DNA from: a virus | Reading direction: 5' to 3' (one strand) | Virus record (IMG/VR): IMGVR_UViG_3300017681_000004 | Coordinates: 1 to 39,406 of that record | DNA length: 39,406 bases | Part shown: one piece after another, positions 1 to 39,406 of the stretch | How the letters are laid out: the number at the start of each line of letters is the position of its first letter | Numbering within the stretch: the stretch's first letter is position 1 | Position numbers and translations under genes: made by a program | Notes under the pieces: generated by a model | The model's database searches: none | What the model saw: only the letters and a program-made list of their open reading frames with translations | What the model was told of the DNA's origin: nothing

Positions 1-123
1 CGCACGAACAGACCATCCGAGACGCTATATCTAGCGCAAGAGCACTTGACGCGGCACAAGTAGAGCCGTAAATCAGAGGCCACTGGTCTCCCCCAGTCTC
101 CTCGGTCCTCCCAGACCACTAGC
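1..123. repeat. Terminal direct repeat, left copy (identical to 39284-39406)
   Basis: All 123 nt match the last 123 nt of the window exactly. Covers the last 71 nt of the CDS ending at 39354 plus 52 nt of spacer. Either a physical terminal redundancy or a circular-assembly overlap. Confidence 0.97.
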
Positions 124-153
124 CCGCCGGCTTCATCCACCGGCGGGCTTTTT
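121..153 (+). terminator. Rho-independent terminator between convergent genes (candidate bidirectional)
   Basis: AGCCCGCCGG (121-130) / CCGGCGGGCT (140-149), 10-bp GC stem, 9-nt loop, then TTTT (150-153). In the circular map it follows the rightward operon stop (69-71, equivalent to 39352-39354). It abuts the stop of the leftward HNH gene. Confidence 0.8.
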
Positions 154-451
154 AATTTCCGAGTTGGCCTGCGAACCGCGCTGTTAGGATGGAGTCCCAA
201 GCCTCCGGCGTTTTGTCAGCCTTGAGCCTGTTGCAAGATCGACATGCGATCACGACGTTCGACTGCACATTTTTGCCGCCCTTAGAGATAGGCTGCACGT
301 GGTCAAAAGTTGCGGTGTTTTTTGCGAGCTTCCAAGGCATGCCGCTCACGGGCAAAACCATTTTCTTTGCGCAGTAGTGGCAGCACCACCCCTGCGTCTC
401 AATTTTGCGGGCCATGATGGCTCGGCGCTGTTTGGCTGTCCGGTTCCTCAT
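152..451 (-). CDS. HNH endonuclease (99 aa)
   Basis: C-terminal part of ORF 152..898. CCHYC...FDHVQPISKGG...ACRSCNRLK is an HNH/zinc-finger signature. ATG at 449-451 overlaps the upstream stop as ATGA. Confidence 0.8.
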   Translation of the reverse strand: MRNRTAKQRRAIMARKIETQGWCCHYCAKKMVLPVSGMPWKLAKNTATFDHVQPISKGGKNVQSNVVIACRSCNRLKADKTPEAWDSILTARFAGQLGN

Positions 452-798
452 GGCAGCAGCTTCATCGCCTCGTCGGCCGAATAGACGACGCCCGTGATGC
501 ACCCCTTGGCCCGAGCCGCGTCGAGGAACGCCTTTTGCTCCGGCGTCACGCGGACACCCGGCGTCTTGACCTCTATCGCCACGAACTGACCCGTCGACGT
601 GTACCCTATGATGTCCGACGAGCCGACGCAGAGACCGGCCACCAGGGGTCTCGGCTCGCGCAGCGTGACCCGATCCGCGCCGACGCCGCCGACGACCTTC
701 CCGACCCATCCCTTGCCCGTATTCTGGCGGAACAGCCGGTGCCCGCGCTCGCTCGCCCCGAGCAGAATCGCGTTGATGATGTCTTTTTCGGCTTTCAT
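448..798 (-). CDS. VRR-NUC domain nuclease (PD-(D/E)xK fold)
   Basis: 116 aa. RLFRQNTG...GSSDIIGY...FVAIEVKTP...TPEQKAFLD matches the VRR-NUC pattern. Coupled to flanking genes. Confidence 0.75.
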   Translation of the reverse strand: MKAEKDIINAILLGASERGHRLFRQNTGKGWVGKVVGGVGADRVTLREPRPLVAGLCVGSSDIIGYTSTGQFVAIEVKTPGVRVTPEQKAFLDAARAKGCITGVVYSADEAMKLLP

Positions 799-1025
799 GC
801 CTCAGCCCTCCGTTTCTCCCACGCGACCGCAAGCGCAGCCTGAGTTTGCGCCCGTGCCAGCGCGCGCCTGCGGGCCTTGTATCGGGCGTTCCAGGCAAGA
901 CAGCGAGCGTATGCGACGTGGCGCCCGAGCCGTGTCTGCGCCATCAGGACGTGATGATATGACCGGCCCATGACTTCCGCGATCCGCATCGGCGCCACGC
1001 CGTCGTGCAGCATATAATCGACCAT
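795..1025 (-). CDS. Small helix-turn-helix-like protein (76 aa)
   Basis: ORF 795..1112 would overlap the helicase by 79 nt. The internal ATG at 1023-1025 lies 8 nt after the helicase stop with GAGG upstream. VAPMRIAEVMGRSYHHVLMAQTRLG looks HTH-like. Confidence 0.5.
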   Translation of the reverse strand: MVDYMLHDGVAPMRIAEVMGRSYHHVLMAQTRLGRHVAYARCLAWNARYKARRRALARAQTQAALAVAWEKRRAEA

Positions 1026-1033
1026 CTCGGCCT

Positions 1034-2473
1034 CTAGGCTCGCCTGCGCACGCCAGTCCGCGCCATCCTGTCGTCTTCTCTCTGCCTCATCATCCACAAC
1101 GCCTGCCCCCACTGTTCAGGATTCTTGAGACCCCGGGCGCGCCCGAGATCCACGAGTTCGCCCACGTTCCGGCAGGCAGCCTCTTGCTTCTGCCGGCGCT
1201 GGCGCATCTCGGCCGGGTCGACCTCTGCAAGCTCGCCGTCGCCAACCGAAATCTCCCGCGGCCCGCCCTCGGCGACCGGCTTGACGAACCCGCACTCAGG
1301 GCACGCCTTCAGAACAGCCCGATACGTCGCGAAGCAGGATTTGCAGACCGCAATCGCGACCTCGGCTTTCTGGTCGCCTTTCTTGCGGCCCGTCAGCGTC
1401 CAGGTGCGCTCGTCGTCCGGTAGGCCGTGCGCCTCGATGTTGCCGGCGTGGTCGAGAATGATCGCGGGGTAGTCTTTTTTGCGGAGGGCCCGGCCGACTT
1501 GTTGCAGGTAGAGCGACAGCGATTTTGTCGGGCGCAGCATGCCGACGCATTCAAGCGTTACGTCTCGGCCAGCCTGAGCGGCGAGATCCCACCCCTCTGC
1601 GGCCAGCATGACGTTCGTGATGACATCAAGCGCACCGTCTGCCATGGCCCGTGCCGCAGCCTTGCGCTCGTGCGCGGGCGTCGTGCCGTCAAGGTGAATG
1701 GCCGAGACACCGGCCGCCCGGAACGCTTCTGCGACGTGTTTGGAGTGGGAAATCGTCACACAGAAGTACATGGCCTTCTTGCCGGCGGCCAACTTCAGAT
1801 AATGCCCTACGATATCTCCGATCAGCGTCGGCTTATCCATCTCGTCTTCAAGCTCGTCCGTTGAGTAGTCGCCGGCCCGCGTCCCAACGTCCGCCAGAGC
1901 CGGCGACGTTGGCGCGTAGGCCCGATATCGCGAGAGGTAGCCCTGCTCCATCAGCCAGGCCACGGACGGCCCTGGCACGATGTCTTGATAGGGAGGGTTG
2001 AGCGGCTTCCCGTCGAGGCGTTCGGGCGTTGCGGTCAACCCAACGATTTTCGCGCCGACCAGCCGCGCCCATTCGAGTACCTTCGCCCACGACCCGGCAG
2101 CAGAGTGGGCGGCCTCGTCAACAAACATGACGGTCGGGTAGCAGCCGGCAGGGATGCGCGCGAGTCGGTTTTTCAGCGTGTCGATCGAACAGACCTGGAC
2201 CATCTGGTAAGGATTGAACGGGCGACCGGCAGCAATGATTCCGTGCGCGATCCCGAGCGAATAGAATGTCCCGCTCGTTTGCTCCACGAGATAGTCCCGG
2301 TTTACGACCATCCACGGACGCCCGTTCTTAGCGAGCGCGCCTTTGACCATAAACGACGCCTTGACAGTTTTGCCGCTCCCGGTCGGGCTCTGAAGCATGA
2401 TTGCGTCATGCACTTTCAGAGAGGCGCGAACCCTGTCGATGATGTCCTGTTGGAACGGGCGCAGTTCGATCAC
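1034..2473 (-). CDS. Superfamily 2 DNA helicase (DEAD/DEAH type) with C-terminal zinc ribbon
   Basis: SPTGSGKT (motif I), DEAAH (II), TATP (III), QQVGRALR (VI). CKSC...CPECG zinc ribbon near the C-terminus. Confidence 0.88.
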   Translation of the reverse strand: MIELRPFQQDIIDRVRASLKVHDAIMLQSPTGSGKTVKASFMVKGALAKNGRPWMVVNRDYLVEQTSGTFYSLGIAHGIIAAGRPFNPYQMVQVCSIDTLKNRLARIPAGCYPTVMFVDEAAHSAAGSWAKVLEWARLVGAKIVGLTATPERLDGKPLNPPYQDIVPGPSVAWLMEQGYLSRYRAYAPTSPALADVGTRAGDYSTDELEDEMDKPTLIGDIVGHYLKLAAGKKAMYFCVTISHSKHVAEAFRAAGVSAIHLDGTTPAHERKAAARAMADGALDVITNVMLAAEGWDLAAQAGRDVTLECVGMLRPTKSLSLYLQQVGRALRKKDYPAIILDHAGNIEAHGLPDDERTWTLTGRKKGDQKAEVAIAVCKSCFATYRAVLKACPECGFVKPVAEGGPREISVGDGELAEVDPAEMRQRRQKQEAACRNVGELVDLGRARGLKNPEQWGQALWMMRQREDDRMARTGVRRRA

Positions 2474-2790
2474 TTCACCAACACGGCCCGCACCGCCTCC
2501 ACGTTTACGCCCGCCCGTGCGGCGCCGTCGGCGATATCACCCCATCGCTCGTGCGGCACCGCCCCATCGGGCCAGCGATACAACGTGTTCGGATCGATGC
2601 CCACGGCCCGACAGAACGGCCGCACGCCCCCGAACAGCCCGACAAGTTCGGCGTGTCTCTCCGGCGGTCGCGGCGCGGTCTCGGGCCGATCTCGCCGCGG
2701 CGTCTTGCGCCACCAAGCCAGATAGTGCCGCTGACACATGCCCCGACAGACCGCCTCCTCCTCGCAACTCATAACCATGCATCTCGTCAT
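2470..2790 (-). CDS. Cro/YdaS-like HTH regulator with Cys-rich N-terminus (106 aa)
   Basis: ATG 2788-2790 preceded by GGAGG (2796-2800). N-terminus C..C..C.GMC..HY. C-terminal FCRAVGIDPNTLYRW is HTH-like. First gene after the leftward promoter. Confidence 0.55.
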   Translation of the reverse strand: MTRCMVMSCEEEAVCRGMCQRHYLAWWRKTPRRDRPETAPRPPERHAELVGLFGGVRPFCRAVGIDPNTLYRWPDGAVPHERWGDIADGAARAGVNVEAVRAVLVK

Positions 2791-2806
2791 CGCGACCTCC
2801 TGAGCC

Positions 2807-2847
2807 CGTATAAAATGCCGTTGACACCGCGTCAACGGCTCTATAGA
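2807..2847. promoter_or_regulatory. Face-to-face divergent sigma70-like promoters embedded in a perfect palindrome
   Basis: GCCGTTGAC (2817-2825) N5 GTCAACGGC (2831-2839). Plus strand: TTGACA 2821-2826 with TATAGA 2842-2847. Minus strand: TTGACG (2830-2835), 17-nt spacer, TATACG (2807-2812). Confidence 0.7.
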
Positions 2848-2878
2848 CCGGGAATGGGAACTGAAACGGGAGATGCAG

Positions 2879-3076
2879 ATGACAGTCGATCAGATTTTGC
2901 GCGATATTGACGAGCACGGGTTACAGTTTGGCTGTAACAGACTCGCCGAGGAGCGCCCTGAATATCTCTGGTATGTCCGAATTGGATCAGACTACAGCAA
3001 GGCCCGACGCGGAGCGACGTTTGAGGCCGCCGTGCTCGCCGCTTGGGCTGCGTACACGAACGCGGAGGGCAAGTGA
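2879..3076 (+). CDS. Hypothetical protein (65 aa)
   Basis: ORF 2873..3076. The second ATG (2879) follows the conserved leader AAACGGGAGATGCAG-ATG shared with the other early cassettes. Confidence 0.55.
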   Translation: MTVDQILRDIDEHGLQFGCNRLAEERPEYLWYVRIGSDYSKARRGATFEAAVLAAWAAYTNAEGK

Positions 3077-3279
3077 TGTGGATCGCGTCTCTGCCGCTGT
3101 GGTTTGTTTCGTTCGTTATGCTGCTTGTCGCGATTTTTTCTGCGTATCAAGCATACCGCTTGGCGCTATCTTCTGGCTCGTCATCTGAGGAAATCGGCAC
3201 GAAGGCATGGCTTTCGATGGCATTTCTTGTGCTGTGCTCGCTACTGGCCGCGCTGGCCTCTCTCGTCGGGAGGCTCTGA
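3076..3279 (+). CDS. Small membrane protein, two predicted TM helices (67 aa)
   Basis: MWIASLPLWFVSFVMLLVAIF and AWLSMAFLVLCSLLAALASLV. ATG overlaps the upstream stop (TGATG). Confidence 0.6.
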   Translation: MWIASLPLWFVSFVMLLVAIFSAYQAYRLALSSGSSSEEIGTKAWLSMAFLVLCSLLAALASLVGRL

Positions 3280-3965
3280 TGCCGATCCAGATCCACACCG
3301 ACCTAGTCCAGGGCTCAGACGAATGGCTCGCCGCGCGCTGCGGTCTGCTAACGGCGTCGGAAATGAGCCTGATCCTAACTCCTACCCTGAAGGTCGCGCA
3401 GAACGACAAACAGCGCGCCCATCTGTATGAGCTTCTGGCGCAGCGAATCACGAACTACGTCGAGCCCCGCTATCTGAGCGACGATATGTTGCGCGGCCAT
3501 ATTGACGAGGCTGAGGCTCTAGCGTTGTATGAGCAGCACTACGCGCCCGTTGAGACGGCCGGGTTTATCACGAATGACGAGTGGGGTTTCACGCTCGGGT
3601 ATTCGCCTGACGGTCTCGTTGGCACTGACGGGCTGGTCGAGGTAAAGAGCCGCCGGCAGAAGTACCAAGTCGAGACGTTCTGCGTACACGTCACCGAACA
3701 AACGATCCCGGCCGACTACGTTTTGCAGATCCAGACAGGGCTTCTCGTCACGGGCCGCAAGTGGTGCGATCTGGTGTCTTACTCTGCCGGCCTGCCTATG
3801 GCTCGGATCAGGGCATATCCTGACGAGGCCATGCAGGACGCGATCGTGAAGGCCGCGACATCGTTCGAGACGGCGCTATCAGTGGCCCGTGAGAAATACG
3901 ACGCCGCAATCGTCGGCGCCCCCACGACCGAGCGCCGCGCCGCAGAACAGGAAATGGTGTTATGA
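3279..3965 (+). CDS. YqaJ / lambda-exonuclease-like recombination exonuclease (228 aa)
   Basis: QGSDEWLAARCGLLTASEMS at the N-terminus is typical of YqaJ-type viral recombinases. Also DGLVEVKSR and ADYVLQIQTGL. Start overlaps the upstream stop (TGATG). Confidence 0.8.
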   Translation: MPIQIHTDLVQGSDEWLAARCGLLTASEMSLILTPTLKVAQNDKQRAHLYELLAQRITNYVEPRYLSDDMLRGHIDEAEALALYEQHYAPVETAGFITNDEWGFTLGYSPDGLVGTDGLVEVKSRRQKYQVETFCVHVTEQTIPADYVLQIQTGLLVTGRKWCDLVSYSAGLPMARIRAYPDEAMQDAIVKAATSFETALSVAREKYDAAIVGAPTTERRAAEQEMVL

Positions 3966-4432
3966 GCGAGCGAGGTAAGTGGCCTAGAAAATCTCTAGAG
4001 GAAAGATTCCACCAGCGATATATTCCAGAGCCAAACTCAGGATGCTGGCTATGGATTGGTAAATTAAACGCCTATGGGTATGGCCGAGTTATAAGGTCTG
4101 GAACAAAAGAAGAGATGGCGCATCGCGTTTCTCTTGAGCTATCTGGCCTCCATTTAGCGAAAAACGAATTAGCCTGCCACCGCTGCGATACGCCATCGTG
4201 CGTCAACCCAGATCACATTTTTGTAGGATCACACGCAGACAATAGTAGAGATATGGCATCTAAAAAAAGAGGTACAATCGGAGAGTCAAATAGACATTCA
4301 AAGCTGACTTCCTCCCAAGTTGCAGACATAATAAAAGACAGCAGAAGCGCAAAGGATATTGCAGTAGCTTATGGCATTTGCGAATCTACTGTCAGAAATT
4401 ATAAATCTGGCAGAACGTGGGGACACCTGTAA
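3962..4432 (+). CDS. HNH homing-type endonuclease (HNH_3-like) with C-terminal HTH
   Basis: CWLWIGKLNAYGYGRV...AHRVS...CHRCDTPSCVNPDHIFVGSHADN. Hand count of 4021-4080 gives 43% G+C against 62-68% in flanking genes. Confidence 0.85.
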   Translation: MSERGKWPRKSLEERFHQRYIPEPNSGCWLWIGKLNAYGYGRVIRSGTKEEMAHRVSLELSGLHLAKNELACHRCDTPSCVNPDHIFVGSHADNSRDMASKKRGTIGESNRHSKLTSSQVADIIKDSRSAKDIAVAYGICESTVRNYKSGRTWGHL

Positions 4433-5091
4433 TGGACATGTCAGCTTTCGTAATGCCCAAATCAGACCAGTTAAACGCTGATGACCTGATTAGTGGCCCT
4501 CGAACAGTTACAATCACTAAAGTAGCCGGAACAAGTAACGCCGAGCAGCCCGTTGCTGTGTTTTTTGAGGGTGATAATAACCGGCCTTACAAGCCTGGAA
4601 AATCCATGCGCCGCGTGATGATCGCGGCATGGGGGCGTGATGCCGCGCAGTACGCCGGGCGCAGCATGACGCTATATTGCGACCCGACCGTGGTTTTTGG
4701 CGGCATCCAGGTTGGCGGCATCCGTATCAGCCACATGTCGCATATCGACCGCGATCTGACTCTGCTGCTGACCACGACGAAATCGAAGCGCAAGCCGTTC
4801 GAGGTGAAGCGGCTCGCGGAAGCGGCGCCCAAGCCGAATCGCCGAGAGGCCCTGTACGCCGCTGCGCGGGTCGCTGCCGGCAAGGGCCGGCGTTCGCTGA
4901 CCGAGTTCCGCGCGGGCCTACATCCGGCCGCCTACGACGCCCTAGAGCCGATCTGGCCCGAACTGACCGCGACCGCTGCGGCCAAAGAGATTCCCGCGCA
5001 CGACCCTGACACGGGCGTGATCGAGGATGCCGACCGACACGCCATTGATGGTGAAGGTCTGGACTACCCCCACGACGACGAGAGGATTTAA
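4432..5091 (+). CDS. Hypothetical conserved phage protein (219 aa)
   Basis: ATG 4432 overlaps the HNH stop (TAATG). No motif recognised. Its position after the exonuclease suggests a recombination or ssDNA-binding partner, which is inference only. Confidence 0.6.
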   Translation: MDMSAFVMPKSDQLNADDLISGPRTVTITKVAGTSNAEQPVAVFFEGDNNRPYKPGKSMRRVMIAAWGRDAAQYAGRSMTLYCDPTVVFGGIQVGGIRISHMSHIDRDLTLLLTTTKSKRKPFEVKRLAEAAPKPNRREALYAAARVAAGKGRRSLTEFRAGLHPAAYDALEPIWPELTATAAAKEIPAHDPDTGVIEDADRHAIDGEGLDYPHDDERI

Positions 5092-5094
5092 CAA

Positions 5095-5490
5095 ATGGCA
5101 AAGCGTGAACACGGCTACATCGCCCTCGTGCCGGTCTTTATCCCGGTTCCGAAGAACGACCTTCCGAACCAGATTGCCGCCGCTACGGCGCTGCACGAGG
5201 CCACCCGCTCGGGCTCGCTGGATCAGATCATGGCCCTGCCTGGCGTGCGGCTGCATGTGAAGCCCGGCAAGGACATCGTGAACCGCTGGACGTCCGTTCA
5301 GGTTGCCGAGGCTGGCGAGGCCGAGCCGGAGCAGACGTATTTCGAGAAGACCGGCGAGCTTGAGCCCGGCACGCTTGGAGGCGCCGAGATCTCTGGCTTG
5401 GACGAACTTCCGGACAGCGATATTCCGTCCGAATCTCCCGCGCCCGACGCCGAGACAACCACCGGCCGCCGCCGCAGCCGCGCCGCTTAA
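5095..5490 (+). CDS. Hypothetical protein with acidic Pro/Glu/Asp-rich C-terminal half
   Basis: 131-aa ORF starting 3 nt after the upstream stop. No family recognised. Confidence 0.55.
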   Translation: MAKREHGYIALVPVFIPVPKNDLPNQIAAATALHEATRSGSLDQIMALPGVRLHVKPGKDIVNRWTSVQVAEAGEAEPEQTYFEKTGELEPGTLGGAEISGLDELPDSDIPSESPAPDAETTTGRRRSRAA

Positions 5491-5502
5491 GGAGATCCAG
5501 AC

Positions 5503-5646
5503 ATGACTGAGCGCAAAGAAAACTTCATCGCTTGTGGCGTGTTCGGAGGCCGAGATATCTCGGTCCCGGGGTTCGAAAACCGTTACGCTGCGCTGACCTA
5601 CGCATCGCTCAAGGGGTGGCGTGAGATCGCCATCCTTCGGAGCTAA
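5503..5646 (+). CDS. Small hypothetical protein (47 aa, below the ORF-track cut-off)
   Basis: Hand translation MTERKENFIACGVFGGRDISVPGFENRYAALTYASLKGWREIAILRS. GGAG lies 8 nt upstream of the ATG. The stop overlaps the stop of the convergent gene. Confidence 0.45.
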   Translation: MTERKENFIACGVFGGRDISVPGFENRYAALTYASLKGWREIAILRS

Positions 5647-6161
5647 TGCTTAATGGCGCCTAGGGCCTTCACGACGTTGTCGCTGATGAGTTCTAGGCGC
5701 CCACTAATCAGATCAAGGCGCGTAACCACCCGATCCATGTCCTTGGAAGTTCGCTCCTCTAGGGATGCGAGTTCCTTTTTGGTGGCGTACATGCCGGCCA
5801 CTTGTGAGCGATGCTCGCTGCTGCGATCTTCCATCATTTTGAGGCTCGCATTCACGGCCACCTGGAACGCGTCGCGCTCGTTGCGGCTGGCCTCTTTGGA
5901 AGCGTCCCGCACGGCTACAAGTTCCTTGAACTCTTTTCGGAGATCCTTGACGGCGTCCTGCACGTTCTCGAAATCGCGGTTCTTGCCGCCGATTCGCCAG
6001 AGCCAGCCGCCGAACCCGATCATCATTCCGATGAGCGCCAGCACGGTGACGGGCGAGACTTGCGGCTGCCAACTCAGCACGTCGCCGACCCCTGCGTCTT
6101 GAACGCGGGCTTGAGCTTCGATGAAAACGGGCTTCCATACCTGCGCATCCGGGAATCCCAT
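5643..6161 (-). CDS. Single-pass membrane protein with long coiled coil (i-spanin-like or holin-like), 172 aa
   Basis: ATG 6159-6161 overlaps the endolysin stop (TGATG). One TM (VTVLALIGMMIGFGGWLW) followed by a charged helical region. Last gene of the late operon. Confidence 0.5.
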   Translation of the reverse strand: MGFPDAQVWKPVFIEAQARVQDAGVGDVLSWQPQVSPVTVLALIGMMIGFGGWLWRIGGKNRDFENVQDAVKDLRKEFKELVAVRDASKEASRNERDAFQVAVNASLKMMEDRSSEHRSQVAGMYATKKELASLEERTSKDMDRVVTRLDLISGRLELISDNVVKALGAIKH

Positions 6162-7312
6162 CAGAAAAACGCCTGCCTGACCTTGATCCACGCGCTGAGA
6201 ATCGCGCTGACGCCCTTCCATAGCAGGAACAGGCCCGCCAAGATCAGGAAGAACGTTCGGTGCTCCACGACGAACCCGACGACGCTCGAGACCATTCCAA
6301 AGACTGTCTGCACCTGGCCGGCAACGTCGTTCGCCTTACTCAGCGCGTCCGTCAGGCCCGAGCCAGTCGCCCCGCCGAGACCCAGGAGGCCCGTGCCGGC
6401 CGTCATCAGCCAAGCCGGCGGGCTGAACAACTCCGGCCGGTGCTGCGCCGCCTCAGGCAAGCTCATGGTGGCGCGCTCGGTCGAAATCCGTGCGTGCGGC
6501 CACTTCGGCAGGCCGGCAAGGAATTCGGCATCAATCCCGCCGTCGCCAAGCCCGTTGTCCTTGCGGATCTGTGCGACCGCCGCCTGCGTCTTGCTGCCGT
6601 CGAGGCCGTCCAGCAGCCCCGTATTGTAGTACCCGCGATCCTTCAGGGCGGCTTGCACGTCCCATAACGCCGGATCGCCCTTCAGCCCCGGACGCGCCTT
6701 TTCAGAGACCGGCTTGGGACCGAGCCCTAGCAGCCGCTGCCACCAGGGGCGCGGCACGACGTCGGCCGCCACGGTTGGCGCGCGTGGCGCGGCTACGGGC
6801 GCCGCCGCGGGCCGCATCTGTGCGAGCATCGCCTCCACGGGGGCCGGACCGACTAGGACGTGGTTCAGGCCATCGCCGGCATAGTAGGACTGTCCGCGGC
6901 GCTTCCCGTTGATCGCCGACAGCACCGGGAACGACGCCCACTCCATCGCGATCTGATTGCCGAAATCGGTAGCCGACATCTTGCCGGCCATGAACTTCGC
7001 GTAGCCTCGGCGCAGCAGAAGCGCATACCCAAGCTCGTCCTGCGTCGTTGGCGACATCAGCGCGCGGCCGGACACCTTGCCCTCATCGCGCAGGCCCTTC
7101 AGCGTCGCAGTCATGAACTGGTAGCGACCGCACGCCGACGAGCCGAAATTCTTCGTGCGCCAGGGGCCGTTTTCGATTGCCTCGTCAACCGTCATGGACG
7201 TAATCGGCTTGACCATCCGGGACATCTTGTTCCCGTACACGGTGTCATAGCCGCGAGGCGCCTCGAAAGACGCGATGAAGTCGAGCGCGAGTTTCGCGGG
7301 CGCCGGGATCAT
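6161..7312 (-). CDS. Lysis enzyme: lambda-R-like (GH104) lytic transglycosylase + PG-binding domain + C-terminal TM anchor (383 aa)
   Basis: SFEAPRGYDTVYG...SSACGRYQFM...MEWASFP parallels lambda R (WSEGT...GAGRYQLL...IWASLPG). GDPALWDVQAALKDRGYY...TQAAVAQIRKDNGL is PG_binding_1-like. Three hydrophobic helices fall in the last ~85 aa (nt 6182-6415). Start taken at ATG 7310-7312. Confidence 0.75.
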   Translation of the reverse strand: MIPAPAKLALDFIASFEAPRGYDTVYGNKMSRMVKPITSMTVDEAIENGPWRTKNFGSSACGRYQFMTATLKGLRDEGKVSGRALMSPTTQDELGYALLLRRGYAKFMAGKMSATDFGNQIAMEWASFPVLSAINGKRRGQSYYAGDGLNHVLVGPAPVEAMLAQMRPAAAPVAAPRAPTVAADVVPRPWWQRLLGLGPKPVSEKARPGLKGDPALWDVQAALKDRGYYNTGLLDGLDGSKTQAAVAQIRKDNGLGDGGIDAEFLAGLPKWPHARISTERATMSLPEAAQHRPELFSPPAWLMTAGTGLLGLGGATGSGLTDALSKANDVAGQVQTVFGMVSSVVGFVVEHRTFFLILAGLFLLWKGVSAILSAWIKVRQAFF

Positions 7313-7316
7313 GGCG

Positions 7317-7505
7317 TCACTCAGGCTTAGCGGGCGGGATGAAATCTGTCGCCTGGTCGTCTCGTAACATGCCATCGGGTGTTGGAATAACATTCCGTTC
7401 GGACTTGATCCGATGGACCATCTCGCCGATTTCATCAGCGTCCAGCCGGGCGCCGGCAACCACCAGCAGGCGGGCCAAAACCTCGCCGGGCACTAGATAA
7501 TTCAT
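7317..7505 (-). CDS. Small hypothetical protein (62 aa)
   Basis: ORF 7317..7520. The ATG at 7503-7505 has GGGAG 5 nt upstream. No TM segment. Confidence 0.45.
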   Translation of the reverse strand: MNYLVPGEVLARLLVVAGARLDADEIGEMVHRIKSERNVIPTPDGMLRDDQATDFIPPAKPE

Positions 7506-7516
7506 TGCCATCTCCC

Positions 7517-8575
7517 TCACAGCTTCAGGTAGGTCGTTACCAGCAAAAACGGATTTGCGATAGAGAACGCTTGACCGCCACCCTTGCCATACACTTCGAC
7601 CGTGGCGTCATGCCCGTGGTTCGGCTGCGACACGGTGAACGAGTGCTGGTGAACCGGGTTTGACGTGCTGCTGGCCTGTGTGGCCGGCGCTGCCTCAGCA
7701 GGGCCTGGGTAGACGAAAAACACGTCTGTCCCGGCGCCAAGCTGCACCTTATACGAGACGACGCCGACTGCGTGCAGGTGCGGGATATTCTGGTTCGCGG
7801 TCGTCCCGTTGACCGTGAAGGCTCCGTTCGGCGCGATGGCGATTCCAGCGTCGTGGTTATGCGCCGGCAACTGGTTTTCGCCGAGCGCGACGGACCAACC
7901 GCCAGCGCGTGAGCCAAGTCGCGTCGCCGAGCCTCCGGAATTCCACGCCTGCGTGCCGTATGACCCGGTCGCCGTGCCGCCCATGCCGTCGAGCGAGGCC
8001 AGCACCCGGCCGCGCGCGTCGGGCAGCGTGATTGCCTTGCCGGCGTCATAGTCCTGTTGCGCCGTCTGCCCACGCCCGCCGACCACGACGAGCGAATCGT
8101 CTTCCGACCAGAGCGACAGGTACAGTGCCAGCGTATCGGCCGACGCGCGCTCAGTCGCTCCCGAAGCCGCGTTACCCATCGTCCGGCCGTTCATGCGGAC
8201 GTACCCGACGCGCGACCCGGTGCCGTAGAACTGCACCACCGCGCCTGTCGGAACTAGGCCGGTGTTGTCGCCCTCACCGCCGTCGACCACAGGCGGATCG
8301 GTCAGCGTGACGCCGTCCGCCTCCCATAGGATCGAGCCGCCGACTGGGGCCGTCAGCAGGCGCAGCTTGAACGAGCCGGCGCCGTACATGGCCGGCAGGA
8401 GGCCGGCGCCGTTGACCGGGATCGGGTTCGGGTGCTCGGTGCCGTTCGTGTAGGCCGGCGACTTGTAGAGCACGGCGGGCGTCGTCGTGCCGGCCTGGTA
8501 GACCATCAGGGCCGCCGTGCGCACGAGTTCGCCGTTCGCGTCGAGGACCGGGTTAAGGCTGAAGGGGGCGAGCAT
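7517..8575 (-). CDS. Tail fibre protein with phage tail-collar domain
   Basis: GAVVQFYGTG...VRMNGRT...LPDARGRVL...LPAHNH...HQH...HGH pattern resembles tail-collar (MdpB-like) fibre tips. Confidence 0.7.
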   Translation of the reverse strand: MLAPFSLNPVLDANGELVRTAALMVYQAGTTTPAVLYKSPAYTNGTEHPNPIPVNGAGLLPAMYGAGSFKLRLLTAPVGGSILWEADGVTLTDPPVVDGGEGDNTGLVPTGAVVQFYGTGSRVGYVRMNGRTMGNAASGATERASADTLALYLSLWSEDDSLVVVGGRGQTAQQDYDAGKAITLPDARGRVLASLDGMGGTATGSYGTQAWNSGGSATRLGSRAGGWSVALGENQLPAHNHDAGIAIAPNGAFTVNGTTANQNIPHLHAVGVVSYKVQLGAGTDVFFVYPGPAEAAPATQASSTSNPVHQHSFTVSQPNHGHDATVEVYGKGGGQAFSIANPFLLVTTYLKL

Positions 8576-10702
8576 CTAGCGGTCCTCGTGTCGTGGCTGA
8601 ACGCGGATCTGCATCGGCGCGGGGTCTCGGCTGGCGCGAATCGCGATGCCCGCCAGCCGGCCGAGCGCGCCGGTCGGGTCGCCGTTGCCGGACAAGCCCC
8701 GGAACGCTGCGACGGCATCGGGCCGCGTGAACAGGTCCGCCAACTGGTCGAGATTACGGCCGAGGCGCCATTCTTCGATCTTGGCGACGATCCGCGCCGG
8801 CAGTTTCACGCCGCCGGACGCAAGGTTCGCGGCGACGCGCTCGATGGGCCCGCCCTGTTTCATGCGAGCCAGTTCCTCGGCGTTGTACGCCGTGCGCGAC
8901 CCGATCGCCTGCCGGCGGCCCATAGCCTCGAACACGTCCAGAAGCCGGTTGAAACCGTCCGCGACCGCGTCGCCGTTCGGCACGCCTGCGCGAATCGCAG
9001 CGTCGTTGTTCGCGGCCATCTGCGGGTTGCCGCGGTAATTCGAGGCGAACTTGGCGCCCTGATTGGCGTTCGGACCGGACATCAGATCCTTGGCGGCCTG
9101 GTTGAAAACGCCCTCGGCGTGTGCGCGGACAAGCTGCTGCGACGCCCACGGGTTTCGCTTCCGGAGCGCCGACATGGTGTCTGCGATCACGCCTTGGCTG
9201 TTCGCCAGCACCTCGCCGCCGCCCGGGAAAATTGCCGCGATGGCCTGCTGCGTCGTGGAATCGCCCGACAGCTTGCCGAGCGGCCCCTGCATCAGCGGCT
9301 CCAAGCGCTCGGCACGCAACTGCGCCTGTGCGGCCCGAGCCTGCTCAAGCGAGCCCTGTACGGCCGGCGCTTGTGGCGTGGCGGCTCGTGACCCGGTCGC
9401 CGTGAACGCTGCCGCATCGACCGAGTTTGTTGCGTCATCCAAATTCATGGCGCGGAGGTTAGATTCGGTTGCGGAGCCAGGTGTTCTCGCCGCTCTTGCC
9501 GCCTCCGACATGCGACGCGAAACGAGATCCTGGACCGCAACGCTGTCATCCGGCAGGTTCGCGATCGTGCGGTTCAGCGACGGGTCGCGCCTGATCTCCG
9601 CGAGCGTCTGCGCGTACAGCGGATCGCTATCGGCAAGCGCCTGTTGCACGGCCGGCGTGACGCTCTCCTGCTCGGCCGCCTGATACAGTGGGCGGGTCTC
9701 TCGATTGATCCCGGCCTGCGTGGCCGCGATCTCCTGCTCTGCCGCGCGCCCAACCTGCGGCCCGACCACATTTGGGTTCGCCGGCACGGGCGCGAGCGTA
9801 TCGAACCCTTGACGCGCCGCTTCCTCTGTCCGCCCAGCCCCTCCCGCGTAGAACCCGCGCATGCCGCCCATGGCCTCGACGTGGCGCTGTAGGCCCGAAA
9901 GGTCGGTGACGCCGTTCGAGGCCGCGTCGATCGCGTTCGCTGTCGACAGCGGGACGTTCCGAGCCCGGGCGTCGTCAAGTAGCGCTTGCGCCCGCGTGAG
10001 GATCTGTTCGCGCTCGCCCTCCGGCAGGGTTCGCAGGGTCGCCGTGGCCGCGCCCTCTGCCCCCGACGCCCGGCCGGCATACGCGGCGCCGAGGCCACCC
10101 GCCAGCGCGCCGCCAAGACGCGCATATGGCTCGGCCGCGCTGCCCTCGGTCAACTGGCCCGCCGCCTCACTGGCGAGCCCCGGAATGACGCCCTGACCTA
10201 TCGTGCGCGCTAGGAGCCCGCCGCCACCGAGCGGGAGCGCCGCGGCCTGCGTCCCGAAGTTAGCCGCCTCGCTGATGAGCTTTCCAGCCCGCGACTGAGG
10301 CTCGTATTGCGTCGGTAGGTTCGCCGCGATGTTCTCGGACCCGGCCGCGCGCGCCCCCGCCGAAACGCTCTGCGCGACCGCGTCAGGGATACCGAACGCA
10401 CCCCGGCTGCGGTTCTCGGCCGCGACCGCGCCGAACTCGCGCCCCTGGCCGATGGACTGCGAATAGTCCAGCCCGGCTTGCCCGAGCCGCAGCGCATCCG
10501 CCGGCAGTCCGGCGACGCCCGCCACGCCCTTGCCGACGCCGTTCAGCAGAGACCGTACGCCGTCCGTCGCGTACTCGCGGAAACCCCACGAGGCGGGTTT
10601 CTCTGGCTTCGTGGCCGGCGCGGGGGTATCATCGTCAAGGAACGGATTGCGCGCAGACGGAGCCGCCGGTTCGTCATCAAGGAACGGGTTGCCGGCCGCC
10701 AT
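8576..10702 (-). CDS. Large internal virion / ejection protein (708 aa)
   Basis: Ala/Gly/Gln-rich 708-aa ORF directly downstream of the transglycosylase-bearing protein. N-terminus carries two NPFLDD motifs. Assignment is positional. Confidence 0.55.
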   Translation of the reverse strand: MAAGNPFLDDEPAAPSARNPFLDDDTPAPATKPEKPASWGFREYATDGVRSLLNGVGKGVAGVAGLPADALRLGQAGLDYSQSIGQGREFGAVAAENRSRGAFGIPDAVAQSVSAGARAAGSENIAANLPTQYEPQSRAGKLISEAANFGTQAAALPLGGGGLLARTIGQGVIPGLASEAAGQLTEGSAAEPYARLGGALAGGLGAAYAGRASGAEGAATATLRTLPEGEREQILTRAQALLDDARARNVPLSTANAIDAASNGVTDLSGLQRHVEAMGGMRGFYAGGAGRTEEAARQGFDTLAPVPANPNVVGPQVGRAAEQEIAATQAGINRETRPLYQAAEQESVTPAVQQALADSDPLYAQTLAEIRRDPSLNRTIANLPDDSVAVQDLVSRRMSEAARAARTPGSATESNLRAMNLDDATNSVDAAAFTATGSRAATPQAPAVQGSLEQARAAQAQLRAERLEPLMQGPLGKLSGDSTTQQAIAAIFPGGGEVLANSQGVIADTMSALRKRNPWASQQLVRAHAEGVFNQAAKDLMSGPNANQGAKFASNYRGNPQMAANNDAAIRAGVPNGDAVADGFNRLLDVFEAMGRRQAIGSRTAYNAEELARMKQGGPIERVAANLASGGVKLPARIVAKIEEWRLGRNLDQLADLFTRPDAVAAFRGLSGNGDPTGALGRLAGIAIRASRDPAPMQIRVQPRHEDR

Positions 10703-10869
10703 GCGTCAAATTCCCTGGATCGCCATGCAAGGCGCTGTTCTATTCGCTGTACTAGCAGGATCGCGCGCTGCCGTCAGCACCGGAGAGCCCGGGTTCGGCA
10801 CGGCTCCCCTGCTGGTCGGCGTGGCGCTCGCGTGGGCCGCAACCGTGCTTGTTTCAGCCGTTGCTGACC

Positions 10870-13077
10870 TCATAGCCCGGCCGAAGAATAGCCCATATCC
10901 TTCAGCTTTTGGATCACCTGCTCTGACGACCTCTTGCCGGACGCAATTGCTTCACGCGCCTGCTGGATCGTCGCGGCTGGCGCGGCCTTAAGCGGGCCGG
11001 ACGCGCTCGCGTCGCGCTGGCCCTTCGGCAGCGGACGCCCCGGCTCATCGCTTCGCTTGATCGCGTCCTCCACGAGCGTCGGGTTCGCCTCGCGGAACTT
11101 GCGGAACATATCAAGCGGGTTCGGGACAGCGCGCAGCGCCTGCGCGTACTCAGCGGCCTTGATCTCGCCGTTTCGGTAGCGAGTCGCGATGTCGCCACGC
11201 TGAATCTCGCCCTGGGCCTGCGCCTGCATCATGTCGAATACGAGTTCGCGGGCTTCCGGCAATTGCAGCAGGCCGGGTAGCGCCTTCGCGTACATCTTCT
11301 GCTCAAAATCCGACGTCGCGCCGGAGCCCGGCGGGCGCATGTTCGGCGTCAACTTGGCGATGATCCCGCTGTACGCCTGGATATCACCGACGCCGTCGAG
11401 TTTCACGCCGAGGGCCTGAGCGTAGGGCGCGAGACCTTCCTTGATCGAAGCTTCGACGCCCTGAACGCCGAGGTTCCGGCTTAACGTGCGCAGGGTCTCA
11501 ATGTCCGGCAGGCGCGCGGCCGCAGCCTGCCCCGCGGTCTGGTAGGTCTCGGAATCCTTGACCCGTGCCGCTGCGAGGCCCGTGCTTTCGGCGCCCTCCG
11601 CGCGCGTGTCGACGTTGACCAGCGCGCCGCCGCCGAGCGCCCGCGACCCGAAGTCTTTCCAGAACGCGGCGTTCTCCGGCGCACTCGGGTCCGGCAGGCC
11701 AAGAGCACGCCAGTTTTGGCGAGCGGCGGCTACCTTTTCCGTGCCGTCCTTTTCGGGCGCCCGGGTCGCGTTCGCCTTGGCGGCGCGCCAAGCCATCGGG
11801 TCGCCCTTGAACCCATTGGCGACGTCCCAAAGGTATTCCTTTTGCTCTGACGTCGTCTGCCGGTTCTCGCGGTCAAGCTGCAACTCGTTCGCGAGGAGTG
11901 CCTTGGCCGCTTCCTTGCCGCCCTCAGGCGCGCCCGGGTGCGACATGGCCCGCACGAGGAACTGAATGCGCTGTGCCGAGCCCGGCTGCATCTGCTGCAT
12001 CTGCGCGGCTGCGGCGGGCTTCAGGCCGGATTGCACGAGAACCTGAGGCGCGGCCTGCGCGACCTGCACGCGCTGTTCGGGCTGCACCGTGTCTGCCTCA
12101 GGCGGCAGGATCATGGGCGCGCCGCCGCTCGAGACGGTCGGGGCAGGGGCGGCAGGCGCCGCGCTCGCCGTGGCGTTCGGTAGGGTCGGCATGAACGAAG
12201 GGTCAGCGCTTGCGACCTGAACGCGACTCGCAGGGGCATCCGGGTTCGTGCCAGACACGCGCGTCGTGGCGCCGCCGAACTTGCTTGTGCGCTCGGCGAG
12301 AACTTGGCCGGCCGTTTTCGGCGAACCGTCGCGATTGAAGAACACCGTGCGGTTCGCAGCCGCCGCGCCAGGCGTCACGTAGGCCGTGGCCGGAGCATCG
12401 GGATTCTGCATCGCGCCGCGGATAAACCGCGGCCCGCCCGCCTCACCGAGGAAGTGCGAAACGTACAGGTTCCCCGGCGTGATCGGCACGCCCGCGCTCG
12501 TCAGCGCCCGCGCGTTGTCAGCCGTGAACTTTTCCATTGCGCGCGTCGACTGCGCCGGGTCCGTGCGCCCGTTCGCCGTCAGCCCGAGTTCGGGATACTT
12601 CGCGCGCAGGCCGTCCCACGTCTGTTTCGTAAACTGGTCGATCCCAGTTGCGGTGCTGTTCGGGTTCTTCGCGTTCGCGTTGCCGCCGGACTCCTTACCG
12701 CGCAGTACGGCGAGATAAGAGCCGGCAGGGCCAGAGGCGTCCGTAAACGACGGGCCGCGCGTCGGGGCGACCGTGGCCGGCGTGCCCGTCACCGCGTCGG
12801 GCTGCTGGCCGCCGTACAGCGCCGCGAGGCCGCCGCCGAATCCTTTCTGGTAGTCCGCCGCCTGCGCCTTCGATTCACCGAGCTTCACCAGCGACAAGCC
12901 GGTCTGAAGGTCGCCCGCGTCGAATGCCGTCTTGGCCGCGCCTGCGTAGTCGCCGGACTGAACTTGCCCGCCGAGCGCCTGCAACAGCGATTGCGTCCGC
13001 TGCTTTTCGAGACCTTCCGCGAGCGACGCGCCGGCCTTCGACAGGGCGGAAAAATCGACTGCAACACCGCCAGACAT
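10870..13077 (-). CDS. Internal virion / ejection protein with soluble lytic transglycosylase (SLT) domain (735 aa)
   Basis: GKESGGNANAKNPNSTATGIDQFTKQTWDGL...YVSHFLG matches the catalytic Glu-Ser and GxxQ motifs of the SLT family. Size and position are as in T7 gp16-type proteins. Confidence 0.75.
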   Translation of the reverse strand: MSGGVAVDFSALSKAGASLAEGLEKQRTQSLLQALGGQVQSGDYAGAAKTAFDAGDLQTGLSLVKLGESKAQAADYQKGFGGGLAALYGGQQPDAVTGTPATVAPTRGPSFTDASGPAGSYLAVLRGKESGGNANAKNPNSTATGIDQFTKQTWDGLRAKYPELGLTANGRTDPAQSTRAMEKFTADNARALTSAGVPITPGNLYVSHFLGEAGGPRFIRGAMQNPDAPATAYVTPGAAAANRTVFFNRDGSPKTAGQVLAERTSKFGGATTRVSGTNPDAPASRVQVASADPSFMPTLPNATASAAPAAPAPTVSSGGAPMILPPEADTVQPEQRVQVAQAAPQVLVQSGLKPAAAAQMQQMQPGSAQRIQFLVRAMSHPGAPEGGKEAAKALLANELQLDRENRQTTSEQKEYLWDVANGFKGDPMAWRAAKANATRAPEKDGTEKVAAARQNWRALGLPDPSAPENAAFWKDFGSRALGGGALVNVDTRAEGAESTGLAAARVKDSETYQTAGQAAAARLPDIETLRTLSRNLGVQGVEASIKEGLAPYAQALGVKLDGVGDIQAYSGIIAKLTPNMRPPGSGATSDFEQKMYAKALPGLLQLPEARELVFDMMQAQAQGEIQRGDIATRYRNGEIKAAEYAQALRAVPNPLDMFRKFREANPTLVEDAIKRSDEPGRPLPKGQRDASASGPLKAAPAATIQQAREAIASGKRSSEQVIQKLKDMGYSSAGL

Positions 13078-13086
13078 GCCGGACCC

Positions 13087-13950
13087 TTACGCGAAAAGCT
13101 TCGTCAGATTCGAGATACCACCACCGCCGGCAAAATTCGCCACCCCGCCGACCAGATTCGAGATCAGGCCGAGACCGTTCGCGCTGGCCTGCTCCTGCGC
13201 CTTCGCGCCCTGCATCAGCGTGTCCGAGATCTTGCCCGCCACGCCGATACCAGCCGTCCCCACGGATCTGCCGGCGTCATAGATCGTGCCCGCAAGCTGC
13301 CCCTCAATCCCGGCCCGGTTCTGCCCGGCAGTGAGCGACGTGTTGGCGAGAGCGTTGCCCGTCGAGGCCGCAAGCCCTGCCTGGCCCGTGAGCGCGCCAG
13401 CCTGGCCGGCAAGGCCCGTCTGATAGCCCGATTGCAGGCCCGAGAGATTGTTGATGTACTGCTGAAACCCTTGGTCCGCGAGCCCCGTAGCGGTGCGCAA
13501 CAGGTCCGTGGTCGCGTTACCGCCGGCAAGGTCGCCGCGAGCCCCGGCCGCGCGCTGGACGGCCCCTAGCGCCTCGTCTCGGGCGTATTCGTAGCCAGGC
13601 GCCGCACGGAAATCCGTCGCCGCCTGCGCCGAGCCTGCCGCACCGTTCGCGCCCGTCGCGTTCAGCAGCTTGCCGTAAGCCGCCGAGCCGCCAGAGACCA
13701 GCGGATTGTAGACCGCGCCAGCCTGTTGCAGCAGCCCGCCCGCCTGCGCCGCGCCGCTCGTCAAATCGCCGCGCGCGATGCCCTCGGCGCCCGTGATCTG
13801 ATTCTTCGCGTCGCCGAAGTAGCTGCCGGCGATGTCCCTGCCCTGATAGATCGCGGTCCCGGCGTCGGTTCCGGCTTGCTGAAGGGCCTGGATGCCCTTC
13901 GAGGTTGCGGCCTTGCTGGCCGAGCCAGTGAGCGCGTCGAACAGCCCCAT
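13087..13950 (-). CDS. Gly/Ala/Gln-rich virion protein (candidate ejection protein), 287 aa
   Basis: Low-complexity ORF in the virion operon. No catalytic motif. Confidence 0.5.
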   Translation of the reverse strand: MGLFDALTGSASKAATSKGIQALQQAGTDAGTAIYQGRDIAGSYFGDAKNQITGAEGIARGDLTSGAAQAGGLLQQAGAVYNPLVSGGSAAYGKLLNATGANGAAGSAQAATDFRAAPGYEYARDEALGAVQRAAGARGDLAGGNATTDLLRTATGLADQGFQQYINNLSGLQSGYQTGLAGQAGALTGQAGLAASTGNALANTSLTAGQNRAGIEGQLAGTIYDAGRSVGTAGIGVAGKISDTLMQGAKAQEQASANGLGLISNLVGGVANFAGGGGISNLTKLFA

Positions 13951-13955
13951 AGGAA

Positions 13956-14090
13956 TTAAGCCTTAAGTGCCGTCACGAGACGGGCGATGTACGCTTGCAA
14001 ATCGACGGAGTAGTTGTACCACGCCACATCCGTTACCGGAACCTGTGCGCCCGGCGGCAACGGCGGCGGGGGGAAATCAGCGGGGATCAT
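13956..14090 (-). CDS. Small Pro-rich protein (44 aa)
   Basis: MIPADFPPPPLPPGAQVPVTDVAWYNYSVDLQAYIARLVTALKA. ATG overlaps the upstream stop (ATGA). The longer listed ORF 13956..14294 overlaps the hub gene out of frame. Confidence 0.4.
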   Translation of the reverse strand: MIPADFPPPPLPPGAQVPVTDVAWYNYSVDLQAYIARLVTALKA

Positions 14091-15514
14091 CGCGCCTTCC
14101 TCCCGCCCAACACAGGCGCCACTGCCCCACGCATCAGAAAATCCACCGGGTCCGAAATCTCGAGCCGCACCGTGAACCCCTGCTCGCGAGCCCGCACGCG
14201 CGGGTTCACGCGCACCGACAGCGCCCGATGGCCCTGCCGCCCGATCTCGCGCAGGAGCGGTTCCGAGAACGTGCCGCCCGCGTCGAGCGACCACGACACG
14301 CCGACGCGAGGGTTCCGGCCCGGCTCAGACGCGGCGAACTCACGGCCCTCGCCGGTCGAGATGTCAAGGTGAAACGTCGGAACCACCGTGTTGATCGGGA
14401 ATTCGGTCATCCGGCCTTCGACGGACCAGACGAGCGGATTCCCCACCTCCTGCCTGCTCTGCGGCGCAAGCGTGAGCAAGGAAGTAGACAGGGTATCCCC
14501 TAGAAGCCAACGATTGAACGCGTTCACCGAAAACTGAGCGCGCCAACGCTTCAGCCCGTAAGATTCTCGCTCGTGCCATCGCTCCGTCGTAACATTGTAT
14601 TCCCATGTCCAGTCCGGCCCCGAGATCGAGAGGATCGAATTGCCCTCGAATGTGTAGACGCACATCCGAATTGCCGAGCGGTCCATCGTGCGCGAGACGG
14701 CAAGCTCGAACGGGCGCCAGGAGACCCGCTGCGGCTGATACCCGGCAAGGCGGCGTAGTGAACCGTCCTGCGCGATCCAGAACAGCGGGCCGTCCCACCC
14801 GGCATCGTTGCCGGCGACGGCCCACTTGCCATACAGCCCCACGTCGACCGGCTCAGTCGCCCGCGCCAAGGGGAACGGCGATGTCCCGACGTCGCGGTAA
14901 AACGACATGCTGTTCGCCTTGAACGCGATATAGACGCCATCCTTGACGACGCCGCGGATGATCGCCCCGCCGCGGCTCTGGTCGATCGTTTTCGAAAGGT
15001 CGTTCAGCACAAGCGAGTTCTGCGGGGTCGCGCCCTCGCCGGTCGCGCGGATCGTCGCGTCTTGGTACGCGAAAATGAAATAGCCGTTCAGTTCAGCAAC
15101 GTCGGTGGGAAAACCAACAGTATCGTCTGGATAGTCCACGACGCTGAACCCGTCCGGCGACACCACAAACGCACCATTTTCCGTCACCGCCACCACGTCG
15201 GGTCGCGGCGCCTTGTTGTTGCGGGCCATCGAGACGGGCTGCTCACCGGGCAGCCCTCGAATGAGCGCGGTCGGCGCTAGGTTTCCGTTCATAAAGAACA
15301 GCCGGTCGCGCGCCGCCACGTAGAGCAAAGGGCCGGCAACAAGGAACCCGCGAGGACCGCCGCGCCCGAGATCCGCGACGGCGGTTAGGCCCGGCACGTT
15401 GTCCCACGCCGGTTCAGTGCCATCTGCAACCGCCATCGCGTTGACGAGGCGGCCTTGACCTTCGCCGGGGCGCTCGCCTGGGGATGAGGATTGGGGGAAC
15501 TGGATCGCGGCCAT
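14087..15514 (-). CDS. Tail hub / packaged-DNA stabilisation-like protein (P22 gp10-like, tentative), 475 aa
   Basis: Start at ATG 15512-15514 (TAATG overlap). Length, beta-rich composition, the N-terminal AIQFPQS motif (P22 gp10 starts PIQQLP) and position are consistent. Similarity judged from memory only. Confidence 0.45.
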   Translation of the reverse strand: MAAIQFPQSSSPGERPGEGQGRLVNAMAVADGTEPAWDNVPGLTAVADLGRGGPRGFLVAGPLLYVAARDRLFFMNGNLAPTALIRGLPGEQPVSMARNNKAPRPDVVAVTENGAFVVSPDGFSVVDYPDDTVGFPTDVAELNGYFIFAYQDATIRATGEGATPQNSLVLNDLSKTIDQSRGGAIIRGVVKDGVYIAFKANSMSFYRDVGTSPFPLARATEPVDVGLYGKWAVAGNDAGWDGPLFWIAQDGSLRRLAGYQPQRVSWRPFELAVSRTMDRSAIRMCVYTFEGNSILSISGPDWTWEYNVTTERWHERESYGLKRWRAQFSVNAFNRWLLGDTLSTSLLTLAPQSRQEVGNPLVWSVEGRMTEFPINTVVPTFHLDISTGEGREFAASEPGRNPRVGVSWSLDAGGTFSEPLLREIGRQGHRALSVRVNPRVRAREQGFTVRLEISDPVDFLMRGAVAPVLGGRKAR

Positions 15515-15720
15515 TAGCGAGGATAGATCGCCTGAACGGTCGCATGGTAATCGGCAGCCGCCATCTCGCGCAGATCCTTTTCCAGCTGCTCCATCCCCGT
15601 CAGCGCGGCCTCTTTCGCACGCAGCCACGATTCCAGCCGCTCAAGCTGATCCGGCGGTACGATCGCGTATTTCAGGAGCGACAAGAGGAGGCGGCAGTCG
15701 GCGGCGTTCACGGGGTCCAT
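15514..15720 (-). CDS. Small helical virion-module protein (68 aa)
   Basis: ORF coupled at both ends. Coiled-coil-like LERLESWLRAKEAALTGMEQLEKDLRE. Confidence 0.5.
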   Translation of the reverse strand: MDPVNAADCRLLLSLLKYAIVPPDQLERLESWLRAKEAALTGMEQLEKDLREMAAADYHATVQAIYPR

Positions 15721-15923
15721 CAGGCAGCCTCAAACATTTCGTAGAGGCCGACAGGCTCGCGGCCCTCAAGCTTGGCGAGGGCGGCTTCTATTGCCTGTAA
15801 AATTCGAGCGTCCTGCCGGTCGACGGCCTCATATCGGTTGCCGATATATTCTCGGTAGGCGTTCTTAAGAACGAAAAAATCTCTCGCCGGCAATTCTACG
15901 GCTGCCGTCTGCGTGTGGTCCAT
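15720..15923 (-). CDS. Small hypothetical protein (67 aa)
   Basis: ORF 15720..15959 trimmed to ATG 15921-15923 to avoid overlap with the upstream gene. Confidence 0.45.
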   Translation of the reverse strand: MDHTQTAAVELPARDFFVLKNAYREYIGNRYEAVDRQDARILQAIEAALAKLEGREPVGLYEMFEAA

Positions 15924-15940
15924 CGGGTCGTCTCCCAGTG

Positions 15941-16294
15941 TCAGAAATACTCCGAACACTGGTCACGATACGTCGGACGCCCCCGCTTGAGCAAGCGCAA
16001 CTCGTTCTCGTACCCAACGACACGGCCCGCAATCTTCGAGACGGTCGCGTCGTCGGCGCCGAAATCGTCGCAGATGGCGTTCGCGAGGCAGTAGGAAATC
16101 GCCGTAAACATGGCATTCGGGATCGGCTCTGCGACCTCGAGCGCTGTTACGTCGCGCTCATAGAGCGAGGCCAGCACCCCGGGGATCGCCGCGCGGGCTA
16201 CGTCCAGATCTTCGGGAGCGCCGGACTGGCCGGCGCCCACTTCGTTGAGGATCGAGAGCGAGCGCCGCGCGAGATCTTCCAGGGTGCGGGACAT
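15941..16294 (-). CDS. Hypothetical virion protein (possible head-tail connector/adaptor), 117 aa
   Basis: Assigned on position between the capsid accessory genes and the hub. No motif recognised. Confidence 0.45.
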   Translation of the reverse strand: MSRTLEDLARRSLSILNEVGAGQSGAPEDLDVARAAIPGVLASLYERDVTALEVAEPIPNAMFTAISYCLANAICDDFGADDATVSKIAGRVVGYENELRLLKRGRPTYRDQCSEYF

Positions 16295-16672
16295 CTATCG
16301 AGCGCCGGGCTTCTTGACCTGCGGGGCGGCCTGGGGTGCCTTCGCGGCTTCCGTGGCGCCCGGCTTGGTCACGGCCTCAGACGCCTTGCGCTCGGCATCT
16401 GCGGCCTCCTCCTCGGCGTCTTCCTCTGCCTGGAGCGCCGCCTTTTCACGGGCGGCCATCTCCTTGGCCTCGGCCGCGGCCTCCTCAGCCGCCTCCTTGT
16501 CGTCGTCGGACATGCCCGACACCGACCAGAACTTCGGGCTGGCCGATGCCGCAGAGATCAGCGCGGCGTCGGCCTCGGCGTCGACCTTCACGGCCTGGTT
16601 GGGCCGGAACGACTTGCCGTGCCAGACGGCGGTTCCGGTGTCTTCGGGGTCGAGGAACTTGATTGAGGGCAT
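16295..16672 (-). CDS. Hypothetical protein with Glu/Ala-rich helical C-terminal half (125 aa)
   Basis: ORF abutting its neighbour (16294/16295). EAAEEAAAEAKEMAAREKAALQAEEDAEEEAADAERK low-complexity helix. Confidence 0.5.
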   Translation of the reverse strand: MPSIKFLDPEDTGTAVWHGKSFRPNQAVKVDAEADAALISAASASPKFWSVSGMSDDDKEAAEEAAAEAKEMAAREKAALQAEEDAEEEAADAERKASEAVTKPGATEAAKAPQAAPQVKKPGAR

Positions 16673-16677
16673 GGCGG

Positions 16678-17073
16678 TCAGTCCTGCTGCGGGTAGAATT
16701 CGATGCAGACGGCGACGCGGCCGGTCGTGCCGCCCGTGCCCGGGTTGAACGTCGCCAGGAGCACCGTGTCCTGCGCATAATACTTGTCGCCAGCCAGCGC
16801 GCCCGACGTTACCGGGCCCTTGTAGCCAGCCGTGCCGATGGCGGTGTTCGCCGCGGCGGCGAGGCCGGCAGGGGTGCCCGCAATGCCGATATCCAGCGTC
16901 GCGCCCGTGCCGTTAAACGCCTCGGTGACGTCCACGATGGCGGCCTTCACGAACGAGCCGCGGGGGACGCAGACGATCTCCTGAGCGCCGGCAGCGTTGC
17001 CGAACACGATGACTTTCTTCGCGCCGTGCCAGACGTTAAGCGGGAACTGACGCGCCTTGTTTTCGAGAGCCAT
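16678..17073 (-). CDS. Putative head decoration / capsid accessory protein (131 aa)
   Basis: Gly/Ala/Thr-rich beta-type protein immediately downstream of the major capsid gene. Functional call is positional. Confidence 0.4.
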   Translation of the reverse strand: MALENKARQFPLNVWHGAKKVIVFGNAAGAQEIVCVPRGSFVKAAIVDVTEAFNGTGATLDIGIAGTPAGLAAAANTAIGTAGYKGPVTSGALAGDKYYAQDTVLLATFNPGTGGTTGRVAVCIEFYPQQD

Positions 17074-17113
17074 GATAGAACCTCAGATCAGAATTTCAGG
17101 GACGAACGAGGCA

Positions 17114-17132
17114 GGGCGGCCGGGGCCGCCCC
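17114..17132 (-). other. GC stem-loop after the capsid gene (possible attenuator or RNA-stability element)
   Basis: Minus-strand GGGCGGC-CCCG-GCCGCCC, 7-bp GC stem with tetraloop in the 66-nt gap after the capsid stop. No T-run follows. Confidence 0.35.
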
Positions 17133-17139
17133 ATCAGGC

Positions 17140-18324
17140 TTACGCGTCGTCGATGGAGGCGAAATACGCCGTATAGACGGACCAGTCCTTCAACTGGTTC
17201 GGGTTGTCCTGGAAGCGCTTGAACACCTTGCCGAGGCCGTACGCAGCCTCGATGCCGCGACCCTTCAGGAACCCGTAATCGTCTTCCTTGCGCTCGGTCG
17301 GCTTCCACATCTGGCCGTAGCAGACCGCGACAGCGTTCTGACCAACCATGAACACCGGAGCCACGTTGATGCCCGCCGCGCCCGCGCCCGTGACCGTGCA
17401 GAAGTTCTCAAGCTCGGGGATCTCGCGGATGATGATGCCGCGGTACAGCAGATCGCCGTCCTGAAACAGCGGGTTGTCGTCCATGCCGTTGCCCTCGCGA
17501 GCGCGGGCGTTGGTGTTGGCCGAGATGATGACGGAATCGTTGGACAGGTCGCGGAAGGCATTCGAGCCGGCGAACACGACGAAATATTCCTGCGCGCCGC
17601 CCTTCTTGACCATGTACGGCTTGATGGCCGGATCAGCCTTGCGGGCGCGGCGCTTCATCAGCAGCAGCGACGCGGCGGTCAGGCGGCCAGTCGAGGCCGA
17701 GACGTTGGCGAGCGAGGCCGAGTGCGAGCCGCCGACGTAGTTCGCGACCGTGTTGCCGTACTGCACGCGGTCGATGTTGGCGGTGTGCCACGTGTTCTTC
17801 TGTGCAGCGGTCGCGGCCGAGTAGAGAACGCCGTTCACACGCTGACCGGCTGCGGTGTATGCGCCATACGAAGCCAGGGTTTCGGAGCCAAGGTTGATCG
17901 GCGGCGACTCTGAGGGAATCGCATGGAGCGCGATGATGATCTCATCGCGGATCAGCAGCTTGGACCATTCCGCAAGGTGCGGACGAACAACCTCAAGCTG
18001 ATCAAACGATGACTTGTGAAGCTCCTTCTTCGAAAGCAGCACCGCGTTGCGGGCCCAGTCAAGCCAGAAGCGGACGCCGTTCGAATCCAGCTTTTCCTCA
18101 TTGCCGGTCAGCGGGCCGGACGAGACGCCGGGGCCACGCAGACGGCCAAGAATTGGGACGTTCATCTGCTCGCCGCCGTCCTTCAGTTCGTGAAGAACCT
18201 GAATGATCGACGTGGTTTCCTCGCCCATGTAAGGGCTGAACAGATTCTCGCGGCGATACTCCTTCCAGTACTTTTTGCGGTACTGGACGAGAGAATTATT
18301 GGGAGCGGTTTGCGTAACGGCCAT
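17140..18324 (-). CDS. Major capsid protein, N4-gp56 family type (DUF4043-like)
   Basis: 394 aa. The N-terminal pattern YWKEYRRENLFSPYMG...IIQVLHELKDGGEQMNVPILGRL...LTGNEEKL resembles the N4-gp56 capsid family as recalled. Follows a scaffold-like gene. Confidence 0.75.
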   Translation of the reverse strand: MAVTQTAPNNSLVQYRKKYWKEYRRENLFSPYMGEETTSIIQVLHELKDGGEQMNVPILGRLRGPGVSSGPLTGNEEKLDSNGVRFWLDWARNAVLLSKKELHKSSFDQLEVVRPHLAEWSKLLIRDEIIIALHAIPSESPPINLGSETLASYGAYTAAGQRVNGVLYSAATAAQKNTWHTANIDRVQYGNTVANYVGGSHSASLANVSASTGRLTAASLLLMKRRARKADPAIKPYMVKKGGAQEYFVVFAGSNAFRDLSNDSVIISANTNARAREGNGMDDNPLFQDGDLLYRGIIIREIPELENFCTVTGAGAAGINVAPVFMVGQNAVAVCYGQMWKPTERKEDDYGFLKGRGIEAAYGLGKVFKRFQDNPNQLKDWSVYTAYFASIDDA

Positions 18325-18341
18325 GATCTGCCCTGCCTAGG

Positions 18342-19193
18342 TTATCCGCGCGAATTCATTCCAACGCGAAAAATTGCAGCCTCGCTATCGTCGCCGTCGT
18401 CTGCCGAGCTTGCCGCGCGGGCCGAAGACTGGCGCGCGAGCGAAGGGGGCAGGCGGGTGACGTTCGATCCGGCAGCGTCGGCGCCGGTTGCGGGCTTTTG
18501 GCCGGCAGGGGGGTCGTTCGGGGCGTTCTGGCCGATTTCGGCTAGGATTTTTTCGCGCAAACGAGCCTCATAGGCGGCCGGATCTCGGACCGCCAATGTG
18601 CTGTCATACCATTTTTCGATCGCCGCGCCAGCCCCATACGGCGACAGCGCCTTGAGTTGCGCGGCAAACTGCGGATCGCGCGCGACGGCCTCGGTGACGG
18701 CCTTGTCCATCGCCGAGAACTTCTCGTCTCCAACGCGGGCCCGGGTCTGTTCCAGATCGTAGTTCAGGGCCTGCGTACGCAGCCCTGCGACGGCCTCATT
18801 CACCTTGGCGTCGATGGCCGCCTGCTGCTGCGCCTCCCAGCCCTCGGGGTCTTCGAACAGGCCGGCTTTCTGCGCGGCGCTGTCCTTCGCCTTGTCGCCT
18901 TGCTTACGGATCTCGGCCAACTCGCGCTCAAGCGTCTGTGCGCGCTCGCGGGTCCGAAGGTACTCTTCGGCCGTGAACTCCACCTTTTCGGGGTGCGCGG
19001 CCGGCGCGGGCTTCTGCTCGCCACCGGCCTGCTCGCGGTCTGCCTTCGCGCTGTCGACGGTAGCCGCGAGCGCCTCAGACGGCGTGATCGGCTCGTCATC
19101 TGGCTCCGGCGCGGCCGCGATCCCAGACGCGGCCTCGTCGGCCATCGCCTGCTCAAAAATCGAGTCCTGCTGGTCGTTGTCGATGTCGCTCAC
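18342..19193 (-). CDS. Scaffolding protein
   Basis: 283 aa, acidic and highly helical (coiled-coil-like), immediately upstream of the capsid gene. Confidence 0.7.
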   Translation of the reverse strand: MSDIDNDQQDSIFEQAMADEAASGIAAAPEPDDEPITPSEALAATVDSAKADREQAGGEQKPAPAAHPEKVEFTAEEYLRTRERAQTLERELAEIRKQGDKAKDSAAQKAGLFEDPEGWEAQQQAAIDAKVNEAVAGLRTQALNYDLEQTRARVGDEKFSAMDKAVTEAVARDPQFAAQLKALSPYGAGAAIEKWYDSTLAVRDPAAYEARLREKILAEIGQNAPNDPPAGQKPATGADAAGSNVTRLPPSLARQSSARAASSADDGDDSEAAIFRVGMNSRG

Positions 19194-19202
19194 TTGCCCC
19201 CC

Positions 19203-20684
19203 TTAGAAAGTTGAACCGACCGGATAGCGAAGCCACCCGGAGGATGTTTTACGGTAGATGTACTGGCTATTAAACCGCACATCATAAAGATTTCCGGACG
19301 GATCAGATGTTCCAGTTGGGGCGGTGACGTCGGGGATGTTAAGGATTGGGGTCGTTACCGATCCAAAGGCCGCCAACTCTCCACCGTCGCCGATTTGAAA
19401 AACTGGACCGTTCTGCGTTCTATAAGTAAGTTGCCCGCTATCGTAATACATGGAGCGAGTATAGCCAAAGGTATTTGCCCCAATACCGTCAAAGGCGATG
19501 CGCTGGCCAGATGCCATGCGGAAAGCTGGGGCGTCCCCGATTGAAGTTGCTGGCACCGTGTCAAAGGCCGCAATATCAAATGGGGTTTGAAGCTGGAACC
19601 CGACGCCCATGCGACTCTTGCTGGCTGTCGGACCCGCATCATTCGTCCCAATGACAACGCCTTGGGCGACACGCATAGGAGCAAGCGCCTGATCGTCCTT
19701 CGCGATGATGAAATGCGCAAGAATGCGCTGGCCAGGGGCGGGGTCGTCTCCGTTACCAACCATGTCCATCTCGGCGAGGACCATCGGGCCGGAAATGTTG
19801 GCCGGCTGCCCCGTCTTGTCGCGGGCTTCAATGTAGAACGGCCACATCACTGATCGTGGACCGCGACCGTCAGCGAGCGCGTCGGCGGGACGAAGCGTCG
19901 TCGTGGCAAGCGCAACGTGCTGCCCGGGGCCAGTCGCAGAAATTGTCATGACATTTCGATTTGCCCAGACATAATTGAGCAAAGGCGGGCCCGCTGGAAC
20001 AATCGTATTGACCTGAAGCGTCGGGATGGTCGCACCATCGGTCCCGCCCGTGTGGGTTACCTTATGGTCAATTCTTACGACGCCCTGCTCGTCTGGGTTG
20101 GTCTGCTGTTTCGAAAACCACTTCCCGCCCTGCTCGCCAAGAAAGCTTTCGATAACGTCTCCGCCGATCCCCTCGACGGGCACTGTCCCGCTGCCAAATG
20201 AATTACCGGTCAGCTTCCAAAGAATTGGGAAAAGAGATCCGGACGTTGGCACGGATTGAAGGTTATACTGGCCGGCAGGAACCTCCGCGGTTCCGTGGCG
20301 CGGCACGGCTCCGCGGGCCAAGTTAAAAGCCACGGTGTCATCCGTGCCATCGAGCCGAGCGCCGAAATTCTTAACATTGACGAAGTCGGCTTCTCTGTCC
20401 GGCAAAAGCCGCGGCGTCGGCGTCCCGGTTGCGGCAAGAGGCGTCGTATCGAAATTCGCCGTCGTTGCGCCAGTGTCGCCCTTGATGCCCGGGTTCCCTT
20501 GGATTCCCTGGTCGCCCTTTTCTCCTCTATCGCCCTTGTCGCCCTTCGCAACGAGGCCGATGTACGTCAGGATCAGCGACAAGTCAGCCTGATACGTCCT
20601 CCCGTTCCGCCAGATCGTGAACTGGTCCCCGGCCGCGACGACAGCGGCGCGCGGCAAGTCTGCGATCTTACGGACGATGCTCAT
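19203..20684 (-). CDS. Tailspike / tail fibre 2 with collagen-like repeat and pectate-lyase-like beta-helix start
   Basis: GDKGDRGEKGDQGIQGNPGIKGDTG (8 G-X-Y triplets), then VNVKNFGARLDGTDDTVAF, typical of Pectate_lyase_3-type depolymerase domains. Confidence 0.7.
   Translation of the reverse strand: MSIVRKIADLPRAAVVAAGDQFTIWRNGRTYQADLSLILTYIGLVAKGDKGDRGEKGDQGIQGNPGIKGDTGATTANFDTTPLAATGTPTPRLLPDREADFVNVKNFGARLDGTDDTVAFNLARGAVPRHGTAEVPAGQYNLQSVPTSGSLFPILWKLTGNSFGSGTVPVEGIGGDVIESFLGEQGGKWFSKQQTNPDEQGVVRIDHKVTHTGGTDGATIPTLQVNTIVPAGPPLLNYVWANRNVMTISATGPGQHVALATTTLRPADALADGRGPRSVMWPFYIEARDKTGQPANISGPMVLAEMDMVGNGDDPAPGQRILAHFIIAKDDQALAPMRVAQGVVIGTNDAGPTASKSRMGVGFQLQTPFDIAAFDTVPATSIGDAPAFRMASGQRIAFDGIGANTFGYTRSMYYDSGQLTYRTQNGPVFQIGDGGELAAFGSVTTPILNIPDVTAPTGTSDPSGNLYDVRFNSQYIYRKTSSGWLRYPVGSTF
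20469..20543 (-). repeat. Collagen-like G-X-Y coding repeat within tailspike 2
   Basis: Eight consecutive Gly-X-Y triplets (aa 48-72). Confidence 0.85.
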
Positions 20685-20869
20685 GCCAAAACCTCAACCT
20701 GCACGCCTTCGCAATCTTCGATCGCGAGGCCGAGTTCAGTGCCTAGCACGAACTGCGCGTCATCGCACCTGTCGCGCCAGCAGAAGTACTCGCCATACGG
20801 AAACCGCCCGAATGGCGCCACTGGCGAAACCTCGCCGCCAAAATCGGGGAACTCAAGCTCGTCCATCAT
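20681..20869 (-). CDS. Small acidic hypothetical protein (62 aa)
   Basis: ORF coupled at both ends between the two tailspike genes. Could be a fibre assembly or adaptor factor (inference). Confidence 0.45.
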   Translation of the reverse strand: MMDELEFPDFGGEVSPVAPFGRFPYGEYFCWRDRCDDAQFVLGTELGLAIEDCEGVQVEVLA

Positions 20870-21105
20870 TCCACCGTCAGCACGATCGCGTCGAGGCCAG
20901 CAAACACGATGCCGGCCTCGTCCGCAAGGTACAGGGGGCCGGCAGGGGGCGTGTTGAGGTCGATCACGGTCCCGTCAGACCACGCAAACGGCCGCCCCGC
21001 CTCGTCGCAGAGATACAGCGGGTCGTGCGACTTGTTCGGGAACAGGCCGCGCACGGGCGCGGTCCTGAACTCGTAGTCGTAGGTGGCGCGGCGATCATTC
21101 CGCAC
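20866..21105 (-). CDS. Small hypothetical protein with internal duplication (79 aa)
   Basis: PLYLCDEAGRPFAW and PLYLADEAGIVFAG are repeated motifs. Overlaps the upstream tailspike stop by 11 nt. Confidence 0.45.
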   Translation of the reverse strand: MRNDRRATYDYEFRTAPVRGLFPNKSHDPLYLCDEAGRPFAWSDGTVIDLNTPPAGPLYLADEAGIVFAGLDAIVLTVE

Positions 21106-23137
21106 TGAGCTTTTCGACCTTTTCGGCTAAATTTTCCAAGTACATAACCATGCCTGCCATCGCAAAAGAAAGAGCCTCCTCGTAGCGTATGCTGTACCTC
21201 TCGCCATCTGGCAGTTCGTCTAAGCAAATGAACCCATATGACAGCGGATCAAGACCGCGCTTTCTGCCAGAATCCACGACGCGCTGCGCAATCAATCCGA
21301 TATGTCGGCGGGCTTCCTTGCCTTTTTCGGCAACCGAATCTTTGAACTTGTATGAAACGAACAGCTTAGAAATATCCATACCCCACGCATTTTCAGCATC
21401 GGTCATGTCCGATATCTCAGACTTCAGATTCTCATCTGAGGACACGACGGGGGCGCTTCCGAGGTAAATCGTAGTCGCCCTGTTGCCGGCGGCGCCGAAG
21501 GATCTCTGGTTGTCGTCATAGGGGTGGAATGCCCCGGACGTCATCCACCAGATGTCACCAACGTCAGTCCTGCCGAAAGACTGGATTCCGCCGTATGCCC
21601 GCTGCGTCCACTTTGGATTGTCAAGATTTGTGTCGCTAATACGAAGCGATGCAACTTCAGTAAATGTGGTGTTAGTTTTTATTGCAGAGATACCTCCGAC
21701 GCTAAAGTCAAAGGTAGCACTTGTTTTATTGTATCCGTGGCTTGCTGTTCCGAGCACGGACCCATACAAATCGGACGACAGCTTAGTAGTGCTGACGACG
21801 TTGTCGTAAAAAACGCGGCCATTGTTTGGGAGCGCAATCGCACAGTTGCCGTTAGATGAAAAATCACCTCTGACCAAGTCGACACCGACCCGAGCCGTAC
21901 CGCCAAAAGCCCACACGGCGTCAATCGGCCTAGTGCCAAATGATGTATAGTATTCGGCTATCCAAACAGCATCTCTTGCGCCGGTGTTGTTGTTGCGATT
22001 GAACCCTTGAAGATAACCAATAGCCGCGATGTCGTGGCCAAGATCGTTAAAGCTGACTTCTCTGTTCGTAAGGAAAACACCATCAGATTGAGCAATGATA
22101 TCTCCACCATCGATACCAGCGGTAGAGGTTTCATAAAACGTGCGCTGACCAGGGGTCGGCTGGTAGCTTGCGGAAACACGGTAGAGTCGCGCGTAGCAAT
22201 CGCCGCCAGCGCTATGGAAAACGCTATCCTGCGCAAACGGGTTCATCGTACGAACGCCAAGCGTTACAGCATCGCCGGCAGCGTAAGCCATCGTCAGAGG
22301 CGGGGAAAACGTGACGACGTTACCGCTTATATTCTCAATCGTTACGCGATCCGTGTAATTCTCAGCGCTGCCGGTGTTTGAAAAAACCCCAAGTTTGTTT
22401 GTGGCGGCAAGCCCAACAACCGAGTTAAGCGTAAATGATGTTGCACCAATTCCAGCAGGAGCAGTCAGACGAGCCGCAAAACCACTATTCCCGCCCCTGT
22501 TTTCAAAGAACGAAAAATGTGGAGTGGTCGTGTCTTCTACATACCTTTCGTCCAGCCCGCTTCTAAGGCCGGTATTTACAATGAAATATTCTGGACGGAC
22601 TTTGCTCTGATCGCCGACGAAATAGGCATTGCCATCGCTTGGCCGCACCGGCTTTGTCGTGATCCAGCTATAGACCCCCGGAAAATCATTGACGTTTTGC
22701 CCGCGAACCTTGATCTGCCCCGGACCATCAAATCCAACGTCCCACGTCAGGTCGAGGCGCGTTGTCAGGTATTCGCCAGCGTCGAGATAAATTCTTTTAG
22801 CACCAGCGTTTTTCGCCGCCTGAAGCGCGGCAGCGTTGTCCGTAACGCCATCGCCTACGCCCCCAAAGACAGTTCTGAAATTGCTGGGGACGGCAGACTT
22901 CAGGGCCGCAGATGTCGGCGCACTGACCGGCTTTTGGGCGTCTGGCGTATTGTCCACGTTACCGAGCCCGACCGATTGCTTGGTCGCGGCTGGCACCAGT
23001 TGCGCTGCCCGGTCAGCCAACTTCTGCGAAGTGATGGCGACAGAAGCTCCTCCCTGAGCCGCTGGGATCGTCTCAGACCCGTCAAGCTGACCGGCAAGAG
23101 GAAGACCGCCGATTGTGCGAACGCGCGCTGTGGTCAT
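21095..23137 (-). CDS. Tailspike 1 with C-terminal intramolecular chaperone (peptidase S74 / endosialidase-chaperone domain)
   Basis: N-terminal GLGNVDNTPDAQKPVS fibre motif. The C-terminal VVSSDENLKSEISD...RHIGLIAQRV...YSIRYEEALSFAMAGM matches the self-cleaving chaperone domain (nt ~21098-21442). The body is low G+C: 40% in 21661-21720. Confidence 0.8.
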   Translation of the reverse strand: MTTARVRTIGGLPLAGQLDGSETIPAAQGGASVAITSQKLADRAAQLVPAATKQSVGLGNVDNTPDAQKPVSAPTSAALKSAVPSNFRTVFGGVGDGVTDNAAALQAAKNAGAKRIYLDAGEYLTTRLDLTWDVGFDGPGQIKVRGQNVNDFPGVYSWITTKPVRPSDGNAYFVGDQSKVRPEYFIVNTGLRSGLDERYVEDTTTPHFSFFENRGGNSGFAARLTAPAGIGATSFTLNSVVGLAATNKLGVFSNTGSAENYTDRVTIENISGNVVTFSPPLTMAYAAGDAVTLGVRTMNPFAQDSVFHSAGGDCYARLYRVSASYQPTPGQRTFYETSTAGIDGGDIIAQSDGVFLTNREVSFNDLGHDIAAIGYLQGFNRNNNTGARDAVWIAEYYTSFGTRPIDAVWAFGGTARVGVDLVRGDFSSNGNCAIALPNNGRVFYDNVVSTTKLSSDLYGSVLGTASHGYNKTSATFDFSVGGISAIKTNTTFTEVASLRISDTNLDNPKWTQRAYGGIQSFGRTDVGDIWWMTSGAFHPYDDNQRSFGAAGNRATTIYLGSAPVVSSDENLKSEISDMTDAENAWGMDISKLFVSYKFKDSVAEKGKEARRHIGLIAQRVVDSGRKRGLDPLSYGFICLDELPDGERYSIRYEEALSFAMAGMVMYLENLAEKVEKLSAE

Positions 23138-23661
23138 GCTGCCGCCGATGTCTTGACTGCGATGAGGGAGAAACCGGCGCCTGCTGCGGGCTCGGTCGGT
23201 AAGAACCCAGACAGCGGCGCGAGGACGGCGTTGACGCTGGTAACGAGGGCCCCGAGGAGCCCGCCGGACGCCTGCGCGAGCGTCGGTAATGGGCGTTGGC
23301 GCTCGCCGTAGACCGTGCAGCCTGTGTACTTGCCGGCCGTGAGCGTGAACGTGATGTCGAATCGCGGCACCGGCTTACCGCCAGCCTTTACGTCGACCGA
23401 TGTGACCGTGACGCCCGGCTCTGCGTCGAACGCCTGCGTGAACGTTACCGTCGCGTTGCCGCTGGCGTCGAGCGTGCCCTTTGCCGTGGCGGTCAGGCGT
23501 GGGTGAATGTGGTCCGCATATGGGATCATCTGCACGGCGCCGAGCGCCGGAGATCCGCCCTCGGCCTTCGGCTGCACGTTCGAGAACGGCGGGACCGCGG
23601 CCTGCGCTGCCGCAGCGGCGGTCTGCGCGACGCCCGAGAGATCTGGCGGGAAATAGCTCAC
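23134..23661 (-). CDS. Hypothetical virion protein (175 aa)
   Basis: ORF coupled to the tailspike gene (ATGA-type overlap). No motif recognised. Confidence 0.5.
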   Translation of the reverse strand: MSYFPPDLSGVAQTAAAAAQAAVPPFSNVQPKAEGGSPALGAVQMIPYADHIHPRLTATAKGTLDASGNATVTFTQAFDAEPGVTVTSVDVKAGGKPVPRFDITFTLTAGKYTGCTVYGERQRPLPTLAQASGGLLGALVTSVNAVLAPLSGFLPTEPAAGAGFSLIAVKTSAAA

Positions 23662-23936
23662 ATGAGCACGCTGACGACGGCGGTTGCCGTGGTTCCGCTT
23701 GAGGTAAACCCGACGACGGCCACGTTGTCGAGGATCGTCGGCCCGACCGCGGCCGGCACGACGAGGAACGAATTATCTTGGAACCGCAGCCGCACGTTCC
23801 CGGCTGCGGACGTGGCGATGAACACGCCGCGGCCCGGCACCGCAAGGGCCTGATCTGCGGCGACCTGGCGCGCGCCCGTGTACGGCAGCGTTCCCGATGT
23901 CGTCCAGAGCGTGTTCCCGGCGCTGTCAATCGGCAT
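23658..23936 (-). CDS. Hypothetical virion protein (92 aa)
   Basis: Beta-rich ORF coupled to neighbours. Confidence 0.5.
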   Translation of the reverse strand: MPIDSAGNTLWTTSGTLPYTGARQVAADQALAVPGRGVFIATSAAGNVRLRFQDNSFLVVPAAVGPTILDNVAVVGFTSSGTTATAVVSVLM

Positions 23937-24120
23937 CGCTGGCGGACTCCACGAGCGCCTTAAGCCGAGCCCAAGCGAGCGCTACCCGCTGCTGCTTGTC
24001 CGGTTCGCTGTCATCCATAGCGCAAGAGGCTTCGAAGACCAAGGCCGCGCCGAGGAGAGTTGCGCGCGGTTGGGGATCGAGGCGTTCGGCGAGCGTGCGG
24101 GCGGTGTGGAGGAGGGTCAT
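23926..24120 (-). CDS. Small hypothetical protein (64 aa)
   Basis: First ORF after the structured non-coding segment. ATG 24118-24120 lies 7 nt after a long hairpin (24128-24170). Confidence 0.45.
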   Translation of the reverse strand: MTLLHTARTLAERLDPQPRATLLGAALVFEASCAMDDSEPDKQQRVALAWARLKALVESASDAD

Positions 24121-24352
24121 ACGTTTAGGGTCGCCGCATTGGCCCGGTAGCGACCCGGATGCGACGACCCTTCAAGGCCGGGCCGGATTGGATACCGGCA
24201 TCTGCAAGATTTATCAGGAATCTGGCGTCACCATTTCTGGATCGGCTTCTCACGGCACCGTGCCTACCTGACCGTGAACCCTTGGGACGAATGGGCACCC
24301 ACCCGCTTGCGTTTTCCCATCAGCGCGTCTCTCCGCGCCGCCGGACGCCGGG

Positions 24353-24381
24353 TTTATTTCACTAGTTATGGGTCCTGTCAA
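24353..24381 (-). promoter_or_regulatory. Promoter-like element P-U3 (TTGACA-17-AATAAA) directly after terminator T2
   Basis: TTGACA at 24376-24381. GGAGAGAC leader and an 18-codon micro-ORF (24264-24320) lie 56 nt downstream, the same spacing as in the early cassettes. The -10 is weak. Confidence 0.4.
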
Positions 24382-24416
24382 CAGAAAGCCCGCCGACGCA
24401 GCGAACGTGGCGGGCT
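24382..24416 (-). terminator. Intrinsic terminator T2
   Basis: AGCCCGCC(ACG)...(CGT)CGGCGGGCT stem followed by TTTCTGTT on the minus strand. Confidence 0.65.
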
Positions 24417-24531
24417 CCCATAGCTACTCTCCGACCCTTTGGGTATCTCCGCATGCGCGGGGACCGGCACGCTGTCCTCTTGTCCGGTAGGCGCAGACCC
24501 TATTTTCAGGAGACCTGTGATCTGCCGCGCC
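24382..24531 (-). ncRNA. Candidate small transcript U2 (promoter P-U2 to terminator T2, ~140 nt)
   Basis: Bracketed by TTGACA-17-GATACC and T2. Contains the stems GCGGCAGA/TCTGCGC and CAGG-TCT-CCTG, and a 7-bp hairpin UCCCCGC-GCAU-GCGGAGA. Also holds a 19-codon micro-ORF with a GGAGAG SD. Its RNA or peptide nature is unresolved. Confidence 0.3.
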
Positions 24532-24560
24532 GGTATCTCACCGCTCGCCACCGCTGTCAA
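24532..24560 (-). promoter_or_regulatory. Promoter-like element P-U2 (TTGACA-17-GATACC) directly after terminator T1
   Basis: TTGACA 24555-24560, 17-nt spacer, GATACC 24532-24537. Confidence 0.5.
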
Positions 24561-24561
24561 C

Positions 24562-24602
24562 GAAAAGGCCCCGCCCGTGTGTCGCCACGGTCGGGGCCCC
24601 TT
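24562..24602 (-). terminator. Intrinsic terminator T1
   Basis: GGCCCCG-A-CCGTG-GCGACA-CACGG-G-CGGGGCC, a 12-bp interrupted GC stem, followed by TTTTCGTT. Confidence 0.75.
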
Positions 24603-24742
24603 CTATGGCAGGAGTGACGTCCGGTGGAACGGTCGGCACTTAATTGTCTGGCAACCCGCGCTCGCCTAACATGAGCACGCTCCGGTTTGCGATTGACGGA
24701 CCGAATATTCCGCCAGTGCGGTCTCACGGGTAACCCTGCCTG
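24562..24742 (-). ncRNA. Candidate small transcript U1 (promoter P-U1 to terminator T1, ~170 nt)
   Basis: Bracketed by TTGACG-17-GATAAG and T1. Contains only 10- and 33-codon reading frames. Several local stems, e.g. CCGC-ACUG-GCGG. Confidence 0.3.
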
Positions 24743-24771
24743 CTTATCTCACCCCCACGGGTTATCGTCAA
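24743..24771 (-). promoter_or_regulatory. Promoter-like element P-U1 (TTGACG-17-GATAAG), overlapping repeat R3
   Basis: TTGACG 24766-24771, 17-nt spacer, GATAAG 24743-24748 immediately after a TGA stop. Confidence 0.5.
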
Positions 24772-24772
24772 C
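24749..24772 (-). repeat. Repeat R3: GTT GAC GAT AAC CCG TGG GGG TGA
   Basis: Third copy of the portal 3' end (V)DDNPWG-stop. Confidence 0.85.
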
Positions 24773-24847
24773 CGGGTCGGACGCCATCTCGACTGCCCCA
24801 GGGAGCAAGGGATTCGAACCCCCGCTAGCTTTCGCCCCGCGCGCCAT
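24749..24847 (-). CDS. Candidate micro-ORF (32 aa) ending in DDNPWG
   Basis: MARGAKASGGSNPLLPGAVEMASDPVDDNPWG. The ATG is preceded by ACGGGGAGTCCGCAA, which closely resembles the early-cassette leader ACGGGAGACCAGCAA-ATG. Its C-terminus duplicates the portal C-terminus. Confidence 0.35.
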   Translation of the reverse strand: MARGAKASGGSNPLLPGAVEMASDPVDDNPWG

Positions 24848-24942
24848 TTGCGGACTCCCCGTAACAACCCCTTCGCCCGCTGATCAGGCGGAACCACGGG
24901 CGGCCTGCGGCTTTCAGGCTTCCGGTATGCACCCAACCTACA

Positions 24943-24966
24943 CTATCCCCACGGGTTGTCGTCAAC
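24943..24966 (-). repeat. Repeat R2: GTT GAC GAC AAC CCG TGG GGA TAG
   Basis: Second copy. Lies in the +1 frame relative to the Zn-ribbon gene, whose stop (24962-24964) is inside it. Also provides a TTGACG box (24960-24965). Confidence 0.85.
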
Positions 24967-25192
24967 CTCCTCCGGCCAACTCGCGGACGTCGTCTGGGTG
25001 CCCCGCCTTAGAAGAAACACTCCACGAATTCCCGCAGCTATGGCAAGTGCGGGTTCTTGTCGTCGTGTTTGGGTCAAGCCCTCCGATCTGGTTGCCACGC
25101 TTGTCATACGTCGGCGTCCATCCCATCAGGGTCATCATGCTGCCGCTGTAGCTGAATCGGCAGTCCTCACGCGCGCATTCGTCCATCGTCAT
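24962..25192 (-). CDS. Small zinc-ribbon protein (76 aa)
   Basis: CAREDC...CHSCG four-Cys pattern. ATG 25190-25192 overlaps the portal stop (ATGA). The ORF track lists 24962..25198. Confidence 0.6.
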   Translation of the reverse strand: MTMDECAREDCRFSYSGSMMTLMGWTPTYDKRGNQIGGLDPNTTTRTRTCHSCGNSWSVSSKAGHPDDVRELAGGG

Positions 25193-25209
25193 CCCCATGG
25201 GTTGTCATC
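25189..25209 (-). repeat. Repeat R1: portal 3' end GAT GAC AAC CCA TGG GGA TGA
   Basis: Prototype copy. These are the last six codons plus the stop of the portal gene. Confidence 0.85.
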
Positions 25210-27249
25210 CTCTGGCTCCGGCTGCGCCCACAGCCCGCCATCCATCCCTTCCGGGTCGCTCGGGACCGGCCCCTGCATGGCCTGCTCTGTCGGCCCCTCA
25301 GGCGCGATCTGGGGCACGGCGGACACATGCGCGTCGACCATCGTCTTGACCGTCTGCGCCTGCTCCTTGCCCGCCTGAACGCCGATCTTGCCCGTCTCGG
25401 CCTGCACCTTGCCGACCGTGGCGCCGGCCTGTGCCGCCTGAGCCTGCTTCAGCGTGGTCTCGGCCTGCGTTTTGCCGACGTCGGCCTGTGCCTGCGCTAG
25501 TTCGATCTGCGCCGCCTGCTGGACCGCCGGGTTCGGCTGCTGCGCCTTTTCGATCTCGCCCATGGCCTCCTTTTTCACAGAAGCCGGCAGGGCAGACAGT
25601 TTCAGAATCAGCCCAGGCGGGATCTGCTGCCCGTTCTGAGCCAGAGCGAGCAGCGTATCGAAGGCGTCGGCCATCGCGTTGACGTTGTCCGGCCCCTCAT
25701 CGATCAGGATATCGACATCGAGCGAGCCGAGCGCGTTCACGAGCACCTGTTGCCCGAGTTCGCCCTGTTCGGTGCCATTGACTTGAAGGAACTCGGTCAG
25801 TCCTTCGCTGTCGGTGACGCGAATCCAGCGCTCTGCGGTCCAGAATTGCTGAACAGCCGACCAAATCGCACGATATACCCGGATTTTCCATCCGCGGTAG
25901 CGAAGTAGAAACGGACCAAGCTCGGCGATCCCTGCCTGCTGTAGCAACTGTATTGCCCGGCCAGACTGGTTCTTGCCACCTTCGCCGACGAGCGATGGAT
26001 TGGGCCCGAAATTGTCGATTTCGTTCTTGGCGTCCTCAAGAAACGCCATATTCCCCTGAAAATCCGCAGTGCCCTGCTCGACCTCATATTTCCCATCCGT
26101 GTTTAGCTCAATGAACCCGTCAACGCGCGCCTCCTCACGACGGGCAACCTCGACGTCATCGACCACGCCCCGCTGCGCACGGATCTTCCGGCTGTTCAAG
26201 CTGTGCAGGGCCTTGGAACGGCGGCGATTGATCTCGTCCTGCGGGCTCTTGAGGTCGCGCACGAACCCATAGCGGTCATCGTCCTGGTCGATCATGTTCG
26301 AGTACATGATGAGCCGGCAGGAGGACGCGCCCTTGTTGTCCTTGAACGGCGACGGGCCGCGTTCGAGCACGATGTCGCCCGTGTAGAAGCAATAGAACCA
26401 GTCGCGGCCCTTGCGATACCAGTGCTCTACGACGCGGACGGTTCGCTCGCGGGTGTTGGTCCATTTGGTCTGACGGTTGGTGTCGGTGGGGTTGTCTTCG
26501 GAGCCTCCCGTTGCAGAGACGCTGTCGCGTACAGACTGTGCGTGATCAGGCCACAACTCGGCGACCAAACCTCCATCCATCCATTTGTGGATACCCATGA
26601 ATGTGGCGTCAGAAAAGTCTGCGCGGGCAGATCGCGGGTCATAGAAAAACTCCCTCGGGTCGATGCGCTGAATCGAGATATCCGGGTCGCCCTGGTCGCC
26701 GGCCTCGACCACGATCTCAAGTCCGCCAATCGCCGACGTGGCTCCATCCTCGGCGCAGTCGGGGCTGATGGATTTCCAGTCGTTCTGATCCAGCACGTAG
26801 TTCAGGACCGCTGTGGCAAGCTCGGCGCCGTCCTCGTGCTTCGGCGTGCGGGCGAACGACTTCGGGTCCTGCCGCAGGCGCTCGAGCAGGCCGACGACGG
26901 CGTTGATCTTCCGCGAGACCCGGTTGAACGTGACCACCGGCTGACCGCGGCCTCGCAGCTTGCGGATCTCTTTCTCGGTCCACTGCGAGCCGTGGCGGTA
27001 TCGGCGCGACTCCTGCGCCTCGTCCATCTCGGCGGACTTCGACCCGAGATAATCGCTGTACTGGCGCCGCAGCCGTTCCAAGCCATCCGCGTCGAGGCCG
27101 TCGAGATCCTTGACGGCGCCCATCTGACGGCCGATCGACCCGCTGGTCTCGACCGTGTAGCGCTCGCCACGGGGCATCCGCGTTTTCATCTCGCGAACGT
27201 CGCCGGGTGCCACCAGCTTTTCGCCGGGGCCGATTAGTCCTGCCGTCAT
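25189..27249 (-). CDS. Portal protein
   Basis: 686 aa, downstream of TerL. Has a RYRHGSQWTEKEIRKLRGRGQPVVTFNRV-type portal N-terminal motif (RYY.G.QW...GRP...N). C-terminal Gln/Ala-rich helix and an acidic tail. Confidence 0.85.
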   Translation of the reverse strand: MTAGLIGPGEKLVAPGDVREMKTRMPRGERYTVETSGSIGRQMGAVKDLDGLDADGLERLRRQYSDYLGSKSAEMDEAQESRRYRHGSQWTEKEIRKLRGRGQPVVTFNRVSRKINAVVGLLERLRQDPKSFARTPKHEDGAELATAVLNYVLDQNDWKSISPDCAEDGATSAIGGLEIVVEAGDQGDPDISIQRIDPREFFYDPRSARADFSDATFMGIHKWMDGGLVAELWPDHAQSVRDSVSATGGSEDNPTDTNRQTKWTNTRERTVRVVEHWYRKGRDWFYCFYTGDIVLERGPSPFKDNKGASSCRLIMYSNMIDQDDDRYGFVRDLKSPQDEINRRRSKALHSLNSRKIRAQRGVVDDVEVARREEARVDGFIELNTDGKYEVEQGTADFQGNMAFLEDAKNEIDNFGPNPSLVGEGGKNQSGRAIQLLQQAGIAELGPFLLRYRGWKIRVYRAIWSAVQQFWTAERWIRVTDSEGLTEFLQVNGTEQGELGQQVLVNALGSLDVDILIDEGPDNVNAMADAFDTLLALAQNGQQIPPGLILKLSALPASVKKEAMGEIEKAQQPNPAVQQAAQIELAQAQADVGKTQAETTLKQAQAAQAGATVGKVQAETGKIGVQAGKEQAQTVKTMVDAHVSAVPQIAPEGPTEQAMQGPVPSDPEGMDGGLWAQPEPEDDNPWG

Positions 27250-27274
27250 GCCTGCCAGCCGCGCGCGAGTGTGG

Positions 27275-27502
27275 TCATTCGGTCAGATGTACCGCAGACG
27301 GGGCACGGGCGCCACTGCGCGTGGTAACGAACCCCTCGCGCCTTTGGTATCGCTCAATCACGCCGCGCAAAGGCGGGTGTTCGCGGTCCTGTCCTGACGC
27401 GAGGACGCGTCCGCGCTGGTCAAGATACCATTCGGCGACGCGACCGCGCCCAAGCGCGTCTTGCCGGCGGGCTGTGCGGGTCAGGCGCTCGCTCAACAGC
27501 AT
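27275..27502 (-). CDS. Hypothetical Arg-rich protein between TerL and portal (75 aa)
   Basis: ATG one nt after the TerL stop. No motif recognised. Confidence 0.45.
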   Translation of the reverse strand: MLLSERLTRTARRQDALGRGRVAEWYLDQRGRVLASGQDREHPPLRGVIERYQRREGFVTTRSGARAPSAVHLTE

Positions 27503-27503
27503 C

Positions 27504-28997
27504 TCAATCCCCCATCAAATCGTCGCCATACGCGCGCGACGCCCCAACCTCTGCATACCCGGTTTCGTCGCCCTTGTCTGGCTTTCTCGGCGGCGCGGCG
27601 GCGAGCGCCTTGTCGAGTAGCTGCCCGATCAGTCCAAGTGCGTCGACTTGGTCGTCATGGACGCCCGCCGGGAAGCGAAGCATTTCGGCTTCGAGCGCGG
27701 ACCTCCATACAGCCGAGGCTGGAACACGTAGCCCGCGACTCGCAATCATGCCGCGAAAAGATTGTGCACGTGTAGCCTTGTCGCCCCGCGTCGGGAACTG
27801 CTCGCGCACCGTGTACGCCTTCCGCTCCTGCATCGCGCGCGTCAGGTACGGGCCCACGCTCGCCTTGATCTGTCCGGTTTCCTCGGCCCATCCTAACGGT
27901 CTCCACTTTTTCACGAGGTCGCAAAACGCATCCACCCACACGTCCGAACTGGCCTGGCCGCGCCAGAGATCCACCAGCCACGGATTGTCCTCGGCATCTA
28001 GCCCGATGACCGCGTGCACCGTGTAATCGCCGCCGTTGGCCGTCACGGCGTAATCCGAGCCGCCGTAGAACCGATATGCCCCACCAGCCGAACGGGCGTC
28101 CTTGGGGCTGGAATCGACGGGGATCAGCCATTCGGCGCGGAAGAAATCGCCCGTGTCCGGCGTCGGCTCCTGCTGGAACAGCGCGGACCACGAGCGCGTG
28201 TCGAGTTCGGCGTGGCGCTTGCGCAGAAATTGTCCGTAGAGGTACGCCGGGTCGTTGTCCCACAGGTATTGCCCAGGCATCCGGCCGAGCGGGTCGCCGA
28301 GCCCTGCGATGGCCGGCATGGTCAAGACGTCCCATCCCTCAGGGTTCGCCTCGGAGACCAGCCCGTCGCGCTCGATCAGCCGGCCCGAGAGGTCGTCCTC
28401 GTGCCATCTGGTATTCGTTATAATTTGGCGGGCGCCGGGTCGCAGTCGGTTTTCGAAGTCGTCGAGGTACCATTCCCAGATACGGTCACGGACAAGTTTG
28501 CTGTCGGCGTCTTGTCGGGAGCGTATTGGATCGTCAACGAGGCCAAGATCGGCTCGGAATCCCGCGATGCCAACGCCCACGCCCGCCGCAAGATACTCTC
28601 GATCTCCCGTCGTGCTCCAGCGCTCAACCGCAGTTTCTCTGAGGCCGTATCCAAGCGTGTGTCCATGACTTGTCGCCAATCCCCTGACTTTTCGAGAAAA
28701 CCGCTGCGCCAACTGCGAATTGTGCGACCCGGCGATGACGTGCCCGCCTTTTTCGTGGGCCAAAAACCACGTCGGAAATAGCACGCTGCTGTACGAACTT
28801 TTGGCTGAGCCGGGCGGCGCGAATATCATCAACTTCCGGATCGACCCGTCAGCGACCGCCTGAAGGTGCTCGCACATGACGCGGTGATGCAACTGCGGCT
28901 GCTGGTCTGCGGGCTGAACGCGCCGGCAGAAGGCTAGGTAATCGCGCCGGAGGTGGCGGCGCTCTAGGAGGAGCGCCGCGGCTTGTTGGGGGGTCAT
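27504..28997 (-). CDS. terL: Terminase large subunit
   Basis: 497 aa. Walker A-like FAPPGSAKSS, LVDDP (Walker B region), nuclease-region TRWHEDDLSGRL. Confidence 0.9.
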   Translation of the reverse strand: MTPQQAAALLLERRHLRRDYLAFCRRVQPADQQPQLHHRVMCEHLQAVADGSIRKLMIFAPPGSAKSSYSSVLFPTWFLAHEKGGHVIAGSHNSQLAQRFSRKVRGLATSHGHTLGYGLRETAVERWSTTGDREYLAAGVGVGIAGFRADLGLVDDPIRSRQDADSKLVRDRIWEWYLDDFENRLRPGARQIITNTRWHEDDLSGRLIERDGLVSEANPEGWDVLTMPAIAGLGDPLGRMPGQYLWDNDPAYLYGQFLRKRHAELDTRSWSALFQQEPTPDTGDFFRAEWLIPVDSSPKDARSAGGAYRFYGGSDYAVTANGGDYTVHAVIGLDAEDNPWLVDLWRGQASSDVWVDAFCDLVKKWRPLGWAEETGQIKASVGPYLTRAMQERKAYTVREQFPTRGDKATRAQSFRGMIASRGLRVPASAVWRSALEAEMLRFPAGVHDDQVDALGLIGQLLDKALAAAPPRKPDKGDETGYAEVGASRAYGDDLMGD

Positions 28998-29143
28998 GCG
29001 ATCTCAGAGATCTCAACTAGAACCCAACCAAGAAGAACGCTTGCCTGTTTTGCAAGGCCCTTTGCCTCACGAAGGCTGGCGCAGTGAACAATCTGCGAAG
29101 TTCCTTGGCTGAACGTCAGCTTGAATTTCCGGTTGGCGGTCAT
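28994..29143 (-). CDS. Small protein translationally coupled to TerL (49 aa)
   Basis: MTANRKFKLTFSQGTSQIVHCASLREAKGLAKQASVLLGWVLVEISEIA. Its stop overlaps the TerL ATG (ATGA). Preceded by the conserved leader GGGAGAGACCAG-ATG. Confidence 0.55.
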   Translation of the reverse strand: MTANRKFKLTFSQGTSQIVHCASLREAKGLAKQASVLLGWVLVEISEIA

Positions 29144-29168
29144 CTGGTCTCTCCCGTTTCGATAAGCC

Positions 29169-29197
29169 TGTGTGACACGCCCTCCCGAGCGTGTCAA
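29169..29197 (-). promoter_or_regulatory. Early-type promoter (TTGACAC box) of the 49-aa/TerL cassette
   Basis: GAAATAAGTGTTGACAC. TTGACA 29192-29197, 17-nt spacer, CACACA 29169-29174. Confidence 0.6.
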
Positions 29198-29205
29198 CAC
29201 TTATT

Positions 29206-29463
29206 TCAGTTGGCAGGCGGTCCCGGCAGCGGCTGCCAGTGCGTCGGCCTAAGATCCTCCCGCACAAAATAAGCTCCCGTGCTTTCATAGCCCTGATCGA
29301 CGTCGCCAAGGTCTGATCGCCAAGCGATACCCTTATAGAGCGGCACCGCAACCGCTACGAACAGATCCGGCATTCCATCTTCTCGATTCCACGAATTCGT
29401 GCCAGGGGCATAAACCAGTATCGGCGTGCCGTCAGTTGGCGCGGTCTCAATCGGCTGCCACAT
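29206..29463 (-). CDS. DUF551-like protein (85 aa)
   Basis: MWQPIETAPTDGTPILVY...THWQPLPGPP is the pattern I associate with DUF551 phage proteins. Start chosen at the ATG 6 nt after GGGAGGG. Confidence 0.6.
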   Translation of the reverse strand: MWQPIETAPTDGTPILVYAPGTNSWNREDGMPDLFVAVAVPLYKGIAWRSDLGDVDQGYESTGAYFVREDLRPTHWQPLPGPPAN

Positions 29464-29482
29464 CGTCATCCCTCCCAACGAC

Positions 29483-29507
29483 AAGGGCGCCCTGGATGGG
29501 CGCCCTT
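29483..29507 (-). other. GC hairpin between cassettes (weak terminator or attenuator)
   Basis: AAGGGCGCCC-ATCCA-GGGCGCCCTT, 10-bp perfect stem followed by GTCGTT, right after the stop of the 40-aa ORF. Confidence 0.45.
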
Positions 29508-29511
29508 TGCC

Positions 29512-29634
29512 TTACGCGGCCGCCGGTGCGAAATAGCACCCCTTCCGCTCCCGCACGAACCGCCCGGCCTCTGCGAGCGTCAGACCCCAAGCGATCTGGC
29601 GGCGGCTCTTGGCGTCGATGATTTGGTAGGTCAT
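29512..29634 (-). CDS. Small protein (40 aa, below the ORF-track cut-off)
   Basis: Hand translation MTYQIIDAKSRRQIAWGLTLAEAGRFVRERKGCYFAPAAA. Has its own promoter and the leader ACGGGAGACCAGCAA-ATG. Confidence 0.5.
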   Translation of the reverse strand: MTYQIIDAKSRRQIAWGLTLAEAGRFVRERKGCYFAPAAA

Positions 29635-29661
29635 TTGCTGGTCTCCCGTTCCGATGTGTTT

Positions 29662-29690
29662 GTTATACGTCGGCGCTATTGGCGTGTCAA
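29662..29690 (-). promoter_or_regulatory. Early-type promoter, near-consensus sigma70 (TTGACA-17-TATAAC)
   Basis: GAAATAACCGTTGACAC. TTGACA 29685-29690, TATAAC 29662-29667. Confidence 0.75.
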
Positions 29691-29693
29691 CGG

Positions 29694-29927
29694 TTATTTC
29701 TCAGTATCCGCCAGATGAAGGCCGAGCCTAGAATTTAGAACCCCCGGCTTTCCCGACGCTTCACGGGACATCGTTCCGAAACTATGGAAGTGCGCGTAGG
29801 CGTCAAGGCTCTGCGCCATAGCACGCGCCGGCTTGAGGTATCGTCTAGCATCGGCGTCCGACGCAAAAGGGCCAGCAAGAAGCGCAATGCGCCTCCCGCT
29901 GACCATGCTGACGTAAAATTCTCGCAT
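29694..29927 (-). CDS. Hypothetical protein (77 aa)
   Basis: MREFYVSMVSGRRIALLAGPF... is the C-terminal part of listed ORF 29694..30191. ATG overlaps the upstream stop (TGATG). Confidence 0.5.
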   Translation of the reverse strand: MREFYVSMVSGRRIALLAGPFASDADARRYLKPARAMAQSLDAYAHFHSFGTMSREASGKPGVLNSRLGLHLADTEK

Positions 29928-30157
29928 CAGACAGCGCGAAAGTGAACAAGCGAGGAGCCGAGGCAGAGAGCGCCAGCAGAGTAGGTGGTGTCCGCGAGAA
30001 GGTCGGACTCGGGCAGGCTGGCGACGATGAGATCGCGGCAGGACATGACGGCCTTGACGAGAACCGAGCGGGTCTTGCGCTCGCTGGTCATCGGCAGAAC
30101 GATGGTCTTGCCAGCGGTGCTGAGAACGATCTGGTAGGTGGTGATTGCCTTGGCCAT
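29927..30157 (-). CDS. Hypothetical protein (76 aa)
   Basis: MAKAITTYQIVL..., preceded by GGGAGAGACCAG-ATG. Confidence 0.55.
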   Translation of the reverse strand: MAKAITTYQIVLSTAGKTIVLPMTSERKTRSVLVKAVMSCRDLIVASLPESDLLADTTYSAGALCLGSSLVHFRAV

Positions 30158-30181
30158 CTGGTCTCTCCCGGCTGATGACCC

Positions 30182-30210
30182 TTTGTGCCATGCCTTGAGA
30201 TCCGTGTCAA
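30182..30210 (-). promoter_or_regulatory. Early-type promoter (TTGACAC box)
   Basis: GAAATAGCCGTTGACAC. TTGACA 30205-30210, 17-nt spacer, CACAAA 30182-30187. Confidence 0.6.
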
Positions 30211-30213
30211 CGG

Positions 30214-30456
30214 CTATTTCAAGATTTCTGCCAGAAGATTCTCGGCCTCGTCAAAGGTTGGCAGATCATTGCAGCGCAGTCTTAACTTCTGCACCATCGC
30301 AACCAGCGCCTCGTGGTTGTTCACGGCGCGGACGATAAACCAAGGATCGCCGCAGATCACGTCGCAAACTGGATCATCGTTGGGCCCGCTCACGATGGTC
30401 ATTGGGTCGCCGGACTCTCGAACCCGCCAAATTTCATCACTCTCGCTCATCGCCAT
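30214..30456 (-). CDS. Hypothetical acidic protein (80 aa)
   Basis: ORF overlapping the upstream gene by 20 nt. No motif recognised. Confidence 0.5.
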   Translation of the reverse strand: MAMSESDEIWRVRESGDPMTIVSGPNDDPVCDVICGDPWFIVRAVNNHEALVAMVQKLRLRCNDLPTFDEAENLLAEILK

Positions 30457-30805
30457 CTCCCACAGCCATCTTGATCAATTCATCGTCGCTGACCTGATCC
30501 GCAGAACGCGAGATCGAGCCGCGGTGCTGCACCTGCGCGAGCTTGGGCGCGAAGTACGGGGCGGCCCAGTTGGCGCACTGAGCGCGCATGTCCGACGTGG
30601 GGTAGACGCGGTGCTCCACGACCTCGCCAGTGACCGGATTCACAGACCGCTCGATCTGCTCCTCACCGCGCGCGAACGACAGAAGAATCTCATGCGGCAG
30701 GAGGCCCGTCGCAGCCGCGCGCTCGGCGTTCTCGCGAGAGAGCTTGTTGCGCACGCCAGGCGGTCGACCACGAGGGTTGTTGGACTTACCAGGGCCAACG
30801 CCCAT
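30437..30805 (-). CDS. Basic N-terminal GRPPG-motif protein (DUF5681-like); candidate DNA-binding protein or small terminase
   Basis: MGVGPGKSNNPRGRPPGVRNK... ATG 30803-30805 has AAGGA 8 nt upstream. The motif resembles N-termini seen in some phage small terminases or DUF5681 proteins (from memory). Confidence 0.45.
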   Translation of the reverse strand: MGVGPGKSNNPRGRPPGVRNKLSRENAERAAATGLLPHEILLSFARGEEQIERSVNPVTGEVVEHRVYPTSDMRAQCANWAAPYFAPKLAQVQHRGSISRSADQVSDDELIKMAVGDGDERE

Positions 30806-30819
30806 CGTCAGATCCTTAT

Positions 30820-30860
30820 GTAAAATATTCCCACGCCGCATTTAGCACGCGTGGCGTGGG
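30820..30860 (-). terminator. Intrinsic terminator-like hairpin
   Basis: CCCACGCC...GGCGTGGG, 8-bp stem followed by AATATTTTAC on the minus strand. Confidence 0.55.
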
Positions 30861-30869
30861 TTGGGGAAG

Positions 30870-30995
30870 TCACGACAGATCGCCGAACAGAACCCGGAAC
30901 ACCCCGGCGACCATTGCGGCGAGCATGATCGTAAAACCTAAGATGCACGTCGCTAGCATCAGATAGACCAGCGCCCATCCCATAAAATCCAGCAT
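30870..30995 (-). CDS. Small membrane protein (41 aa)
   Basis: MLDFMGWALVYLMLATCILGFTIMLAAMVAGVFRVLFGDLS. ATG overlaps the upstream stop (TGATG). Confidence 0.5.
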   Translation of the reverse strand: MLDFMGWALVYLMLATCILGFTIMLAAMVAGVFRVLFGDLS

Positions 30996-31129
30996 CACAG
31001 CCTCCCAGCGTTCAGCAGCAGCCAAACGACACACAGGGCCACACATGCGCCCGTGTAAGCCTCGCGGGTTCGTCGCCACAGCGCGAGGTTCGCGACAGCC
31101 AGAAGCGAAATGATAATCGTAAACGCCAT
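30995..31129 (-). CDS. Small membrane protein (44 aa, below the ORF-track cut-off)
   Basis: Hand translation MAFTIIISLLAVANLALWRRTREAYTGACVALCVVWLLLNAGRL. Two hydrophobic helices. Confidence 0.45.
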   Translation of the reverse strand: MAFTIIISLLAVANLALWRRTREAYTGACVALCVVWLLLNAGRL

Positions 31130-31133
31130 CACA

Positions 31134-31466
31134 TCACCCCCGATAAGACGCCGCAGCGAGCGCAACGGCGAGCATTTTTACGGCGCAGATCGAAGCCGCT
31201 CCGGCTTCGTTGAGCCGTGATGCGGCAGCGGCGGCGAACTCAGAACGCTCATAATCCCCGCTGTGCATGCCATATCGAGCCACCACCCGCCCCGCCATCG
31301 CCGGGTCAGCCTTGAGCGCCGCAACGATGGCGTCCTCGGTCAGGGTAGGGTCCGGCAGGGGCATGTCTCGAACGGCCCGCTGCACGTCGGCGATCCGAGC
31401 GCATGCGGCCTCCATCTCGTCGCGGGCCTGCACAAGCTCGGCGCCGATGTTCAATTCCGTCATCAC
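31134..31466 (-). CDS. Hypothetical protein, first gene of the leftward early operon (110 aa)
   Basis: Ala-rich helical ORF. RBS GGGAG upstream. Confidence 0.55.
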   Translation of the reverse strand: MMTELNIGAELVQARDEMEAACARIADVQRAVRDMPLPDPTLTEDAIVAALKADPAMAGRVVARYGMHSGDYERSEFAAAAASRLNEAGAASICAVKMLAVALAAASYRG

Positions 31467-31746
31467 CCATCTCCCGCCCGGCCAACCCGGTTCCCCTATC
31501 TGACACGTCTGCCCAACCCTGTAAATACCCTTGAACCCCTATTATCTATTTTGTGGATCGGTTAGATGTCATAAGGCGTATACCAAATTACATGAAAAGT
31601 TTATATATTAGCATATATAGAATAGAGACTTATAGGCCGATTCCGAATTTCGCCGATGACATCTATGCGACGGTCAAAATAGGCCATGCAGTTGACGGCT
31701 CCCAATCGATGCGTTAAGCCAGACCCACAAATAAGGAGATAGGCCG
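31467..31746. promoter_or_regulatory. Divergent early control region with AT-rich core (candidate origin / operator region)
   Basis: Leftward TTTACA (31520-31525)-17-CAGATA (31497-31502). Rightward TTGACG (31692-31697)-17-TAAGCC. 27% G+C in 31561-31620. Inverted repeat AGATGTCAT/ATGACATCT (31564-31572 / 31656-31664). ATAGGCCGAT at 31632-31641 and 31738-31747, plus ATAGGCC at 31679. Confidence 0.6.
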
Positions 31747-32319
31747 ATGGTGATGATGACGGTGCCGCGGTGCATCGAAGTGGCCCGGGGCGAGCCCGAT
31801 GTGACAAGCCCTGCGTTCCGAAATGCGGTCTCGACCATGCGGGCTCGGATCAAGGCTTCACACGATCCCGGACTGATCGCGGAGGCCGAGGCGATCCTTG
31901 CTTCCCTGCTGGCCCATGGCGAGCCGCAGATGCCGCCCAAGCGCTCGCCGGAGGAGATTGCCGAGGTCAGGCGCGCAGCCGGTCACGAGGCCCGCAGGGC
32001 GGCTTGCAAGGGCGCCCTGCGCCGGAAGCTTGAGGCGGCGCCGCAGGGGTTCGTATCGGTCACGGATCGCAAGCCGGCGGTGTTCGACGCGGCGCTTGAG
32101 ATGATCGAGGACGGCGAGGTGTCGTGCGTCTACCAGACCATGCAGGACGTGTACTCGGGTCCGCTGACGGATGGCGCCAGGCGGCCGGTGCGCCGGATCT
32201 CGATCGCGACGCCGTGGGCTCGCCTGCGCGGGAAAGAGGTCGGCGCCGATATCAAGCTGGACGCCACGCCGTGCCAGTGGATGAGCGCTCGCCGGCAGAA
32301 GCAGGAGGAGGCGATATGA
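31747..32319 (+). CDS. Hypothetical protein, first gene of the rightward early operon (190 aa)
   Basis: AAGGAG RBS 8 nt upstream. No motif recognised. Confidence 0.6.
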   Translation: MVMMTVPRCIEVARGEPDVTSPAFRNAVSTMRARIKASHDPGLIAEAEAILASLLAHGEPQMPPKRSPEEIAEVRRAAGHEARRAACKGALRRKLEAAPQGFVSVTDRKPAVFDAALEMIEDGEVSCVYQTMQDVYSGPLTDGARRPVRRISIATPWARLRGKEVGADIKLDATPCQWMSARRQKQEEAI

Positions 32320-32645
32320 GTGAGGAGTTGCGGGATAAGATCCTAGATGGGCGCCTGCACCTGTGGCCGATATCCGATAAGGCGGATGAGGTCCGGTTGG
32401 GTCAGTCAGAATACGGCGTCGCGCCACCATGGCGGATTGATCCGATAGGCGCGCCGCCGCGGCCAGAGTGGGTGCATTACATCGCCGGCCTGGCACGCGG
32501 CAAATGGCTCGCCGAGAACCATGAGACGCACGACGGATCGTTCAAGGCAAACGAGCGCGCCCGATATCTCGCGACGGTCGCCTGCGATGATCAAGACGCG
32601 GCGTTTGCAGCGTTCTGGCGTGGGCTCATTCGGGAGTACTGGTGA
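32316..32645 (+). CDS. Hypothetical protein (109 aa)
   Basis: MSEELRDKILDG... GGAGG RBS. ATGA overlap with the upstream stop. Confidence 0.55.
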   Translation: MSEELRDKILDGRLHLWPISDKADEVRLGQSEYGVAPPWRIDPIGAPPRPEWVHYIAGLARGKWLAENHETHDGSFKANERARYLATVACDDQDAAFAAFWRGLIREYW

Positions 32646-32866
32646 TGACCGGCCTCGTCGGATCGAACGCCGTCCTGAACCGCCTGCGCGACACGCCGGG
32701 CCTGTTCATCGTCAAGACGCACACCCGTAAGGGCCCCGTGTACCACTACGACCGCACGCTGACCCCGATCCCGCGCGAGGTCTGCGAACGATTGATCGAA
32801 AAGGGCCGCCTCGTGCCGCGTGAGGCGTCGGGGCAGGGTTGGGAACTGGCAGAGGAGTGGAGATGA
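32642..32866 (+). CDS. Hypothetical protein (74 aa)
   Basis: Coupled ORF (ATGA overlaps at both ends). Confidence 0.5.
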   Translation: MMTGLVGSNAVLNRLRDTPGLFIVKTHTRKGPVYHYDRTLTPIPREVCERLIEKGRLVPREASGQGWELAEEWR

Positions 32867-33012
32867 GCACGGCAGGAGTTTGTATAATTACGCTTGTTGT
32901 CCTCCTGATAGCAGGAGGTTTGACGATGTACTCTATCGGCAGAATGCACGGAGCAATGGAGGTACGGCGCGAGTGGAGCGAGCACAGCAGAAATTTGCGG
33001 AGCGTCAAATGA
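32863..33012 (+). CDS. Small single-pass membrane protein (49 aa, below the ORF-track cut-off)
   Basis: Hand translation MSTAGVCIITLVVLLIAGGLTMYSIGRMHGAMEVRREWSEHSRNLRSVK. Low G+C: 45% in 32881-32940. Confidence 0.45.
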   Translation: MSTAGVCIITLVVLLIAGGLTMYSIGRMHGAMEVRREWSEHSRNLRSVK

Positions 33013-33269
33013 CCGCCGAAAACCCGGACCACCTGGACACCCGCCGCTGGCTCGCGAAGACTCGCCGAATATTGACCTTGAACATACAGGCGCAGCGGTG
33101 GTCGGTGCAGGACTTCAAGCTCGCCTGGCTTCTACGCGACCAGTTCACACGCGCCGAACTGCTGGCGATCCTCGAAATCGCCTGCGGGAAACGTTATGAC
33201 AATCGTAAGGGTATTGATAAGTTCTTAGGAATGATGCAGAAGCATATCGACGGTTTGGGAGACCAGTGA
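33009..33269 (+). CDS. Hypothetical protein (86 aa) in a low-G+C island
   Basis: MTAENPDHLDTRRWLAK... is the C-terminal part of listed ORF 32820..33269. ATGA overlap. Confidence 0.5.
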   Translation: MTAENPDHLDTRRWLAKTRRILTLNIQAQRWSVQDFKLAWLLRDQFTRAELLAILEIACGKRYDNRKGIDKFLGMMQKHIDGLGDQ

Positions 33270-34738
33270 TGACACAGGATGAGAAGACGACCGCGCACAC
33301 CGCTACGGCAGGCGACGGGGGCGAGCGCGTCCGGCACGTGAAGACTGGTGGCGAGTACGAGGTTATAGGCGAGGGTCGAATGCAGACCCACGGCTGGGAG
33401 GTGGAAGACACGCGGGATGACGCGGACGGCTGGCCGAACCACGGGCACTACCCCGTCGATATGGAGCCGGTGACGATCTATCGCTCAAGGTCCGATGGTA
33501 GATTGTGGGTTCGTCCAACGGCCGAATTCCGCGACGGGCGCTTTGAGACGATCGCCCAAGCCCCGGCCGTACAAGCCCCTGCGGGGGAGGACTGGCAGGA
33601 CATCAGCACGTGCCCGAAGGATAGCTTCCCACGTCTCGTGTGGCGAGAGGACTACGGGACCTGCGTCGCTTTCGTTGACGTGACCGGGCAGTGGTGGCCG
33701 GTGCCCGCCTTTGAGGAGTTGCCGACGCCGCCTAAGCTCTGGCAGCCGCTCCCCGCCTCGCCTTGGGCAACCACCCCCACAGACGCCCAGCCCAAAGCCG
33801 CCAGGCCCGTGGGGGAGGAGGCGCTGCGGGAAGCGCTTAAAGGCGTGCTGTTTGAGTATGACCGCAACACCTGCGCTCACGAGGAGACGCATCGCGGCGG
33901 GTCACTCTGGACGATCTGCGACCAGTGCGGCCGTAAGTGGGCCGACGACGAAGGCGGGTTTCAGCCTTACGCTGACCCGACAGCCGTAGCTAACGCTCGA
34001 AAAATTGTGTGCGAGCTCGTCACCTCCCATCCCACCACCGGGCAGGAGACCGTGGCGACACCGCGAGACGGTGGGGTCAGGGAGGCGCGCTGGGGCATCG
34101 AGGACACAGGCGACGCCATCTGGGTTGGACCGATGCGTTCGGACGGCCGCAAAATTGATCGCGTTGTCTACTTCAAGGACGATCTCGGCCTGCACCGAAA
34201 GGAATACGTCGCCCAGGTGAAGGCAGATGCTCGCCTGATCGTGGACGGCGTAAACGCCGCCCTCTCCGCACCCGGAAGCGCAGGGCCGGGGGCGCCGCAG
34301 ATCAAGGCTAAGGAGCGTGCTCGCAAGCGAATCCAGGCACTTGGTGCCGCGCTGTCTCGCCGGGACTGGAGCGAGACCGAGAGGGCTTATGAGGCCATCC
34401 GCGACGCCCACGACCGGCCCGACATTTACGATGCGCCGCTACGCGCCACCCCGTCCCCCGCACAAGAGCCCGGCACCGGGGATACGGGGGCCTTGGCGCC
34501 CGCAGTCCGATCCGCGCTGGTGGCTGCTGAGAACGCCCTGAGGCCATTCGCGTCGTTCGGCGATCCTCGGCGCCACTTCCCCGGCGACCACGTCATCACG
34601 CAAGGGTCTGCGCTCGCCAAGCGGCAGTTGCAGATGCGCGACTGCTACGACGCCGCCGACGCAATCGCTTTCGTCAAGGCTGCGCTCACCCCCGCCACGA
34701 CGGCCGAGACCCGCGACCCTGCGGAGGGCGCGCGATGA
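33266..34738 (+). CDS. Multidomain hypothetical protein (DUF1653-like N-terminus, DUF551-like module, Cys-cluster, C-terminal domain), 490 aa
   Basis: RVRHVKTGGEYEVIGEG...PVTIYRS..DGRLWVRPTAEF (DUF1653-like). WQDISTCPKD...LWQPLP (DUF551-like). CAHEETH...CDQCG. Confidence 0.6.
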   Translation: MMTQDEKTTAHTATAGDGGERVRHVKTGGEYEVIGEGRMQTHGWEVEDTRDDADGWPNHGHYPVDMEPVTIYRSRSDGRLWVRPTAEFRDGRFETIAQAPAVQAPAGEDWQDISTCPKDSFPRLVWREDYGTCVAFVDVTGQWWPVPAFEELPTPPKLWQPLPASPWATTPTDAQPKAARPVGEEALREALKGVLFEYDRNTCAHEETHRGGSLWTICDQCGRKWADDEGGFQPYADPTAVANARKIVCELVTSHPTTGQETVATPRDGGVREARWGIEDTGDAIWVGPMRSDGRKIDRVVYFKDDLGLHRKEYVAQVKADARLIVDGVNAALSAPGSAGPGAPQIKAKERARKRIQALGAALSRRDWSETERAYEAIRDAHDRPDIYDAPLRATPSPAQEPGTGDTGALAPAVRSALVAAENALRPFASFGDPRRHFPGDHVITQGSALAKRQLQMRDCYDAADAIAFVKAALTPATTAETRDPAEGAR

Positions 34739-35079
34739 GCGAGACCAAGCACATCGACCCCGCAGCACTCGCCGGCATCACGACCGGCGCGCTGATGACG
34801 GATTTCTCCGCACTCCACGAAGCGGCTGAGCACGTGATGGGGCATCCGATCTGGACGCACCAATTTCCGACGCTGCTTCCGAAGATCGCCGACGCCGTGT
34901 TGGCGCAGTTCCCCGAAATGCCAGTCAGCTTGGATGGCACGACTTGGGAGGAGGCTCGCGACGAGGTTCGGCTTCGCTATGGTGCCACAGTCTCCGTGCG
35001 GAAGGGGGCCGGCGAGGCCGTCCACCCGCTTGATCCTGCGTATTTCCCTGGTCCTGCGGATCGGGAGGACGGACGATGA
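34735..35079 (+). CDS. Hypothetical protein (114 aa)
   Basis: Coupled ORF. No motif recognised. Confidence 0.55.
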   Translation: MSETKHIDPAALAGITTGALMTDFSALHEAAEHVMGHPIWTHQFPTLLPKIADAVLAQFPEMPVSLDGTTWEEARDEVRLRYGATVSVRKGAGEAVHPLDPAYFPGPADREDGR

Positions 35080-35267
35080 GCGCGGAATGCGGCCTCTGCG
35101 AAGTCAGCCTTCGCCAAACCAAGCTGATCGAGACCTGCGACGAGGCGCGGTGCCCCTACCGCAAGCCTGCCGATCCTGCGCGCGCAGTCGGACCAGACGC
35201 CATCCCGCTCAGCGAGATGAGCTACCGGGAGATGGTCGGGTACTACGACGAGGAGGACGAGGCATGA
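35076..35267 (+). CDS. Small Cys-containing acidic protein (63 aa)
   Basis: CGLC...CDEARC pattern. Coupled ORF. Confidence 0.5.
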   Translation: MSAECGLCEVSLRQTKLIETCDEARCPYRKPADPARAVGPDAIPLSEMSYREMVGYYDEEDEA

Positions 35268-35632
35268 CCGCCCCCTCACCTCACACCCACCCCGCAGAGC
35301 GAGAGACCCCGGCCGGCGAGGCGATGCGCGAGGCGGTGGCGCAGTGGCTGGAGTCCGAAGTCGGCCTCTATGTCTCAGATGCCGCCGAGAAAGCCGGTGA
35401 GTTCTGCGGGCCATCCGGCCCCATCGCCCCGGAACTCGCCCGCCTCACGGCTCGCATCGAAGTCGCGGAGGCCAAAGCCGAGAACGCGGACCTCATCGCC
35501 AAAAACGAATGGCTTCGGTCTGAAGGCTTGCTCGCCCGCGCTCGCGCCGCCGAAGCCGCCCTCATCACGCTTCGCGCCGACCACGCCGCAGAGGTGGCGA
35601 GGCTGCGCGACGAACTGAAAGCCGCCCAATGA
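35264..35632 (+). CDS. Hypothetical coiled-coil protein (122 aa)
   Basis: MTAPSPHTHPAERE... is the C-terminal part of listed ORF 34934..35632. ATGA overlap. C-terminal heptad-like region. Confidence 0.5.
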   Translation: MTAPSPHTHPAERETPAGEAMREAVAQWLESEVGLYVSDAAEKAGEFCGPSGPIAPELARLTARIEVAEAKAENADLIAKNEWLRSEGLLARARAAEAALITLRADHAAEVARLRDELKAAQ

Positions 35633-36030
35633 ACGCGCCCCACAAGCAGACCCGCGTCGAGGCAGAGCTAGGACGCGCCATGATGCGAATCGGCGAACTC
35701 GAGGAGGAAATCGCGCGGCTGCAACGTCTCCTCTTGCCGGCAAGAGGAACGCCGCCAGCCTGGCGCCTCACTGCCAAAGAGGAGCGCTTGATGCTCGCGA
35801 TGGAACTCGTATACCCGAGGACTCTGACGGCTGAAAAGGCCCTCGAAATGGTCTGGCCTGACACGTTCCCGGACAAGCGCGTGCTGCACGTGATGGGCGT
35901 AAATATCCGGAAGAAAATCGAGCCACACGGCTGCGGGATCATAACCGTGTGGGGCCGCGGTTACCGAATAGATGAGCGCACGGCGCAGGCGATTCGCGAT
36001 TATGATATAGCCGTTGACACGACTGAGTAG
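35629..36030 (+). CDS. OmpR/PhoB-type winged-helix DNA-binding regulator without receiver domain (133 aa)
   Basis: LTAKEERLMLAMELVYPRTLTAEKALEMVWPD...RVLHVMGVNIRKKIEPHGCGIITVWGRGYRI matches the Trans_reg_C pattern (LT..E..L......L...VW....R.L.V.I..LRKK.....I.TV.G.GY). N-terminal coiled coil. Confidence 0.75.
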   Translation: MNAPHKQTRVEAELGRAMMRIGELEEEIARLQRLLLPARGTPPAWRLTAKEERLMLAMELVYPRTLTAEKALEMVWPDTFPDKRVLHVMGVNIRKKIEPHGCGIITVWGRGYRIDERTAQAIRDYDIAVDTTE

Positions 36031-36042
36031 ACGGGGCATACA
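36014..36042 (+). promoter_or_regulatory. Early-type promoter (TTGACAC box) inside the 3' end of the regulator gene
   Basis: ATAGCCGTTGACAC. TTGACA 36014-36019, 17-nt spacer, CATACA 36037-36042. The leader GGGAGAGACGG-ATG follows. Confidence 0.6.
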
Positions 36043-36084
36043 GGGTTCACGGCCGGCGGGGATCGGGCCGGATGGGAGAGACGG

Positions 36085-36195
36085 ATGAACCAGATAATCG
36101 GAACGTCGGATATCCTGCTGATGGCCTCGCCATCGCTGCTGTTCGTGGTCGGCATGGGGTTTCTGTTCATGCTCGTTCGGAGGGCTGACCGGTGA
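36085..36195 (+). CDS. Small membrane protein (36 aa, below the ORF-track cut-off)
   Basis: Hand translation MNQIIGTSDILLMASPSLLFVVGMGFLFMLVRRADR. Conserved leader upstream. Confidence 0.45.
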   Translation: MNQIIGTSDILLMASPSLLFVVGMGFLFMLVRRADR

Positions 36196-36374
36196 AACAC
36201 ATGCCAGCGCCCGGAACCCTGTACCGCCGCAAGGGTGGCGGTTTCATCACCCTGCACGTCAGCCTGAACGATGAGATCCACGCACGGATTTTGGCCGACC
36301 GATTCGACGTCGGGTATGTGTCTGGCCCGATGAGCGTGGCGGATTTCTGGTCGCTGGTAGACGCCGGGCTCTAA
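36192..36374 (+). CDS. Small hypothetical protein (60 aa, GTG start)
   Basis: GTGA overlap with the upstream stop. An ATG at codon 4 is an alternative start. Confidence 0.45.
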   Translation: MKHMPAPGTLYRRKGGGFITLHVSLNDEIHARILADRFDVGYVSGPMSVADFWSLVDAGL

Positions 36375-36425
36375 CACCCGCTAAACCCCACGGTTGGGAG
36401 CCGTGGGAAACCGACCTGGGGGAGC

Positions 36426-38807
36426 ATGTCACAATCATTCGACGTCGCCGCATTGAGGCGAGACAACCCCCTGTCGGCGCTGGCCGAACAGCGCGGCGTG
36501 AAACTGAAGCGGAATGGGCGCGAGTGGAAATCGTGTTGCCCGTTCCATGCTGAGAAATCCCCCTCATTCACGATCTATCCCGGCGCAGACGGAATCGAGC
36601 GGTTCCGCTGTTTCGGGTGTGATGCGGGCGGCGACGTCATCGAATTTGTCTCGCGTCTCGATGGCGTCCCGTTCGCTGAAGCTTGCCGTCGGCTGGGGTC
36701 GGGCGAGATCTCGACGGCCCGCCCGCGACCGCAGCCGCTACCCGCCGCGCCGGACCCGTACGCAGACTGGCGCGCGACCATGCCACCGGCCGACGCGCCG
36801 CAGATCCTGCCGGGTCAGCGCACGCCGCCGCTGTTCAACCCTAAATCAGACGAGCGGCCCGTCACGACGTACACGCCGACGATGGTGCATCCGTACCGGT
36901 TCCGTGATGGTCGAATTTACGCATACGTTCTGCGCGTGCCGCTCGCCGCCGGCAAGAAAATGACGCCAACCATCGCTTGGTGCGTGAACGAAAAGACCGG
37001 GCAGGCCGGGTGGTGCCACTATAAATTATCGGCGCCGCGCAAGCTGTACGGGATCGACAGGCTGGCCGAGAACCCAGACGCGCCGGTTGTCGTGGTCGAG
37101 GGCGAGAAATGCACTGACGCCCTACAGGCTGCGCTCCCCGACCACGTCGTCGTGTCTTGGAACGGCGGCGGGAAGGCTGCTTGGCAAACTGACTTTTCGC
37201 CTCTTGCCGGCAGAAGTGTGACGATATGGGGCGACCGCGACCCGGAGTTTAACCAAACCCTCCAAGGATGGCGCAGGAGCGGCGGAGAGTGGAAGCCGGG
37301 ACTTCTTGAGCTTATTCCGGTTCGCTGCCGTGTGGCGCGACCTGACGCGATTCAGCGGGCCAAAGGTTGGGATTGTGCGGATGCAATCGCGGAGGGCTGG
37401 ACCGGCGAGCAGATCGTTGCGTGGTTGGATGCGCAGACGGCCGAGCGCGCCGAGGCGCTGATAACGACCGAGCAACAGCAGCCAAGGCCTGAGCCGGAAC
37501 CGGCGCCCGAGCGGCCGAGACCCCGCCAAATCCCCGGAACGAACGTCGTAGCGATAGCCGGCGGAAACGTCCCCGGGACACCCTACGATTGGCGCGCGAA
37601 CCTCAAATTCGACAAGCACGGCAAGCCCGAGAAAAAGAACCCGACGAACTGGTTCCTGTTTCTGCGCCACCACCCGAAGTTCGAGGGCATGTTCGCCCTG
37701 AACACGTTCACGAACACGATTACGGTACGGCGCCGGCCGCCGTGGGACGACCGCGGCGGGGCATGGCAAGAGCGAGGACTGACGGATGACGACCAGATCC
37801 GGTGCGCCTTGGAGCTAGACAGCTATGAGACCGGAGAGTTGCAGGTGTCCCATGAGGGGATGGGTCGAACCATATCGTCTGTCGCCGAGGCACAGCGGTT
37901 CAATCCCGTCGCCGATTACCTGCGCGGCCTGCAATGGGATGGCGTGGATCGCCTTTATGGCGGTGACAAACAAGACGGATGGTTGTGTCATTATTTCGGG
38001 GCCGAACCGCTCACTTATCACCGCACTGTCGGGATGCGATGGCTCATTGCCGGCGCCGCGCGCGCCTTGAGTGACGGCGGCACGGTCGAGAAAGTCGACA
38101 CGATGCTGATCCTTGAGGGGCCGCAGGGGTACTTCAAATCAACTGCGCTTGAGATCCTGGCGACGCTCGACGGACGGCGCATGTACACAGACAGCGTCGA
38201 TTCGTTCCAGGGCAAGGACGCCGCCATGCAGACGAACGGCGTGCTGATCGTGGAGATCGCCGAGCTCGTCGGCATGACCGGCCGGAACGTCGACGCGGTC
38301 AAGAAGTGGATGAGCTCCAAGGTCGACCGCTACCGGCCGCCCTACGGCAAGAACGTGATAGAGGCGCCGCGGCGGTTCATCGTGGCCGCGACGGTCAATC
38401 CGAACGGCCCTGGCTACCTCCACGACGCCACGGGGGCCCGGCGGTTTTGGCCGGTCGCCTGCGGGAGGCCATGCGACCTGACGGCCCTAGAGCGCGACCG
38501 TGACCAGCTATGGGCCGAGGCCGTGCACCGGTTCCTCGCGGGAGAGCAGTGGTGGCTGAAGCCCGACGAAGTGCCCGACGCCGAGTATCAGGCCGGCAAG
38601 AGGTATCACGACGACCCATGGGCGGGCCGGCTGGATTTCCTGATGCAAGGCGCGGCCGAACTGACTTTGCAGGCGTGTTTTGAAGGGATCTCGATGCCGC
38701 TCCACCGGGCGAGCGCCGAGGATAAGCGCCGCGTCGCCGACCACATGAAGGCGCGCGGGTGGGTCACGATCAGAGATGGGAAGGGCGAACGATGGGCGCG
38801 GGGCTGA
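36426..38807 (+). CDS. Bifunctional primase / VirE-family NTPase (CHC2 zinc finger + Toprim + P-loop)
   Basis: CCPFHAEKSPSF...FRCFGCDAGGDVIEFV (zf-CHC2), VVVVEGEKCTD and WGDRD (Toprim), ILEGPQGYFKST Walker A in a VirE-like C-terminal half. Confidence 0.88.
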   Translation: MSQSFDVAALRRDNPLSALAEQRGVKLKRNGREWKSCCPFHAEKSPSFTIYPGADGIERFRCFGCDAGGDVIEFVSRLDGVPFAEACRRLGSGEISTARPRPQPLPAAPDPYADWRATMPPADAPQILPGQRTPPLFNPKSDERPVTTYTPTMVHPYRFRDGRIYAYVLRVPLAAGKKMTPTIAWCVNEKTGQAGWCHYKLSAPRKLYGIDRLAENPDAPVVVVEGEKCTDALQAALPDHVVVSWNGGGKAAWQTDFSPLAGRSVTIWGDRDPEFNQTLQGWRRSGGEWKPGLLELIPVRCRVARPDAIQRAKGWDCADAIAEGWTGEQIVAWLDAQTAERAEALITTEQQQPRPEPEPAPERPRPRQIPGTNVVAIAGGNVPGTPYDWRANLKFDKHGKPEKKNPTNWFLFLRHHPKFEGMFALNTFTNTITVRRRPPWDDRGGAWQERGLTDDDQIRCALELDSYETGELQVSHEGMGRTISSVAEAQRFNPVADYLRGLQWDGVDRLYGGDKQDGWLCHYFGAEPLTYHRTVGMRWLIAGAARALSDGGTVEKVDTMLILEGPQGYFKSTALEILATLDGRRMYTDSVDSFQGKDAAMQTNGVLIVEIAELVGMTGRNVDAVKKWMSSKVDRYRPPYGKNVIEAPRRFIVAATVNPNGPGYLHDATGARRFWPVACGRPCDLTALERDRDQLWAEAVHRFLAGEQWWLKPDEVPDAEYQAGKRYHDDPWAGRLDFLMQGAAELTLQACFEGISMPLHRASAEDKRRVADHMKARGWVTIRDGKGERWARG

Positions 38808-39118
38808 AGGAATTGAGCGACCGGGCGACGCCGGGGCCGTGGGCTGCCGAGAGCGAGAAGTCAGATGGCTCTTACGGATCGGGCGAGGACACGCACGAGG
38901 GGTTCGACACCGCCGTCATCGTGACGGAAGCGGAGATACGATATGGCAAGGCCGGGGTCTTGTTCGAAAGCCATAACAGCACGGTCGGAGCCGTCAGCGA
39001 AGAACACGACGAAGAGTATTTCCGCGCATGGGATGCCGTCTCGGAAGCCAACGCGGCCTTCATCGTTGCCCTCGTCAACGCCTACCGCGCCGGCCGCTTA
39101 GTCGAGCGCGATCCATGA
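38792..39118 (+). CDS. Ead/Ea22-like protein (108 aa)
   Basis: The LSDRATPGPW motif near the N-terminus is characteristic of Ead/Ea22-like phage proteins (from memory). Start overlaps the primase end by 16 nt. Confidence 0.5.
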   Translation: MGAGLKELSDRATPGPWAAESEKSDGSYGSGEDTHEGFDTAVIVTEAEIRYGKAGVLFESHNSTVGAVSEEHDEEYFRAWDAVSEANAAFIVALVNAYRAGRLVERDP

Positions 39119-39354
39119 CCGCGCGCGTCTCGCTAGTCGACCAGATCGCCACCGTCGAGCGCGTCGCCCACGAGATCGCGATGCTTATGAAAGAGCGAGA
39201 TTTCTACGTGAGCTACCCGCAGATGGTCGGCTTTGAGTTGGAAAACCTACAGGCCGCAGTGCGGACGCTGGAATTCATGCGGGCGCACGAACAGACCATC
39301 CGAGACGCTATATCTAGCGCAAGAGCACTTGACGCGGCACAAGTAGAGCCGTAA
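39115..39354 (+). CDS. Hypothetical protein (79 aa); 3' end lies in the terminal repeat
   Basis: MTARVSLVDQIATVERVAHEI... ATGA overlap with the upstream stop. The last 71 nt are duplicated at 1-71. Confidence 0.55.
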   Translation: MTARVSLVDQIATVERVAHEIAMLMKERDFYVSYPQMVGFELENLQAAVRTLEFMRAHEQTIRDAISSARALDAAQVEP

Positions 39355-39406
39355 ATCAGAGGCCACTGGTCTCCCCCAGTCTCCTCGGTCCTCCCAGACC
39401 ACTAGC
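39284..39406. repeat. Terminal direct repeat, right copy (identical to 1-123)
   Basis: Exact 123/123 identity with the left end. Confidence 0.97.

Follow-up and report, generated by a model that had tools for sequence, protein, structure and literature searches.

The window analyzed here, a stretch of 39,406 nucleotides of viral DNA, encodes a 383-residue protein (P0001) that, as read from its sequence, is the endolysin of this phage and carries a membrane domain of its own at the C-terminus. Its sequence features place it in a functional class of endolysins built in this way, to which Siskin, M4Lys, Enc34 ORF39, and LysAP also belong. By analogy with these enzymes, P0001 is probably a C-terminally membrane-anchored endolysin whose membrane module acts in cis, with the timing of lysis left to separate membrane proteins. 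The phage itself is uncultivated and its host is Methylobacterium-like. The C-terminal-anchor layout has been described before, although it is rare, and how it works is unsolved.

Domain architecture of the endolysin

The gene of P0001 ends the late operon, after a tail protein gene. The ATG is supported by relatives with a matching N-terminus (MIPAPAK...), and the stop codon overlaps the first codon of the P0002 gene (TGATG), an order that is identical in the relatives' contigs L001 and L002. P0001 matches PHROG 90 ‘endolysin’ (E 9.5e-26), and its AlphaFold2 model has a mean pLDDT of 80.8. The original prediction, made from the letters alone, had divided the protein into three parts, and this division is borne out: a lambda-R-like muralytic domain, a PG_binding_1 domain, and C-terminal helices are connected via flexible linkers (Table 1).

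Table 1. Features of the lysis region and the candidate holin genes, in window coordinates
Feature	Coordinates	Strand	Description or basis
P0002, 172-aa membrane protein	5643..6161	(-)	Acidic N-terminus (1-36), TM helix (37-57), 108-residue helix
P0001, modular endolysin	6161..7312	(-)	383-aa ORF; catalytic domain, linker, PG_binding_1, C-terminal membrane module
P0001 helices H2 (335-350) and H3 (352-379)	6176..6310	(-)	KD19, AlphaFold2
P0001 helix H1 (293-315)	6368..6436	(-)	Glycine-rich, weakly hydrophobic, SAR-like composition
P0001 PG_binding_1 domain (~211-270)	6503..6682	(-)	Pfam PF01471, phiKZ gp144 profile match
P0001 catalytic domain (1-170)	6803..7312	(-)	Lambda-R-like lysozyme/lytic transglycosylase fold, invariant E17
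P0003, 62-aa acidic soluble protein	7317..7505	(-)	Directly upstream of the endolysin gene
41-aa ORF, one long hydrophobic helix	30870..30995	(-)	Second small membrane protein
Two-helix small ORF, 44 aa (ATG 31129) or 45 aa (GTG 31132)	30995..31132	(-)	Holin candidate

By sequence comparison, the catalytic domain is lambda-R-like (GH104-type), and transglycosylase chemistry is predicted for it. The family profile aligns with lambda R in hhalign with a probability of 72% (E 3.4e-5 over 108 columns; query residues 6-130 against R 8-129), and pairwise BLASTP of P0001 against lambda R gives an E of 0.003. E17, which is invariant across 38 sequences, is aligned with the Glu of the lambda WSEG motif (residue 19 by a count along the alignment). 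Together with the PHROG 90 match, these alignments confirm the lambda-R-like core that had been proposed. The domain is modeled with a pLDDT of ~95, and the best BFVD match of the P0001 model is Paso gp18 (1.2e-10), whose annotators (GenBank MT708546) cite an HHpred match of 99% to PDB 1AM7. Pfam PF00959 does not score P0001, and a PF00959/GH24-type domain occurs only in the domain-swapped relatives P0081, P0089, and P0091. A Foldseek search of the PDB with the full-length model returned nothing significant (best E 1.4); the flexible linkers between the three domains may have hampered it. The same catalytic fold is also found in gp5-like baseplate hub proteins of cyanophages and of Agrobacterium phage Atu_ph07.

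The wall-binding domain, initially described as a PG_binding_1-like repeat, is substantiated by a PF01471 match on residues 218-265 that lies above the gathering cutoff (E 1.1e-5; 25.9 bits versus 23) and by a match of the family profile to the N-terminal wall-binding domain of phiKZ gp144 (E ~2e-6). AlphaFold2 places helices at residues 214-225, 240-252, and 262-270 in this region.

An N-terminal signal or SAR segment is absent from P0001, as no hydrophobic window precedes residue 295; the N-terminus forms the first catalytic helix and not a weakly hydrophobic SAR domain. Two hallmarks of the class named above are present, namely an N-terminal muralytic domain without signal or SAR segment (going by the PHROG match and the lambda-R similarity) and a TM helix at the extreme C-terminus, H3, with basic residues after it, H2 being marginal.

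The C-terminal membrane module

Three hydrophobic C-terminal helices had been predicted at nt 6182-6415. AlphaFold2 indeed models three helices in agreement with this region (residues 293-315, 335-350, and 352-379), but only the last of them is clearly a TM helix. H3 (353-377) has a Kyte-Doolittle 19-residue mean of 2.19 and a summed Hessa scale of ~0. H2 is marginal (1.48 and ~+6.3, respectively), and H1 is weak (1.02 and ~+6.7), with a core that is 67% Gly/Ala/Ser/Thr and a conserved GxGxLGLGGAxGxGLLD motif. A VEH turn, G360, and IKVRxAFF are conserved in the H2/H3 region across relatives; H3 carries a Lys mid-helix and ends in a KVRQAFF tail, and small-residue motifs lie on a single helix face in H1-H3. 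Since a single residue separates H2 from H3 in the AlphaFold2 model, the two may be a single helix with a kink instead of a hairpin. The Lys and Arg residues are spread nearly evenly over the loops and do not fix the topology of P0001; the positive-inside analysis was uninformative for both P0001 and P0002.

A stand-alone homolog of the module (residues 285-383) was not found by phmmer among 1.84 billion representative proteins. The matches are confined to the C-termini of 280-421-aa enzymes, apart from three short ones that look like gene fragments starting from internal Met residues (judged from P0141) and one weak partial match inside a 3760-aa protein. A stand-alone small membrane protein is thus seen neither as a form nor as an ancestor of the module. 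We also considered a nested gene, from which the membrane module would be made alone, and rejected it: the last 125 codons hold no in-frame start with a Shine-Dalgarno sequence in the window gene or in L001, L002, L003, and L012, and the internal Met residues are not conserved in the family.

Relatives and portability of the module

Relatives of P0001 in the database number 698. A survey of homologs for the same fusion shows that it recurs, with all three modules present in 91 of 119 relatives. In seven relatives, the catalytic domain attached to this wall-binding and membrane module is of the PF00959 or PF18013 type. Nine end, at the same place, in a hydrophobic C-terminus that is not homologous to the module, and some consist of the catalytic domain alone. 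The C-terminal membrane feature, or a set of analogous helices in its stead, is found in 108 of the 119. Because two further lysozyme types bear the wall-binding and membrane module, it reads in these sequences as a portable unit that is exchanged among three catalytic domains.

Neighboring genes and the spanin question

Downstream of the endolysin gene, P0002 combines its one TM helix with a single long helix (residues 64-171). It had been called i-spanin-like, and it may be so: this shape would fit an i-spanin, and there is a weak match to the Rz-like spanins of PHROG 739 (E 0.0088). An o-spanin partner was not found, however, and the conserved, acidic N-terminus of 36 residues is unlike the short one of lambda Rz. 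A scan of alternative frames in the window, L001, and L002 gave no lipobox ORF embedded in or adjoining the P0002 gene, which led us to reject an embedded o-spanin, and no convincing lipobox ORF appeared across the genome. Within the limits of this lipobox scan, the absence of an o-spanin that had been noted earlier holds. It is for want of an o-spanin that P0002 could be either i-spanin-like or holin-like. A survey of 677 phages that infect Gram-negative bacteria left 91 without an identifiable spanin (PMC6139136).

Close relatives of P0002 are few, 16 in total, and all lie within this phage clade. TM-plus-helix proteins also stand beside the enzymes of more distant relatives. Their homology to P0002 was rejected, as similarity was not detectable, and they are positional analogs only. 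The 62-aa P0003 upstream has no TM segment, as originally stated; its homologs occupy the equivalent position in L001, L003, and L014, all with an AKPE end, and are absent in L002. Both P0002 and P0003 returned nothing or only weak matches in PHROGs, Pfam, and NCBIfam.

Candidate separate holins

According to the original prediction, the cassette had no separate holin and P0002 was the only other membrane protein. Neither statement stands, as two small membrane ORFs preceded by Shine-Dalgarno sequences lie on the same strand at 30870-31132, and next to the gene of the same fused enzyme, relatives encode separate membrane proteins of 2 to 5 helices. The two-helix ORF (KD19 2.27) has a GGGGG Shine-Dalgarno-like run before its start, which adjoins the upstream stop; its counterpart is a 50-aa two-helix ORF in L007, and none is present in L010. 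The 41-aa ORF (KD19 2.36) overlaps the preceding stop with its start (TGATG), has GGGAGG 7 nt before the ATG, and has positional counterparts of ~30-34 aa in both L007 and L010. A terminator-like hairpin (30849-30832) and then a TerS-like gene follow. This position, just upstream of the TerS-like gene, is also that of holin gp17.5 in T7. Paso has a 69-aa two-TMD membrane protein at the same place. The small membrane ORFs have no holin family match in PHROGs, Pfam, and NCBIfam.

Contigs of relatives were followed stepwise from the proteins they encode; no relative turned up when viral contigs were searched with the TerS-like protein. The cassettes of L003, L012, and L014 contain multi-helix proteins of 172-186 aa, L014 additionally has a 61-aa two-helix protein, and in SI01 an 85-aa three-helix protein lies directly upstream of the anchored enzyme. 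In the clade of the present phage, no multi-helix membrane protein adjoins the enzyme gene. A simple anchor working with an ordinary holin fits the separate multi-helix membrane proteins of the relatives equally well.

Proposed mechanism and alternatives

In the mechanism that we favor, P0001 would be made in the cytoplasm, where H3, probably together with H2, would hold the enzyme at the inner membrane, on its cytoplasmic side and thus away from the wall during virion assembly. At lysis, the membrane module would be required in cis for P0001 to reach the murein, at a time probably set by P0002 and/or the small ORFs at 30870-31132. After crossing, PG_binding_1 would keep the enzyme on the wall, and the outer membrane would be breached without a classical two-part spanin. 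Functional support for this model is drawn from non-homologous analogs; going by M4Lys, Enc34 ORF39, and LysAP, overexpressed full-length P0001 alone should be lytic or toxic and a module-less version should not. The route by which a tethered cytoplasmic enzyme gets to the wall is unexplained even for these three (PMC7143992, PMC8943055, PMC8879335).

It is possible, though we give it clearly less credence, that the helices are a passive anchor that parks the enzyme at the inner membrane face, and that a separate holin, being either the small ORFs at 30870-31132 or P0002, opens the lesions. The good ribosome-binding sites of the small ORFs just upstream of the TerS-like gene speak for this, as do the Paso two-TMD protein at the matching position, the SI01 three-helix protein, and the multi-helix and two-helix proteins of L003, L012, and L014. 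On the other hand, L010 is without the two-helix ORF, so that just a 30-aa single-helix peptide is left there, and none of the candidates matches a holin family. In addition, the ‘holin’ of an analog is dispensable and does not rescue an enzyme deprived of its membrane domain (PMC7143992), and the conserved polar residues (VEH, the mid-helix Lys, and KVRxAFF) suggest more than a greasy anchor. The module might conversely be a built-in holin that oligomerizes and makes the lesion, in which case P0001 would be a holin-endolysin fusion in need of no other holin. Small-residue motifs along one face of H1-H3, the holin-like cationic tail, a clade without a multi-helix membrane protein adjoining the enzyme, and the unaided lytic or toxic action of M4Lys, Enc34 ORF39, and LysAP would agree with it. 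We nevertheless find this reading unlikely, as the module has neither a stand-alone homolog that would point to a holin ancestor nor an internal start for separate production, hydrophobicity is poor in two of its three helices, separate membrane proteins persist in relatives that carry the same module, and the membrane domain of M4Lys alone is merely bacteriostatic.

Export of the SAR type, but from the C-terminus, appears rather improbable. Here, three helices would span the membrane with the C-terminus inside, and a tethered periplasmic enzyme would be freed or activated on depolarization. H1 is SAR-like in its richness in Gly, Ala, Ser, and Thr, the Lys/Arg-rich extreme C-terminus favors a C-in orientation, and GenBank names the Paso homolog a SAR endolysin; moreover, the authors of LysAP propose Sec-dependent export (PMC8879335) and those of M4Lys predict N-out (PMC7143992). 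However, H1 and H2 are, by their scores, a long way from inserting spontaneously, and the homologous layout of Siskin is predicted as N-in, C-in (PMC6498227). We attach very little weight to a role outside lysis, as an entry enzyme carried with the virion that would break down the wall and lodge in the inner membrane while the DNA is ejected. Its attraction lies in the baseplate hub proteins of cyanophages and Atu_ph07 that share the catalytic fold, but the phage already has a 735-aa transglycosylase-type ejection protein and an ejection-protein block, the gene stands at the operon end after the tail protein and is coupled to a membrane protein gene, and the Paso and SI01 homologs lie outside the virion module. 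A more speculative proposal, and one we consider doubtful, is that PG_binding_1 and the three helices form a self-sufficient portable device that takes a signal-less hydrolase over the inner membrane, by export or a lesion in cis, before docking it to murein, with no canonical holin or spanin and with P0002, perhaps also P0003, as timer or chaperone. If true, three unrelated lysozyme types would each have had the same compact lysis system grafted onto them.

Significance and application potential

The P0001 family offers an independent case of the C-terminal-anchor layout in alphaproteobacterial phages and prophages, with ~100 close relatives. One useful feature is the wall-binding domain between enzyme and anchor; another is its natural variants (the same module on three catalytic domains, catalytic-only proteins, and non-homologous helices). 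They are ready-made domain-swap controls with which anchoring, export, and lesion formation could be told apart as the role of the module. As for annotation, enzymes of the P0001 type should not carry the SAR endolysin label, and a missing adjacent holin or o-spanin is no evidence of a new lysis strategy.

Comparison with known systems

A C-terminal anchor had been put forward as atypical. The layout is indeed rare, but precedents have been published: Siskin (PMC6498227), M4Lys (PMC7143992), Enc34 ORF39 (PMC8943055), and LysAP (PMC8879335). Beyond these four papers, literature searches yielded no later work on the mechanism of the class. Like P0001, the Siskin, M4Lys, and Enc34 enzymes, which come from chi-like and related phages, join a signal-less N-terminal catalytic domain through a linker to C-terminal membrane helices with a cationic end, and their genes lie in a lysis cassette beside a single-helix membrane protein. 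Their membrane helices number one or two, and the membrane domain is needed for lysis or toxicity. M4Lys (phage BSPM4) alone lyses Escherichia coli independently of azide, removal of the membrane domain leaves it without effect, and the domain by itself is bacteriostatic; the neighboring ‘holin’ is dispensable and does not rescue the enzyme without its membrane domain (PMC7143992). Enc34 ORF39, from a Hafnia phage, is toxic only as the full-length protein (PMC8943055).

Differences are equally clear. The catalytic domains are unrelated, with a glucosaminidase-like PHA02564 fold in Siskin, M4Lys, and Enc34 versus the lambda-R-like one of P0001, and neither the single sequence nor the family profile retrieves an Enc34 chain among PDB sequence matches at E <= 1. 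The three enzymes lack a wall-binding domain, whereas P0001 has PG_binding_1. Their phages infect enterobacteria, and Enc34 has a recognizable i-spanin/o-spanin pair (PMC8943055), of which none was found in the P0001 phage.

In LysAP, from the Acidovorax oryzae phage AP1, a lysozyme-type domain likewise leads to a membrane helix at the C-terminus. Its C-terminal domain is needed for membrane localization and lysis, no spanin was found, and a separate small holin enhances lysis (PMC8879335). Unlike P0001, it combines a GH24 catalytic domain with a single helix and is without PG_binding_1.

Paso gp18 (MT708546) and the SI01 ‘muramidase’ (MZ462995) have catalytic domains homologous to that of P0001 (~41% identity, tblastn E 1e-22 to 1e-24). 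A Gly-rich helix comes next in both, and then a strong C-terminal helix with a Lys/Arg end. Their phages, the cultured Bradyrhizobium phage Paso and Stappia phage SI01, also have alphaproteobacterial hosts. They differ from P0001 in that PG_binding_1 is absent and the membrane helices are non-homologous; both phages are T7-like, with the enzyme gene in the DNA-metabolism region, and the enzymes are known by annotation only. The GenBank label of the Paso homolog reads ‘transmembrane-domain-containing SAR endolysin transglycosylase’. True SAR endolysins (P1 Lyz, phage 21 R21, and phiKMV gp45) are membrane-tethered enzymes too, and H1 of P0001 shares their Gly/Ala-rich composition. SAR domains, however, are N-terminal Sec signal-anchors, whereas P0001 has no N-terminal hydrophobic segment. 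Lambda R, finally, shares with P0001 the Glu in (S/W)xE and the GYD, GRYQ, and WAS(F/L)P motifs; it is a soluble, single-domain protein of 158 aa that is released by holin S, and to this plan P0001 adds the wall-binding and membrane modules.

Architecture of the fused endolysin

The 383-aa reading frame of the modular endolysin P0001 is real, with an ATG start that agrees with its relatives' N-termini, and residues 1-170 match PHROG 90 'endolysin' (9.5e-26). Its catalytic domain has no Pfam score. The lambda-R-like core named in the original prediction is nonetheless borne out by a profile of 38 family sequences, which aligns with lambda R over 108 columns (hhalign E 3.4e-5, probability 72%; pairwise BLASTP of P0001 with lambda R, E 0.003). 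In this alignment, invariant E17 is paired with the WSEG Glu, and GYD, GRYQ, and WAS(F/L)P are common to both. The predicted PG_binding_1 repeat likewise scores over threshold (residues 218-265, E 1.1e-5), and the family profile also matches the wall-binding domain of phiKZ gp144. An AlphaFold2 model from the 38-sequence alignment shows the catalytic domain (pLDDT ~95), the wall-binding domain, disordered linkers (171-187 and 317-335), and three C-terminal helices, H1 (293-315), H2 (335-350), and H3 (352-379). Hydropathy reveals no hydrophobic segment before residue 295, and P0001 thus lacks a signal or SAR domain at its N-terminus.

Among solved structures, only PDB chain 11mn_A ('66 kDa protein') resembles the catalytic domain in sequence. 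Of its 359 residues, the C-terminal stretch 276-356 matches the GYD-to-QD region (profile E 1.1e-6). BFVD matches to the model also place this fold in large gp5-like baseplate hub proteins of cyanomyophages and Agrobacterium phage Atu_ph07; the lysozyme family thus serves as both tail-associated enzyme and endolysin.

The three hydrophobic helices of the original prediction are modelled where it had placed them, but only the last is clearly transmembrane. H3 reaches 2.19 on the Kyte-Doolittle scale (19-mer; summed Hessa scale ~0), H2 is marginal (1.48), and H1 is weak (1.02), with a core of 67% Gly/Ala/Ser/Thr. As just one residue separates H2 and H3 in the model, the pair could be a continuous, kinked helix instead of a hairpin. 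Beyond hydrophobicity, the module conserves GxGxLGLGGAxGxGLLD, a VEH turn, G360, a mid-helix Lys, and an IKVRxAFF end.

Conservation and modular exchange

A database search gave 698 relatives, the top 119 of which were classified by architecture. All three modules are homologous to those of P0001 in 91/119. Another seven combine the same wall-binding and membrane modules with a different catalytic domain (PF00959 T4/GH24-type or PF18013 tail-lysozyme-type), and nine, mainly from Mesorhizobium, have a P0001-type catalytic domain and, where the membrane module would be, a hydrophobic C-terminus not homologous to it. The catalytic domain stands alone with a short C-terminal tail in 10/119, and the other two lack a wall-binding match or a clear hydrophobic end, respectively. 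In the three short-tailed proteins examined (P0106, P0111, and P0119; 227-239 aa), cationic tails such as GGLLSRALARLRAALAA replace the wall-binding and membrane modules and may be a different way to engage the membrane.

Residues 285-383 were also searched alone against 1.84 billion representative proteins. The matches are C-termini of 280-421-aa enzymes, apart from one weak partial match (in a 3760-aa protein) and three short ones that look like gene fragments beginning at internal Met residues. No internal start with a ribosome-binding site for a separate module was found in P0001. Given the prevalent architecture, the catalytic-domain swaps, the conserved motifs, and the lack of a stand-alone or internally started module, the fusion is real, under selection, and portable.

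Genome and neighboring genes

By family matches, the window is a ~39-kb genome of a podovirus-like phage, which also encodes a P22-type head-closure protein and a DNA-ejection protein. Its late genes occupy the minus strand between ~31466 and 5643, and at the latter position they meet a convergent early operon. The named genomes with the nearest P0001 relatives are Methylobacterium, Methylorubrum, and Mesorhizobium, which points to a Methylobacterium-like alphaproteobacterium as the probable host.

Locations of the endolysin, possible lysis-related features, and virion genes
Feature	Genome	Position	Strand
P0001, 383-aa endolysin	window	7312..6161	-
P0002, 172-aa membrane protein	window	5643..6161	-
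P0003, 62-aa protein	window	7317-7505	-
P0003-type gene	L001	5808-5996	
P0003-type gene	L003	5755-5994	
P0003-type gene	L014	2298-2495	
44- or 45-aa ORF, two helices	window	30995-31132	-
41-aa ORF, one long helix	window	30870-30995	-
Terminator-like hairpin	window	30832-30849	-
186-aa multi-helix protein	L003 (Methylorubrum populi)	7227-7787	
172-aa five-helix protein	L012	4191-4709	
186-aa multi-helix protein, downstream of endolysin	L014	4477-5037	
61-aa two-helix protein	L014	upstream of endolysin	
85-aa three-helix protein	Stappia phage SI01	directly upstream of anchored enzyme	
133-aa DUF1515 coiled coil	L013 (Mesorhizobium prophage)	4081-4482	
Tail protein	window	7517-8575	
735-aa transglycosylase-type ejection protein	window	10870-13077	
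Major head protein	window	17140-18324	
Portal	window	25189-27249	
Large terminase	window	27504-28997	

The start of P0002 overlaps the P0001 stop (TGATG). The N-terminus of P0002 (1-36) is net-acidic and strongly conserved, and it is followed by a transmembrane helix (37-57) and a single helix of 108 residues. Close relatives number only 16, and all belong to the window's phage clade; one is in a genome whose endolysin carries the swapped PF00959 domain. Only weak family matches came up for P0002 (PHROG 739 Rz-like spanin, E 0.0088). The absence of an o-spanin was confirmed: no lipobox ORF is embedded in or adjoins P0002 in the window and two relatives, and none is convincing genome-wide. This is not unusual, as 91/677 phages of Gram-negative hosts have no identifiable spanin (PMC6139136). 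As P0002 has no o-spanin partner and its conserved N-terminus is long, it may equally well be a regulator or a holin with a single helix. In the L013 prophage, the DUF1515 protein has a C-terminal transmembrane helix and lies two genes past the anchored endolysin; between them is a gene for a 93-aa protein that has two Cys and a transmembrane helix at its N-terminus. Together, the two proteins may act as a spanin-like or holin-like pair in that prophage.

Upstream, P0003 indeed has no membrane segment. Acidic, soluble proteins of this type (62-79 aa) directly precede the endolysin gene in four lineages, and the gene is absent in L002. Each ends in AKPE, overlapping the endolysin gene's weak Shine-Dalgarno region, and part of this C-terminal conservation may stem from that ribosome-binding site. 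P0003 has no family match; it could be a lysis regulator or endolysin chaperone.

Holin candidates

The claims that a separate holin is missing and that P0002 is the only other membrane protein do not hold, as two small hydrophobic ORFs lie at the late-operon start and relatives encode separate membrane proteins. Each ORF is preceded by a G-rich Shine-Dalgarno site, and its start overlaps or abuts the stop before it; 3' of the pair lie a terminator-like hairpin and a TerS-like (DUF5681) gene. The first late gene and both ORFs may form a separate short transcription unit. The hairpin, followed by AATATTTT, overlaps the first ATG of the 134-aa TerS-like ORF, whose true start is therefore probably the Met 12 codons downstream, preceded by an AAGGA site. 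In the relative L007, this location holds a two-helix ORF of 50 aa plus a short one-helix ORF, and in the relative L010 just one ORF remains there, with 30 aa and one helix. Phage Paso encodes a 69-aa two-TMD protein at the same site. Presumably, this is also the position of the T7 holin gp17.5.

More distant prophages with the same three-module endolysin (L003, L012, and L014) carry separate membrane proteins in the cassette itself, and Stappia phage SI01 has one beside its own anchored enzyme. The 172-186-aa protein with three to five transmembrane helices that recurs in these prophages, which the window's clade lacks, may be a large holin or an accessory membrane protein. None of the small ORFs or the relatives' cassette proteins matches a holin family, and all thus remain candidates.

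How the enzyme may reach the wall

Alongside the observed architecture, missing N-terminal signal, cassette position, conservation, and modular exchange, we lean toward a joint model. P0001 would be held on the cytoplasmic side of the inner membrane by H3, probably with H2; the enzyme would depend on the module in cis for access to the wall; separately encoded membrane proteins would set lysis timing; and the wall-binding domain would then retain the enzyme on the murein. That the module is a passive anchor served by an ordinary holin is somewhat unlikely; the small ORFs could supply such a holin, and the module's conservation extends beyond hydrophobicity.

A true built-in holin is improbable: in sequence the module gives no sign of an origin in a recognisable stand-alone holin. 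Lys and Arg are spread evenly over the loops and favour no one topology; a three-helix, N-out, SAR-like tether, which would have to include the weak H1, is rather doubtful. Despite the fold's occurrence in baseplate hubs, a virion entry enzyme is very improbable, because the phage already encodes an ejection transglycosylase. On sequence grounds, P0001 is best read as a real, conserved, membrane-anchored modular endolysin; the original prediction had its anatomy correct and overstated its uniqueness and the holin absence.

Comparison with known C-terminally anchored endolysins

A C-terminal anchor is less atypical than originally proposed, as four such enzymes were already described. The Salmonella phage Siskin endolysin has two C-terminal helices, predicted N-in/C-in, and adjoins a proposed N-out/C-in 'class IV' holin (PMC6498227), the position that P0002 takes beside P0001. 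Full-length M4Lys of Salmonella phage BSPM4 alone lyses E. coli and is azide-insensitive; truncated M4Lys is inert even with the neighbouring 'holin', and its membrane domain alone is bacteriostatic (PMC7143992). For ORF39 of Hafnia phage Enc34, toxicity came from the full-length protein only; the authors noted that no known pathway exports an N-terminal domain by a C-terminal signal, and they regarded the arrangement as apparently confined to chi-like phages and their relatives (PMC8943055). Acidovorax phage AP1 LysAP joins a GH24 domain to one C-terminal helix needed for localisation and lysis, and no spanin was found (PMC8879335).

Among cultured phages, Paso and SI01 carry a lambda-R-like domain homologous to that of P0001, followed by a Gly-rich helix and then a strong helix at the C-terminus. 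The annotation of Paso gp18 reads 'transmembrane-domain-containing SAR endolysin transglycosylase', and the Paso genome paper is silent on this protein. No cultured-phage record covers >43% of P0001. What is new is a three-module form that includes PG_binding_1, its distribution among prophages of the Methylobacterium group, and a wall-binding plus membrane module that is exchanged among three catalytic domains.

Follow-up and report, generated by a model that had tools for sequence, protein, structure and literature searches.

The interval from the portal gene to the conserved 64-aa gene g64 is probably a hypervariable accessory slot in this group of phages. In the uncultivated phage studied here, the slot would hold a tandem array of mosaic, moron-like small-RNA cassettes that are bounded by promoters and terminators and that accumulated via recombination among related phages; we give this reading a probability of roughly 0.55. 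In the window, i.e., the whole 39,406-nt stretch of DNA that was analysed, about 840 nt without coding signal (24121-24961, minus strand, as for all features below) separate the side of the portal and a Zn-ribbon ORF from the side of g64 (23926..24120), an ORF that is conserved in relatives and forms the right border of the variable slot. The slot contains a decayed tRNA gene and three small promoter-driven units (U1, U2 and U3), and U1 and U2 look like small-RNA genes in their sequence features. Across the phage group, the length of the slot ranges from approximately 130 nt in L012, or from a single ORF in L005, to 1.08 kb in this phage. The non-coding region accounts for approximately 2% of the genome, and its GC content (0.628) is practically equal to the genome-wide value (0.633). 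An assembly artefact at the repeats was ruled out by two records, one from ENA and one from Logan, which are 100% identical across 1401 nt. The phage has been met in metagenomes only (ENA ERZ27250752, SRR6988716). A replication origin was also rejected, as no global GC-skew extremum lies in the region and the minimum is at 31-32 kb.

The original prediction had described this region as ORF-poor and heavily structured, and the promoter-like, terminator-like and reading-frame elements that it listed are all present on the minus strand. The phase-specific GC difference was at most 0.17 across 24120-24960 versus 0.22-0.48 in the flanking genes, in agreement with a shortage of genuine ORFs. Among the ten longest ORFs of the region, none had a Pfam match at E<=0.1, and PHROGs returned two chance-level matches only (E=0.013 and 0.025; unknown function). 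An ordinary protein gene disguised by a frameshift, the alternative raised together with the prediction, was searched for and not found: codon periodicity and Pfam matches were absent, and tblastn with the ORFs of relatives mirrored the nucleotide homology in all frames. As for structure, three of the 17 most stable local hairpins of the minus strand do lie here, but the description is only modestly true overall, with a fold z-score of -2.5 for the whole 841 nt and a weak excess of folding energy outside the terminators. Rfam at gathering thresholds found no family in the whole window (including pRNA, 6S, tmRNA, Y-RNA-like RNAs, riboswitches and large ornate RNAs), and at E<=10 the region gave chance matches to miRNA-type hairpins and sub-threshold tRNA-like ones only. 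The Rfam result, the weak excess folding and the make-up of the region, a mosaic of independently exchangeable modules of 50-200 nt, speak against the earlier suggestion of one larger ornate RNA.

The predicted promoters of the three units belong to a motif that is strongly over-represented in this phage. TTGACR-N17-NANA had 12 matches in the window compared with 0.88 +/- 0.84 expected from shuffles, and none of 100 shuffled sequences reached 12. These matches correspond to 11 distinct genomic sites, three of which are P_U1, P_U2 and P_U3, and the remainder lie at other intergenic promoter-like positions. Specifically, P_U1 (TTGACG-17-GATAAG, 24743-24771) combines a -35 element, TTGACG, at 24766-24771 with an extended -10 element, GTGA-GATAAG, at 24743-24752. 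P_U2 (TTGACA-17-GATACC, 24532..24560) adjoins the U-tract of the terminator T1, and P_U3 (24353..24381; TTGACA at 24376-24381, a 17-nt spacer and AATAAA) adjoins that of the terminator T2; both carry GTGA ahead of the -10 element. A generic E. coli-type promoter scan found nothing in the region because these -10 elements are non-canonical. Additionally, promoters of the class TTGACR-N13/14-GTGrGATAAr head non-homologous units in several relatives (L012, L014, L018, L020, L022 and L058-L060). The promoter P_U1 also lies inside the portal tails of L012, L059, L060, L018 and L004, where an RNA unit follows. Tails of the -35 type (TTGACG, or ATGACA with a -10 element of the TAT/TAC type) go with a directly following RNA unit in most relatives. 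ATGACA portal tails in relatives also precede ORFs.

The left part of the slot contains repeated copies of the portal gene end. The template of the repeats is R1 (25191..25222), the genuine 3' tail of the portal gene (phrog_156), which encodes ...EDDNPWG*, and the repeat GAYGAYAACCCRTGGGG occurs three times versus 0.04 expected. The first cassette of the slot is protein-coding, namely, the Zn-ribbon ORF of 78 aa (24962..25198). An uncalled homologue of this ORF was found at the same place in L058, with 77% nucleotide identity over 25260-24947, whereas the search of IMG/VR gave no relatives of the protein and a set of 5.8 billion proteins gave only the protein itself. R2 (24945..24976) is a non-coding copy of the portal 3' tail of a relative: 30 of its 32 nt (24976-24947) align with the portal tail of L012 at 97% identity, and all 32 nt align with an extra non-coding tail copy in L014, also at 97%. 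The TTGACG at 24960-24965, read in the original prediction as a promoter element, lies within this copy, where the -10 position reads TGTAGG, a poor match, and R2 does not fit the phage promoter motif. R2 is a recombination scar and a weak promoter at best. Meanwhile, R3 (24742..24782), a second non-coding portal-tail copy, is identical to the portal tail of L012 together with its -10 element (32/32) and carries P_U1. The portal-tail copy in its TTGACG form is, as judged by its motifs, a sigma-70-type promoter.

U1 is a predicted RNA of approximately 174 nt (24562..24736, delimited by promoter and terminator positions) with a fold z-score of -2.5. Its 5' half folds into a hairpin (24655-24684) with the loop AUGUUAGGC; downstream are a small hairpin (24614-24639), a single strand, CUCCUGCCA (24606-24614), and the terminator T1 (24563-24598), whose stem (24567-24598) and U-tract (24563-24566) read as a hairpin followed by UUUUCG. 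Of all 44-nt windows on the minus strand, the one at T1 is the most stable (-33.5 kcal/mol versus a mean of -11.6 +/- 4.4). The 3' core of U1, consisting of the small hairpin, then CUCCUGCCA, then a terminator, recurs in four other phages. The core and T1 together show 92-94% identity in L058 and L059, and the core alone shows 91% in L012 and 85% in L060, each with a terminator of its own. Across five phages CUCCUGCCA is kept and stays unpaired, and the small hairpin carries one G-C to A-U compensatory change among relatives. Compared with L058, the non-coding stretch formed by the U1 core, T1 and P_U2 is 92% identical, the same value as for the coding g64 (92%) and above that for the portal end and the Zn-ribbon gene (77%). 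The 5' half of U1 is held in common with a different phage, L018, through GCAAACCGG, the AUGUUAGGC loop and CARACAAUU, with the stem wholly replaced. By these alignments, U1 is a chimera. DNA-pattern scans of IMG/VR with the U1 5' blocks, the U1 3' core and T1 returned either nothing or one match in the tRNA cluster of an unrelated 52-kb phage, which was judged to be due to chance. Within the phage genome, the best duplex of the CUCCUGCCA strand (-24.7 kcal/mol) fell inside the null range (-21 to -27 kcal/mol). An 11-bp bulged match of the U1 single strand to the SD of a small ORF at 32864 was not significant (rough p ~0.07) and was set aside.

U2 is a predicted RNA of approximately 142 nt (24382..24525; fold z-score -1.3) ending in T2 (24385-24415), which was found by a terminator scan. 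T2 consists of a stem (24388-24415) followed by UUUCUG and is the 17th most stable local hairpin on the minus strand. The junction of T1 and P_U2, as well as P_U2 itself, is kept in L058. Only the promoter of U2 is conserved, since L058 has an unrelated body of approximately 140 nt behind the homologous promoter, and no homologue of the U2 body or of U3 was found in any fetched relative or elsewhere. A pairing of GGUCUCCUG in U2 with the SD leader of early genes, CGGGAGACC, was expected by chance and was dropped. The U-tracts of T1 and T2 are short (4 U and 3 U, respectively), so termination at both may be inefficient. Taken with the recurrence of P_U1, the U1 3' core, T1 and P_U2 in relatives, these features uphold the earlier view of U1 and U2 as self-contained promoter-to-terminator units without credible coding capacity. 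The same promoter and terminator architecture is found on non-homologous units of relatives, one family of which has compensatory base-pair changes, and this also backs the reading as autonomous units.

U3 (24121..24346; fold z-score -1.1) has no terminator before g64, and it is composed of a restart promoter, an 18-codon uORF and the leader of g64. The uORF, MGKRKRVGAHSSQGFTVR (24264-24320), lies behind the SD GGAGAG (24328-24333), which is displayed in a hairpin loop. The terminal hairpin of 43 nt (24128-24170) ranks fifth in local stability on the minus strand, has no U-tract, and ends 7 nt ahead of the ATG at 24120. In an alignment, its 3' arm corresponds to that of the terminator in L014, with TAAACGT in place of TTTTCGT.

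Between R2 and R3, the decayed remains of a tRNA-Ser(UGA)-like gene were found at 24800..24885; its acceptor and anticodon stems are broken. The segment 24808-24833 fits 26 of 26 positions (two of them degenerate) of a pattern matching the variable arm and T arm of real tRNA-Ser(UGA) genes. This 26-nt pattern matches 32 genomes, and of the 18 on which ARAGORN was run, 15 had a tRNA-Ser(UGA) call at the matching site and one had a tRNA-Ser(CGA) call. A covariance model was derived from 16 genuine tRNA-Ser genes, and it aligned here over its full length with 25.8 bits (E ~6e-5) and mismatched stems. Moreover, the only match in a blastn search of the region against plasmids was a tRNA-like stretch of 43 nt in Bradyrhizobium plasmids. 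ARAGORN with default settings found no tRNA in the region; at 70% thresholds it reported a weak "tRNA-Pro" amid many evident false positives, which was not used as evidence, and the tRNA-like models of Rfam reached a sub-threshold 13-14 bits on the relic. The likeness to tRNA-Ser(UGA) genes, including phage-borne ones and att sites made of tRNA 3' fragments, thus consists of the pattern of variable arm plus T arm and the full-length model alignment, whereas the mismatched acceptor and anticodon stems, the missing CCA and the score of only 25.8 bits set the element apart. No intact set of acceptor, D, anticodon and T stems is present, and 24800-24885 is a relic or tRNA-like element, not a working tRNA. 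A reading of the tRNA fragment as attP was rejected, with no integrase in the ORFs scanned. The 32-codon micro-ORF (24749-24847) pointed out in the original prediction is probably spurious because it sits on this decayed gene. The segment 24785-24934 folds no better than shuffled sequence (z-score +1.4), and 24783-24944 has no homologue in any fetched relative or in the rest of the window. Decay is thus demonstrable in part of the array, namely, in the tRNA relic and in R2, where the -10 element is dead, and other parts could be debris too.

Relatives with portals 77-96% identical to that of this phage differ widely in what they hold between the portal and g64, from one small ORF to three tandem cassettes. 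One ORF only is present in L005 and L013, where it runs straight into g64; one RNA unit in L012, L059 and L060; and an ORF plus a unit in L014 and L058. In L022, three cassettes are parted by junction scars in which truncated g64 5' ends are fused to portal 3' tails. The homology of this phage to six relatives ends exactly at the portal stop codon, and it resumes at g64 in two of them (L002 and L005). Half of the region has no homologue. Because relatives hold different cassettes there, the slot is best read as a hot spot at which recombination brings in accessory RNA cargo, not as a single large RNA or a hidden protein gene. The cassette borders are reused sequences, with a portal 3' tail copy on the left and a GC hairpin followed by CTTTTCGT on the right. 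Since the borders are copies of flanking gene ends (the portal tail and the g64 5' end), they point to homologous or illegitimate recombination rather than to attC sites; an integron-like array would have attC sites and a site-specific integrase, and no integrase was found in the ORFs scanned. The array is predicted to be accessory and dispensable for virion production because some relatives hold none of it. In the type A unit, a family found in L001, L003, L004 and L006, five pairs show compensatory changes among only four sequences, and the loop is conserved. The compensatory changes in the type A unit and in the small hairpin of U1, the AUGUUAGGC loop that is kept on a replaced stem in L018, and the conservation of the U1 core, T1 and P_U2 point to selection at the level of RNA; the relatives are few and close, which makes the covariation support thin. 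A blastn search of the region against 50,697 phage records gave no match.

The array shares several properties with known accessory elements of phages. Morons have been described as independent units that bring along both a promoter and a terminator (PMC3594210). Like the morons of HK97 and lambdoid phages in the definition of Juhala and Hendrix (PMC3594210), the units have their own promoter and factor-independent terminator, are inserted between conserved late-operon genes, are absent from close relatives at the same place and are spread by horizontal exchange. Of these features, own promoters are present in U1, U2 and U3 as motif matches, and own terminators in U1 (T1) and U2 (T2), with none in U3. 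Classical morons, however, carry a protein gene of deviating GC content that is expressed from repressed prophages, whereas here the cargo is non-coding, its GC content is that of the genome, several units are stacked in tandem, and neither an integrase nor a repressor was found in the ORFs scanned of this phage. Another parallel is offered by the moron site of lambdoid prophages in EHEC, where AgvB, AsxR and the related EcOnc RNAs are phage-encoded anti-sRNAs and the sRNA genes have conserved 3' regions and variable 5' ends (PMC4104026). The units described here are likewise small non-coding RNA genes, by prediction, at an insertion-tolerant position of the late region, and the U1 family likewise has a conserved 3' part and variable 5' ends. 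The EHEC anti-sRNAs differ in being 51-60 nt long, convergent and shown to bind Hfq, and they have no sequence relationship to the units in question, which have predicted lengths of 140-175 nt, are co-directional with the operon and each have their own sigma-70-type promoter.

The promoters and terminators might alternatively serve as pure transcriptional punctuation, in which promoters and leaky terminators retune the levels between low-copy packaging genes (terminase and portal) and high-copy virion genes, and the bodies are functionless spacers. We consider this possible, though not probable. It would account for the hairpin and U-tract that, in ten or more relatives, immediately adjoin the start codon of g64 (CTTTTCGTATG), for the terminator-less P_U3 that reads into g64, for the unrelated bodies behind the conserved P_U2 here and in L058, and for the failure to find a trans target within the phage genome. 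However, two complete promoter-to-terminator units in series add nothing downstream, and the compensatory stem changes in the type A unit and the U1 hairpins, as well as the conserved loops, lie outside the terminators. Moreover, the slot is free of promoters and terminators in L005 and L013; therefore, punctuation is not needed by this phage group, and the insulation of packaging genes from virion genes envisaged in the original prediction cannot be essential. Another explanation regards the units as antitermination modules that act in cis, comparable to lambda PR'-qut-6S-tR' or HK022 put, in which a promoter-proximal RNA or DNA element loads a factor or modifies RNA polymerase for read-through of T1, T2 and later terminators, and the short RNAs are by-products. 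Lambda PR'-6S RNA-tR' is a single Q-dependent unit at the head of the late operon. The architecture of a constitutive-looking promoter, a short structured transcript and a strong intrinsic terminator within approximately 150-200 nt, upstream of late genes, is shared with it, and in many relatives the genes past the terminator have no promoter of their own. Antitermination is nonetheless very improbable. Here up to three units stand inside the operon, and serial promoters with different downstream elements do not suit one system; some close relatives (L005 and L013) lack the elements and others have non-homologous ones, which is unexpected for an essential late switch. In addition, no Q-like or N-like antiterminator was found with Pfam in approximately 20 non-structural ORFs or with PHROGs, the only search made for the structural ORFs, although very divergent proteins could be missed in this way. 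The single regulator seen was an OmpR/PhoB-type winged-helix protein at 35629-36030.

Two further explanations concern the transcribed bodies themselves. The array could be harmless recombination debris, in which repeated illegitimate or short-homology recombination at a permissive site has left scars and decayed cassettes that now lack function. The broken stems of the tRNA-Ser relic, the portal-tail copy R2 with its dead -10 element, the truncated g64 ends fused to portal tails in L022, the half of the region that lacks a homologue and the shuffled-like folding of 24785-24934 would all be expected of debris, and yet three intact promoter-motif matches and two of the strongest terminator-like hairpins of the genome are kept in register. 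Conservation of the U1 core equals that of the coding gene next to it across phages whose portal ends have diverged to approximately 77%, and a small phage with limited room in its capsid seldom keeps 2% of its genome as junk. Debris as the full explanation is unlikely for these reasons. Still less credit is due to micro-peptides, i.e., to very small proteins as the functional products, such as that of the 18-codon ORF of U3. This ORF has an SD of the early-gene type (GGGAGAGACC-N-ATG) at a workable spacing, shown in a hairpin loop, and a 5-codon ORF, M(K/Q)SAG, with a strong SD is kept with two synonymous differences in the second unit of L003 and L004. Against this stand the absence of codon periodicity, the absence of ORF homologues in relatives and of family matches, the reading frames of the type A unit, which are not conserved, and the overlap of the 32-codon ORF with the tRNA relic.

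Under the preferred reading as an array of small-RNA cassettes, host RNA polymerase would start at P_U1 and P_U2 and stop at T1 and T2, yielding discrete small RNAs of approximately 174 and 142 nt. These RNAs might act in trans as accessory regulators, most likely through C/U-rich, anti-SD-like single strands that would base-pair with host mRNAs. T1 and T2 might also stop or attenuate read-through from the portal operon, and P_U3, without a terminator, would restart transcription into g64 and the downstream virion genes, with a leader that carries the small uORF. A more speculative extension, which we put forward tentatively, is that the slot works as an integrase-free "sRNA cassette array". 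Its border sequences, i.e., the portal tail with its promoter on the left and the hairpin with CTTTTCGT on the right, might be portable recombination handles with which phages that circulate together exchange, stack and reorder modules of promoter, sRNA and terminator, down to the exchange of 5' and 3' halves inside one module, and this might give a fast-diversifying repertoire of regulatory or anti-defence RNAs against the host.

Accessory cargo in the late operons of phages is usually taken to be protein-coding morons, and non-coding cargo has been documented mainly in enterobacterial prophages. Expression of the units would make them an example of small-RNA genes that are modular and stacked, in an uncultivated phage of podovirus-like type. 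Tests could then address a candidate sRNA core that is conserved (a hairpin, then CUCCUGCCA, then a terminator), a defined class of phage promoters, and a picture of how such a locus grows, in which tails and terminators serve as handles, tandem duplications leave scars and cassettes decay to relics. For annotation, approximately 2% of the genome would otherwise stay blank or receive spurious small ORFs, of which the 32-codon frame on the tRNA relic is an example. A scan of GTDB genomes with the portal found no close relative. The host is probably an alphaproteobacterium because distant relatives of the portal occur in Rhizobiales genomes.

Every element that the original prediction listed for region 24121-24961 on the minus strand was found at its coordinates, and the observation is real. 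The 841 nt were non-coding according to both codon-phase GC and family searches. The codon-phase GC difference was at most 0.17 across 24120-24960 versus 0.22-0.48 in the flanking genes, and the ten longest ORFs of both strands had no Pfam match at E ≤ 0.1 and only two PHROGs matches, both at chance level (E = 0.013 and 0.025). The description of the region as heavily structured held for its outlier hairpins. T1, the terminator of predicted unit U1, was the most stable of all 44-nt windows on the minus strand (−33.5 kcal/mol versus a mean of −11.6 ± 4.4), while the hairpin before g64 (a conserved 64-aa gene, 23926..24120, minus strand) and T2, the terminator of predicted unit U2, ranked 5th and 17th, respectively. 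Otherwise, folding was modest: z-scores were −2.5 for both the whole region and U1, −1.3 for U2 and −1.1 for U3 (the g64 leader behind the predicted promoter P_U3), and the segment separating R2 from R3, two non-coding copies of the portal 3' tail, had +1.4. The GC content of the region did not deviate from that of the genome, no Rfam family (including tRNA-type models) matched it, and no replication-origin-like skew signal was found there. Misassembly from the repeats was ruled out because two records (one ENA, one Logan) were identical over the region.

Window ends 1-123 and 39284-39406 form an exact 123-nt terminal overlap, so the 39,283-bp genome was assembled as a circle; its source contig in ENA (39,424 nt) has this length plus a 141-nt overlap. 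The long minus-strand operon, as listed, starts with small early-type genes (30.2-29.0 kb), followed by the large terminase (27504-28997), the P22-type portal (25189-27249) and a 78-aa Zn-ribbon ORF (24962-25198) that lies between the portal and the region. On the 3' side follow the small genes g64, g92 and g175 and then the tail fibres and the major capsid protein. Among the ORFs scanned, a helicase, an exonuclease, a primase, an endolysin, two HNH endonucleases and a winged-helix protein of the OmpR/PhoB type were detected, but neither a phage RNA polymerase nor an integrase, a repressor or an antiterminator of the Q/N type was found. Distant portal homologues (~50-55% identity) sit in Mesorhizobium, Agrobacterium, Aquamicrobium and other Rhizobiales genomes, so the host is probably an alphaproteobacterium.

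A generic E. coli consensus promoter scan of the region found nothing. The phage's own recurrent motif, TTGACR-N17-NANA, occurred 12 times in the window versus 0.88 ± 0.84 times in shuffles, a count reached in 0 of 100 shuffles, and the promoter-like boxes of the region thus exceed chance. All but one of these sites were intergenic and 5' of genes. The boxes at 24771, 24560 and 24381 are among them, and all three have GTGA directly 5' of the −10 element, resembling an extended −10. The first proposed box (TTGACG at 24965, within R2) did not fit the phage motif, its −10 position reading TGTAGG. The claim of autonomous small transcription units is supported, as a prediction, for U1 and U2. A second promoter class with a near-identical upstream context, AAATAnCCGTTGACACG-N15-yAyAmA, was found at 30210, 29690 and 29197 (−), 36014 (+), 2821 (+)/2835 (−) and 46 (+); its minus-strand copies precede the leader GGGAGAGACCAG-ATG 5' of small early-type ORFs, and the class differs from the GTGA-GATAAr class of the slot between portal and g64. 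Only one transcription regulator was detected. This 133-aa ORF at 35629-36030 (+) matches Trans_reg_C (E = 4.6e-10), a winged-helix DNA-binding domain of the OmpR/PhoB type, and is a candidate for activating the phage's TTGACA promoters, whose −10 elements are weak.

The slot was compared in approximately 16 distinct related loci (portal identity 77-96%) from IMG/VR, JGI metagenomes and Logan assemblies, with the portal and g64 as handles. In six relatives, nucleotide homology to the window ended exactly at the portal stop codon; it restarted at g64 where this gene was present, and the content in between varied phage by phage. Loci L005 and L013 had one 77-aa ORF overlapping g64, with no promoter and no terminator, L002 had a 70-aa ORF, a structured stretch and a terminator, and L019 had a homologue of that ORF and a terminator. 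L012, L059 and L060 carried a single unit of ~110-150 nt with its promoter embedded within the last portal codons, and in L014 an 80-aa ORF was followed by a non-coding portal-tail copy and a unit of ~190 nt. A different unit of ~100 nt (type A) was found in L001, L003, L004 and L006, with a second promoter-to-terminator unit behind it in L003 and L004. L022 (2778-3536) contained three tandem cassettes whose junctions consist of a truncated, L002-like g64 5' end, derived from another relative, fused to a portal 3' tail; these are clear scars of tandem duplication or recombination and show how arrays grow. Nearly all units ended in a GC hairpin plus CTTTTCGT, in many phages directly against the g64 ATG. 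As evidence on RNA-level function in the slot at large, the type A unit, with only four sequences to compare, had five base pairs with compensatory double changes and kept its AAGUGAWGGA loop, and inspection of the relatives' sequences found reading frames unconserved in the slot units. Since close relatives have no promoter, terminator or RNA unit in the slot, the predicted units would be accessory rather than essential regulators.

Two features of individual relatives were also recorded. The second unit of L003 (2262-2279, MQSAG) and L004 (8251-8268, MKSAG) contains a 5-codon ORF with a strong GGGAGG SD upstream and two synonymous differences, a possible conserved mini-ORF or leader peptide a short way 5' of a terminator. 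In L058, a Zn-ribbon homologue (4464-4709), uncalled in the source record, reads in frame through the portal-tail copy, unlike the window's copy, and ends in ...VGPVDDNPWG*, with a C-terminal heptapeptide common to the portal.

The window's own array is a mosaic. R2 (24945-24976, −) reproduces a portal tail of the L012 type (97% identity to the L012 tail over 30 of the 32 nt; all 32 nt at 97% to the extra copy in L014), and R3 (24742-24773, −), which constitutes the predicted promoter P_U1, was identical to the L012 tail at 32/32 positions, including the −10 element. By sequence comparison, U1 is a chimera. Its first half has three blocks in common with the L018 unit (GCAAACCGG, the hairpin loop AUGUUAGGC and CARACAAUU), with a wholly different stem around the AUGUUAGGC loop. 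Its second half (24606-24639) was 100% identical to L058 and L059, 91% to L012 and 85% to L060, and together with T1 it was 92-94% identical in L058 and L059. The small U1 hairpin showed one G-C to A-U compensatory change, and CUCCUGCCA, between this hairpin and the terminator, was invariant and predicted to be unpaired; the U1 hairpins resemble the type A unit in compensatory change and kept loop. The T1/P_U2 junction and P_U2 were conserved in L058, which also carries the Zn-ribbon gene but, behind this promoter, has an unrelated body of ~140 nt and its own terminator. As further evidence on RNA-level function, the non-coding U1 core, T1 and P_U2 were 92% identical to L058, as high as coding g64 (92%) and above the portal end and Zn-ribbon gene (77%). 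No homologue of the U2 body, T2, P_U3 or U3 turned up among the relatives, in the rest of the window or in those public collections that were searched. In L059, L014, L012 and L002, the g64 ATG directly follows the terminator's TTTTCGT, whereas the window has TGACAG... after TTTTCGT, with the ATG 440 nt farther on, behind ...TAAACGT; U2 and U3 thus have the appearance of a segment inserted between T1 and g64. The final hairpin (24128-24170) occupies the position of the relatives' terminator and has lost its U-tract. The T1 loop is the centre of an imperfect palindrome (24539-24626; 41-nt arms with 73% complementarity), which makes the P_U2 region an approximate inverted complement of the 3' core of U1; this arrangement is kept in L058 and may reflect an inverted duplication or a bidirectional terminator.

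In the segment between R2 and R3, a blastn match to Bradyrhizobium plasmids led to the pattern GAAMGCTANCGGGGGTTCGAATCCCT, which 32 bacterial genomes of many different phyla contain. At the 18 of these loci analysed with ARAGORN, the match fell in the variable and T arms of tRNA-Ser(UGA) at 15 and of tRNA-Ser(CGA) at one. A covariance model from 16 of these genes aligned full-length to 24800-24885 (25.8 bits, E ~6e-5 by rough calibration). The D-arm was recognisable, the acceptor and anticodon stems were mismatched, and ARAGORN (default settings) and the Rfam tRNA-type models rejected it. The sequence is thus what is left of a decayed tRNA-Ser gene, or a tRNA-like element at most. The proposed 32-codon micro-ORF (24749-24847) starts inside this relic and is thus probably spurious. 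Elsewhere, L004 has a sub-threshold class-II tRNA-like element between terminase and portal (5771-5856; 26.1 bits with the tRNA-Ser model), uncalled by ARAGORN, with a good acceptor stem and D-arm and a degenerate T-arm. A weak match just 5' of the primase gene (36341-36415, +; 16.7 bits with the tRNA-Ser model; CUCUAAC at the anticodon-loop position) had no Rfam match and is therefore probably due to chance. Bradyrhizobium quebecense plasmid NZ_CP088023.1 (49188-49229) carries, beside an IS630 transposase gene and an SOS-repressor gene, the 3' part of a tRNA-Ser-like sequence, which comprises the variable arm, the T arm and the 3' acceptor strand and has GCGA at its end in place of GCCA. This fragment has the appearance of an att-site remnant, and the relic in the window resembles it more than it does canonical tRNA-Ser genes.

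Together, these comparisons suggest that recombination built the array, a hypervariable set of non-coding, moron-like cassettes with a tRNA relic among them. We infer every step from transcription onward. Host sigma-70 RNA polymerase would start at P_U1 (~24736) and stop at T1 (~24563), and start at P_U2 (~24525) and stop at T2 (~24384), yielding two discrete small RNAs. T1 and T2 would also halt or attenuate transcription from the portal/Zn-ribbon mRNA, whose 3' UTR would contain the tRNA relic, and P_U3 would restart transcription into g64 and the virion genes through a 226-nt leader with an early-type SD and an 18-codon uORF. Most plausibly, the small RNAs would act in trans on host mRNAs via C/U-rich, anti-SD-like single strands; no target for the conserved U1 strand was found in the phage's own genome.

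The strongest rival to moron-like cassettes is that the region is pure transcriptional punctuation. Another rival, non-functional recombination debris, is true of part of it, as the tRNA relic and the dead promoter copy show. For micro-peptide genes, a credible SD was found for the U3 uORF only, and a Q- or put-like cis antitermination module is opposed by the lack of an antiterminator among the ORFs scanned and by the unconserved region. The architecture of the moron-like units fits the definition of morons (PMC3594210), and a parallel exists at the moron site of lambdoid prophages, whose sRNA genes combine a conserved 3' with a variable 5' part (PMC4104026). However, the window's units differ in their non-coding cargo, lack of GC deviation, tandem stacking and borders, which reuse the sequences of gene ends and terminators.

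The 39-kb genome has two genes for HNH-type endonucleases (152-898, −; 3962-4432, +), which could add to the recombination mosaicism of this phage group. In addition, the distal two-thirds of the 680-aa tail-fibre gene (21000-22800), including the C-terminal region matching tail fibre and tail spike families, had a GC content of 0.51-0.54 versus 0.63 for the genome, suggesting a horizontally acquired receptor-binding module.

Follow-up and report, generated by a model that had tools for sequence, protein, structure and literature searches.

Probable relics of recombined portal-gene ends among small cassettes at a plastic locus of an uncultivated podovirus-like phage: a reading from sequence comparison

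The portal gene and the locus behind it

The stretch of DNA analyzed here, the window (IMG/VR record IMGVR_UViG_3300017681_000004, 39,406 nt), derives from a podovirus-like phage of ∼39.3 kb in which a plastic locus separates a P22-type portal gene from the tail and capsid genes. The portal gene (25189 to 27249, minus strand), with the gene for the terminase large subunit immediately upstream, encodes a protein of 686 amino acids that ends in QPEPEDDNPWG before a TGA and matches the Pfam P22_portal profile over most of its length (PF16510; E value of 1.2e-114; 384.5 bits against a cutoff of 26.1; best stretch at profile positions 247 to 593 of 594). Close homologues of this portal form 11 clusters, 10 of which end in DDNPWG or a near variant, and DDNPWG is the true portal C terminus across 13 relatives (portals 77 to 96% identical); in relative L003, the stop codon is lost and the protein has a 21-codon extension. 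Because variation in the six tail codons among the 13 true portal ends is almost wholly restricted to third positions, the DDNPWG peptide appears to be under selection in real portals. The tail is confined to portals that are at least 77% identical. With an acidic run and then P-W at the very end of the protein, it resembles the acidic-aromatic docking tail of SSB, DDDIPF; unlike docking tails of the SSB type, however, the portal tail is clade restricted, and the comparison covers the portal alone, not the further copies of its codons described below.

All features of the locus lie on the minus strand and are given here in reading direction. The true portal end with its stop codon (R1, 25209 to 25189) forms a TGA-CG-ATG junction that couples the next open reading frame (ORF), and junctions of this type, GGGG(A/G)TGACGATG, also precede three unrelated small genes in the relatives (L002, L005/L035, and L038). 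The coupled ORF (25198 to 24962) is a zinc ribbon-like ORFan with a CxxxxC...CxxC pattern, 78 amino acids long from its first ATG, although the relatives indicate that translation likely starts at the ATG at 25186. It has no Pfam or PHROG match, a database search returned only the query itself, and none of the relatives contains it. Its final five codons and stop (GCC GGA GGA GGT TGA) come from R2, a stretch of 34 nt (24976 to 24943) that consists of GCCGGAGGAGGTT, six codons for DDNPWG, and a TAG and that is called a portal 3'-end relic here for reasons given in the next section. R2 is followed by unit A (24942 to 24774), a noncoding insert that is found only in the window and lacks a terminator of its own. 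A second relic, R3 (24773 to 24743), consists of GGTT, the DDNPWG codons with TGA, and GATAAG, and leads into the noncoding unit B (24742 to 24561), which ends in a strong predicted intrinsic terminator (24600 to 24561). Directly behind this terminator lies element C (24560 to 24532), a promoter-like TTGACA-N17-GATACC in which a TGA precedes the second hexamer, and then the noncoding unit C (24531 to 24382), with an intrinsic terminator called by terminator scan and folding (24419 to 24382). The same arrangement recurs in element D (24381 to 24353; TTGACA-N17-AATAAA, TGA before the hexamer), which directly follows the terminator of unit C. The last unit, D (24352 to 24121), is a noncoding leader with a long hairpin (24170 to 24128) just ahead of a conserved gene for a protein of 64 amino acids (24120 to 23926), the first conserved gene past the plastic locus and its right-hand boundary.

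The sequence behind the portal gene differs in nearly every one of the 13 relatives, whereas the portal gene and the 64-amino-acid gene (homologues in L002, L005, L034, L035, L036, L037, L039, and L043) are conserved. For example, L034 carries one unit and the window carries four units plus the ORFan; one small gene is all that joins the portal gene to the 64-amino-acid gene in L005 and L035, with no promoter/terminator unit. Relatives at the DNA level were absent among GenBank phages, in which the best portal matches, from Pseudanabaena phages, are ∼35% identical and too distant to help, and a portal scan of the genome collection yielded no prophage relatives.

Unit B is a homologue of the single unit behind the portal gene in L034 and L036 (BLAST against L034, 93% identity over 44 nt and 91% over 34 nt). 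It has a fold z-score of −3.6 with a terminal hairpin and a U run, and the alignment of its family is poor except at the terminator. A protein-coding role for unit B was rejected because the stretch in common with L034 contains a frame-breaking indel. Homologues of units A, C, and D were sought in the relatives, and none were found; a search of the window and 8 relatives against Rfam identified no known RNA family for the units. No consensus structure is claimed for them, the sequences being too few; the first hairpin of the type 1 unit shows a few compensatory pairs. Unit A contains a tRNA-like element (24873 to 24799; T loop, GGTTCGAATCC) to which ARAGORN assigns a tRNA-Pro(tgg)-like fold only at the relaxed setting -ps80, with a degenerate D arm and an A at position 33; the same relaxed search also gives spurious tmRNAs. 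Judged by a canonical D arm, a 7-nt anticodon loop with U33, and recognition by standard tools, unit A does not contain a tRNA gene. Its identification as a tRNA or tmRNA was rejected, since ARAGORN at default settings found none and Rfam had no match at the gathering threshold or at E values up to 10. An origin of the T arm as an att site or by capture of the end of a host tRNA was rejected as well: viral contigs contain no match to the 21-nt T-arm/acceptor string, and its sole match in the genome collection is in one unrelated firmicute. The units would presumably be made as small RNAs.

Copies of the portal end in the window and in related phages

A degenerate search for GAYGAYAAYCCNTGGGG on both strands of the whole window, with at most one mismatch allowed, returned exactly R1, R2, and R3; the motif with a stop codon thus has three minus-strand copies, compared with 0.01 expected from shuffled sequences. 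The copies read GAT GAC AAC CCA TGG GGA TGA (R1), GAC GAC AAC CCG TGG GGA TAG (R2 core, 24963 to 24943), and GAC GAT AAC CCG TGG GGG TGA (R3 core, 24769 to 24749). All four variable sites are third codon positions, and each copy is followed by a stop. The first-pass annotation of this DNA had reported these copies and their purely synonymous differences, and its coordinates, codons, and stops were all reproduced, as was the peptide likeness that it saw upstream of them (QPEPE, WPEEV, and SDPV). At the DNA level, similarity reaches upstream to GCCGGAG (24976) in R2 and to GGTT (24773) in R3. R2 indeed lies in the +1 frame of the zinc ribbon gene, the TGA of the 78-amino-acid ORF being located within the GTTGAC of R2, and R3 forms the end of a 32-codon ORF (24847 to 24749) with GGGGAG 7 nt ahead of its ATG. 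Followed back to an ATG, the frames of R2 and R3 are open for 60 and 44 codons, respectively.

Both relics have counterparts among the true portal ends of other members of the clade. The portal-derived stretch of R3, GGTTGACGATAACCCGTGGGGGTGAGATAAGC, is identical at every position to the true portal end of L034 (AQPEEVDDNPWG and stop) together with the bases that follow it; upstream of this stretch, R3 and L034 diverge. The identity of R3 to the portal end of L004 is 90%. R2 is 96.6% identical to the portal end of L034 across 29 nt, including an identical left flank (GCCGGAGGAGGTT), and its 21 nt with the TAG are the same as the true portal end of L036. Each synonymous variant in R2 and R3 can be found among the true portal ends of the relatives. 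Given that R2 and R3 match the true portal ends of other clade members, the synonymous-only pattern was most likely inherited from donor portals.

Extra copies are also present in two relatives, L036 and L043, where they lie beside different inserted cassettes. In L036 (96% portal identity), the portal end is followed by a different insert gene, encoding 80 amino acids, then by a relic, and then by a homologue of unit B; the relic has the same left boundary as R2, is open for only 10 codons, and lacks a start codon. L043 has three copies, and both of its relics are fused to a truncated 5' end (∼60 to 75 nt) of the 64-amino-acid gene, which is the product that would be expected of unequal crossover; relic 2 lacks a start codon and has a D-to-G change. 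Because two of these three extra copies are startless, one has the D-to-G change, and two lie behind truncated starts of the next gene, the copies in the relatives are read as recombination joints. The five relics of the window and the relatives are all near intact, each with its stop kept, and older, decayed relics (2 to 4 mismatches, outside ORFs) were found neither in the window nor in the relatives. This intactness fits a recent origin or selection on a promoter or ribosome-binding site, and selection on a translated tail would fit it as well.

That last possibility corresponds to a proposal of the first-pass annotation, namely, that DDNPWG is a docking peptide shared by the portal and by small proteins that compete for, or are targeted to, the same partner. 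On this view, the R3 ORF and a recoded or +1-shifted zinc ribbon protein would be translated with the tail. In the window, R2 and R3 do lie in ATG-opened frames with the stop in the same position, the GGGGAG ahead of the R3 ORF is Shine-Dalgarno-like, and selection on the peptide is clear for real portals; furthermore, an unrelated portal family also has DDNPW motifs in its acidic C-terminal region, and the relic in L036 is in frame with the upstream 80-amino-acid gene, directly after the TAG of that gene. However, by the annotation's own account, drifted copies in relatives would speak against a translated tail, and the startless copies of L036 and L043 and the nonsynonymous change in L043 are of that kind. 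The frame of the relic relative to the upstream ORF also varies (+1 in the window; the same frame, past a stop, in L036; and a shifted frame, past a truncated gene start, in L043), L005, L035, and L043 have homologues of the 80-amino-acid gene that lack such a tail, the R3 ORF, for which no homologue exists, overlaps the tRNA-like fold, and the donor portal ends fully account for the synonymous-only pattern. As a shared C-terminal motif, DDNPWG holds for the portal and fails for the extra copies, whose carriers have no tailed orthologues, and we consider the docking proposal very unlikely. There is likewise little reason to believe that the relics have been reused here, with the R3 ORF product and/or a frameshifted zinc ribbon protein acting as DDNPWG-tailed decoys or adaptors for the portal-tail partner; if this were true, the portal end would combine the roles of docking peptide, promoter, and recombination linker.

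The position of the two relics around unit A allows another explanation, in which R2 and R3 are a target duplication or att repeats and unit A is a site-specific, tRNA-like insert of ∼170 nt. A direct repeat of ∼23 nt (GGTTGACGAYAACCCGTGGGG) is present on both sides of unit A, the tRNA-like fold lies within it, and tRNA-like sequences are common integration targets. The repeats differ at 2 to 3 positions, however, and each is closer to the portal end of a different relative than to the other repeat. Unit A encodes no recombinase, and apart from the firmicute match in the genome collection, no second copy of the unit or of its T arm was found, viral contigs included; moreover, the relics of L036 and L043 flank quite different cargo. 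Site-specific integration of unit A is, in our judgment, highly doubtful. We consider it probable instead that R2 and R3 are relics, ∼25 to 35 nt long, of portal 3' ends that arrived with cassettes recombined behind the portal gene. This agrees with a further suggestion of the first-pass annotation, serial cassette insertion at a conserved boundary, which is borne out by the match of R2, R3, and their flanks to the portal ends of relatives and by the repetition of the pattern in L036 and L043.

Promoter-like geometry at portal ends

R2 and R3 had also been credited with promoter boxes and with a stop codon abutting the −10 hexamer. Comparison with the relatives supports the putative boxes, strongly in R3 and weakly in R2. 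R3 reads TTGACG-N17-GATAAG; as claimed, its TGA abuts GATAAG, and the TG of this stop codon would serve as an extended −10. The claim does not extend to R2, which holds TTGACG-N17-TGTAGG (24965 to 24937) and in which the TAG is followed by TGTAGG, a poor −10; R2 is a weak promoter candidate and, given this −10, may be a dead relic. The recurrence of the TTGAC-N14-GTGA geometry at 24560 to 24538 is real, and one more instance, missed previously, was found at 24381 to 24359, so that the pattern has 3 matches compared with 0.16 expected. The pattern TTGACR-N14-TGn-nA occurs 5 times in the window, compared with 0.36 expected, and three of the five instances are at this locus. A generic sigma-70 scan of the region found no sites at threshold, a result of the weak match of the −10 hexamers to the Escherichia coli consensus.

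The form of a portal end corresponds to what follows it. Where a protein gene comes next, the portal end reads stop-(C/A)G-ATG in five of five cases, with E or A before DD; where a noncoding unit comes next, it has promoter-like geometry in eight of eight. In seven of these eight, a −35-like hexamer lies exactly 17 nt from the next hexamer, in one of two registers that are 3 nt apart: the first pairs TTGACG with GATAAG, AATAAC, or TACCCG, and the second pairs ATGACA with TATGAC, TATGCA, TATCCG, or TACACC. The eighth end, in L043, has its own TTGACA-N17-GATAAA, beginning 10 nt past the stop. Only in the first register does V or I precede DD and thereby create the TTGAC. These regularities suggest promoter activity at the locus.

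The first-pass annotation had raised the alternative that the repeated stretch is a regulator-binding site that is coding in the portal only. The stretch falls in the spacer of the putative promoter, which is where the Q-binding element of lambda PR' lies; each unit would give a short transcript ending at a terminator ahead of the late structural genes; and the relics are unusually well preserved. The spacers themselves do not bear this out, however: elements C and D have the −35 and GTGA-(G/A)ATA in common but unrelated spacers, and the spacers in L002, L003, L004, L038, and L043 are unrelated as well. In addition, true portal ends vary at third codon positions, as would be expected of a constraint on a peptide and not of one on a DNA site, and L005 and L035 do without any promoter/terminator unit. 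A binding site conserved as DNA is thus improbable.

Proposed history of the locus and known systems

The best reading of these observations is that the relics are portal ends carried as expression adaptors, a reading that combines insertion at the boundary with putative promoters. The last codons of the essential portal gene would have two jobs, encoding the conserved DDNPWG tail and providing an apparent promoter or ribosome-binding site for whatever lies downstream. In the promoter form, of the sigma-70 type, the V/I-D-D codons would contain the −35 as TTGACG, or D-D-N would contain it as ATGACA; the spacer would be made up of the NPWG codons, and the stop codon, with its TG as part of an extended −10, would be followed by the −10 hexamer. 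In the other form, a ribosome-binding site and a stop-NG-ATG junction would yield a translationally coupled gene. A cassette would move by unequal or illegitimate crossover or by exchange inside the short conserved portal-end sequence; being functional only with a portal-end adaptor, each added cassette would therefore leave another copy of the portal end. Such a dual use would account for the fragment of the portal gene that invariably travels with the cassettes. The copies would have diverged while they were real portal ends in different phages, and translation of R2 and R3 would not be required. More generally, synonymous-only repeats with kept stops need not be translated, because they can be imported fragments of orthologous gene ends on which selection acted in the donor.

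A reconstruction of the locus would begin with an L034-like ancestor in which the order was portal gene, embedded promoter, unit B, terminator, and 64-amino-acid gene. The lineage of the window would have gained unit A together with a donor portal end (R2), the zinc ribbon ORFan coupled to an R1-type portal end, and units C and D joined at terminator/promoter junctions. This history builds on what was observed, namely, homology between relics and portal ends, extra copies and joints in the relatives, and a variable locus; the order in which events took place is only reconstructed, because units A, C, and D and the zinc ribbon ORF have no homologues and the donors are unsampled. The locus can be regarded as a hotspot in an uncultivated phage clade that accumulates small noncoding units, one of them tRNA-like, bounded by putative promoters and terminators, and these units are cheap candidates for phage small RNAs.

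The PeSLs (promoter-early stem-loops) of T4-type phages are composite terminator/promoter motifs that mediate the shuffling of modules within hyperplastic regions (Arbiol et al. 2010, PMC2839356; Comeau et al. 2014, PMC4122927). As with PeSLs, short repeated signals (a sigma-70-like promoter, a stem-loop terminator, an upstream stop, and a ribosome-binding site/start) bound variable cassettes here, and indels or replacements between close relatives begin and end at the motifs: the inserts in the window, L036, and L043 run from the portal end or a relic to a terminator or to the start of the 64-amino-acid gene. By sequence alone, the composite terminator-then-promoter arrangement is present where terminators B and C directly precede elements C and D (CTTTTCG joined to TTGACA and CTTTCTG joined to TTGACA), and likewise in L003 and L004. 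In abundance and consensus, the locus departs from PeSLs: the genome is podovirus-like with a P22-type portal, not of the T4 type, and has a single locus with four elements compared with ∼50 motifs per genome, weak −10s, and G+C-rich coding sequence upstream. Other differences are that an essential structural gene supplies the leading linker from its coding 3' end, which makes the relics resemble conserved codons, that the cargo is mostly noncoding, and that the putative promoters match the E. coli consensus weakly.

Several other systems share part of this organization. In temperate phages, the lambdoid ones among them, morons and conserved sequences at gene boundaries were reportedly described by Hendrix, Juhala, Clark, and colleagues. 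The cassettes resemble morons in that units of cargo with their own putative promoter and terminator lie between genes that are adjacent in relatives, and the locus resembles the lambdoid boundaries in its short conserved crossover points between genes and its partial gene duplications at illegitimate joints. Unlike that of morons, the cargo consists mainly of small noncoding units and one ORFan, not lysogenic conversion genes. In class 1 integrons, the promoter Pc is embedded in an upstream coding gene, intI1, and here, too, a coding sequence doubles as a putative promoter for a downstream array of exchangeable cassettes; in contrast to integrons, there is no integrase and no attC, and exchange appears to occur by general or illegitimate recombination. 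The likeness to lambda PR'-qut-6S RNA-tR' is one of geometry alone (a promoter, a transcript estimated at ∼100 to 200 nt, and a terminator before the late genes), whereas the spacers differ among the elements here and the unit is missing from L005 and L035. Set beside these systems, the locus is a case of ordinary, though unusually clear, phage mosaic evolution and goes in no respect beyond known phage mosaicism.

The portal-end locus of the window

The first 123 nt of the window (1-123) are identical to the last 123 nt (39284-39406), and because of this exact terminal overlap, the window represents a complete genome of ~39.3 kb, either assembled as a circle or terminally redundant. All genes relevant to the portal-end locus lie on the minus strand. 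A 686-aa ORF (27249-25189, -) encodes a P22-type portal (Pfam PF16510, E 1e-114), with the terminase large subunit gene upstream and the tail-spike, tail-fibre, major-capsid, head-closure and ejection-protein genes downstream. Next to the portal is the Zn-ribbon ORF (25198-24962, -), a 78-aa ORFan, and a conserved 64-aa gene follows at 24120-23926 (-); no convincing ORF was found in the ~840 nt between these two genes.

The first-pass annotation had described three copies of the portal's terminal codons, DDNPWG-stop, that differ at synonymous positions, and this observation was borne out. A search of both strands with the degenerate pattern GAYGAYAAYCCNTGGGG returned only three matches, against 0.01 expected: the portal end itself (R1, GAT GAC AAC CCA TGG GGA TGA, 25209-25189, -) and two further copies, R2 (24963-24943, -) and R3 (24769-24749, -). 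All four variable sites among the copies are third positions, and a stop follows every copy. The stop of the Zn-ribbon ORF, the location of R2 in the +1 frame, and the 32-codon ORF ending in R3 were likewise as described.

The ~840-nt stretch comprises four units, A to D, each headed by TTGAC(G/A)-N17-hexamer, which is consistent with the promoter geometry previously noted at the copies. These elements are R2 (hexamer TGTAGG, 24965-24937, -), R3 (GATAAG, 24771-24743, -), C (GATACC, 24560-24532, -) and D (AATAAA, 24381-24353, -). In three of the four (R3, C and D), GTGA precedes the hexamer, forming a TGn extended -10; the hexamers are weak by E. coli standards, and that of R2 is poor. For the combination TTGACR-N14-TGn-nA, the window has five occurrences where 0.36 would be expected, three of them at the portal-end locus. 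Similar TTGACR-N17 candidates elsewhere in the window include one with TATAAC on the minus strand (-35 at 29690) and one with TAAATC on the plus strand (-35 at 46); the latter promoter-like site, TTGACG-N17-TAAATC, falls within the 123-nt terminal repeat. Overlapping divergent promoter-like TTGAC-N17-TAnAnn sites (2821-2860, both strands) separate the helicase-side genes from plus-strand genes, probably as an early divergent control region.

Units B and C end in a strong G+C-rich 3' hairpin followed by a U-run that abuts the next TTGACA; unit A has no terminator. An Rfam search matched none of the four units. Units C and D (24121-24560, -) are two additional promoter-like, terminator-bounded non-coding units without a homologue in any relative. 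Unit A contains a tRNA-like fold (24873-24799, -) with an acceptor-like stem, a T-arm with a perfect GGTTCGAATCC loop and a GAAA mini-arm, that lacks a canonical D-arm and U33 and is overlapped by the 32-aa R3 ORF. The element fails standard tRNA and tmRNA detection and has no Rfam tRNA match, and ARAGORN makes a tRNA-Pro(tgg)-like call only at -ps80; a search with its 21-nt T-arm/acceptor string hit no viral sequence and only a single, unrelated Firmicute. Possible identities of the element are a decayed phage tRNA gene and a tRNA mimic. On the strand opposite unit B (24671-24683, +), ATGAGCACGCTCC differs little from the first bases of the 64-aa gene in three relatives (ATGAGCACnCTCC in L034, L002 and L043); recombination could have left it there as an inverted scar, or it could be antisense to the initiation region of this gene in other members of the clade.

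Portal tails and downstream content among relatives

No GenBank phage is close to the window. The comparison was made with 13 distinct relatives from IMG/VR, JGI metagenomes and Logan assemblies, with portals 77-96% identical to that of the window. The portal C-terminus is DDNPWG throughout, with three exceptions: DDSPWG in L006, DDNPWA in L037, and a lost stop in L003. Among the 13 true portal ends, the six tail codons vary almost only at third positions, which argues that the peptide is under selection in the portal. In L003 (2075-2141), TGC replaces the TGA stop and the protein extends 21 codons past DDNPWG; either a free C-terminal DDNPWG is not essential, or the contig is erroneous or the phage defective. 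Tails are unrelated in portals ≤56% identical to the window's, and many of those at 50-56% end in ...PF. In an unrelated portal family (PHROG portal hits, ~620 aa; L007 4442-6313, -; L012 1720-3582, -; L025 8211-10088, +), the acidic C-terminal region contains (D/E)DDNPW(G/N) or GNPW motifs, two or three in number; DDNPW may recur as a short motif in portal tails.

The content 3' of the portal varies in nearly every genome. The portal is followed by one coupled small protein gene and nothing else in L005 and L035; by a different coupled gene and then a promoter/terminator unit in L002 and L038; by one non-coding unit in L034, L037, L039/L042 and L006; by two such units in L003 and L004; by a non-coding unit, a small protein gene and a second unit in L001; and by mixtures in L036 and L043. 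In relatives, the ATG of the 64-aa gene directly adjoins the U-run of the intrinsic terminator (CTTTTCGTATGAGC), and neither a Shine-Dalgarno sequence nor a promoter is visible there (L034 1300-1320; L036 2790-2806; L002 6425-6440; L043 3195-3210; window 24121-24170). Because of this arrangement, the downstream tail and capsid genes must, as far as can be read from the sequence, be transcribed through one to three terminators, and a read-through or antitermination mechanism in the clade is suggested.

Origin of the extra copies

The copies are best matched by true portal ends of relatives. L034 ranks among the two closest relatives, with 94% identity across the portal segment that its short contig covers. 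Its portal ends in ...GCGCAGCCGGAGGAGGTT GAC GAT AAC CCG TGG GGG TGA GATAAGC (AQPEEVDDNPWG-stop), followed by one ~130-nt unit and the ATG of the 64-aa gene. Over GGTTGACGATAACCCGTGGGGGTGAGATAAGC, R3 is identical to this portal end and the adjoining downstream bases, differing further upstream, and unit B is homologous to the L034 unit (93% over 44 nt, 91% over 34 nt). The left flank of R2, GCCGGAGGAGGTT, also equals the L034 portal end, and its 21 nt, TAG stop included, equal the true portal end of L036. Given these matches, every synonymous variant that distinguishes R1, R2 and R3 has its counterpart in the true portal end of some clade member. Copies that had first diverged as genuine portal ends of separate phages, and only later came together, would be expected to show this synonymous-only pattern, and no translation of R2 or R3 would be required. 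A duplication of a target or att site around unit A would also place a copy on each side, but R2 and R3 are each closer to a different relative's portal end than to each other; searches for a further copy of unit A found none among viral contigs and, in the genome collection, brought up just one unrelated Firmicute sequence.

Joints between such segments can be seen in two relatives, in support of serial cassette insertion at a boundary sequence, one of the options raised in the first-pass annotation. In L036, whose portal is 96% identical and whose layout is as in the window, the portal end (EDDNPWG-TAG-AG-ATG) leads into an 80-aa gene, an insertion with no relation to the Zn-ribbon ORF, then an extra portal-end copy (a relic), then a unit B homologue. 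The left boundary of this relic is identical to that of R2 (TAG|CCGGAGGAGGTTGACGATAACCCGTGGGGATGA GATAGA), and since its resemblance to the portal carries on into the 80-aa gene, over that gene's final codons (GTGGGCG[T/C]AG), joining at a short microhomology is suggested. L043 has three portal-end copies, and its relics 2 and 3 each lie behind ~60-75 nt of truncated 64-aa gene 5' end, in a different frame; such joints would be the expected product of unequal crossover between one genome's 64-aa gene and another's portal end.

The same relics bear on the proposal that R2 and R3 are made as proteins sharing a DDNPWG docking tail. Both window frames are open to an ATG, with a Shine-Dalgarno-like run for R3, which makes a translated tail improbable rather than impossible in this genome, but relatives contradict this reading with the frame-breaking and non-synonymous drift that the first-pass annotation had set as its refutation: the L036 relic is open for just 10 codons and lacks a start, and in L043, relic 2 likewise lacks a start codon and encodes PEDGNPWG, a non-synonymous D-to-G change. 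Donor portal ends make it unnecessary as well. The remaining option, a regulator-binding site, would place that site in the promoter spacer, in keeping with the position of the copies, but it is likewise unsupported: the spacers of the other promoter-like elements are unrelated and portal-end variation tracks codon positions.

The portal end as a candidate expression adaptor

The type of unit that comes next correlates perfectly with the bases at the portal stop and immediately behind it. Where a protein gene is next (window R1, L036, L002, L005/L035 and L038), the junction is T(G/A)(A/G)-(C/A)G-ATG, GGGG(A/G) of the W-G codons forms a Shine-Dalgarno sequence, and E or A precedes DD. GGGG(A/G)TGACGATG serves three other unrelated genes in relatives in addition to the Zn-ribbon ORF (the L036 variant is GGGGATAGAGATG), and so behaves as a conserved linker. 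Where a non-coding unit is next, promoter geometry with an exact 17-nt spacer is present in two registers 3 nt apart. In register 1 (L034, L037 and L004), TTGACG (GTT/ATT GAC GAT, residue V or I) is paired with TGA | GATAAG, AATAAC or TACCCG; in register 2, ATGACA (GAT GAC AAC) is paired with stop-TGG | TATGAC, TATGCA or TATCCG (L001, L006 and L039/L042) or with the hexamer TACACC (L003). L043 has a separate TTGACA-N17-GATAAA that begins 10 nt past the stop. V or I before DD, which creates TTGAC, is found only in register 1 and in three V-type relics. Given this correlation, we infer that the portal end serves whatever unit comes next as an expression adaptor, either promoter or ribosome-binding site, and that a recombinant would be viable only if it kept this end.

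A plausible history starts from an L034-like ancestor in which the portal, with its embedded promoter, preceded unit B, a terminator and the 64-aa gene. Unit A and a VDDNPWG-TAG portal end (R2) would have come from an unsampled donor, joined just upstream of the resident GGTTGAC (R3). The Zn-ribbon ORFan would have been gained coupled to an EDDNPWG-TGACGATG portal end (R1), its last codons (A-G-G-G-stop) being read from the R2 relic. Units C and D would have been inserted between the terminator (CTTTTCG) and the next element; in L034, L036, L002 and L043, the ATG of the 64-aa gene directly follows this terminator junction. No donor of units A, C and D or of the Zn-ribbon ORFan was found among the relatives and databases searched.

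R2 and R3 are clear, though ordinary, traces of mosaic evolution in phages, with the apparent dual use of the portal end as the one modestly interesting feature. The units fit both the general moron concept and the boundary sequences of lambdoid phages. Among described phenomena, the nearest is the PeSL system of T4-type phages, in which composite terminator/promoter motifs, including an upstream stop codon and a downstream Shine-Dalgarno sequence and start, flank ORFan cassettes and mediate their modular shuffling (PMC2839356, PMC4122927). Composite signals, predicted ones in the window, and indel boundaries are common to both, whereas the phage group, the number of motifs and the strength of the consensus differ, and the leading linker in the window is the coding end of an essential gene.

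Follow-up and report, generated by a model that had tools for sequence, protein, structure and literature searches.

Putative promoter-and-leader modules ahead of small genes in an uncultured phage resemble host-type promoters joined to a very short common 5' UTR

The window considered here is the whole stretch of 39,406 nucleotides of the virus record IMGVR_UViG_3300017681_000004 of IMG/VR. Its first-pass annotation had described a family of early promoter-plus-leader cassettes at five places, three of them stacked just upstream of TerL ahead of very small genes. The question raised by this locus is whether such a repeated element serves as a promoter for the host polymerase, as a target of a phage protein or RNA, or is left over from duplication. 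In the current analysis all five sites have been located at the positions given, with TTGACA starting at 30210, 29690 and 29197 on the minus strand and at 2821 and 36014 on the plus strand, and their enrichment is far above chance. A sixth module, absent from that annotation, has been identified on the minus strand back-to-back with the module at 2821. The six modules of the window are referred to as M1, M2, M3 (minus strand), M4 (plus strand), M4' (minus strand) and M5 (plus strand), and their features are as follows.

30155..30220, minus strand: M1, with box GAAATAGCCGTTGACAC (30220-30204) that contains the TAG stop codon of an 80-aa gene
30210-30205, minus strand: -35 of M1, TTGACA
30190-30182, minus strand: TGG and -10 of M1, CACAAA
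30176, minus strand: predicted +1 of M1, an A
30157, minus strand: ATG of M1, following the leader AUCAGCCGGGAGAGACCAG
29927-30157 and 29694-29927, minus strand: 76-aa and 77-aa ORFs downstream of M1
29632..29700, minus strand: M2, with box GAAATAACCGTTGACAC (29700-29684) that contains the TAA stop codon of the 77-aa gene
29667-29662, minus strand: -10 of M2, TATAAC
29655, minus strand: predicted +1 of M2
29634, minus strand: ATG of M2, following the leader AUCGGAACGGGAGACCAGCAA
29512-29634, minus strand: 40-aa ORF downstream of M2
29477..29505, minus strand: terminator-like hairpin GGGCGCCC-AUCCA-GGGCGCCC followed by UUGUCGUU, directly 3' of the 40-aa ORF
29141..29207, minus strand: M3, with box GAAATAAGTGTTGACAC (29207-29191) after the TGA of the DUF551 gene
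29196-29173, minus strand: hairpin of 9-10 bp that fills the spacer of M3
29177-29169, minus strand: TGT and -10 of M3, CACACA
29163, minus strand: predicted +1 of M3
29143, minus strand: ATG of M3, following the leader AUCGAAACGGGAGAGACCAG
28994-29143, minus strand: 49-aa ORF downstream of M3, with its stop codon overlapping the TerL start (ATGA)
2810..2881, plus strand: M4, with box ATAAAATGCCGTTGACAC
2821-2826, plus strand: -35 of M4
2844-2849 or 2842-2847, plus strand: -10 of M4, TAGACC (17-nt register) or TATAGA (15 nt)
about 2856, plus strand: predicted +1 of M4
2873 or 2879, plus strand: ATG of M4, following a leader that ends in GAAACGGGAGA; the genes downstream are a 67-aa ORF, then exonuclease, HNH and further genes
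2788..2839, minus strand: M4', GCCGTTGACG
2835-2830, minus strand: -35 of M4', TTGACG
2812-2807, minus strand: -10 of M4', TATACG, after 17 nt
about 2800, minus strand: predicted +1 of M4'
2790, minus strand: ATG of M4', following the Shine-Dalgarno sequence (SD) AGGAGG; the genes downstream encode a 106-aa zinc-ribbon/Cro-like HTH protein (2470-2790), then a SNF2 helicase
36003..36087, plus strand: M5, with box GATATAGCCGTTGACAC inside the 3' end of the winged-helix gene
36014-36019 and 36037-36042, plus strand: -35 and -10 (CATACA) of M5
about 36049, plus strand: predicted +1 of M5
36074-36081, plus strand: SD of M5, GGGAGAGA, with the ATG at 36085; the genes downstream are 36-aa and 60-aa ORFs, then the primase-helicase

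M1, M2 and M3 are stacked in a variable region that extends from a conserved 134-aa gene to TerL, and M4, M4' and M5 head replication/recombination operons.

The upstream box CCGTTGACAC is exact at four sites and reads GTGTTGACAC at 29197. Its four exact occurrences compare with 0.11 expected (at most 2 in 300 Markov simulations), and with one mismatch allowed there are 9 matches against 2.77 expected. The pattern TTGAC[AG]-N17-NANANN is found at 11 sites of the window (1.05 expected), ten of which face an ORF from a gene end or from non-coding DNA. The composite TTGACAC..GGGAGA..ATG gives 3 regex matches and none in 500 simulations. All six copies point into a downstream ORF from gene ends or intergenic DNA, and related phages keep them at orthologous places, which bears out the description as promoter-plus-leader cassettes. 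The overlap of the stacked boxes with the stop codon of the preceding gene (AAA TAG, AAA TAA, and TGA followed by AATAAG) is confirmed by translation. An interpretation as iterons or a pac site was set aside, since the copies are about 500 nt apart, are present also at the replication operons and each face an ORF.

TTGAC[AG]C is present in all six modules, a clear 17-nt spacer in five, and an A at positions 2 and 4 of the -10 is invariant in all six. The spacer of 16-17 nt and the list of -10 hexamers proposed earlier hold at four sites, where 17 nt lead to CACAAA, TATAAC, CACACA and CATACA; the TATAGA proposed at 2821 is only 15 nt off. In the 17-nt register the -10 at 2821 is TAGACC, and its assignment is ambiguous between the two registers. 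The distance from the start of TTGACA to the ATG is 52-71 nt. Two features had been missed: a TG that precedes the -10 by one base at 30210 and 29197, and a conserved CATC at the predicted start site. Its C-A falls 6-8 nt 3' of the -10, where a start would be expected. GGGAG(A) stands 5-9 nt ahead of the ATG in all copies. The leader, which runs from AUCGAAACGGGAG to the AUG, measures 20-23 nt in the predicted transcripts and is unstructured. ACGGGAGAGACCAG-ATG is exact only in M3 (29157-29141), and the variants are CCGGGAGAGACCAGATG in M1 (at 30171), AACGGGAGACCAGCAAATG in M2 (29690), AAACGGGAGATGCAGATG in M4 (2821) and GGATGGGAGAGACGGATG in M5 (36014), which has a longer leader with a GC hairpin. 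The leader 17-mer with up to 3 mismatches occurs twice, against 0.11 expected.

These modules are probably host sigma-70/RpoD promoters, each joined to a standard and very short 5' UTR so as to form a portable cassette that is also involved in gene exchange. The TTGACAC or TTGACGC would serve as the -35 for the host RNA polymerase, followed after 17 nt by a -10 of the form xAxAxx, which may be assisted in the two weakest copies by the extended -10 TGn. The AT-rich DNA around -45 to -40 may function as a UP-like element of the proximal kind and would also supply the stop codon of the upstream gene. Transcription is predicted to start at the A of the conserved C-A-T-C. The transcript would begin with AUCGAAAC, continue unstructured into GGGAG(A), the usual SD of the phage, and reach the AUG after 20-23 nt, such that each unit would be a self-contained cassette for promoter and ribosome entry. 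The stacked copies in the variable region before TerL would each activate one or two small ORFans. Architecture, orientation, enrichment and persistence despite turnover of the genes are observed, while the activity as promoters, the start site, the timing and the role in recombination are predictions from sequence. Early timing is made plausible solely by comparison with other small ORFans that are read from strong sigma-70 promoters.

Genes for a phage RNA polymerase or sigma factor have not been found among the about 50 ORFs scanned, and promoters of host type would therefore be needed. The rhizobial promoter consensus, reportedly put forward by MacLellan in 2006, is CTTGAC-N17-CTATAT. The modules resemble alphaproteobacterial RpoD promoters in their TTGACAC/TTGACGC, their 17-nt spacer and the A's at positions 2 and 4 of a -10 that does not require a final T, but their exact leader does not belong to the host promoters and is no commoner than chance predicts across 596 Gb of cellular genomes. 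The RpoD consensus of Caulobacter comprises a -35 of TTGaCgS and a -10 of GCtANAWC (PMC8144410). TTGACAC and TTGACGC fit this -35, and the -10s keep both A's of GCtANAWC, the TATAAC of M2 matching 6/6 of tANAWC (PMC8144410). The modules agree with a promoter of this type in -35 (TTGaCgS), spacer (about 17 nt) and -10 (tANAWC type). A simple E. coli-type promoter scan recovered none of the module sites because their -10s are without the final T, and this is not counted as evidence against their being promoters.

The host is most likely an alphaproteobacterium, as suggested by the GC content of 62%, the distant similarity of TerL to Brucella phages and the prophage-like leader matches in three genomes (Stappiaceae, Henriciella, Chthonobacter). 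The proteins of the window have no homologues in the cellular genome loci that carry the leader, and a blast comparison of two contigs that bear modules with plasmids and phages gave no indication of the host.

The leader has a wider distribution among viruses. TTGAC-N26-36-ATCGAAACGGGAG is found in 50 viral contigs, where the reversed 13-mer used as a control gives 9, and N is 29-30 in 37 of the 51 viral matches, which places ATCG at the predicted +1. A C precedes the A in 24 of 30 non-redundant copies, and 22 of the 30 have an A at position 2 of the -10. The start codon follows the 13-mer by 3-13 nt in 49 of the 54 matches tested, three ORFs of the window included. The downstream ORFs encode 47 proteins, mostly of 40-100 aa, in 34 unrelated clusters. 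In L103 a module of 104 nt occurs twice at a distance of 348 nt, the two copies being 98% identical. The 63 matches in 596 Gb of cellular genomes are about the chance number by our own estimate, taxonomically scattered and mostly without a start codon. The literature contains no paper with ATCGAAACGGGAG, a shorter string matching only unrelated miRNA primers. The occurrence of the leader in other uncultured phages, ahead of dozens of tiny genes that are unrelated, therefore points to an ordinary type of signal reused as a portable expression cassette. Part of this spread may be due to shared descent, since many of the 50 contigs have distant replication genes in common.

The first-pass annotation had proposed a shared translational operator. 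A structured RNA operator within the leader is rejected, as the predicted 5' UTRs fold no better than shuffled sequences (z of -0.06, +2.6 and +1.05) and GGGAGA is the commonest Shine-Dalgarno sequence of the phage. That a phage RNA or protein binds the leader as a linear operator and exerts post-transcriptional control there seems improbable, though its conservation runs from +1 through the SD and is exact (ATCGAAACGGGAG) across phages whose proteins are 30-45% identical. The RNA proposed for this role, an equally improbable partner, is a structured one of about 85 nt at 75-160 of the window, with loops UCUCCC and CUCCCA complementary to GGGAGA. It belongs to an element (46-160; z -5.7) that combines a promoter-like site with two anti-SD loops and ends in an intrinsic terminator, and which is kept in three relatives and has a weak ar14-like Rfam match of 22.8 bits (E 0.019); this score is far below the threshold, and at gathering thresholds Rfam assigns nothing in the whole window, which also has no tRNAs. 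Its 5'-CUGGUCUCCC-3' (83-92) is the exact complement of GGGAGACCAG in the leaders of M2 and g33269, and 11 of 12 positions are complementary in M1 and M3. However, by our rough estimate antisense complementarity of 10 nt to any of several 10-mers from the leaders is not rare by chance in 39 kb, the complementary stretch lies partly within a stem, and the loop of the relatives, UCCUCCC, pairs only with the generic SD and not with their own leaders beyond 6 nt. Ranking of duplexes between the candidate RNA and all start regions gave implausible energies and no usable order. In a broader form of this proposal, which we regard as unlikely, the 13-nt start AUCGAAACGGGAG, at a fixed distance from TTGAC, is a phage-only plug used throughout the clade, under control of an ar14-like sRNA and with genes exchanged at that point; any small ORFan placed there would be expressed at once, and the loops UCUCCC/CUCCCA would pair with the leader.

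Comparison with relatives whose TerL is 75-82% identical to that of the window bears on the host-type promoter reading and on the origin of the copies. Modules are present at the same positions in four to five related phage genomes, and the small genes beneath them differ. Records of relatives are 3300034069_000419, 3300017682_000002, 3300017432_000003, 3300017440_000006 and 3300017417_000002. The relatives keep a module ahead of a small gene upstream of TerL, ahead of the 60-aa and primase genes, and in the divergent HTH/67-aa region, where the intergenic DNA of M4/M4' is 87% identical and the flanking proteins are 44-50% identical. No tblastn match of the 49-, 40-, 77- and 76-aa genes was obtained in the relatives. 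Genes kept with boxes lost had been named as the outcome that would speak against the cassettes; the reverse is observed, boxes and leaders being kept while the small genes are replaced. Three modules precede TerL in the window and one in most relatives; L081 has none and carries an HNH gene at that position. As the cassette fronts unrelated small genes and differs in number between close relatives, it is probably also a patch of shared sequence for the gain, loss and swap of small genes, a role described for the promoter-early stem-loops of T4-like phages. Its role in recombination is only suggested by these differing numbers and by the flank that M1 and M2 have in common.

This flank comprises 36 nt shared at 78% and extends into the last codons of the preceding genes, and the leaders of M1 and M3 are identical over GGGAGAGACCAGATG. 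Both would be expected if a single promoter region had recently been duplicated in tandem, with stacked copies that have no function of their own and whose likeness is inherited and not selected. But the spacers between -35 and -10, the sequences from -10 to +1 and the genes are all unrelated between modules, conservation is confined to the -35 box, both A's of the -10, the start site and the SD, which is a signature of selection, and the same architecture is found again in distant phages. Recent duplication is hence very improbable as the whole explanation. The serial duplication considered in the earlier description finds agreement in the M1/M2 likeness and disagreement in the spacers; it is partly supported, and selection on functional parts, rather than recent copying, accounts for most of the likeness.

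A further explanation, which we consider doubtful, is that the -35 flanks GCCG-TTGAC-AC-G form the site of a phage DNA-binding protein, in which case the modules would be a factor-dependent class (middle, late or repressed early) and not constitutive host promoters. The -35 boxes of M4 and M4' make a perfect 9-5-9 palindrome, GCCGTTGAC-ACCGC-GTCAACGGC (2817-2839), exactly between the HTH gene and the divergent operon, and it is kept in relatives as GCTGTTGACACCCCGTCAACGGC within intergenic DNA far more conserved than the flanking genes. The half-site GCCGTTGAC or ACCGTTGAC recurs at M1, M2 and M5, and the -10 hexamers are weak. Yet such a palindrome is expected anyway from two back-to-back promoters with the same box, its half-site centres are 14 bp apart, and a convincing second half-site is missing at M1, M2 and M5. 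The flanks are uniform within each genome and differ between the window (CCG-TTGACAC-G) and the relatives (CTG/GTG-TTGACAC-TAACC), but they are not conserved across the wider set of 30 modules. They are not explained by polymerase contacts alone, and a co-evolving factor or homogenisation between copies could account for them. The best candidate for a factor, to be taken with the same doubt, is the conserved 106-aa zinc-ribbon/HTH protein encoded beside the palindrome.

The first-pass annotation had instead pointed to the phage winged-helix protein, which is of OmpR type, as the candidate activator. The gene concerned (Trans_reg_C; 35629-36030, 133 aa) occurs only in the window and in a single relative, L083. 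The portions of L081 and L082 that were analysed have no copy of it, and since these two relatives keep TTGACAC modules the proposal is rejected on that evidence. Inspection of the module sequences revealed no OmpR/PhoB-type direct repeats of about 10-11-bp periodicity flanking the box, and an activator-dependent promoter of that type is not supported. The winged-helix protein has no tblastn match among cultured phages.

Among known systems the closest analogue of the predicted host-type cassettes is the promoter-early stem-loop (PeSL) of T4-like myoviruses (Arbiol et al. 2010, PMC2839356; Comeau et al. 2014, PMC4122927). Both have the stop codon of the upstream gene in an AT-rich stretch, followed by a sigma-70 -35/-10 and by an SD and start codon at the 3' end. 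This layout is matched by the three stacked copies, and M4, M4' and M5 also have the boxes. In both systems there are many repeats, concentrated in variable regions directly ahead of small ORFans, the copy number varies between close relatives, and some copies have a hairpin between -35 and -10 (here M3 and M4). In PeSLs a stable stem-loop in or beside the promoter terminates or attenuates transcription from upstream, and the motifs bound the indels that distinguish close relatives. Here the stem-loop is strong in only 2 of the 6 copies, namely M3 (z -4.7) and M4/M4' (the 9-bp palindrome), and weak or absent in M1, M2 and M5; the 30 wider modules have a mean z of -0.57, a weak trend. Unlike in PeSLs, the conserved part is the 5' end of the transcript (AUCGAAACGGGAG) and the -10 is of the alphaproteobacterial xAxAxx kind. 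The phage, of about 39 kb, is unrelated to T4-like phages, distantly Brucella-Tb-like in TerL, and the 39-kb genome encodes a Tb-like TerL, portal, major head and tail-spike proteins. PeSL promoters have been shown to be early and strong, whereas the present modules are known from their sequence.

With these results, putative promoters and 5' UTRs can be annotated in a group of uncultured phages whose nearest cultured relative has about 45% TerL identity. DNA similarity of the region to cultured phages is limited to about 320 bp of TerL (68%), and the assembly index has no record for the TerL of the window. PeSL-like regulatory cassettes ahead of ORFans would not be limited to T4-like phages, and nothing in current understanding is overturned. 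The leader, phage-specific and not above chance in cellular genomes, could be used to search viral contigs from metagenomes for small early genes, and could be a compact expression part for alphaproteobacteria.

Divergent overlapping promoters of the lambda PR/PRM type form the switch of temperate phages. M4 and M4' resemble them in lying back-to-back between a Cro-like HTH gene and a replication/recombination operon, in a highly conserved region, but here the -35 boxes themselves make the palindrome and there are no tripartite operators.

Morons, a concept of Hendrix and Juhala, are extra genes with their own promoter and terminator between conserved phage genes. They are known from temperate phages, with expression from the prophage. 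Neither an integrase nor a repressor, CI-like ones included, was recognised among the ORFs of the window that were scanned, and prophage expression is not applicable because no integrase was found. M1 and M3 differ from morons in being without terminators of their own. The M2 unit resembles one in its predicted promoter, 40-aa gene and terminator hairpin (dG -24.9, z -4.0); it is closed as promoter-gene-terminator by this putative terminator at 29477..29505, and it sits between genes that adjoin in the relatives.

Five modules, each comprising a predicted -35/-10 promoter, a Shine-Dalgarno (SD) leader and an ATG, are present where the first-pass annotation had placed them, and its reported overlap of the upstream box with preceding stop codons is correct. 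A sixth module (M4'), overlooked at that stage and lying back-to-back with M4, has been identified in the current analysis.

30210, minus strand: module M1
29690, minus strand: module M2
29197, minus strand: module M3, stacked with M1 and M2 upstream of TerL
2821, plus strand: module M4
36014, plus strand: module M5
TTGACG 2835-2830, N17, TATACG, AGGAGG, ATG 2790, minus strand: module M4'
27504-28997, minus strand: TerL

The box CCGTTGACAC has 4 exact occurrences in the window against 0.11 expected, and five of the six occurrences of TTGACAC belong to modules. A 17-nt spacer separates the -35 TTGACA from the -10s CACAAA, TATAAC, CACACA and CATACA; the spacer to the TATAGA assigned at 2821 is really 15 nt, and the 17-nt register gives TAGACC. 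The two poorest -10s (CACAAA, CACACA) are preceded by TG one base 5', as in an extended -10, and C-A-T-C is found 5-7 nt downstream of the -10 in M1-M3, at the predicted transcription start. The leader described as shared is exact at 29157-29141 only, the remaining four copies being variants. GGGAGA is the commonest SD of the genome, preceding at least 10 genes. M2 is a predicted complete promoter-gene-terminator unit. M4' heads the gene for a 106-aa zinc-ribbon/Cro-like protein, and its -35 forms with that of M4 the perfect palindrome GCCGTTGAC-ACCGC-GTCAACGGC.

The pattern TTGAC[AG]-N17-NANANN is represented by 11 sites in the window against 1.05 expected (maximum 6 in 300 simulations), 10 of them located in non-coding DNA or at gene ends and aimed into ORFs or non-coding transcription units. 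The Caulobacter RpoD consensus consists of the -35 TTGaCgS and the -10 GCtANAWC (PMC8144410). Both the module -35s (TTGACAC/TTGACGC) and the invariant A's at positions 2 and 4 of the module -10s match this consensus. An E. coli-type promoter scan detected none of the modules because their -10s fit the Caulobacter-type consensus and the scan demands a final T. The spacers share no sequence likeness, which is confined to the functional parts, and leader folding z-scores are -0.06, +2.6 and +1.05. The module is best read as a host RpoD promoter that would be joined to a minimal, unstructured 5' UTR.

With about 62% G+C, the window represents a complete genome of phage type. An exact direct repeat of 123 nt (1-123 = 39284-39406) is present, and the window is a single complete genome unit of 39283 bp, circularly permuted or terminally repeated. 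Among about 50 ORFs scanned, none was recognised as coding for an RNA polymerase, sigma factor or integrase; lacking a recognised polymerase or sigma gene, the phage must use the host RNA polymerase. The minus strand also codes for portal, major head, head-closure, tail-spike and endolysin-like proteins, and a primase-helicase, an SNF2 helicase, an exonuclease, an HNH and a VRR-NUC-like endonuclease are encoded elsewhere; none of the genes was recognised as that of a DNA polymerase. The closest cultured phages by TerL identity are Microcystis phage Mwe-JY13 (47%) and the Brucella Tb group (44%).

Four or five IMG/VR genomes with TerL 75-82% identical were compared as relatives. They retain a module ahead of a small gene upstream of TerL (..AATAGCTGTTGACACTAACC..GACAAG..CATCGAAACGGGAG..ATG), and a second ahead of the 60-aa/primase genes. 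The palindromic pair that separates the HTH gene from the 67-aa gene is kept as well; identity in the M4/M4' intergenic region is 87%, as against 44-50% for the flanking proteins. By tblastn, none of the four small genes under M1-M3 was matched in any of the relatives. The first-pass annotation had held that relatives conserving the genes and losing the boxes or leaders would speak against it; the opposite is seen. Three modules occupy the pre-TerL site of the window against one in the relatives, and in L081 (3300017440_000006) an HNH-like gene (2540-3040, minus strand) replaces the cassette directly upstream of TerL, without a module there. The turnover of small genes, the differing number of modules and the module-free L081 site therefore associate the pre-TerL modules with the variable small genes and not with TerL. 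L081 also has a DUF551 homologue (463-645) between TerL and portal rather than upstream of TerL; its placement and the HNH-like gene are further evidence for a probable shuffling of small genes around the packaging genes. The upstream flank of M1 aligns with the single module of the relatives, M3 abuts TerL as their module does, and M1 and M2 have 36 nt in common that extend into the preceding genes. This agrees with, and does not prove, cassettes having been inserted through recombination between modules.

A winged-helix protein (Trans_reg_C) had been proposed as activator, which is not supported: its gene is absent from the parts compared of two relatives that retain the modules. A regulator acting at the M4/M4' palindrome is possible: the -35 flanks are uniform within each genome and different between genomes, a pattern not accounted for by contacts with the polymerase alone.

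The promoter-early stem-loops (PeSLs) of T4-like phages have the stop codon of the preceding gene within an AT-rich stretch, then sigma-70 -35 and -10 boxes with a stem-loop in or near the promoter, and an SD sequence and start codon at the 3' end (PMC2839356). They cluster ahead of ORFans in hyperplastic regions, and indels arise from recombination between their copies (PMC2839356). Judged from sequence, the window modules would operate as PeSLs do. However, the phage group is unrelated to the T4-like phages, and most of the modules lack a strong stem-loop; strong hairpins between -35 and -10 are found in M3 and M4, and 30 wider modules give a weak trend (mean z -0.57). The modules are thus a variant of the PeSL and not a member.

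The combination TTGAC-N26-36-ATCGAAACGGGAG has been identified in 50 viral contigs of 4 to 322 kb, against 9 for a control with the 13-mer reversed. Of 51 matches, 37 have a gap of 29 or 30 nt, so that ATCG falls where the transcript is expected to begin; among 30 non-redundant copies, the A follows a C in 24, and A occupies -10 position 2 in 22. Several of these contigs share with the window only distant homologues (30-45% identity) of the exonuclease, helicase or primase. The 47 proteins encoded after the leader, mostly of 40-100 aa, fall into 34 unrelated clusters. In an unrelated viral contig (L103, 4416-4867) two 104-nt promoter + ATCGAAACGGGAG modules, 98% identical and 348 nt apart, flank a small ORF, the same stacked layout as in the window. 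Cellular genomes (596 Gb) gave 63 matches, close to our own chance estimate, scattered across phyla and mostly without a start codon; three alphaproteobacterial matches (Stappiaceae, Henriciella, Chthonobacter) look genuine. Enriched in viral contigs and near chance in cellular genomes, the leader thus belongs to phages and not to the host. It was not found in the literature searched.

Another promoter-like site, TTGACG-N17-TAAATC, lies within the final plus-strand gene, at its 3' end.

46-160, repeated at 39329-39406, plus strand: candidate small-RNA element with promoter-like site, two hairpins and terminator

This candidate phage small RNA is predicted as a strongly structured transcript of about 85 nt (z -5.7), followed by an intrinsic terminator (121-160). 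UCUCCC and CUCCCA, the loops of its two hairpins, complement the usual SD GGGAGA. The element is conserved in three related phages (L081, L082, L083) and has a weak ar14-like Rfam match (22.8 bits, E 0.019). Two leaders contain GGGAGACCAG, of which the 5' arm and loop of the element are an exact complement; by our rough estimate this could be chance.

About 840 nt between structural genes (24120-24960, minus strand) have no convincing ORF, no tRNA by ARAGORN and no meaningful Rfam match. Three or four more promoter-like sites, TTGAC[AG]-N17-(G/A)ATAxx, occur here, closely preceded by TGA (24771, 24560, 24381); two lie immediately 3' of hairpin-plus-T-run terminators. At about 24810 the sequence GGTTCGAATCC resembles a tRNA T-loop. 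In the replication block a 489-aa ORF (33269-34738, plus strand), without Pfam hit and with a PHROG match spanning only 22 residues, starts in the same SD context, GGGAGACCAG, and overlaps the preceding stop (TGATG). The tail-spike/fibre gene (21095-23137, minus strand) sits in 2 kb of DNA with 52-54% G+C, about 10 points under the remaining genome, which suggests recent acquisition.
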